Shown here: positions 1 through 31,800 of the stretch, in pieces
Position numbering within the stretch: position 1 is the first letter of the stretch
How the letters are laid out: each line of letters starts with the position of its first letter
Assembly (NCBI GenBank): GCA_044356215.1
Contig: JBIKWQ010000035.1
Location: 1 to 31,800 of the forward strand
From: Bdellovibrionota bacterium
GTDB taxonomy: Bacteria > Bdellovibrionota_C > UBA2361 > OMII01
Direction: 5' to 3'
DNA: 31,800 nucleotides
Notes under the pieces: generated by a model
Database searches by the model: none
What the model saw: only the letters and a program-made list of their open reading frames with translations
Told to the model about the DNA's origin: nothing
Program-made: the position numbers and the translations under genes

Positions 1-1119
1 GCCGCCGCGGAGCTTAAGAAGAAAGGAAATGTTGATGAGGCACAGAAACAGCAAGAGGCCCAAGGTCCTAAGCCTGGCAGCACAGAGGAGGTAACAGGAC
101 TTCTGGCTCTTGATACTCTTGAGCTCGAAGTTGGATTTGAATTGGTGCAGATTGTTGAGGGTGGAGATCTAGTTGAGCGTATCCGTTCAATCAGGCGACA
201 GTTCGCGATCGATTACGGATTTATAGTTCCGCCCATTCATATCCGGGATAACGTGCGCATTAAGTCGACTGAATACCGCTTCCTATTGAGGGGTAGCGTT
301 GTTGGCTCGGGAACCCTGAAACCTTATCATCTCCTGGCGATGGATCCAGGGAATGTTGCGACACCGGTAAGTGGGCAGCAAACTAAGGAGCCCGCTTTCG
401 GTCTAGATGCTCTTTGGATCGCTGAATCCGATAAGGAGCGCGCTCAGATAGCTGGATATACAGTTGTTGATCTTTCTACAGTCATAACGACTCACATCAC
501 AGAGCTTGTACGAGCGAACATGCATGAGCTGTTAGGGCGCCAAGAGGTTCAACACCTAATTGACAACCTAGCTAAGGTTGCGCCGAAAGTTGTCGAGGAA
601 TTGATTCCTAATGTTATGGGCGTCGGCGCGATTCAGCAGGTATTAGCGCATCTACTCCGGGAGCAGGTTAGCATTCGTGACCTACGCTCGGTGCTTGAGG
701 TGTTAGCCGATTGGGCGCCCACAGTCAAAAGTCCTGAAAGATTAGCGGAATTTGTTCGTCGAAAATTCGCTCGTGTTATTACCAGCAAGTTTATCTCTCC
801 TGATGGCGTATTACCACTTGTAAGCCTTACTCCGACAGTTGAGCGCATGTTAAACGACGCGTTGCAGCAGACGGATGAAGGTTCGTTTTTGGCGCTTGAG
901 CCTGGAAACGCGCAGGTACTGATCAATAAATTAGCTCGAGCCGCGGAGAAGTTTGGGGAGCTAGGGCAGACACCCTTGCTACTTGCCCCGGGTCATTTAA
1001 GACCGGCGGTGTTCAATTTCGTCGATCGGTTCGCTCCCGGTTACGCGGTTTTATCTCATTACGAAATAGCTCCTAACACAAAGGTTCAGTCCTTAGGAGT
1101 GCTGAATATTGGTGAGTAG
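1..1119 (+). CDS. flhA: Flagellar export protein FlhA, C-terminal cytoplasmic domain (5' truncated by window edge)
   Basis: Frame is open from base 1; motifs LELEVGFELV, RIRSIRRQFAIDYGFIVPPIHIRDN, EPAFGLDALWI, GYTVVD, LLREQVSIRDL; followed by flhG and fliA. Confidence 0.95.
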   Translation, partial: AAAELKKKGNVDEAQKQQEAQGPKPGSTEEVTGLLALDTLELEVGFELVQIVEGGDLVERIRSIRRQFAIDYGFIVPPIHIRDNVRIKSTEYRFLLRGSVVGSGTLKPYHLLAMDPGNVATPVSGQQTKEPAFGLDALWIAESDKERAQIAGYTVVDLSTVITTHITELVRANMHELLGRQEVQHLIDNLAKVAPKVVEELIPNVMGVGAIQQVLAHLLREQVSIRDLRSVLEVLADWAPTVKSPERLAEFVRRKFARVITSKFISPDGVLPLVSLTPTVERMLNDALQQTDEGSFLALEPGNAQVLINKLARAAEKFGELGQTPLLLAPGHLRPAVFNFVDRFAPGYAVLSHYEIAPNTKVQSLGVLNIGE

Positions 1120-1301
1120 AACGAAAGATTTTCAGGTAGTTAAGCAGTTGGGTTGTTTCAAAGGGCGTAATCAACCGAGTGATTTCGAAGGTAGTCTAAA
1201 AGGATCTTGTAATAATTGAGTCCAAGCAGTGTACAGGTGAATCATAACAAGGACCCCAAGTTGAAGCGGTAAAAGTGGGTCGGTTTTAGTGGGTTTTTAG
1301 A

Positions 1302-2162
1302 GTGGAAAAATTGAGAACAGGCGGATCATCGCGGGATGTAACTAGAGTCATCAGCTTCACCAGCGGTAAGGGTGGAGTTGGAAAGACACACACAGTCGTT
1401 AATACGGCAATCGCTCTAGCTTCAAAAGGATACTCGGTTCTCGTGCTTGACGCGGATCTCGGTCTGGCGAACGTCGATGTTCTACTCGGGGTTTCACCAC
1501 GAGGAACTCTATATGATGTACTTAGAGGAAAGTGCTCATTAGACGATATCCTTATTCAGGGGCCAGGAGGAATAGTTGTTATTCCAGCCGCGAGTGGTAT
1601 TGAGGACGCCTTAAACCTATCAGCCGCTGACAAGATGTTACTTCTATCCGAGGTTGAGAGGATAGCGCATCACTATGATTTCCTACTTATCGATACACCG
1701 GCTGGAATAGGCTCGGATGTAATGTATTTCAACAGCGCGGCGAGCGAGGTGGTTTGCGTTATCAACGGCGAGCCTACATCCTTAACTGATTCTTACGCCC
1801 TGATGAAAGTTCTTAATTCCTCCTACGGGGAGAAATCGTTTTGGGTAGTTGTTAATGACGTGGCAAGTGAAACCGAGGCGCAGGTCGCTTACAACAGCTT
1901 AACAAACGCGGTACAGAGATTTTTGCAGATCGAGACGAAGCTACTTGGGTGGGTGCAAAGCGACGCGACTGTCAGACAGAGTGTAATGGATCGCACTCCG
2001 ATCGCCTTCTCGTATCCATCAAGCCGCGCCGCTTTACGGATTGCGGATATCGCCAGCAATTTAGCGAGTAGTAAACCAGATAATAGGATCAAGGGTGGTT
2101 TGCAGTTTTTCTTCCAGCAACTTTTAGGCGTACCGGCTTATGTCGAAGAAGCCAACTGGTAA
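1302..2162 (+). CDS. flhG: MinD/ParA-family ATPase FlhG (FleN), flagellar number regulator
   Basis: Deviant Walker A SGKGGVGKT, DADLGLANVD, DTPAG, EPTSLTDSYALMK; position between flhA and fliA. Confidence 0.92.
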   Translation: MEKLRTGGSSRDVTRVISFTSGKGGVGKTHTVVNTAIALASKGYSVLVLDADLGLANVDVLLGVSPRGTLYDVLRGKCSLDDILIQGPGGIVVIPAASGIEDALNLSAADKMLLLSEVERIAHHYDFLLIDTPAGIGSDVMYFNSAASEVVCVINGEPTSLTDSYALMKVLNSSYGEKSFWVVVNDVASETEAQVAYNSLTNAVQRFLQIETKLLGWVQSDATVRQSVMDRTPIAFSYPSSRAALRIADIASNLASSKPDNRIKGGLQFFFQQLLGVPAYVEEANW

Positions 2163-2382
2163 GAATAAAGTCCTTGGGGCTCCGCGGTATAGGTTCCTCA
2201 AGGTGTTGTGCGCGACGACCATATTAGTCGCATGTAGTGTGGTTTGTTTCGGTGGTATCGATAGCGGAGCGAGAACGGCGAGCATTCTATATCGTTGCTT
2301 GATCGTCACCGCGATTATCGGCATCACATTTGGATTCGTGATTAAAGCTGTAGCTAGCTACGAGGAGACTCACAGTGGTTAA
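2140..2382 (+). CDS. Small hypothetical membrane protein (2 hydrophobic segments)
   Basis: 80-aa ORF overlapping both the flhG stop and the fliA start; basic N-terminus and two hydrophobic stretches. Confidence 0.7.
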   Translation: MSKKPTGKNKVLGAPRYRFLKVLCATTILVACSVVCFGGIDSGARTASILYRCLIVTAIIGITFGFVIKAVASYEETHSG

Positions 2383-3133
2383 ACCAAAAAGATCAGCGGT
2401 GGAAGCCTACAGACAGATCGACGCCTACGAAAAAGAGGATCTTATTCGTAGCTATCTACCACTTGTGAAAAAGGTGGTTCATCGCCTTTCCGGTAGACTG
2501 CCAAAGGACATCGACCTTCAGGAGATGCTTAACTCGGGAATTATCGGTCTCGTGGACGCCCTGGAGAAGTACGACCCGAAACATGAAACTAATTTCAGCA
2601 CATACGCTCAATTTAGAATTAGGGGCGCTATTCTCGACAGCTTCCGCACGCAGGACTGGTTGCCTCGCTCACTCCGATTTAAATCCCATAAGATTGAGAT
2701 GGCGTACCACCGTATCGAGCAGAGGCTGGGAAGGCCAGCATCTGATGAGGAGGTGGCTTACGAGCTTGGGATTTCGATTGAGGAGCTGCAGCAGTTGCTC
2801 GGCGAGGTTGGTAGTATAGTGATGCTGAGCTTCGAGGAGCTGGGCTTCGGGCACGGAGAGGAGCGTTTCCACGCTGAGGATTGGTTGGCTAGTAAAGGTC
2901 AAGATCCTCTCCATCGATTGCTAGGTCACGAAAAGGTTGATCTGATAGCGCGATCGCTTGATAGATTACCAGAGAAAGAGCGGCTGGTAACTAGCCTCTA
3001 TTTTTATGAGGAGTTGAACCTAAAAGAGATCGGAGAGATTCTTGGGGTAACAGAGTCGCGTGCCTCACAGATTAGATCTCGAGCGCTGATTCGCTTAAAG
3101 AACTACCTCAGGAAAGCCGCAGAGCAGGCTTAA
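2375..3133 (+). CDS. fliA: RNA polymerase sigma-28 factor FliA/WhiG
   Basis: YLPLVKKVVHRL, FSTYAQFRIRGAILDSFRTQDWLPRSLR, region 4 LNLKEIGEILGVTESRASQI. Confidence 0.95.
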   Translation: MVKPKRSAVEAYRQIDAYEKEDLIRSYLPLVKKVVHRLSGRLPKDIDLQEMLNSGIIGLVDALEKYDPKHETNFSTYAQFRIRGAILDSFRTQDWLPRSLRFKSHKIEMAYHRIEQRLGRPASDEEVAYELGISIEELQQLLGEVGSIVMLSFEELGFGHGEERFHAEDWLASKGQDPLHRLLGHEKVDLIARSLDRLPEKERLVTSLYFYEELNLKEIGEILGVTESRASQIRSRALIRLKNYLRKAAEQA

Positions 3134-3159
3134 TCAGACGAAGCAAAATACCTCTATCG

Positions 3160-3178
3160 CGCTGTTTTGGTAACAGCG
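3160..3178. terminator. Possible terminator hairpin between convergent genes
   Basis: CGCTGTT-ttggt-AACAGCG 7-bp stem after the fliA stop; no clear U-tract. Confidence 0.3.
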
Positions 3179-3242
3179 GCGCGCTCCCCCTGTTACCGAG
3201 CAAAAGCTGCTGCATAATTTGCTGAGTAGTTGCCTCGGTTCT

Positions 3243-3644
3243 TTACTTCACTTTCTTTGACTGCCGCAGCGTAACGCACAGAAGGGTTGAGAAAACCACG
3301 GTAACTACCAGAAACCCAGTACCCTGTAATCTGGGTAAAGCCCCTGAGAACACTCCTTTGATTGTGAACAGAAAATCTAATACTTGAGAGGCGAGTAGGG
3401 TGATAATCACGCCATGATTGTCGGCAGGCGCGCGTGAGGCGACCCACGAGCCGATCGCTAAGGCTGTCAGGTAAACCCCAAGTACCCCAAATACCAGCGA
3501 TAACTCTGGCGTAGTGACGGTTGCTAGTCCTGAGGCCCATATCCAAGATGTTGGGAAGAAAATAGCGGAAAGCCCGCAGAATAGCAGATACACAGAAAAC
3601 AGCGTCAGAATTGAGCGGGAGAGGTCTGTTTTAGAATCGTTCAT
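3243..3644 (-). CDS. Hypothetical integral membrane protein (about 4 TM segments)
   Basis: 133-aa ORF with four hydrophobic segments. Confidence 0.75.
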   Translation of the reverse strand: MNDSKTDLSRSILTLFSVYLLFCGLSAIFFPTSWIWASGLATVTTPELSLVFGVLGVYLTALAIGSWVASRAPADNHGVIITLLASQVLDFLFTIKGVFSGALPRLQGTGFLVVTVVFSTLLCVTLRQSKKVK

Positions 3645-3764
3645 ATGAGGTTTGCCAAATTGTGATTAATCCAGTTAAGAGGGTTAACGATAATTAAGCA
3701 GATAGCAATAGAAAAATGAGACGGACCCAAGAGGACGCTTCTTTCTGCTGAGTGTTTACAGTCG

Positions 3765-5174
3765 CTATTCTAGTAACAAAGCGTCCGAGAGAGCCTTCTT
3801 CAGCACATTGAAGACGCCCATCGTCTCATCTGAGGGTGGAACTTGATTCTTCTGCGCTGTTTCAAGATAGAGAACGCCGATCTTTTTTCTGCTACCTAGA
3901 GCGCTGTATATTCCAGCTACAGAAGCGTTCTCAACACCATCGCCGCTCTTAATGACCGGTTGAGCACTTGATAGAGCTGATACCGCCGGATCTCCGGGCT
4001 CAAGCGCGACATTGGTTATCTGTCTCATCTGCACTTTGCCTATCAGAGTCCGAGGTTTAAGAGACAATGAAGTAGGATCCACCACGAACACGCATCCGCC
4101 AGTGAATCCGGCCTCCGGAACAACGTCTTTTAACAGTCGTCCAACTATCGCTTTATTCACGGAATCATCTGACATCTCTGAATAGATATTCTTGAGAGCT
4201 TCCTTGACGCTTTCAGAGCAATACTTAAGATCGCGATCATCGATAGCTCGTGAGACGCGCTTAAATTTCTGTATCTGTTTAACAGGATCGAAAGAGGAGA
4301 TATCCGAGAATGCTTCGGGGACGCTCTTCTGGTAGTTCTTGGAGCTTTCTACGGTCTTAGCGCGAATAATATCGATCGCGTTGTCTCCTAAGGTATCCTT
4401 AAGTATGTCTTGAGCTTTCTGCCAATTCTTCTCTACGGCAGGGTAGGTTTCCGGATTCTCAGCGCGAGCGAGAACCTCTCCCACCTCGCACAGCTCATCA
4501 TAAGAGGCCCAGGTCGTGTCAGCTAATTCGGATTGCTCTGAATTTCCAGCGAGATCGGGTCTAAACAACCTGGTTCCGAGAAGAGCTGGGGTAAAACCGA
4601 GCTCCTTAGCTAGTTCATCATCCAGATTCTGCTCGGCGGTTAGAGAGTTCAGAACTTTTGTGTAAACAGATGGATAATTCCAAGCGATCAGATTTAGACC
4701 GATCTCGCGTATTACTCCGCGAGAAAATCCAAGCTCTGGGTCTAAATTTCTCTTTTCACTCAACACGGACGCGGTCGACGCGATTATCGCCGTCTCTCGC
4801 AAACGCTGCACCTGAAATGGTTCGCTCCAGTGAAGTGAGTGTATGTTGGGAATCTTCTGCTGCTCAGCCAATACCTCGCGAATGCCGGACGCACCACCCC
4901 ATCTTATTAACTCGATCGGATTACCGATCTTACTTTTGCCGGCTTCGGAGAGTACTGCCTTCTGTGATAGCTCTTTGACTATAAATGTGAACAAAGCGAA
5001 GTCGCTTTTTAGCTCCTCAAGCAGAGCATCCATGTTATTATCGTAGGTCTTCTGTTCAAGGCCTTCGCGGACCCTTTTAAGAACATCGGGGTTCATCGGG
5101 AACCAGGGCTTGCTTACGTGCTGCAGTGCCCGGTCAATTCTGCGAGAGTTTGTATCTCCTTTAAAGCTTCCCAT
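3765..5174 (-). CDS. HDOD-domain protein (degenerate HD), possible C-terminal GAF-like region
   Basis: Pattern PMNPDVL...LKSDFALFTFIVK...GVIREIGLNLI...LGFTPALLG resembles HDOD; C-terminal KKIGVLYLE resembles a GAF terminal strand. Confidence 0.65.
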   Translation of the reverse strand: MGSFKGDTNSRRIDRALQHVSKPWFPMNPDVLKRVREGLEQKTYDNNMDALLEELKSDFALFTFIVKELSQKAVLSEAGKSKIGNPIELIRWGGASGIREVLAEQQKIPNIHSLHWSEPFQVQRLRETAIIASTASVLSEKRNLDPELGFSRGVIREIGLNLIAWNYPSVYTKVLNSLTAEQNLDDELAKELGFTPALLGTRLFRPDLAGNSEQSELADTTWASYDELCEVGEVLARAENPETYPAVEKNWQKAQDILKDTLGDNAIDIIRAKTVESSKNYQKSVPEAFSDISSFDPVKQIQKFKRVSRAIDDRDLKYCSESVKEALKNIYSEMSDDSVNKAIVGRLLKDVVPEAGFTGGCVFVVDPTSLSLKPRTLIGKVQMRQITNVALEPGDPAVSALSSAQPVIKSGDGVENASVAGIYSALGSRKKIGVLYLETAQKNQVPPSDETMGVFNVLKKALSDALLLE

Positions 5175-5403
5175 TTTTAGTCAAAACCTTTAAAAGTGGC
5201 CGCCGCGCGAATATCGCTCTTTAGCGCCCACGCACAGTATCAATTGAAAATCTTAATACCGTACCATCCCCTCGATCACAGATAAGGTCGGATGGAGAGC
5301 TGGTATTCTTAATATTTTGAGGCGTTTATTTTGAAAAGGACTCAAGGTTTTAGTGGTCCAAGGGCGCCACATGAGCTCCCTAGTCTCAGGTGATTATGAT
5401 TAT

Positions 5404-7308
5404 CTAATTATTTCCGGTAGTTGCAGGTTCTAATAGGGGAAGAATATCCTCGTTCTTGACCCTGGCGCCAGTTAAACGGCGGTTTGAAAGAGCGGGTGGC
5501 GAACTCGGCAAGATGTATGATTTCGCCTCCGCGTGTGCTCTGTGATAGTGAGCTGACATCACATCCCAGGTGAATCTTTCTGTTAATCGTTCAGCCCTGT
5601 TTCTTAGCGCGATTCGCTCTCTGCGACTCAGCTCACAGAACCTCAGCAAGAAAGAAGTCATCTGATCTATACATGCGTCTGTTGAGTTGCTAGATCGATT
5701 TAGCACAAGCACCCCGTTCTGTAGCGCGTCGGGAACATGGCGCGCTACATACGCTCCAAAACCGCTTAAATCGGTTGTCACAGTCGGTAATCCAAGGGCG
5801 AGACACTCAAGTGGCGTGTATCCCCACGGCTCATAATAGGAAGGGAAGACCCCCATGTGGCAACCCCGAACAAACTGTTCGTAGTCGAGGCTAAAAAGCG
5901 TATTTGATGAGACGAAATCAGGATGAAACACAACTTTCACCGGATCTTCTGGGCTATTAAGAAGTCCTCTGTGTCTTAGGTGGTTCATCACAGGATCACT
6001 CGCGTCATCCCAGAGATCGTGGGTAATTACCGGAGGCCACTGAGACGATTTACGCGCTAGGATAGAGCGTTTCAGTTTAAGCTGAACCTCATCAGGGAAT
6101 ATCTCCTCGTAAGATGGCAGCTTCCCACGCGCAGCGGCCGCCAAGATTCTCTGTCCCAAACCGCTCTCGATCTCGCGACAAGTAGTTTTTAGCTCTTCAA
6201 ATTTTAGGTGATTTTGGAGTGAAGTAACATTGAGGTTCTTGGTTGCCGCTCTAGTGACGATAAAAGCCACGACAGTGGGAGGTTTTGGGGATCTCTTAAG
6301 TTGTTGGTTGAGGCGATATAGCCCCTCAATAAATAGATCCATTCCCTTGTTGCCGTACTCGTATCGACCACTAGTGAAGATATAAAGTGTACGGTCAAGA
6401 TCAAACGAGTAGCTGGGGAAAAAGTGTCCCATGACGAATTCATGAATACGCTCCTTGTATCGTAGATGGAGATTCTGAAACTCATGCAGGGCAGTGAAAT
6501 GGTGGGGATTTAATCCGTTAGGAAGGACGAAGTTTGGCTTTCTCCCGAGTAGCTGCTCTGACTCGCGCGCGGTTACCTCACTCACCGTTGTAAATACGTG
6601 GGCCGAGTGCGCCGCGGCTCTCTCTAGCGCGTATTTTGGCCAGATATTGTAGTGGCGTGCCATGGCATCGGCATCGAATGACGCGAGGTTATGATAAAAG
6701 TTAGGATCATTTGAGGCGATGTAACGACCTAGCAAAGTCGCGTGGGTAGTGAAAACAGTGGCAACAGGGAGATTCTTCTGTCGAATTCGTGGCAACGCCG
6801 ACCCCGCCATCCACTCATGAAAATGAGCGATGATCTTCTTGTCAGTTAACGCGCTTGCCTCTAGTGATAAGACATTGAAAAGCTCGGCTACGCAGGAGCC
6901 AAAAGCGACGACAGCGTCTACTTCTCCATCACACCCATCGAGGGATATCCCGTTGTCTTTCCAGAGAAAGTATTTATCCTCAGCAAGATTGCTGTAGCGC
7001 GCCTTAAAGTCGATCAGGATCACTGATGGCTTGCCGGGTACTAACCATTTGCCGAAATGACAAGAGATACCTCGAGATGTCATCTGCTCGAGAGCTGAAG
7101 CTAGCTCGCTGGGTGCCGGAGATTCTTCAAATTCAAGAGAGCTTGTGTGTTGGTGGTATGGGCCAACAAGGAAGTAATTCTCGCCCCAACGCTCAGCCAT
7201 AGTGGCTGCTTTGGTCTTCATCACAGTGTAGATGCCACCGATCTGGCTACAAACTTCCCAGGCGACCTCAAAGAGGAGTGAATCTTGATTGGGGGTAGGG
7301 GGCAACAT
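5404..7308 (-). CDS. Glycogen synthase, GT3 family (yeast/animal type)
   Basis: FEVAWEVCSQIGGIYTV, HFHEWM, FTTHATLLGR, SGRYEYGNKG, GCHMGVFPSYYEPWGYTPLEC are hallmark GT3 motifs. Confidence 0.92.
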   Translation of the reverse strand: MLPPTPNQDSLLFEVAWEVCSQIGGIYTVMKTKAATMAERWGENYFLVGPYHQHTSSLEFEESPAPSELASALEQMTSRGISCHFGKWLVPGKPSVILIDFKARYSNLAEDKYFLWKDNGISLDGCDGEVDAVVAFGSCVAELFNVLSLEASALTDKKIIAHFHEWMAGSALPRIRQKNLPVATVFTTHATLLGRYIASNDPNFYHNLASFDADAMARHYNIWPKYALERAAAHSAHVFTTVSEVTARESEQLLGRKPNFVLPNGLNPHHFTALHEFQNLHLRYKERIHEFVMGHFFPSYSFDLDRTLYIFTSGRYEYGNKGMDLFIEGLYRLNQQLKRSPKPPTVVAFIVTRAATKNLNVTSLQNHLKFEELKTTCREIESGLGQRILAAAARGKLPSYEEIFPDEVQLKLKRSILARKSSQWPPVITHDLWDDASDPVMNHLRHRGLLNSPEDPVKVVFHPDFVSSNTLFSLDYEQFVRGCHMGVFPSYYEPWGYTPLECLALGLPTVTTDLSGFGAYVARHVPDALQNGVLVLNRSSNSTDACIDQMTSFLLRFCELSRRERIALRNRAERLTERFTWDVMSAHYHRAHAEAKSYILPSSPPALSNRRLTGARVKNEDILPLLEPATTGNN

Positions 7309-7531
7309 GCGGTAAGTAGTTTACCTCAAATCGCGGTGGAAATCATTAGTGCAGTGGGTAGTAATCTTGCCCGCAGGGAGGTTAACACAATGAGGGGGGC
7401 ATAACTGTGTCTCGTTTTGGATTGCTGGGACTTTTTTTACACAAAGAGAGGGGCGAGGGCAAGGTGGGGGCATAAGATGCATCGTTAGGATGCCTCCACC
7501 CCTCTTTGTTCTCCGCCGCCGGCCTAATTGT

Positions 7532-8698
7532 TTAAATCCCCAAAGCTCGATCTAGATAAAAGTCACTAAGTTGAAATTTCCGCAGCAGTTTCTTAACCGC
7601 GTCACTGCTGGCTGGGTTGGCTTGCCCGGTTTTGACAGCGGTGATCATCACATTCTTCGCGGTGTGCTCCAGCGAGACAAACTCAAACAACTTAGTTTGA
7701 TAACCCAGGCTCTCTAAGGCTAGAACTCTAAGCGAGTCAGTGAGACTCTCAGCAAATCGCTCTTCTAAGATGCCGTGGCGCAAGATCGGTGTTAGATCCT
7801 CAGAAGCGCGCATCGAGCGACGCACATACTTGTGACAGCAAGGCGCAACACAGATGTAACGCGCGCCGGATTTAACCGCGCGAGCTATCGCGTCATCAGT
7901 CGCTGTATCGCAGGCGTGCAGAGCAACTACTAGGTCTACGTTGTTAAGTGGCGCAGTATCGATCGTTTCAGCGATAAAACTTAATTTGTCGTACTGAAGT
8001 TTGGTTGCCAATGCTCCGCCTATCCCGACTAACTCCTCTCTTTGTTCAACGCCAACTACCGAGCTGCTCTCGGATAAGCTTGAGAGATAATGGTGCAGGG
8101 CAAAGGTCAGATAGTTCTTACCAGATCCGAAATCAACCGCTGTGAAGCTACTTGCCGTCTTTACCAAGTCATGCGGGATGAGCGAGTCGATTACCTCTAC
8201 AAATTTCTGGATCTGACGGAATTTATCGTGGCGGTCGCGCCGCACCGCACCATCCTGCGATGTAATGCCAAGTTCAAAAAGAAAAGGAGAATTAGCGGGC
8301 ACTAGATAGTTCTTCTCGCGGTTGTGACCAGTAACAACTGGAGCCTCACTCGCCACCTCTTTACGTTTTAGCCTATATGTTCCTTTTTCTGTTACCTCAA
8401 AAGTAAGCGCTTGGTCGGCAGCTCTTAGGTACACAGATCTGAAGCAGCTAGGTATCAAATCATTCAGGGTCTTTAGGGCGTCGGAGTAATTTAAGTTTTT
8501 CCGTTCAACCTGGCGCCCATCGGAGTATTCAAAGCTTATCTGTTTCTCTCCGGCAGAGGTTAGATAGGAAGAGACGACGGCCCGCTTCCAACGATAGCCC
8601 GGAGCTGCGCGACTTAGAGTTGCCTTGCGAAAGGTATCAGCGTTGAGCGATTGGGTTAGGTTTTCTTCGAATATCTTTAGGTTGTCTTGTCCGGTCAC
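7532..8698 (-). CDS. Class I SAM-dependent methyltransferase (Methyltransf_32-like)
   Basis: KFRQIQKF, VDFGSGKNYLTF, VVALHACDTATD, APCCH, EHTAKN; start placed at GTG 8698 after a purine-rich SD-like run (ORF extends to 8785). Confidence 0.85.
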   Translation of the reverse strand: MTGQDNLKIFEENLTQSLNADTFRKATLSRAAPGYRWKRAVVSSYLTSAGEKQISFEYSDGRQVERKNLNYSDALKTLNDLIPSCFRSVYLRAADQALTFEVTEKGTYRLKRKEVASEAPVVTGHNREKNYLVPANSPFLFELGITSQDGAVRRDRHDKFRQIQKFVEVIDSLIPHDLVKTASSFTAVDFGSGKNYLTFALHHYLSSLSESSSVVGVEQREELVGIGGALATKLQYDKLSFIAETIDTAPLNNVDLVVALHACDTATDDAIARAVKSGARYICVAPCCHKYVRRSMRASEDLTPILRHGILEERFAESLTDSLRVLALESLGYQTKLFEFVSLEHTAKNVMITAVKTGQANPASSDAVKKLLRKFQLSDFYLDRALGI

Positions 8699-8774
8699 GG
8701 TTTCGCCTTCCTCTAAACTGCCGTATCTGTTAGTTTCGCCAGGTCGCGACAGAGAGGCTTGTTGAGGATATCTG

Positions 8775-10115
8775 ATGAATATCATGCGTGTAAAGCGGAA
8801 GTGCTTGGAGCTTATCTCGCGAATAGAGGAGCAGGGGGCATATTCGCACTTGGTGCTGCAACAGGCTTCTCAATCAGGAGGTCTATCTCCTGAGGAGTTC
8901 CCTGTTTTACTTCAACTGACCCGCGGAGTGCTTGAGCAGCGTGGGGTTTTGGAGTCTCATTTAAATCCGCTTCTACCTAAGGGGTTAAGCTCACTACCGA
9001 TAGAGATTCAGCACATCCTTAGGTTAGGAGCGTATCAGATCCTCTTTCTTGACCGAGTAAAAAAACGTGATGTTGTATTTGAAGCCGTTGAGCTAGCCAA
9101 GGGGAGCAAATACCGCAGGCTTTCTAGCTTGGTAAACGCGGTGCTACGAAAGATTGGGTCTGAAGATAAAGCTCAAGTTCAAGAGGAACCTAAAGATTCA
9201 ACGCTAAATTTCCCGGATTGGTTAATTAGTCGCTGGAGTGAGCAGTTCGGTGAAGAGGAGGTTGGCGAATTCTGCCGCGCAAGCGACGATGCGTTGCCGG
9301 TATACTGTCGTGTGAATACAGCCAGGATAACCGCGACCGGTCTTAAAGAGGTTTTAGCTAAAGATGGGTTTGAGAGTCAGATAAGCGAGTTTTCGCCGCA
9401 TTCCCTTCGAGTGACAAGGATGCCCAGCAAGAAACGGATCACATCGCTCGACGCTTACAAGGATGGGCTATTCTTTATTCAGGATCTAAGCTCAACGATT
9501 GTGGCTGACATCGCTTCGTGGACTAAGCCAGCTTCAGTGAAAGATCTCTGCGCCGCGCCAGGAGGTAAAGCTTGCAGTATCGCGTTATCTATTGGTGACT
9601 CTGGTAGTAAGGTTATAGCCAGTGATCGTTCACCATCAAGAGTGGAGCTAATAAAGGATCTAATTAAGCGGCTTGGAATCTCGAATATTAAAGCAAGCGT
9701 GTCTGATTTAACTAAGGGTAAGAGAAGTGCCTTGGATCAAGCGGATTTAGTTTTGCTAGACGGTCCATGTTCCGGATTCGGGACAGTAGGAAGAAAAGTA
9801 GATGCTCGTTGGACAACCAAAGAGGACGACCTTACTGGTCTAATGAAGCTTCAGTCAGAGCTACTAGATTCTGCCGCTGATTTCGTTAATCCAGGAGGCT
9901 ATCTGGTTTACAGCACCTGCACGATAGATCGCGGTGAGAATGAAGAGCGGATAGCGCAGTTTCTCGCTTCGCGGAGTGATTTTGAGATAGTGAAATTAGA
10001 TCAATATCTACCTGCGGAGCTGTGTACCGATGAAGGATTTTATAGATCGTGGCCACACAGGCATAAGATGACTGGGGCGTTTGGGGGTATGTTGAGGCGG
10101 AGGGGGGAAATATAG
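8775..10115 (+). CDS. rsmB: 16S rRNA m5C967 methyltransferase RsmB/Sun (NusB-like N-domain)
   Basis: ILRLGAYQILFL, LVNAVLR, DLCAAPGGK, LDGPCSGFG, LVYSTCT. Confidence 0.9.
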   Translation: MNIMRVKRKCLELISRIEEQGAYSHLVLQQASQSGGLSPEEFPVLLQLTRGVLEQRGVLESHLNPLLPKGLSSLPIEIQHILRLGAYQILFLDRVKKRDVVFEAVELAKGSKYRRLSSLVNAVLRKIGSEDKAQVQEEPKDSTLNFPDWLISRWSEQFGEEEVGEFCRASDDALPVYCRVNTARITATGLKEVLAKDGFESQISEFSPHSLRVTRMPSKKRITSLDAYKDGLFFIQDLSSTIVADIASWTKPASVKDLCAAPGGKACSIALSIGDSGSKVIASDRSPSRVELIKDLIKRLGISNIKASVSDLTKGKRSALDQADLVLLDGPCSGFGTVGRKVDARWTTKEDDLTGLMKLQSELLDSAADFVNPGGYLVYSTCTIDRGENEERIAQFLASRSDFEIVKLDQYLPAELCTDEGFYRSWPHRHKMTGAFGGMLRRRGEI

Positions 10116-10164
10116 CTTTGCTGATTTTTGCCGTGCTCACCAAACAGGCTTGCCAATCAAATGT

Positions 10165-13100
10165 TTACACGGCAGCTAGAGCAAAAGCAGCATAATTCAA
10201 AAGATTAGCGCGGTAAAATCGATCTAATCCAAACGGCTTAGTCAGTCCTATAATTGACCAATAGATCGGGTCAGGCAGGTAATAATCGGGAACTTGCTCG
10301 ACTATACTTAGGAGAGCCAGAGTCCTTTCGGCGATTGGCAGATCCCTCACTTTAGCTAACTCACTCTTAAGCGTCTGCTCATTTTTCGTGAAGGCGTCGC
10401 CCATGATCCCCTTTAGCCCCGCGGATAACAGCGCTTCATTTAAGACTGAGCTACTTAGGCCAAGCGTGAGGCGGATGAAGTTCTTGGTGTCAGACTTGGT
10501 GAACTTAAAAAGAGACCCTGTGTCGATTATAGTGATAGATTCATCTGGCGAAACGAATTGGTTGCCTTGGTGTAGATCGGCTAACGATACTCCGTTCCTT
10601 AACAATCTTAAGAATAAACTTTGATTAGTTCGGGCAATGTTACCCTCATTTCCAGGATTTGATCTTAAGTGGGTTTGCATCGGATCTCCCGATGCCATAT
10701 CTTCAACGATGATGTTATCATCGCAGTATGAATGATGAAGCAAAGGTGTTCCGACCTTGCCGGGGAGCCCTATGCGAGCCAAAACCTCGACTAATTCACC
10801 GGCGTTTTTAATTTCAGTCTTGAGATCTAGTTCGTTTATGATTGCGCTCTTCACCCTCTGGTCTATCGCTGGGAACGTTTTTATTTGAAACAAGTCAGTG
10901 AGAAGGGGTTTGCACCTGTTATATATTCGAGATATCTCAAGCGCAGCTACCTCTACATCCTTATTCGCTGTAACGTTGCGTACTTTTAGAGCCTTCTCTC
11001 CTTCAGGGAAGGTCGCTTTATAAACCGACTTAATTGATGCTGCTCCCAAGGTCCCTTGAATCGTTGGATTCGCGCGCCTCACCGCGCTGTTTCGAACTAT
11101 CGCCTTCATACCATCTAAGATAGACATAGTTGGCGCGCTTGATTTGCAACTTTCTGCCGCCTGATAAAGTTTCGGTAAAGCCTTGCGTATCTCTGGTCTA
11201 CTCGCGAGGATCTGTAAGCCTTTAATCATCGCGGGGCTGTGAGCGGCCATAAAATGCGCGATGAACTCCTCAGGCGCCTTGTTGGTGTCACTTGCCGCGA
11301 GCTCGACCAATTTATTAATAAGGATCTCTCTTCGATAGAGACCGCTTTCTGCTATGGTTGCTTTGATGCATTCGCGGACGAAGACCTCGACATTCGGGGA
11401 TTTCTGGGGAGCGTCAGGCTTAACTTGAAAAGCCTTGTTTAAAACTTTATCGATTAAGTTGTTTAGCTCATCGAGATTTTCGCCGGATGCGAGACCATTG
11501 GCACCTAGGAATAGTTTCTTGATTGCCTCCGCGCGAGTTGAGGGATTGGCGCTTATTGAGACCAGCTCATCTAATTTCACGAGTATACCTCTTTCGGTGT
11601 TAGTTATTACGATTGGTTTTGGGCCGCCTAGGAATAGCCACTCAACGACCTCTCTCTTATTTGAGTGAGACCACCCATCAATCGCGCTACCAAAAGTTCC
11701 ATCAAAGATGCTCTTATTTCGGGCGTAGCCTCGATTGGCGGCGCTTAAGTAAGGCGCGACATCTCTTGTAAACTCAGAGACCTTAAAGTCATGGTTCCGC
11801 AAGGCCTTCTCAAAGAGCTCGTCGCGCTCTTCGCTCGGGACTGGAAAGACAGCTTTAATAAAATCGCAGGCTGAGTTTATGTTGCTGCAGTCAGAAGAGA
11901 GATTGGCGTAGATGTGCTGGGCGAAGAAATGGCGTCGATGACTGTATTCGGTGAACAACCTAAGAAAGCTCTGAGCCTGTTCGCGATTATATACGGCAGA
12001 GTCGTTATTGAAGCGCGCGTACCATACCTTAGTTAGAATAAGGTCCCTAAATTCACAAGCGCGAGGTATGTGTTTATTCATCCAAGCAACTGTTTCATCA
12101 ATAGAGAGATTTCTAAGGTCAGCGAAGTCAGAGGTGTGTAAGTATTTGTAGAAGATAAAGTCTCGAATCTCGATGTCTCTCCCTACAAAATCGGTGATCA
12201 GCGATTCAGAGATAATATCTGGACGGCGCCTAAATTTAGTGGGCGAAGAATCAATCCAAAGCGATGAAGCCCTATCAAGAGTGTTGAAGAGATCCGTCGC
12301 AATCGCATGGATTATAGCGACTGAATTACCATGTCTCGCGGCGGCAAGCAGGTGGTCGGTTGGGATGTTGAGTGTGGGGTTTGCTGAAATGGGGGTGAAG
12401 GTGGCCTCACGTATAGCTGGAACTGGCACTCTCAAGATCCTCTCAAAAATTTCAGAGTCGTCTCTTTTCGTCTCTGACACCTCATCTTTTATAGAGACGG
12501 TGGGGATTACCCTATTCGAAATAGAGACGAACTGATTGTAAGAGTAGCTCGTAAGTTCAGGATGTATGGCCCGATAAATTTTATTCGACATTAACCAATC
12601 GGATGAATCGGTCATAGGAGCCAGATCTTTTAGCATCCGAACTGCTTCCTCTGCTGAACTAGGGGTTGGCTCGTACAAAATCCGGCCTGAGCTTGAGTAC
12701 TGTTCGACCCAAAATTTTTTAAGGTTAGCAGCCAGCTCTGATTCCTGCTCCTTTTCTAAGTTTAATATCTCTTGTTTTATGTGTGTACTAAGAGACTCGA
12801 GATGTACAGTAGGGGCTAAAAGCCTAAAAGCCGCTAATAAGTCAAGCCCGTGATTTAGTCTCCCAGCATAGATTGCGTCTGATGTAATGAATAAGGTTTT
12901 TTCCATAGGAACGTCTATGCACCCGTGCAATACCTGACGAATGTTTTCTGTGTCGAGGTGCTTGTCTGGGATATGGGACGTGCTTATGAGACCTTTTAGA
13001 TTGCGCAATAGGATTCCTTGAGTGAATTGATGAGCAAATAGCTTATCCGCTCGCGGGCCAGGCGCTTGCTGGTAGTAATTGAGAATCGTCCCCTCAGAGC

Positions 13101-14682
13101 CGAGTTCCTCTAGTAGACCTGGCATAACCTTTGGTGATATGTCTGCAAGCCAAGCAGAATTTTGGAGCGCAAGGCACCTAACGCCAAAAACACGGTGCGC
13201 TTCCCTTAACAATGCCAATACCTCAGGTTTCTGAACGGAGCTTGCAATAAGTATAGTCTCACTCGTTAAACGACCCAGATTCAGGTAGAATTGCATCAGA
13301 GCATGTTCATTTGAAACGCACCCGGCCGCCCCGAGACTAGTCAGATCTTTTAAGGCAGGTAGTGAAATAAGGCTTTGTAAGAGGTCATTTGATTGGATGT
13401 GCATGTTAATCTGAGGAGATCGTCTATTTTCATGCATCCTATTTTCATGCATCCTATCTTGGTTAGAATTGGCGACGTTATAAAGGTAATCCACTTCCCG
13501 ATCCCGCGCTGCTAATACCTTTGCCAAAGACTCAACGGCCGCAACTATTGGGGTGTGTTCAGCGTGGTTGGCAGGTAGATGCTCCAACAGATTTTTTTGT
13601 GCCGCTCTTAGAGATCTATCAAAATGCGCGGCTATTAGCTTCGACGTAATACCCGGATATAGCTCTGTGACTTCCTTCTCATAAAGCTTGAATCTCTCCA
13701 CTTGATCTTTTGGGATTTCAATTGCGGGGCCGTAAGACAGTCCGCTCGGATCTACGGTCGGAGTTTTTATAAATTTGGCAACTCCGTCCATGGCAACTCT
13801 TTTCGTCCTGTAGAGCTGATCCTCCAAAGATCGCCGCAAGGCCTCCTGAAATAGTGCAACCATATTCTGAATAGGGTCGCCTGCTATGTAACTTCCGTTG
13901 GCAGTTTCAGGTGCATCGAGAGCGGTTTCAATCGGGGTCTTTCCGCTGATTTGAGACTTTTGAAGTTCCGTAAAAGTGTTTCTAGAGGTCTCTGAGTAAT
14001 TACTCCAGTAGTTGTTATTACGTATCGCTTCTAATTCGGCATTTCTTGTATGTGGATGCGGGTGTGTTGATAGGATGCCTAAGTCATGTGACTTGGTCGG
14101 TTCAGGATCGTTTAAAAATGATAGATCGCCAAAGCGCACATTAAAGCCCGCGATATCCATCAGTAAAAGAGCGTCACGATCACACTGGTTTTCCATATCG
14201 AGAGTTCCGAACCTAGATCTCTTCTCCTCCAATGACAGGAGACTGGATTTTTCGTAGAGAGTGTGCGCTATCTCATGAGCGATAACAGTAGCGACGGTAT
14301 CCCAGTTCGCGAAATTAGGTTTGTCGCTCAGGCAACGAAGTAGGCCGAGATTAACTAATATGATCTTCTTAGAGACGATCGTGCATGCATTGATCGATAG
14401 ATCTTCAGCAAGATAAGTCGCGAAATCAGCTCCTTTAAGGATAGATTGGTACTCTTGCATACGTTGTAGTTCATCTGGACGGAGATCTCCAAAGTCGGCG
14501 TTAATAAACGAGCTGACGAGGGTATTAGTGATAGTTTGGAGCTTCGCAGTAAGCTCAGGACGAATGGCAACTTCGATATTAAGCTCGTTAAGAAAGCTTA
14601 TATCTTGACTCTGTCTAGATTGAGTCCCGGTACTCCTGCTTTGCGGAGAGGAGTTTATTTGCGACTTAATTTCGGTTGCCAT
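10165..14682 (-). CDS. Large hypothetical protein: N-terminal M48-like Zn metallopeptidase and C-terminal ABC1/UbiB atypical kinase domain
   Basis: VIAHEIAH...ENQCDRDALLLM..AGF...LSTHP (M48); KGLQILASR, LGAASIKSVYKA, ALKV, ELDLKTE, ADLHQGN, IIDTG (ABC1). Confidence 0.75.
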   Translation of the reverse strand: MATEIKSQINSSPQSRSTGTQSRQSQDISFLNELNIEVAIRPELTAKLQTITNTLVSSFINADFGDLRPDELQRMQEYQSILKGADFATYLAEDLSINACTIVSKKIILVNLGLLRCLSDKPNFANWDTVATVIAHEIAHTLYEKSSLLSLEEKRSRFGTLDMENQCDRDALLLMDIAGFNVRFGDLSFLNDPEPTKSHDLGILSTHPHPHTRNAELEAIRNNNYWSNYSETSRNTFTELQKSQISGKTPIETALDAPETANGSYIAGDPIQNMVALFQEALRRSLEDQLYRTKRVAMDGVAKFIKTPTVDPSGLSYGPAIEIPKDQVERFKLYEKEVTELYPGITSKLIAAHFDRSLRAAQKNLLEHLPANHAEHTPIVAAVESLAKVLAARDREVDYLYNVANSNQDRMHENRMHENRRSPQINMHIQSNDLLQSLISLPALKDLTSLGAAGCVSNEHALMQFYLNLGRLTSETILIASSVQKPEVLALLREAHRVFGVRCLALQNSAWLADISPKVMPGLLEELGSEGTILNYYQQAPGPRADKLFAHQFTQGILLRNLKGLISTSHIPDKHLDTENIRQVLHGCIDVPMEKTLFITSDAIYAGRLNHGLDLLAAFRLLAPTVHLESLSTHIKQEILNLEKEQESELAANLKKFWVEQYSSSGRILYEPTPSSAEEAVRMLKDLAPMTDSSDWLMSNKIYRAIHPELTSYSYNQFVSISNRVIPTVSIKDEVSETKRDDSEIFERILRVPVPAIREATFTPISANPTLNIPTDHLLAAARHGNSVAIIHAIATDLFNTLDRASSLWIDSSPTKFRRRPDIISESLITDFVGRDIEIRDFIFYKYLHTSDFADLRNLSIDETVAWMNKHIPRACEFRDLILTKVWYARFNNDSAVYNREQAQSFLRLFTEYSHRRHFFAQHIYANLSSDCSNINSACDFIKAVFPVPSEERDELFEKALRNHDFKVSEFTRDVAPYLSAANRGYARNKSIFDGTFGSAIDGWSHSNKREVVEWLFLGGPKPIVITNTERGILVKLDELVSISANPSTRAEAIKKLFLGANGLASGENLDELNNLIDKVLNKAFQVKPDAPQKSPNVEVFVRECIKATIAESGLYRREILINKLVELAASDTNKAPEEFIAHFMAAHSPAMIKGLQILASRPEIRKALPKLYQAAESCKSSAPTMSILDGMKAIVRNSAVRRANPTIQGTLGAASIKSVYKATFPEGEKALKVRNVTANKDVEVAALEISRIYNRCKPLLTDLFQIKTFPAIDQRVKSAIINELDLKTEIKNAGELVEVLARIGLPGKVGTPLLHHSYCDDNIIVEDMASGDPMQTHLRSNPGNEGNIARTNQSLFLRLLRNGVSLADLHQGNQFVSPDESITIIDTGSLFKFTKSDTKNFIRLTLGLSSSVLNEALLSAGLKGIMGDAFTKNEQTLKSELAKVRDLPIAERTLALLSIVEQVPDYYLPDPIYWSIIGLTKPFGLDRFYRANLLNYAAFALAAV
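13424..13457. repeat. 15-bp in-frame tandem repeat (2.3 copies)
   Basis: CTATTTTCATGCATC x2 + CTAT; encodes RMHEN-RMHEN-R in the 1505-aa protein. Confidence 0.9.
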
Positions 14683-14948
14683 TTTTCTCCAGAGGGAGCT
14701 CTCAAATTAAGCACAGAGATGCCCCTCTCTCTAGATCCGACCGAATGACTAAGATGTTTCAGGTTAATATTGAATTATTCCTCGGGCCAAAGCGTTGCGA
14801 TGATAGAAAGGTAGGGGAATCTCGCAAGCGGCGCTACGGATTAGCCTAACTGCGGAAGTTCAGATACTTACGAAAATGGGGTCGATGTTCCTTCGCACTT
14901 TTTCGTTTTTAGGTATCTCCTCTGTCTTTTAGGGGCATAACCCTATCA

Positions 14949-15032
14949 TATGACGAATTTGAATAGTCGAAATCGGGTAGAGCGAGGTCGGTATGATGAA
15001 TTTGAATAGTCAAAATCTGGTAGAGCGAAGTC
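14949..15032 (+). repeat. 41-bp imperfect tandem duplication (43-bp period) of a gene start
   Basis: 14949-14989 vs 14992-15032, 4 mismatches. Confidence 0.9.
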
Positions 15033-16192
15033 CTGTGGAATTAGGGTCATCGCAGGAACAGCGCCATGAGGCAATTTTCGATTTTTTTTTCGGCTGGAGA
15101 GAGGTTCCGTTGCCGCGAATGATCAACGAGGCGCTTGATCTGCTGGAGGGACATTCAACCATAATATTCGCTAACTACAATCCGGATCTCCGAATTAGTG
15201 AAGCTTACAATAAAACTGATCCCGACAGGCCGTTGTTTGAGGTTGCTTTTGATGAGTTGAGTAAAATTTCCTTCGCGAATGAAACCAGTATGCTTTGCAG
15301 GTTCAATCAATACTGGCTTCTAATTCCTCCAAATAGCTCCGTCGCTGACATTAAAGGTTTGCACAATGACTGTAGAGTTGGAAGACGGGAACTCCCAGAT
15401 CCGAAATCAGAATTCGAATTAGTAGATTCGGAGATGAGGAAAGGAAATCCTGCTTGGTTTGATTGCATCCTTAGTGAACACTTGAATTTCAGCACAGAGG
15501 CCCTTAAGGATTTACCCACGGGACGCTTTTTGGCTAGCGGAATTCCCGTAGGCTGTCATATTCCCGCTGCATTGGAAATAATCGGCCAGATTGCGAATGA
15601 GCGTGCATGCTCGGTAGTCATTTGCCAAAACGGAAGCTCTCTAGTTATTGAGCCCGAGCAGACTATAGCTGAGGTGGCATATGCATGGCAGACACACCAA
15701 GAGAACAAGGCGGCTAAAATTGAGAGAACGGCTGATGAACTTCGCGAACGTTTTTCAGATCTTGATATAGCAGCCAATCCGCTTGAGGCGCTGATCATGC
15801 TCGACCACATGATGAACCATTCTAGAGTGACGACCGGCGAACCCATTGTGGCGCCTTCAGATGTGGAGGAAAGATTTAATAACGCTGGGATAGTGCTGCC
15901 GAAACAATTCGCAGGGCAATGTCAGGTTGATTTTGGGGCAAACGAAGGAGAGTATGCTAAGTTTATCAATGATATTAAAGAATACAGGGAGAAACTGGAG
16001 CAGCATTTCAAAGAGGATGATTTTACGACCTGCCTAAAGGTGGCGACCGAGGCAGCACTCATCAATTATTTGCATTGTGCGGTAAACGAGATGGCCGTGT
16101 TCCCAACAGACATCCACCTGCATCCGCTCGTCGATAATTTCCCAAATAAAGCCGAGGCATTAAGGCGCTATTTGCTTATAAATGAGGGCTAG
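14993..16192 (+). CDS. Hypothetical protein
   Basis: 399-aa ORF, no motif recognised. Confidence 0.7.
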   Translation: MMNLNSQNLVERSPVELGSSQEQRHEAIFDFFFGWREVPLPRMINEALDLLEGHSTIIFANYNPDLRISEAYNKTDPDRPLFEVAFDELSKISFANETSMLCRFNQYWLLIPPNSSVADIKGLHNDCRVGRRELPDPKSEFELVDSEMRKGNPAWFDCILSEHLNFSTEALKDLPTGRFLASGIPVGCHIPAALEIIGQIANERACSVVICQNGSSLVIEPEQTIAEVAYAWQTHQENKAAKIERTADELRERFSDLDIAANPLEALIMLDHMMNHSRVTTGEPIVAPSDVEERFNNAGIVLPKQFAGQCQVDFGANEGEYAKFINDIKEYREKLEQHFKEDDFTTCLKVATEAALINYLHCAVNEMAVFPTDIHLHPLVDNFPNKAEALRRYLLINEG

Positions 16193-16223
16193 TATGTCGG
16201 CTTACCCGGTTATATTAGCCGCG

Positions 16224-16265
16224 CTCTCTTCACGAAGTGATTTCGAGATAGTTAACTTAAATCAG
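16224..16265 (+). pseudogene. Degenerate duplicate fragment of the rsmB 3' region
   Basis: 34/42 nt identical to 9963-10004; LSSRSDFEIVNLNQ vs LASRSDFEIVKLDQ. Confidence 0.75.
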
Positions 16266-16289
16266 GGGCTAGGAGGAGGAGATCTCTCC

Positions 16290-18512
16290 TCAACAATACC
16301 GCGGCGCCCCCGGTTCAAGCACCTCGTTGATTCTCTCCAGCAGAAAAGTGCACCGCTTTTTGGTTTGGGCACGTCTTGTGGCTATCGCTAGGGCACGCTT
16401 TGATCCGACTATTATTAAGAGCTTCTTGGCTCGGGTCACTCCTGTATAAATTAACTGACGCTCTAGCAGTGTAAAGTGTGATTCATCGAGCGCTAAAACC
16501 ACACACGGCACCTCCATGCCTTGAGATCTGTGCACAGTGACTACGTATGCTAGAGATAGTTGCCCGACATCGGCGCGCTTGTAATCAATTAGTCGACCAT
16601 CCCACAGCTCAACAGTTAAGGATCCGTTCTCTGGATCAACTGATGTGACAACGCCTAGGTCGCCGTTAAAAACCCCGGCAGGATCGATCTTGTAGTTATT
16701 CGCTCTTTGACAAACCCTGTCCCCAACCCGGAAAGAGTTTTCGCCAAAATCTAGTATCGTCGCCGCTGTGTGTTGGCTGCGAGGGTTAAGCCGCTCTTGG
16801 AGCCTTTTATTAAGCTCCTGTGTTCCTAGTGGACCTCTGTTAGTTGGTGTTAGGACGGCTATATCAGATCCGGAGAATCCAAACTTTGAAGAGATCTGCT
16901 CAGCTATTAAGCTCTCAACGAGCCGCGCTGATTCCTCCATATCGCGACGCTCGATCATGTAGGCGTCGCTCTTTGTAATACCATCTGGAGATGGAATGTC
17001 AGGTACCTGCCCAACGTTTATCATGTGAGCTACTGTGTTTATCCGCGATTCAGCGCCGCGCCTAAATAGCTGTGAGAGCTGAATCGTTTTAACGTGCGGA
17101 CACCGAATTAGATCCCCAAAAACACGACCGGGTCCCACTGATGGTAGCTGATCCTTATCGCCAACTAAGATCAGTGTGCACTTTTCCGGAATCGCTAGAA
17201 ATAGATCTCTAGCTAGTAGGATATCGATCATTGAGGCTTCATCAACGATTAACGCGTCGAAATTAAGTTGATTTCTGGCGTTAAAGACGAAACCTTTATT
17301 CATCGGATCGTATTTAAGCAATCGATGAATCGTCGATGCTGGAGAGCCGCAGACCTGCGATAAACGTTGAGCCGCTTTGCCTGTTGGCGCGGCTAAAGCG
17401 AACGACAACCCGGATTTCTCAAAGAGCATCGTCAGCGCCTTTACCATCGTGGTCTTTCCACAACCAGGACCACCGGTGATAATCATTAGTTTGTAAGAGG
17501 TTGCTAACTCAACAGCGTATCGTTGCTCACCGGAGAGGGTAAGGCCCAATATCTTTTCAGCGTCAGCGATCGCGTCCTCAAGGTCCGAGCTAGCTTTTAA
17601 GCCAGTCCCCCCGGGAGTAACGCGCTCTGAGACGAACTTAGCGACAAAGCCCTCTGCGGAGTCAAACTTCTTAAGAAAGACCCCTCCGTTGTAAGATACC
17701 AATGCTTCTTTATTCAGTAATTCTTGGAGCTGCTCTGAAAGGTCTGGTGCTTGTTCTAATCCGAGTAGGAGATTGGCCCGCTCAAGCAAGGTGTTTTCAG
17801 GTAGGTAGCAGTGCCCATCATCCGAGGCGTTGTTTAGTGCGCAGTAGATCCCGGCCTGCAACCTAAGTGGTGAGTCTAGAGCTATCCCTAGATTTATAGC
17901 GATCGTATCAGCCGTTTGAAATCCGATCCCCCGTATATCACGCGCCAGCGCGTAAGGGTCCTTCTTTAATACCTCAAGGGTCTTGCCCTGATATCTTTGA
18001 TAGATCTTAGCGGCTAGATTAGGCGAGATCTGGTGCTCTACTAGAAAGCGTAGCGTCTGTTCGAATTCCCCCTGATTGGCTAGCGCCGAATGGAGTAGTT
18101 CGGCTCGTTTCTTGCCAACTCCAGCTAGCGCGGCGACCTTATCTGGCTCAGAACGGATCAGTTCTAGAGCCTGTGTTCCGAATTCCGCGACTATACGTTG
18201 TGCGGTTTTCTTGCCGACCCCTGAGATTAATCCGCTAGATAGGTAGTTCTCGATCCCTGACGCCGTTGAGGGCAGGGTTTCAGAGCAGGAGAGTATCTGA
18301 AACTGACGACCGAATTTGGAGTGGGTTACAAAGCTCCCTGTCAGCATGACCAGGGTACCGGCTTTAATCTGAGGACAGATGCCGACCGCCGTAACCCGGT
18401 CTCTGCTCTCCTCGAGATTTATTTGGAGTACTGAATAGCCGTTCTCGAGGTTCCTGAAGGTAACCCGGTCTACCGTACCCCTTATAATCTCATGAGCGGA
18501 CGCATCACTCAT
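16290..18512 (-). CDS. recD2: ATP-dependent RecD-like (RecD2) SF1B DNA helicase
   Basis: ITGGPGCGKTT, LAAPTGKAAQR, STIHRLL, IVDEASMID, VGDKDQLPSVGPG, TVHRSQG, YTGVTRAK; RecD2-type N-terminus; start placed at ATG 18512 (ORF extends to 18593). Confidence 0.93.
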   Translation of the reverse strand: MSDASAHEIIRGTVDRVTFRNLENGYSVLQINLEESRDRVTAVGICPQIKAGTLVMLTGSFVTHSKFGRQFQILSCSETLPSTASGIENYLSSGLISGVGKKTAQRIVAEFGTQALELIRSEPDKVAALAGVGKKRAELLHSALANQGEFEQTLRFLVEHQISPNLAAKIYQRYQGKTLEVLKKDPYALARDIRGIGFQTADTIAINLGIALDSPLRLQAGIYCALNNASDDGHCYLPENTLLERANLLLGLEQAPDLSEQLQELLNKEALVSYNGGVFLKKFDSAEGFVAKFVSERVTPGGTGLKASSDLEDAIADAEKILGLTLSGEQRYAVELATSYKLMIITGGPGCGKTTMVKALTMLFEKSGLSFALAAPTGKAAQRLSQVCGSPASTIHRLLKYDPMNKGFVFNARNQLNFDALIVDEASMIDILLARDLFLAIPEKCTLILVGDKDQLPSVGPGRVFGDLIRCPHVKTIQLSQLFRRGAESRINTVAHMINVGQVPDIPSPDGITKSDAYMIERRDMEESARLVESLIAEQISSKFGFSGSDIAVLTPTNRGPLGTQELNKRLQERLNPRSQHTAATILDFGENSFRVGDRVCQRANNYKIDPAGVFNGDLGVVTSVDPENGSLTVELWDGRLIDYKRADVGQLSLAYVVTVHRSQGMEVPCVVLALDESHFTLLERQLIYTGVTRAKKLLIIVGSKRALAIATRRAQTKKRCTFLLERINEVLEPGAPRYC

Positions 18513-18657
18513 GGTTGGGTGCTCCGGAGTAATCTGATATAAGCTCTTATTGCCATATTCTTGCGGGTTTAAGGGCCAGCCAAGCTCAGTCAAGGGCTGG
18601 GTAAAGGGTACCAGAGTAGCTCGATAAAAACCAACGTCCTCTTTTCACCACAAAAGC

Positions 18658-18686
18658 TTGATCTGATTCACTAGTTAGCCTAAACT
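18658..18686 (+). promoter_or_regulatory. Sigma70-type promoter of tRNA-Lys
   Basis: TTGATC-17 nt-TAAACT followed by a GC-rich discriminator-like ACCGCCGC, 17 nt before the tRNA. Confidence 0.6.
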
Positions 18687-18703
18687 ACCGCCGCTTTCGA
18701 TGT

Positions 18704-18779
18704 GCGCTAGTAGCTCAGTTGGTAGAGCAGGAGACTCTTAATCTCTTGGTCGGGGGTTCGACTCCCTCCTGGCGCACCA
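18704..18779 (+). tRNA. tRNA-Lys (anticodon CTT)
   Basis: 76 nt; acceptor stem GCGCTAG/CTGGCGC, D-arm TAGCTCAGTTGGTAGAGC, anticodon arm GGAGA-CTCTTAA-TCTCT, GGTTCGACTCC, encoded CCA. Confidence 0.97.
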
Positions 18780-18845
18780 ATTTTCTTATCGGGTCGGTTC
18801 TGGATCTGATCGTAGCTCAATATTAACACGGTAAACTATTTTCAG

Positions 18846-19934
18846 ATGGCAAAGATTTTTACGATCTTGGTCGTTCTTCTGTTGTCTTGTCAGGCAGCCA
18901 TGGCCCAAGAGCCGACTGTGAGGGTGGGTTTGTTAGCCTCATTATCTGGCAACTGGGCAGAGATAGGACAAAACCTTCAGCGGGGAGCCAAGCTGGCGGT
19001 AGAGGAATTGAACAGTCAGGGTGGGGTGCTCGGCAAGGAGTTGTCGCTGGTAGTCCAAGATACCGACGAAGAGAAATCTGGTGCCAAAGTAGTAAGTTCA
19101 TATCGCTACTTAAGGCAAACAGGCATTAACTTTTTTGTTGGCCCAACAGGAGTTCCAGGAATTATGGCTCTGACTCCGATAGCGAAGCAGGACGATATGA
19201 TATTGCTGGCGCCTACCTCGACTAATTCTTTCTATAAGAGCTCCCCTAAATTTTTTAATTCTAGTGGTGACAATTTCTTAACTACCGCGGCAGCGGCGAA
19301 GCTAGCCTATGACAGCGGAGTTCGGAGAGTCGCGATCTTTGGAAGTTTGCAACCTTGGGAGAGCGATCAAGCGGCGATTTTTAAGAGCGAGTTCTCTCGA
19401 ATGGGAGGTTTGATAGTAGCCGAGGAGTATCCTCCGGCCGATCAAACGGATCACCGAATTGAGGCTTTGCGAATAGTTAAGAGCAATCCAGATGGTGTGT
19501 TTTTCGCTATATTTAATCAGATTGCCAGCGCTTCTAGGGCTCTTAAAATTAATGGGTTCAAGGGAAGGAAATACGCGGCGATTATTGATAAGGCCCATAT
19601 AGAGGCGAGTGCCGGATCTCTAGAGGGAACGGAGATCTATCTTTTCAATCCACCTGGAGCTAACTTCGTCGATAAATTTCATAGGAAGTATGATCAGCCT
19701 CCCGGGGTCTTTTCGGACTCCGCCTATGACGCGGTCCTTTCATTGGGGCTGGCGATCAATCAAGCCAAGAGCCTCGACCGCGAGCGCGTAATCTCAGAGC
19801 TTGGCAAGCTGAGCTTTATTGGTAGCAGCGGCGAGTTAGTTAGGTACGACAGCGACGGGCTTTTGGCGCGAGGGATCTCCAGGTATCGAGTAGTCAATGA
19901 CTCGCCAATTCTAGTAGAACCCTCGCGACAATAG
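18846..19934 (+). CDS. LivJ/LivK-like ABC transporter substrate-binding protein (orphan)
   Basis: Signal peptide; VRVGLLASLSG..A..G...RGAKLAVEELNSQGGVLGKEL.LVVQDT; AYDAV near C-terminus. Confidence 0.88.
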   Translation: MAKIFTILVVLLLSCQAAMAQEPTVRVGLLASLSGNWAEIGQNLQRGAKLAVEELNSQGGVLGKELSLVVQDTDEEKSGAKVVSSYRYLRQTGINFFVGPTGVPGIMALTPIAKQDDMILLAPTSTNSFYKSSPKFFNSSGDNFLTTAAAAKLAYDSGVRRVAIFGSLQPWESDQAAIFKSEFSRMGGLIVAEEYPPADQTDHRIEALRIVKSNPDGVFFAIFNQIASASRALKINGFKGRKYAAIIDKAHIEASAGSLEGTEIYLFNPPGANFVDKFHRKYDQPPGVFSDSAYDAVLSLGLAINQAKSLDRERVISELGKLSFIGSSGELVRYDSDGLLARGISRYRVVNDSPILVEPSRQ

Positions 19935-19956
19935 GGCTCGCGTGTTTATTGAATAA

Positions 19957-20130
19957 TCACGGTATCACGATCTCACCTCGCAGATACTCCTGAGCTCTGC
20001 CCTGCAGAAGAACTCGGTCTCCCTTTACTTGCAGCCGGAGCTCTCCGCCGCGTGGCGATGCTTGGTGAGCATGAAAAGAGGTCTTTGATAACTTGTTCCC
20101 CCAGATCCAGGCTAGAAAGCAGTGTGCTGT
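19957..20130 (-). pseudogene. C-terminal remnant of a PhzF-family isomerase
   Basis: AHCFLAWIWGNKLSK...HQASPRGGELRLQVKGDRVLLQGRA..YLRGEI resembles the PhzF C-terminus; N-terminal part missing. Confidence 0.7.
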
Positions 20131-20179
20131 GTGTATACGATTACTAGAACGAGTGCTCGGCGAGGCAGGTAAGTGACCT

Positions 20180-20644
20180 ATGACAAGAATCATCGCCCAC
20201 AGAGGGTTACGCAACGAGTTTCCTGAGAATACAATTGAGGCGATATCTCACGCGCTAAGCTTACCACTCCACGGGGTTGAGTTCGATGTAGAGCTAACAG
20301 CCGATGGTGTACCTGTGGTGCTTCATCAAGAGACACTGGTTCCAGACTCCGCTTTTACTCGTCTTGAACTGGCCACGAGGGATTACGTATCTCGTGATTG
20401 GGTGATTGAGAGATCCCTCGAGGAGATACGAGCTCTTGATGCGGGGTCTTGGATGGGCCAACGGTTTAAGAATCTGAGGATTCCGACCATGAAGGAGGTT
20501 CTTGGCCTTAATTGGAGATCAATATCTGCACATGTTGAGCTAAAGGACGCGACTTACTGGCGGGAGTCCCGAGACATCAACCGTCCCAAATTAGTTGTCG
20601 ATGCCGTCCTGCCCAGTCTGCAAAGTAGACGCGATACTCTCTGA
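20180..20644 (+). pseudogene. Glycerophosphodiester phosphodiesterase, C-terminally truncated
   Basis: IIAHRG, PENTIEA, VEFDVELTADGVPVVLH, IPTM.EVL, VELK; stops at 154 aa versus 234 aa for the paralogue at 22284-22988. Confidence 0.7.
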
Positions 20645-20744
20645 TTTCGCGCGTGAGAGTGTTGAGTTGCTGTTCTAGAAAATCAGCTAATCAAGATAAT
20701 TTACATCATTTCGCGAATTATCTTGGCTCTGTATAGTTCTGCAC

Positions 20745-22295
20745 ATGAGCGCCGCGCCGTCTTATATTTCTAATTTTATTCCACCGGTCACTTCGGCTAA
20801 TCGTGCCGATCCAGACGCGCTAAAAGCTATTGTGGCCGCTAATGTCCGGACCCCTCAAGAGGCTATGCGGCTTGAAGCTCTGCTGCGCAGTGTAGAGGAC
20901 GTAAGTCACCTATCACCTGAGTTGCTAACAGAAGCTATGGCGCAAGGGTGCTGGTACCATGTTAATCCGTTTCGCAGCACTCTTATCCGTTCTCTGGAGA
21001 TTCCGCGCTCATCACGGATACTTGAAGTTGGATGTGGGGGCGGGGCTCTGACAAGATATCTTGGCGAGCAGGGATATCAGGTCGTGGCGCTCGAAACTTC
21101 GGAGGAGCTCGCTGAATGCGCCAGGCTTAGGTGTCGGAACCTGCCTAATGTTGAGGTCATCACAGGCTTTGTAGAGAGCGTTTTGGCTGACTCGCGTTTT
21201 GATTTTGTGGTCTGTGTAGATCCTCTCTTTGTAGAGAGCGACTTCTTTGAGCCAGGTTTGCAGCTAATGACTCTATGTAAGAGGGCGCTTAAATCAACTG
21301 GTACTCTTATCCTATCGATATCAAATCCGCTTCATGCTCCTGGAACAGCTCATATAGAGCCGTCGCAAGATCATGTCCGAGGGAAGGGCTCAACCTTAGG
21401 TGCGGTAAAGAGCTCTTTATCCAGCTCGGGATTTACCTACTCTGAGGAGTATCTGACCTTTCCAAACCACGCATCACCGCGATTTATTGTGGATCCAAAG
21501 CAAACACGCGCAGAGCGTATTAACTGGATCCCACTGATAAAGGATCTCTATAGCTCTTCAGAAGTTGCTGAAGCTGAGATGCTAGGATGGTGGCGCTCGA
21601 TTTATAATGAGGGACTAGAGAGCAACTTGGCTCCTGGCTGGTTGATCCTGGCTCACAGCCACGCGGTTCATTCGGTCCTGTGGAAGGGTGGGGCAGGCAA
21701 GCTTTTTACTCCGACGATTAGCGCAGAGAGCACTGAGGCTAAGAAAGAGAGAGATTCGTCACCGGAGAATGAATCAGCAAATGAGAAAATAAAAAGTATT
21801 GAGGTTAAATCGATACATTTAACTACTTCCGACTTAGTAGCGGCGGTTCTAGGGGCGCTTAGGCCAACAGTTCATGCCGTTAGGGATTACAAGGAATCTC
21901 TTATCGCAGCTGATCATCGGATTGATGAATTGGCTCAGAGTGAAGAAGCCGCTCGGCAGAGTTTTGAGGATTCAAGAGAGGCTTTGGTTAAGCTTGAGGA
22001 GAAGCATACTTCAGAGCTAAATCATGAACAGGAGTCGCGCCGTATTCGCGAAGCCGAGCTGGGATTAGTTCTCAAGCAGTATCACGCGGTTGGAGCTATG
22101 TGCCACGATATGCGTGAAGAGGGTCGCAAATTAAGAGATATGCTTGATGAGCTAAAGAGGCGCTATGTTGCTTCTGAGGAGTGGGGAAGCTCTCTGGCCA
22201 AACGTGCTGCCGAAGCTGAGGAGGAGCTAGAGAGAACACGCGCGTCGTGGACATTCAGAATAGCCAAGCGGGTGCAGGATTTCTTACGCGGCTAA
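20745..22295 (+). CDS. Class I SAM methyltransferase with long C-terminal coiled coil
   Basis: ILEVGCGGGALTRYL; E/R/A/L-rich helical tail ending ASWTFRIAKRV. Confidence 0.8.
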   Translation: MSAAPSYISNFIPPVTSANRADPDALKAIVAANVRTPQEAMRLEALLRSVEDVSHLSPELLTEAMAQGCWYHVNPFRSTLIRSLEIPRSSRILEVGCGGGALTRYLGEQGYQVVALETSEELAECARLRCRNLPNVEVITGFVESVLADSRFDFVVCVDPLFVESDFFEPGLQLMTLCKRALKSTGTLILSISNPLHAPGTAHIEPSQDHVRGKGSTLGAVKSSLSSSGFTYSEEYLTFPNHASPRFIVDPKQTRAERINWIPLIKDLYSSSEVAEAEMLGWWRSIYNEGLESNLAPGWLILAHSHAVHSVLWKGGAGKLFTPTISAESTEAKKERDSSPENESANEKIKSIEVKSIHLTTSDLVAAVLGALRPTVHAVRDYKESLIAADHRIDELAQSEEAARQSFEDSREALVKLEEKHTSELNHEQESRRIREAELGLVLKQYHAVGAMCHDMREEGRKLRDMLDELKRRYVASEEWGSSLAKRAAEAEEELERTRASWTFRIAKRVQDFLRG

Positions 22296-22988
22296 AACCC
22301 TCTCAGGAAAATTAGAGAACACACCATCGACCCCCCAGCTTATTAAGAGCTTAATATCCTCAGGGTCATCAACAGTATAAACGTAAACTTTAAACCCAGC
22401 TCTTTTAACCTTTAAAATACGCTCTTTCGAGACTGCGTCTAAGTTAAAATGCACAGAGCTAGCGCCTAAACGACGGGCTATCCCTAGACAGTTTAATGGG
22501 TATCCGTAAACTAGAATGCCGATCGGTATCTCGGGCAATAATCTCTTAAAGGTCATCAGCTCCGCGTGATCAAAGCTAGAGACAAAGAATGAGTTTTGGT
22601 CCCAGCCATTAGCTATTGCTGCCTTTAGCTCGGCGGCCGCCGCAGTAGCTATATTCGCTCCTTTTAGTTCAACCTGGAAAGATACTCTGCCCTTAAACTT
22701 TGTTAAGACCTCTGAGAGGAGCGGGATGGATTGATTTTTTGGTAACGGCACCGCTTTTAAAGCCTTTATGCTCTGTTTGCTAACCAGCCCCTTAGTTCCC
22801 GTCATCCGCTTTAGATCGCGGTCGTGAAATACGACGCTCTGTCCCTCTACGGCTCGGATATCTAACTCAATCCAGCTAGCCCCAAGTTCAATAGCCTTTT
22901 CAAAGCTAAGCTCAGTGTTCTCTGGCTCGTGTCCTGATGCCCCTCGGTGAGCAAAACATGTAATTTTATTACTCATTGATTGCCGCAT
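22284..22988 (-). CDS. Glycerophosphodiester phosphodiesterase (GlpQ/UgpQ family)
   Basis: FAHRGASGHEPENT, IELDI, VFHD, VELK, SSFDH, YTVDD, GVDGVFSNFPE. Confidence 0.92.
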   Translation of the reverse strand: MRQSMSNKITCFAHRGASGHEPENTELSFEKAIELGASWIELDIRAVEGQSVVFHDRDLKRMTGTKGLVSKQSIKALKAVPLPKNQSIPLLSEVLTKFKGRVSFQVELKGANIATAAAAELKAAIANGWDQNSFFVSSFDHAELMTFKRLLPEIPIGILVYGYPLNCLGIARRLGASSVHFNLDAVSKERILKVKRAGFKVYVYTVDDPEDIKLLISWGVDGVFSNFPERVLAA

Positions 22989-24010
22989 CAGTTTTTAGTT
23001 TTGTTCCGTGCCTTCTCAAGTGCCTGCGCCACCTCTTCATCTCCACGCTCTGTATAACGCATGGTAACACGAACATCGCTGTGGCCTAAAGCTTGCGCGA
23101 CAAGCCGTATATCCCGCGAGTCTTCGAGAAGATCGGTCGCGAATGTGTGTCGTAACAGATGTGGATGGAGCTTGGTGTCGATTGAGAATGATCTTACCGC
23201 TCTCCAGATCGTTTTAGCTCCCATGTCAAAGCTCCGTGTGTCGGAAGCTGATGCCTTGTAGACGCTGATAAACAGAGGGAGCTTTGAATCGATTGCTGGA
23301 TTTAACTTAGGGAAGAAACGTTTCAACTCTCGCTCCCTAGCGGAAAGATAGGTCGCTAGTTCTGAGCGCATCTTTGAGGTGATATAAACCTTTCTAAATC
23401 TTCTCCCCTTTGTGCGTACCTGATCGATCCACTGTAGCCGCGGATCGACCTGGGACATCCTAATTCCTCTAATCTCATCAGCCCGCAAGCCGGTGTCTAG
23501 TAGGAGTGCCAGAATAGCTTCGTTTCTAAGAGAGATGAAGCCACCCTTGCTCTCCCGGCGTGAGCGAGCTAGCTCCTTTATCTCTTTTACCTCACCGGCA
23601 TCAATTGATTTAGGGCGGGTCGGTTGCTCCTTTGGTGGTCTCACTTCCCTGGCTGGATTGATAAACCCAGATAGCCTCTCAGAGAGGACTCTGCCCATAT
23701 GTTTTAGCGTAGCTAAGCGTCTCGATACGGTCGCTGGGGCTTCTCCAATTTTTAATGATTCATCAATAAAGCGCTGGGTGGATGAAAAATCCCAGTCTCT
23801 AACCTTTAATTGGTCAATCTCCGTTAATCTCCGGTGGCGAGTGAGAAAACTAAGAAATCGGTCTGTATCGAGCCGCTTAGCTTTAGCGGTGTGAGAGACC
23901 CCGTCAGCGTATAGCCTTATGTACTCGCGAACCACCTCTCCCAGTGGCATGTCCGCCACAGACTCGGAGGGCCTGGCTTCACCAAAGATGGGAGAGAGAG
24001 GCTGGCTCAT
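22988..24010 (-). CDS. Tyrosine recombinase, XerC/XerD-like
   Basis: APATVSRRLATLK, LLDTGLRADE, RTKG, HPHLLRHTFAT, LGHSDVRVTMRY (complete R-K-H-R-H-Y set); start placed at ATG 24010. Confidence 0.9.
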   Translation of the reverse strand: MSQPLSPIFGEARPSESVADMPLGEVVREYIRLYADGVSHTAKAKRLDTDRFLSFLTRHRRLTEIDQLKVRDWDFSSTQRFIDESLKIGEAPATVSRRLATLKHMGRVLSERLSGFINPAREVRPPKEQPTRPKSIDAGEVKEIKELARSRRESKGGFISLRNEAILALLLDTGLRADEIRGIRMSQVDPRLQWIDQVRTKGRRFRKVYITSKMRSELATYLSARERELKRFFPKLNPAIDSKLPLFISVYKASASDTRSFDMGAKTIWRAVRSFSIDTKLHPHLLRHTFATDLLEDSRDIRLVAQALGHSDVRVTMRYTERGDEEVAQALEKARNKTKN

Positions 24011-24092
24011 ATTGACTGATGTGGTTGTTGTAAGACCTATATTAAACCACTGGCATGACACTCGCACAAGAACGAGATATGCTCTGACAGAA

Positions 24093-24977
24093 ATGAGTGA
24101 TAAAGACTTAAAAATTAACAGGGAAGCTATCTTATCGGAGGTGGCTAGTTTCATAGAGCTAGGGGTTCTGGATGCTGCCAGGTATTTAGACCACGCCAGC
24201 TCTTCAGGAGCTGAGCTTAAAGTAGAGGTCAAGGCGGATAAGACATTAGTGATGAATCTCGATATGGAGAGTCAGAGGCTAATATTAAGAAGGTTGGCAT
24301 CCGCGGGTTATCCGATCGTGGCCGAGGAGGATCCCGCCTCGCACCAACTGATTAATAGCGAGGGGAGCTACCTACTGGTCGATCCCCTTGATGGCACCAC
24401 GTCTTGCAAGCGTTTCCTTGGGCAATTTGGGGGTCACGTTGGTTTTGGGCCACTTGTAGGTTTTGTGCATGAAGGAGAACTCGCGATCTCGTATTTCTAC
24501 AGTGTCCCATACAGAAAGCTTTTTAGAGCTATAGCTGGGCAAGGGGTCGAGATGTTGGAATACAATTCTGATTTTATACAGACGGGAGCGCCCATAAAAT
24601 TAGTAGCGACGCCGTGCCCGGATCTAGGTCAGGCCGGGATGTTGTTTTTTATTAGTCATCAGGGAGAAGCGGCAGTTGTTGAGTATCTCCGAAAGCGTAA
24701 CGCTATCGAGAATATCTACAGATTCGGCGGGTTTGCCAATGACAGCGCCCGACTCGCGCAAAGCTTTGAGCAGATTCAGTTACAGTTCCTGGTTAAGCCG
24801 TGGGATTTTACGGCGGTATTAATAGCCAAAGAGGCCGGGTGTGAGGTTTTCTGTGATCCGATGAAGCGGCGAGTGCCGCTCGCTGATTGGAGGATGGAAG
24901 CTAACAATCCAGTTGTTGTTTTGCCAGCGGGGACGAGTAGGGGATTCTTCGCGCTGCTAGATCAGATGAAGGATTAA
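24093..24977 (+). CDS. Inositol monophosphatase family protein
   Basis: KADKTLV..LD, IVAEE, VDPLDGT, KPWDFTA..LIAKEAG; start placed at ATG 24093. Confidence 0.88.
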   Translation: MSDKDLKINREAILSEVASFIELGVLDAARYLDHASSSGAELKVEVKADKTLVMNLDMESQRLILRRLASAGYPIVAEEDPASHQLINSEGSYLLVDPLDGTTSCKRFLGQFGGHVGFGPLVGFVHEGELAISYFYSVPYRKLFRAIAGQGVEMLEYNSDFIQTGAPIKLVATPCPDLGQAGMLFFISHQGEAAVVEYLRKRNAIENIYRFGGFANDSARLAQSFEQIQLQFLVKPWDFTAVLIAKEAGCEVFCDPMKRRVPLADWRMEANNPVVVLPAGTSRGFFALLDQMKD

Positions 24978-24982
24978 AGATC

Positions 24983-25774
24983 GTGCCACTAATTAGGTTA
25001 GATCCTCACGCGCATCTCTACGATCCTTACCGCTTAGCAGATTGGATAGAGGCGGCAATTCTTAATTTAGCGCCTGACAATGATGCTGAGAGGGCCGTTA
25101 TCATAGTTGATCGTCAAGGCCAGGATAGCTTCGCGCGTATTGAGCGTGAGATTTCGGATATAGGTTCGTGGCGAGTCGCGCAACCCGAATCAGGATCAAA
25201 TGCTGATGCTATAAATGGTGTAGTGACTTTTAAGGACAAGACCCTAAATGTGGTTAGGGGCGTTCAATACGTATCTGCTGAGAAAATCGAGGTTTTAGGG
25301 TGGGGAGTAAAGAGAGAGTGTGACGATGGAGCTCCGTGTCAGGATCTAGTTGAGAAGATAAAAGCGTCAGGTGGAGTTGTTTGTTTGCCTTGGTCGCCAG
25401 GTAAGTGGATTGGCAAGCGAGGTAAGATTGTAAACGAGGTGCTACGGCTTAATTCTCCAGATAATTTGGTTTTGGGAGATATCGCCATTCGCTCAAGATT
25501 CGGTCCGCCGTCTGTTATTCTAAGGCGGGCCAAGAGGGCATCTTTTCAAATTATCTGTGGCACAGATCCGTTGCCGCGTCGCGAGGACGCGCGGCTAGTT
25601 GGTTCGTACGGAGTGGAGCTATTTGCTCCATCGGAGCTAGATAGTCGGGATAGAGTTCTGGAGCTGCTTCAGCTAATAAAATCTCCTGTAATTCCTAAGA
25701 GGGTTTGGGGTAGGCCTAGCGTTCCGGTTGCGGCTTTAGAGAGATTTATCTCAAGCCTGAGAGGCCGGAGCTAA
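24983..25774 (+). CDS. PHP-like metal-dependent hydrolase / hypothetical protein
   Basis: N-terminal DPHAH, later GGVVCLPW and GTDPLP, resembling PHP-family motifs. Confidence 0.55.
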   Translation: MPLIRLDPHAHLYDPYRLADWIEAAILNLAPDNDAERAVIIVDRQGQDSFARIEREISDIGSWRVAQPESGSNADAINGVVTFKDKTLNVVRGVQYVSAEKIEVLGWGVKRECDDGAPCQDLVEKIKASGGVVCLPWSPGKWIGKRGKIVNEVLRLNSPDNLVLGDIAIRSRFGPPSVILRRAKRASFQIICGTDPLPRREDARLVGSYGVELFAPSELDSRDRVLELLQLIKSPVIPKRVWGRPSVPVAALERFISSLRGRS

Positions 25775-25806
25775 GTAGCGCGATAGCGGGAATTTGGTGC
25801 TGTTTG

Positions 25807-25837
25807 CTTGGCTTTGTAATCAAGTACCGCGAGTTTT
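25807..25837 (+). repeat. 31-bp perfect direct repeat A (second copy 29466-29496)
   Basis: CTTGGCTTTGTAATCAAGTACCGCGAGTTTT at both positions. Confidence 0.95.
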
Positions 25838-25921
25838 GAGGGGCAGTAATACCATGATATATCGGTACAGGCGCAAGGTTCTGTATACTTTGAAAATACC
25901 TCCCCCTCTCTAATGTCTAAT

Positions 25922-26785
25922 CTACGATTCGCCGAGTGAGTTTGAGCTCCAGAAGGCTTCGAGTACAGCGAAGGCTGTAACGACATCCGTGGTCGATAGT
26001 CGAGCCTCAGAGGCCATTCCAGGGAAGTCTGCCTTCCAGTGCGTAGGCGGAGGGACGAGCATTTTGGGCAACGGATGTGTTCCTCGTATGGAGAAGGTAG
26101 CCGCAAGTGCGTCTCGCAGCTGCGCCAAGTCCAGAGCGCCGCGTTCAATCAGGAGCACGAGGTCAACAAGGTCCTTTGTTCGAGTGTTGAGTCGATCCGA
26201 CCACGGAAACGTGTACGCATGCACCTTCTCGGCAAACTGCTGTGCTCTTGGGATAGCTCGCGCCACGGCTGGGGAGATGCCAGCGAACTCAAGTACGTCG
26301 TCCCCGGTAAGTAGCTCCGGCTCACCAACGAGTGGGTCTCCAATTCCAACGTCGATGCCGAATTTGGCATAGGTTTTCCCGACCAGTACAGCTTCAACGG
26401 GAAGTCGACTGCCACCTTTAGGAGCGTTGGCTATCTCGGACTTTAGTTCGCCGATATAAAAAGTCAGAAAATCACCGAGGTCAATTTCAGCAGCAGCCTG
26501 GAGTTTATCGCGCAGGTCTGCGATTGAGTTATTAACAACGAGCGTTATGGATAGATCGATATCTCTCGTTGTTCGCGCACATGGGCGGTAGCGCAAGTCC
26601 ATTGCAAAGCCCCCTTTAAGAAGCCACGGCACGTCCGTAGGCTGGAATAACCGCGCGAGCAATCGTTCCATGACAAACTTCAGTTGCAGAGTGCGAAATG
26701 GCACGCCGCTTCTAGCGGCTCGTGTTCGCAAGCGCTCCTCAAGTGACATCTTGAATGAGATGGCGTCTTTAAATGGCTTACTCAC
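25922..26785 (-). CDS. abiEii: AbiEii-family nucleotidyltransferase toxin (type IV TA)
   Basis: ERLLARL, WLLKGGFAM, RTTRDIDL, AEKVHA, TRTKDLVDL; GTGA overlap with the upstream antitoxin. Confidence 0.9.
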   Translation of the reverse strand: MSKPFKDAISFKMSLEERLRTRAARSGVPFRTLQLKFVMERLLARLFQPTDVPWLLKGGFAMDLRYRPCARTTRDIDLSITLVVNNSIADLRDKLQAAAEIDLGDFLTFYIGELKSEIANAPKGGSRLPVEAVLVGKTYAKFGIDVGIGDPLVGEPELLTGDDVLEFAGISPAVARAIPRAQQFAEKVHAYTFPWSDRLNTRTKDLVDLVLLIERGALDLAQLRDALAATFSIRGTHPLPKMLVPPPTHWKADFPGMASEARLSTTDVVTAFAVLEAFWSSNSLGES

Positions 26786-27393
26786 CGCTTGATTCCTTTC
26801 TGCTTCCTTAATCCCTGAGTCAGTCGCGCCGCACCTGCAGATGTGCGGGCGGCATCCTCTAGTGCTTTTCGGCGGATGAGTCCGCGCTCGATCGCGTCTC
26901 TGACGGCTAGGTTGAGCTGCTCCTGACTAACGCCGCTCGTGGCAGCATCCAGTAGTGTGCGAAGTGGTGTTGTCACAGAGAACCCCTCGCGTTCCTCTGT
27001 CTCGTTGGATTCGAGTGTTGACTTGTGGAGCTTGCAGCCGTTTGGGGCGCGCTTTCGAAACGTTCTGGGGACTGTTAGATGAACGTAGTTGGGCAATATG
27101 TCTGTCAGTTCGTGAAGTGCCAAGGCTGACTCGTGAGAGACAACCGCTTGAGGCTCGTCTTTTTGGTTCCGACTCCAGAAGGTAAGTCGGATCAGATCGT
27201 CATGCTCGGCGACTGGTACGGTTGGAAGACGATAGAGCCCGTGAGCAATACGCTCAAAGTTGCCAACCGTCTCGTGGTAATCGAGGTGGCGGTAGCCATA
27301 GCCTACTGAGGCAGCTTGTTTTGCTGTGAAGTACCCCCCTTGGGTCTGCGCGAGCATGGCGAGCCTGCGTGCTGCTGAATGGGGCGCTTTCAT
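26782..27393 (-). CDS. abiEi: AbiEi-family antitoxin / transcriptional regulator (type IV TA)
   Basis: AQTQGGYFTAKQA, ERIAHGLYRL, VVSHESALALHEL, VTTPLRTLLD. Confidence 0.9.
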   Translation of the reverse strand: MKAPHSAARRLAMLAQTQGGYFTAKQAASVGYGYRHLDYHETVGNFERIAHGLYRLPTVPVAEHDDLIRLTFWSRNQKDEPQAVVSHESALALHELTDILPNYVHLTVPRTFRKRAPNGCKLHKSTLESNETEEREGFSVTTPLRTLLDAATSGVSQEQLNLAVRDAIERGLIRRKALEDAARTSAGAARLTQGLRKQKGIKR

Positions 27394-27434
27394 GGTGCAA
27401 AATACTCCAAATTAATAGGAGTATTTTGCACCAT
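27392..27434. promoter_or_regulatory. 17-bp perfect inverted repeat, probable AbiEi operator
   Basis: ATGGTGCAAAATACTCC-9 nt-GGAGTATTTTGCACCAT overlapping the abiEi start codon. Confidence 0.8.
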
Positions 27435-27797
27435 AGACTGCCGTTCATCAAGGCTAAAAGCAGCGGGGGGGGGGCGGCGCAATTTGGTTTTCGATTGTGT
27501 AGGTTAAAACCTACAATAAAAGATAAATAGAAGTTTACCAAAAAGCCTTAAAGATCTACCAGCGCGAAAAACAGAGATCTTCCTTAACTGACGGCTCAAC
27601 AAGGTGAATTCCTGGGAGTTGGTCTCCGGTGTGCTCGTAAGACTTAACGTTCGTTCGGAACGCCTCCAAGAAGCTGATAGCAAATCAAAGAGTAAAACCA
27701 CCACGGTTCACTCTGATCCGGAGCTTAACGATTGGTTAGATGAGTACCGGCACCTTTCATACCCCCAGCGCATAGAGAAACAGGCGCCTGTAACGTA

Positions 27798-27849
27798 TGG
27801 TCTACTAGCCATGGTTGCGCAGGCTGCATTCTTTGTGGTGAGTCTTGTC
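27798..27849 (+). repeat. 52-bp direct repeat B (second copy 29561-29612)
   Basis: 48/52 identical; both copies encode GLLAMVAQAxFFVVSL. Confidence 0.93.
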
Positions 27850-28067
27850 AAGGACTCCTTTTTTAAGACAAGGATTCTTCAACCAGTATTGCAGTAGGGG
27901 GTAGTCGAGAATGCAGACTTATCCATAGGGGGCGCGGAGTGGAGCCGTAAGCGGAGCTCAAGCACAACCCGATGCCGCCGCGAATTCAAGAGAAAACACC
28001 TCTGGTTTTATCGGCAGTTTATCGGCATAATAAAGGAAGGAGTGACTGCCTATAAATCTCCAGCAAT

Positions 28068-29162
28068 ATGCCATTTAAGCCAAACTTTACGATTACCCCC
28101 AAAATAGCCACCTACCTCATGCGGATTGAGGCCGCCAGACAATCTGTTCAGGATTTGCCGATCACTCCCTCCGTTCTCGCCACGTTACGAGAAACAGCCC
28201 GTTTATTTTCCACTCACTACTCAACGATGATTGAGGGGAACCGACTCACTCAGGAACAGGTGTCGAAGGTGATTGAGGATCATCAACGCTTCCCGGGACG
28301 GGAACGGGACGAAAAAGAAGTGCTTGGGTATTATGCTGCGCTTGAAAAATTGGAGCAGTTATCTGCCTTGCAAGGTGCCGTGACCGAATCGCATATCCAA
28401 ACGCTGCATGCATTGGTGATGGCTGAAGGACGCAAGAGAATAAAGCCCACCCCCTACCGAGATGGACAGAACGTCATTCGTGATAGCCGTAGCCGCCGGA
28501 TTGTCTACATGCCCCCTGAGGCAAAAGATGTTCCGACGCTTATGAAAGAGATGGTTACTTGGATCGCATCCTCTGAGCGCCAGGAATTACCATGCCCTAT
28601 TCGCGCCGGTATCGCACACTATGAATTCGCCACCATCCACCCGTACTACGATGGTAACGGCCGGACGGCGCGACTGCTTACGACGCTCATTCTTCACCTA
28701 GGCGGGTATGACCTAAGGGGCTTGTACTCACTTGAGGAATACTATGCTCGCAATCTCGCCGCGTATTATGAGGCTCTCACTGTCGGCCCATCGCACAACT
28801 ACTATGAGGGACGCGCCAAGGCGAATATTACGCGATGGGTAGAGTATTTTTGTGCTGGCGTGGCAGATAGCTTTGAGAGCGTAAAACGTAGGGCCGCGGA
28901 GGCTGCCAGCAGCGGCGCACACGATCGCTCTTCGGTATTGCGGCGGCTGGATCCCCGCCAGCGCACAGCCCTTGTGTTATTTAAGGAGAGTGATTTCGTC
29001 ACCAGTGGCAAAGTGGCAGAGCTGTTCTCTATATCTGAACGAGCCGCTCGCAATCTGCTTACTGCCTGGGTGACAAGTGGTTTTGTGGTGGTCGCTTCTC
29101 CGGCGAAAAAGAGCCGTAAGTATGAACTTTCGTCAGCCTATAAAGATATTTTCCATAAGTGA
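28068..29162 (+). CDS. Fic-domain protein with N-terminal inhibitory helix and C-terminal HTH
   Basis: HPYYDGNGRTAR catalytic motif; STMIEGN matches (S/T)xxxE(G/N); C-terminal VAELFSISERAARNLL. Confidence 0.92.
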   Translation: MPFKPNFTITPKIATYLMRIEAARQSVQDLPITPSVLATLRETARLFSTHYSTMIEGNRLTQEQVSKVIEDHQRFPGRERDEKEVLGYYAALEKLEQLSALQGAVTESHIQTLHALVMAEGRKRIKPTPYRDGQNVIRDSRSRRIVYMPPEAKDVPTLMKEMVTWIASSERQELPCPIRAGIAHYEFATIHPYYDGNGRTARLLTTLILHLGGYDLRGLYSLEEYYARNLAAYYEALTVGPSHNYYEGRAKANITRWVEYFCAGVADSFESVKRRAAEAASSGAHDRSSVLRRLDPRQRTALVLFKESDFVTSGKVAELFSISERAARNLLTAWVTSGFVVVASPAKKSRKYELSSAYKDIFHK

Positions 29163-29396
29163 ACAACCGTCTCCCCGTAGGGTTATCCTGACGTAGGTCC
29201 CGAAAATTCAAAAGCCGAAGTAATTTTGAGCAGATGCGCTATTTTCAGGCCCGCAACTGCTCTTTTTAGGATTATATGGCTAGGGGCCAGCCAGGGAGTG
29301 ATGCGTTTAATTTAGAGGAGGTTTTGCTATCAAAGGCGTCAGGGAGAAGTGTCGGCAAATCAAAGCGTAAGTGACGTAAACCAATAGGAGGCTAAA

Positions 29397-29915
29397 TTGG
29401 ATTTCACCATCTGGGATGTACTGCTTGGAATTATCTCGTGGAGTATCCGGATCCTGTTCTGGCCCCTTGGCTTTGTAATCAAGTACCGCGAGTTTTTCGC
29501 GACTGTAATCCCCTACCTCGTTACGGGAATAGTAGCTCTGTTCCTTTCTGTCTAGACTCTTGGGCTGCTAGCCATGGTTGCGCAGGCTGTATTCTTTGTG
29601 GTGAGTCTTATCTATCGGTTCTTTAAAGGCTGTTTCCTTCTGGCGTATTCGCTAGTAGCAAAACCAAAGCTCGCAGCTAATGAAGAGTCCTATGACACTG
29701 CAGCACCTCCACCTCAAGACGAATCTGATCCGTATTACATACTTGGAATAGACCGTAGCGTCACCGCTAGGGAACTTGCAGCTCGCTACAAGCAGCTCAT
29801 CAAGGCAAATCATCCTGATAAGGTTGCGCAGCTTGATCCGGAGATTCAGGCTTTTGCGGAGGAGCGATCCAAGAGGATTATCAAGGCGTATGAGGAGGTG
29901 GTGGCGGGGCTATAA
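29397..29915 (+). pseudogene. Membrane-anchored J-domain (DnaJ-like) protein interrupted by an in-frame TAG at 29553-29555
   Basis: AGGAGG then TTG at 29397, 52 hydrophobic codons, TAG, then in-frame continuation into DPYYILG...YKQLIKANHPDKV. Confidence 0.75.
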
Positions 29916-30046
29916 GCCGCTCGGTTTTGACTAGGAGTAATACTATAACCGACAGATTGGGACAGGGGTTGAGTAGCGCAGAGGGTTTGATACCCTATTA
30001 GAGGATAATCAAACTTTAACGGGATTAGCTCTAGGGAATTTTTAAT

Positions 30047-30670
30047 ATGTCCATTCTCGAAAACGCCTACATAAATAATGTTATTGATGTCCGCCCCGAC
30101 TCCGCGAGCGCACAAAACACGTCAGTTGTAACGTTTGGTGCTAATATAGGCCAGGAATCTTTGGTAATGCCGCAAGTAGTAGCTGAGGAGAACTCAGTCT
30201 CAATAGCCAATCATGGATTTAAATTGGTTACATTAGCGGACGGCCAGCCAGGAATAGAGGCTACCATAACAAGGCCAGACGGAAATCAAGTAACGATTCA
30301 GCTCTGTGAAGGAGCTAAGGGTGAGCCGTACGTAGACCTAAAGGAATATGGAAAAAACAATCTCAAAGGGGCAACCCTCATCTCACGCGAAGACTTTGTG
30401 GCAGTGGTAGACAGTCTCTTGAAAGCGATAAAGGGCTTTAGAGTGCCGGACGGTGTTCTCCAAACAGAAGATGAGGCTCTTAAAAAAGCATATCAAATAG
30501 TGACAGAAGGTGTGCGGAGGGACGGAGGTTTCTCGTGGGCCGAGTTCGAATTTGATGACAAGGGCGGTGTTTCTGGTCGTCGCGTTGGCGGCTTCGACAG
30601 CCTCTGGCGCGTCGACGTCTTTCGCGACCGTTGCGCTGCGTTTGTCTCCCCGCCTGCGGAATCGAAATAA
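30047..30670 (+). CDS. DGR target (variable) protein, family not recognised
   Basis: 207-aa ORF whose C-terminal ~31 codons are the VR matching the TR at 31202-31295. Confidence 0.9.
   Translation: MSILENAYINNVIDVRPDSASAQNTSVVTFGANIGQESLVMPQVVAEENSVSIANHGFKLVTLADGQPGIEATITRPDGNQVTIQLCEGAKGEPYVDLKEYGKNNLKGATLISREDFVAVVDSLLKAIKGFRVPDGVLQTEDEALKKAYQIVTEGVRRDGGFSWAEFEFDDKGGVSGRRVGGFDSLWRVDVFRDRCAAFVSPPAESK
30568..30661 (+). repeat. DGR variable repeat (VR)
   Basis: 94-bp ungapped match to TR; 18 mismatches, each opposite a TR adenine. Confidence 0.97.
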
Positions 30671-30707
30671 TTAGATAGTTGATCATTGGTTTCTTGATCC
30701 CCTCTCG

Positions 30708-30765
30708 GACTACGCCAAGGCTACGTCCGACAAGCCGACTCCGCCAAGGCTACGTCTGACAAGCC
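30708..30765. repeat. 29-bp tandem REP-like palindromic repeat (2 copies)
   Basis: GACTACGCCAAGGCTACGTCCGACAAGCC / GACTCCGCCAAGGCTACGTCTGACAAGCC, 2 mismatches. Confidence 0.85.
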
Positions 30766-30845
30766 TCAGGAGGGGTTGGGACTTTGATCATTGGTGCTTT
30801 GATCGAAAATTTTTAAGCTTTAGCCTAGTGGACGGATCTGTTACA

Positions 30846-31122
30846 CTTGTCATTACCTTGGGTAATGACAAGGCGGCTAAGGCTTCCTTGCACCCAAGGG
30901 CTGTTCCCACAGTAACAACTGTAAAGTAAACTTTGCAGGAACTGCCAGAGTCATTGCGTCCAGATGAGGGGCGGCGTAGCCGCCTCTTTTAGATTCAGTG
31001 AGCGTGCAGGACTGTGATGGGAGCAGCAATTCTTGTCCAAGCCTCGTGAGGGGATCTCGTTGGTTGGTATCGGACGATACCAAGGCTGTGAAGCTTAGCT
31101 AGCGGCACCAATCCCCCTCCAC
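30846..31122. ncRNA. Candidate structured non-coding RNA upstream of TR
   Basis: At least six stems found by eye, including nested long-range pairings; no credible ORF; family not recognised. Confidence 0.45.
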
Positions 31123-31201
31123 ATTAAATTCAACCGCGAGAACCGCGTAAAAGCGCTCAAACGGTGGTGGGTCCGTAAGGGCTTGGGCAAAGAGGGCGGG
31201 C

Positions 31202-31295
31202 TGTTTCTGGTCGTCGCGTTAACGACAACGACAACAACTGGAACGACAACGACAATCGCAACAATTGCGCTGCGTTTGTCTCCCCGCCTGCGGAA
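31202..31295 (+). repeat. DGR template repeat (TR)
   Basis: AAC/GAC/AAT-rich core (AACGACAACGACAACAACTGGAACGACAACGACAATCGCAACAAT) with flanks identical to VR. Confidence 0.97.
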
Positions 31296-31312
31296 CTGCT
31301 GTCTCCCCCTTT

Positions 31313-31663
31313 TTACCTCTGCCGAACGCTCTTCATCCACCCTCCAAGCATGCGTCCGATCTCATCGAGCCGCTCTTGGATAGGTACGGCTTTCTTCATC
31401 GGAAGCACCTTTATATCAACCGCAAGTCGCATATACATCCGCAGCATATCAACCTCTGCGGCAAGACCAGTCAATTTCTGAGCTCGTTGTTCAAGAGGCA
31501 GGTACCCCACATGAACAAATCCCTCTAACATCTGAAGGGCGGTCGCCTCAACACGACTCCAGAGGCTGTAACGCTCCATCTTGGGTATACCTTTTTGAAG
31601 GTCGTGTAATATCCGATACAGTTCATACGTTTTGGTGATGATGGGAATGTCTAATTGCTGCAT
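31313..31663 (-). CDS. avd: DGR accessory variability determinant Avd (four-helix bundle)
   Basis: 116 aa; IPIITKTYELY, PKMERYSL, LRMYMRLA, EIGRMLGGWMK; GGAGG SD upstream; lies between TR and RT. Confidence 0.9.
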   Translation of the reverse strand: MQQLDIPIITKTYELYRILHDLQKGIPKMERYSLWSRVEATALQMLEGFVHVGYLPLEQRAQKLTGLAAEVDMLRMYMRLAVDIKVLPMKKAVPIQERLDEIGRMLGGWMKSVRQR

Positions 31664-31675
31664 AGTCCTCCGTTA

Positions 31676-31800
31676 ATGGCTGATATATCCAAGATATTCG
31701 ACGAAATGGTCTCTTCCGAGCGGCTTTTTGAGGCGTGGTACGAATTTAAAAAGGGGAAATCCGCTCGCCGCGATGTTCAAGAGTTTGGCCGCCATGCAGA
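31676..31800 (+). CDS. Probable DGR reverse transcriptase, first 41 codons only
   Basis: MADISKIFDEMVSSERLFEAWYEFKKGKSARRDVQEFGRHA resembles the N-terminus of DGR RTs (LxxAWxxxxKGK...V..F); open to window end; catalytic YxDD not visible. Confidence 0.75.
   Translation, partial: MADISKIFDEMVSSERLFEAWYEFKKGKSARRDVQEFGRHA

Follow-up and report, generated by a model that had tools for sequence, protein, structure and literature searches.

Does the end of this contig carry a genuine diversity-generating retroelement (DGR), and is such an element likely to be functional in its present host? The question is raised by the closing part of a 31,800-nt stretch of DNA from an uncultured freshwater bacterium (the whole stretch is hereafter called the window), in which a pair of similar repeats lies next to a candidate accessory gene and the beginning of a reverse transcriptase (RT) gene that runs off the contig. 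The computational analysis presented here indicates, with a probability that we place at roughly 0.9, a genuine DGR in the order target gene with its variable region, hairpin, leader RNA, template repeat, avd on the reverse strand and RT, that is, architecture B3, its own RT being most likely truncated. As a type, the element is an ordinary DGR of known layout.

Template and variable repeats

The variable region (VR; 30568-30661, plus strand) and the template repeat (TR; 31202-31295, plus strand) align without gaps over 94 nt, as 19 identical positions, a 44-nt core with 18 mismatches and a further 31 identical positions, and an independent repeat search recovered this pair too (94 nt, 81% identity, spacing 634). 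TR has an adenine at every mismatch site (18/18); the probability that 18 randomly placed mismatches would all fall on the 24 adenines among the 94 positions is 1.5e-14 (hypergeometric). Six of these adenines are unchanged in VR, and the 18 changed ones are replaced there by G (8x), T (7x) or C (3x).

VR makes up the last 31 codons of a 207-aa ORF (30047-30670, plus strand), ahead of a terminal ..SK-stop. In this frame the changed sites occupy codon position 1 (8 sites) or codon position 2 (10 sites) and no other, as do 23 of the 24 TR adenines, and TR itself reads VSGRRVNDNDNNWNDNDNRNNCAAFVSPPAE, rich in AAC, GAC and AAT codons. The 44-nt core contains 22 adenines spread over 14 codons, and the present VR differs from TR in 13 of these. 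Homology between the repeats stops right after GGAA, at 30661 in VR and 31295 in TR, which closes a shared GC-rich end, CCCCGCCTGCGGAA; judged by this end point, the shared 3' end is a putative IMH/IMH*. The initial annotation had described the locus as a DGR with an ungapped 94-bp repeat alignment, mismatches restricted to TR adenines, a VR at the 3' end of the 207-aa gene and divergence directly after the GC-rich end. Realignment reproduced all of these exactly, and the claim of DGR identity holds, as the adenine-only repeat pair, and the Avd and RT start described below, each pass their test.

Contig pieces assembled from four lake or freshwater metagenome runs (Logan; X1 to X4) showed 0 differences over VR (X1 29955-30660; X2 30470-30660; X3 30516-30660; X4 30525-30681) and over TR (X1 and X3 31170-31294; X2 31153-31294). 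One of the four runs may itself be the source sample, and the exact pieces are therefore taken to exclude an assembly artefact and nothing beyond that.

Two more TR/VR pairs were identified in the genome, over ~116 and 130 nt, with 22 and 19 mismatches; their substitutions are all at TR adenines, and they also hold a 3-nt and a 6-nt indel. Both adjoin disrupted avd genes, namely an 81-aa N-terminal ORF on contig C43 and a 32-residue C-terminal match on contig C64. Where TR2 and TR3 differ at non-A positions, each VR follows its own template, which indicates that information passed from TR to VR after the cassettes had diverged. A degenerate VR-like chimera is located on contig C33. The same layout was found in 7 relatives, where the mismatches at TR adenines number 14/14, 13/13, 11/11, 16/17, 18/19, 12/15 and 14/18, and among 12 more distant loci that were examined, 10 show it again with A-biased TR/VR pairs.

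Target protein

The 207-aa product begins with ~53 disordered residues, followed by a compact domain with a predicted C-type-lectin-like fold. No Pfam or NCBIfam family matched it, and its 37 homologues are without exception unnamed or 'hypothetical'. When aligned (A1), the family is hypervariable exactly at VR, around conserved W, R and CA.F residues. The AF2 model has a pLDDT of 68.9, with high values for residues 54-172 and low values (below 50) in VR. At least 40 of the 50 VIA-align matches listed for this model were C-type lectin, Link or invasin-type by title, including TvpA and Mtd. The best of them is the C-terminal domain of Bd2740 (Z 6.8, rmsd 3.1 over 96 residues, VR being of low confidence), and the DGR variable proteins TvpA and Mtd gave Z scores of 4.4 and 4.0; Foldseek of the model against the PDB returned no match at E<=0.001. 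These modest structural matches suggest a small C-type-lectin-like protein.

Bd2740 (8oks), TvpA (2y3c) and Mtd (1yu0) all align to residues ~57-206 of the model, at 7-12% sequence identity and with Z in the range that the tool calls possibly common. In the target protein a fibre, an FGE-sulfatase-type insert and a recognisable signal peptide are all absent. In the accessible part of its description, Bd2740, a Bdellovibrio fibre tip, is a C-type lectin variant whose mode of trimer formation matches only that of Mtd (PMC10769870).

The DnaJ-like membrane gene upstream of the target was considered as a conserved DGR partner and was rejected, being present beside the targets of the window and of C33 and absent from the G021 cassette.

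Avd and reverse transcriptase

The avd gene (31313-31663, minus strand) is intact, encodes 116 aa and has the opposite orientation to TR and RT. Its product scored 83.7 bits against NCBIfam NF033474 (DivGenRetAVD, a DGR-specific equivalog with a cut-off of 80) and 67.8 bits, at 1.4e-18, against Pfam bAvd PF22296 (cut-off 40). The first 41 codons of a DGR RT follow (31676-31800, plus strand) and are cut by the contig end; in tblastn, the RTs of relatives aligned to 31655-31798 with identities of up to 75%. This start shares an exact overlap of 22 nt with contig C12 and continues into it in frame. The 198-residue RT fragment of C12 carries IGNLTSQ, which fits the [ILV]GxxxSQ motif of DGR-type RTs, and aligns to positions 9-143 of PF00078. 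Four genomes of the same genus encode full-length RTs (352-366 aa); they are 89% identical to residues 1-180 of the C12 fragment and bear YLRFADD. Among solved structures, 8ub7_A, which we take to be the Bordetella phage bRT, was the best match of a full-length relative RT (E 2e-38). Group II, retron and Drt RTs came well below it, a group II intron RT reaching 4e-20, and none of the non-DGR RT models in NCBIfam scored this relative above its cut-off.

Avd and an RT-like ORF start at 31676 had both been named in the initial annotation. The former is confirmed and is placed on the minus strand, a detail not stated earlier, and the latter is the N-terminus of a DGR-type RT, the relatives of which carry IGNLTSQ and RFADD. 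The annotation had also looked to the extended sequence for a full RT with YxDD; the DGR-type start and the IGNLTSQ motif agree with that expectation, but the C12 continuation ends before YxDD.

On C12 the RT homology is lost at nt 541/542, around codon 214-222 of ~352 and ahead of the catalytic YxDD. This truncation is real, for the independent metagenome contig L083 shows the same break at 98.4% identity over 1827 nt. L083 joins the truncated RT directly to a window-type DnaJ-like gene, the entire target-TR-avd stretch being absent. In a related population (L081), the RT does not break off at this point and runs on into YLRFADDCLFLAPSRH.

The 131 contigs of the assembly, which is 96.5% complete and in which the window contig ends inside the RT gene, yielded no intact DGR RT. 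A PF00078 profile search of the genome gave three matches, two of them non-DGR RTs, and tblastn with the RTs of 10 relatives recovered only C12 (residues 43-222), two N-terminal starts and short relics, internally deleted on C64 and C-terminal on C99. The two RT 5' ends in the assembly, that of the window and that of C43, show 19 differences over 310 positions, with 31693 as the last of them, and have C12 as their sole continuation. Among longer proteins the best candidate for a near-identical intact RT reached 78% identity; this negative is weak evidence, as the search missed the known 89% relatives too. As a side observation, the depth in run X1 was 26.6 for the RT 5' piece and 14.5 for the target piece, which hints at two copies, though depths of this kind are no copy number.

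It is rather probable that the copy on C12, truncated before YxDD, is the RT of this very cassette. If so, the element would be freshly dead or would depend on an RT copy outside the assembly. With the RT running off the contig and its sole continuation truncated, the relic scenario raised in the initial annotation is a live possibility.

Hairpin and leader RNA

A GC-rich inverted repeat, CCCCTC ... GAGGGG (30699-30775, plus strand), is situated 38 nt after VR. The loop holds a 63-nt insert (30705-30767) that consists of two 29-nt tandem units and might impair homing; the C64 paralogue and the L015 orthologue have the plain 7-bp hairpin CCCCTCC-GAA/GCAA-GGAGGGG. Genome-wide, the 29-nt unit occurs in 4 copies, all inside such hairpin loops. 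One post-VR sequence is common to all 4 VR-type copies, and a different sequence is common to all 3 TRs. Some Logan contigs contain joints at 30704/30768 that skip the 63 nt; these have short sides and may derive from the paralogous cassettes.

The interval between VR and TR is occupied by a conserved non-coding leader of ~390 nt (30798-31190, plus strand), predicted to be a multi-helix RNA, with 74-88% nucleotide identity to 2 paralogues (C33, C64) and to 5 other species. RNAalifold on the leader alignment gave 112 pairs, 11 of them with compensatory changes. The 3' domain of the leader (31031-31190, plus strand), a predicted branched RNA that abuts TR, was represented by a covariance model (R1; 158 positions, 50 pairs). 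A search of 65 loci with R1 gave 21 matches at E<=0.0076, every one of them on the RT strand. Under this model 95.3% of cells pair, against 39-45% when the pairing is slid, and two-sided changes affect 36 of the 50 pairs, against 9-14 when slid. In 17 of 17 TR-mapped loci, the match ends 1-13 nt before TR or overlaps TR by 4 nt (L040). The 3' domain thereby brings independent, cross-phylum covariation support for a structured RNA just upstream of the template in DGRs of this class.

A 68-aa ORF on the minus strand (30877-31083) was rejected as a gene, since it is broken by 1-nt indels in relatives, and this stretch of the leader is accordingly read as not coding. Also rejected was a BPP-1-like 'stop duplex' between the two flanks of TR, whose -39.8 kcal/mol was reached by 90/300 (upstream) and 147/300 (downstream) shuffles. 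Rfam gave 0 matches at E<=1 over 29000-31800, and the scans of 29900-31800 for promoters (1 promoter-like site against 1.7 expected) and terminators (4 terminator-like sites against 2.0 expected) were uninformative. No description of this leader RNA was found in Rfam or in the available text of Wu et al. 2018 (PMC5758913) and of the preprint of Handa et al. (10.1101/2023.10.23.563531).

If the element works like that of the Bordetella phage, RT-Avd would bind a plus-strand RNA comprising the folded leader and TR, and TR would be reverse-transcribed with random nucleotides placed opposite its adenines. The cDNA would then replace VR, the GC-rich 3' end common to both repeats and the hairpin beyond VR acting as presumed target signals, and 14 codons in the presumed binding face of the small C-type-lectin-like protein would be recoded. 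From this analogy we infer the transcript, its priming, the homing step and the existence of a binding partner for the protein.

State of the element

The chances are slightly better than even, in our estimation, that DGR activity has ceased altogether in this genome and that the adenine-only pattern is simply too young for other mutations to have accumulated. Decay is visible in the C12 RT, whose truncation L083 confirms, in the RT relics of C64 and C99, in the reduced avd copies of C43 and C64, in the L083 population variant devoid of target, TR and avd, and in the degenerate chimera of C33. The repeats themselves nevertheless show no non-A substitution, either in the 94 nt of the present pair or in the ~116 and 130 nt of the two others. 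The window Avd is intact and scores above its curated cut-off, and a strain with ~98% identity in the rest of the protein carries an entirely different VR. For the window target (P0001) and P0159, 14 of 18 VR columns differ, compared with 4 of 192 elsewhere; a very different VR in a near-identical strain implies that diversification was recent. Within-sample VR variation was not seen in the contigs of the four metagenome runs, contigs being a form of data that drops minor variants. The element was probably inactivated freshly in this genome.

We regard it as less than probable, while deserving attention, that the system is fully active, with a second, intact RT that was left unassembled or unbinned and that, together with the window Avd, would serve all three leader-TR modules in trans. 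Such an arrangement could account for two RT 5' ends (window and C43) with the single continuation on C12, for three TR/VR pairs without non-A substitutions although two of them lie beside a disrupted avd, for VRs that match their own templates where TR2 and TR3 differ, and for the RT of the L081 population, which passes the breakpoint. Yet the second continuation that it calls for is absent from the 131 contigs, L083 ties the truncated RT to a window-type locus, and no full-length RT closer than 78% identity was recovered, a point of little weight given the relatives that this search missed.

Finally, an ordinary diverged direct repeat, a gene-conversion tract or an assembly artefact is a vanishingly improbable source of the pattern, for although the low-complexity (AAC/GAC)n core of TR also draws in unrelated metagenome contigs of very high depth at 31180-31307, the restriction of mismatches to adenines (P 1.5e-14), the adjoining Avd gene and RT start, the same arrangement kept in other species and the exact VR and TR pieces from separate metagenome runs all argue against it.

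A genuine DGR, probably freshly inactivated, is thus the preferred reading, and the genome offers a natural snapshot of DGR decay, in which three pristine template/target pairs stand beside truncated copies of RT and avd, and which includes a population variant with the cassette deleted (L083).

Comparison with known systems

The prototype DGR of phage BPP-1 (mtd-avd-TR-Sp-brt) shares with the present element the adenine-specific transfer from TR to VR, the pentamer-type Avd family, a GC-rich shared 3' end with a GC hairpin after VR, and a target of C-type-lectin fold with a C-terminal VR, the fold here being a model prediction. An RT with the SQ motif and YxDD is a common trait as well, YxDD being seen here in the full-length RTs of relatives. 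Differences are the inverted avd between TR and RT, the position of the hairpin 38 nt after VR with its 63-nt loop insert, and the chromosomal location of the element, as opposed to a phage tail gene. According to the available text of the preprint, the Sp RNA of BPP-1, of ~140 nt, follows TR and wraps bRT (bioRxiv 10.1101/2023.10.23.563531); there is no obvious room for it after TR here, and a conserved folded RNA precedes TR instead.

One speculative and, in our judgement, unlikely reading would join these observations. The TR-abutting domain of ~160 nt could be the counterpart of Sp RNA on the other side of the template, both here and in multi-phylum CPR-type (B3) DGRs, where it would serve as a docking site for RT-Avd and define the end of the cDNA. 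On the same tentative footing, three leader-TR modules with their own targets would be served in trans by one RT/Avd set from decaying cassettes, and the diversified lectin-like proteins would be related in fold to the prey-recognition fibre tips of Bdellovibrio. The leader RNA offers a concrete target for reconstituting a non-phage DGR.

In the accessible part of Wu et al. 2018 (PMC5758913), architecture B3 is TR-(avd)-RT, with TR, a reverse-strand avd and RT. The window order, TR (+), avd (-) and RT (+), fits this scheme with no other accessory gene, and the layout is typical of CPR bacteria. As far as the available sources describe them, B3 DGRs of the CPR/Patescibacteria type have the same order, with the target upstream on the RT strand, and their targets, too, are small proteins outside any named family, the VR being short and C-terminal. 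The leader RNA domain, modelled on sequences of the host genus, immediately precedes TR in CPR-type loci as well. The nearest RT relatives outside the order of the host (41-52% identity) belong mostly to Patescibacteria, Nanoarchaeia and 'uncultured Gammaproteobacteria' MAG records; they were placed by a quick tree without the 'core-set' DGR RTs, so that nesting of these RTs within CPR is more than this tree can show. Unlike CPR-type DGRs, the present element resides in a host that is not CPR, an uncultured freshwater organism whose closest relatives are Bdellovibrionota MAGs, with genomes of ~3 Mb, and it is one of three paralogous leader-TR-VR modules in a single genome with decaying avd and RT copies. 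No literature pairing DGRs with Bdellovibrionota was found, and of the 13 supplementary files to Roux et al. 2021, the 11 that are searchable do not contain the word 'Bdellovibrio'.

Overall, these findings leave the definition of a DGR unchanged and extend the CPR-type layout to a lineage with Bdellovibrionota as its named relatives.

Template and variable repeats

The initial annotation had described a diversity-generating retroelement (DGR) at the 3' end of the window, and its repeat pair was reproduced exactly, in coordinates as in pattern. The variable region (VR, 30568-30661) and the template repeat (TR, 31202-31295) align ungapped over 94 nt: the first 19 and the last 31 positions are identical, and the 44-nt core between them has 18 mismatches. 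An independent repeat search recovered the same pair. All 18 mismatches lie at an adenine of the downstream copy, TR, whose 24 adenines thus include 18 changed in VR; the probability that 18 random sites among 94 positions would all fall on those 24 is 1.5e-14. VR forms the final 31 codons of a 207-aa ORF (30047-30670), in whose frame 8 of the changed sites are at codon position 1 and 10 at position 2. Translated in that frame, TR reads VSGRRVNDNDNNWNDNDNRNNCAAFVSPPAE, which judging from its codons is an Asn/Asp-rich template typical of DGRs.

Contig pieces in Logan from four lake or freshwater metagenome runs, one of which may be the source sample of the assembly, carry VR with zero differences from the window, and three of those runs carry TR likewise; an assembly artefact thus does not explain the pair. 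At 31180-31307, the depth of metagenome contigs rises to about 350-1900, and nearly all of this depth lacks 3 nt at 31239; evidently it comes from abundant sequences unrelated to the window's locus but matching the (AAC/GAC)n-like TR core.

Cassette organization and leader RNA

The Avd homologue called after TR is present as a minus-strand ORF of 116 aa (31313-31663; Pfam bAvd, 1.4e-18) that passes the NCBI equivalog model for the DGR accessory protein (83.7 bits, cut-off 80). Twelve bases past its start codon, a reverse transcriptase (RT) frame begins on the plus strand at 31676 and stays open to the sequence end. The window is an entire contig of its genome assembly (3.24 Mb, 131 contigs, 96.5% complete), and its 3' end is identical over 22 nt to the 5' end of contig C12, which carries the frame onward as an RT fragment (IGNLTSQ; PF00078 positions 9-143), so that the RT-like start does lead into an RT. 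A GC-rich inverted repeat, CCCCTC...GAGGGG (30699-30775), begins 38 nt after VR and holds in its loop a 63-nt insert of two 29-nt units; in a paralogue on contig C64 and in an orthologous locus (L015) the hairpin is plain, 7 bp closed by a loop of 3 or 4 nt. The element is a real DGR, as first interpreted.

The leader between hairpin and TR (30798-31190, 390 nt) shares 74-88% identity with two paralogues of the same genome (C33, C64) and with five other species, a conservation equal to that of the coding parts. A 68-aa minus-strand ORF within it was excluded as a gene by single-base indels in relatives, and Rfam returned no match for the leader. RNAalifold predicted 112 pairs, 11 with compensatory changes. 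A covariance model of the 3' domain (31031-31190; 158 positions, 50 pairs), searched over both strands of 65 loci (474 kb), gave 21 matches at E<=0.0076, all on the RT strand and some in Patescibacteria, 'Gammaproteobacteria' and Planctomycetota MAG records. In the 3'-domain alignment, paired cells make up 95.3%, against 39-45% once the partners are slid, and 36 of the 50 pairs have changes on both sides against 9-14 when slid, values that none of 500 shuffles equalled and that are flattered by the fitting of the alignment to the model. At all 17 TR-mapped loci, the match stops 1-13 nt before TR or, in one case, overlaps it by 4 nt.

The arrangement of VR, spacer and TR recurs in seven relatives at a start-to-start spacing of 534-600 nt, and in 10 of 12 more distant loci examined, where the spacing is about 370-600 nt. 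Mismatches at TR adenines in the seven relatives are 14/14, 13/13, 11/11, 16/17, 18/19, 12/15 and 14/18.

Target protein

No Pfam or NCBIfam family matched the 207-aa target, and every one of its 37 homologues is unnamed or 'hypothetical'. From residue 56 on, the homologues align with good conservation, save for one block that coincides with the TR adenine codons and is flanked by conserved W, R and CA.F residues. The AlphaFold model (pLDDT 68.9) is confident at residues 54-172 and poor over the first 53 residues and VR. Foldseek found no match to it; a structural search against representatives gave matches that are, by title, mostly C-type lectin, Link-module and invasin-type domains. Structural matches to the model comprise the C-terminal domain of Bdellovibrio Bd2740 (Z 6.8, rmsd 3.1 over 96 residues) and two solved DGR variable proteins, TvpA (Z 4.4) and Mtd (Z 4.0). 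According to PMC10769870, the tip of Bd2740 belongs to a fibre for prey recognition and is a C-type lectin variant, whose trimer mode only Mtd matches. With moderate confidence, the target is predicted to be a compact binding domain of lectin-like type that carries VR on the C-terminal face; by eye, no signal peptide was seen in it.

A homologue from another assembly (P0159, 210 aa) falls in the target's 90%-identity cluster, differing at 4 of 192 columns outside VR and at 14 of 18 inside it, with three extra codons among the VR differences. At the level of sequence, such a pattern marks turnover of VR between near-identical strains.

Fate of the reverse transcriptase

The C12 RT fragment (198 residues) was searched against 61 genomes, namely 60 related ones and the window's own, and matched in 24, the latter counted; within the genus, 13 of 34 other scored genomes match. 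Four same-genus genomes hold full RTs of 352-366 aa with YLRFADD, 89% identical to the fragment over its residues 1-180. Outside the host's order the closest RTs reach 41-52% identity and belong mostly to Patescibacteria, a Nanoarchaeia MAG and 'uncultured Gammaproteobacteria' MAGs. In a tree built by a quick method only, with the core-set DGR RTs left out, nine RTs of the order form one clade (SH-aLRT 100) adjoining the Patescibacteria, Nanoarchaeia and 'Gammaproteobacteria' RTs. Among solved structures, a full-length relative matches the 328-aa reverse transcriptase of 8ub7 best (E 2e-38), and group II intron, retron and Drt enzymes follow far behind; 8ub7 is presumably the Bordetella phage bRT.

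The initial annotation had proposed extending the sequence to a full RT with YxDD. The frame extends as RT in C12, but C12 tracks the intact relatives only up to nt 541/542, which corresponds roughly to codon 214-222 of about 352, then diverges and terminates before the YxDD box. The RT starts of the window and of contig C43 show 19 differences over 310 positions, the last of them at 31693; the final 127 nt of C43 equal the first 127 of C12, as the window's final 22 nt equal the first 22. A search with a 27-nt RT pattern retrieved three metagenome contigs. One of them, L083, holds the truncated form again (98.4% identity over 1827 nt) and, at its other end, window-type sequence (29444-29587, 97%) joined directly to 31702 onward; since it joins both, the truncated RT is tied to the window's locus. 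L083 is itself a population variant lacking 2.1 kb, a stretch that runs from the target gene with its VR through leader, TR and avd to the end of the first 9 RT codons, and its junction (29587/31702) fuses a DnaJ-like ORF in frame with the RT remnant.

The truncation in C12, the link through L083 and the failure of a PF00078 search and of tblastn with ten relatives' RTs to find an intact DGR RT among the 131 contigs together lead us to put the probability that the window's own RT is the truncated C12 copy at about 0.6. That same failure counts against an intact copy lying outside the assembly, a possible but less probable explanation which draws on L081, another of the three retrieved metagenome contigs and from a relative (89.5% identical to window 30768-31800), whose RT reads through the breakpoint into YLRFADDCLFLAPSRH. 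The element has most likely been caught shortly after losing its polymerase.

Sister cassettes and surroundings

Two further template/target pairs exist in the genome. TR2 on C64 is paired with a 202-aa target (22 mismatches at TR adenines, one 3-nt indel), and TR3 at the start of C43 with a target of at least 758-763 aa that ends contig C4 (19 mismatches at TR adenines, one 6-nt indel). Neither pair has any other substitution within the repeat, and at the non-adenine positions separating TR2 from TR3 each VR agrees with its own TR. Leader and post-TR sequence are common to the window and both sister cassettes. The enzymes of both are broken: avd is reduced to a 32-residue C-terminal Avd match on C64 and to an 81-aa N-terminal ORF without family match on C43, and RT relics remain on C64 (internally deleted) and C99 (C-terminal). 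C33 holds a fourth target, whose VR is degenerate, as well as a chimeric VR-like sequence. The chimera (C33 20301-20402; L006 4302-4403) lies between pre-TR leader (5') and post-VR sequence (3'), shows both A-type and other mismatches to TR1, and would have arisen by TR/VR recombination or homing into TR.

The third target (C4; L009 17-2293), which has no Pfam family, bears an HExxH-like motif, HEVRH, in its N-terminal region and is similar to the 202-aa C64 target over roughly its last 200 residues. In or beside the disrupted avd of C43 (3460-5259) and C64 (L007 2006-3942) lie a 133-aa gene and an about 380-400-aa gene, taken by eye for a DUF4143-type AAA ATPase. Two non-DGR RTs (C121 8795-9430; C115 4358-4981), a 382-aa ORF with RYADD at a contig end and a 498-aa ORF, both look group II intron-type.

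Toxin-antitoxin and defence-type genes are plentiful in the neighbourhood of the cassette (26782-29162), and likewise on C12 and locus L026. Immediately upstream lie a minus-strand gene resembling AbiEi-type antitoxins (26782-27393) and a member of the Fic/DOC family that carries an HTH at its C-terminus (28068-29162), and C12 bears a 433-aa ORF, by eye HipA-like, with a small HTH gene. An element of about 77 nt with an internal hairpin (29200-29277) has 49 blastn matches in the genome, spread over 34 contigs and frequently close to their ends; it resembles a small dispersed repeat or MITE. A DnaJ-domain membrane protein gene upstream of the target (29397-29915) is divided into ORFs of 52 and 113 aa by an in-frame TAG, which is TGG in the 95%-identical C33 paralogue and recurs in L083.

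Comparison with known systems

In Bordetella phage, according to a preprint (10.1101/2023.10.23.563531), the structured RNA that wraps the RT comprises sequence after TR and 20 nt before it; in the window, by contrast, the post-TR place is taken by antisense avd. It is reasonable to expect that the upstream leader domain would provide the scaffolding and set the cDNA end. The order TR, reverse-strand avd and RT is 'Architecture B3', TR-(avd)-RT, which according to Wu et al. 2018 (PMC5758913) accounts for 90% of their CPR (Patescibacteria-type) set and is nearly absent outside it. The element is of a known kind, with the CPR-type B3 layout, in an unusual host.
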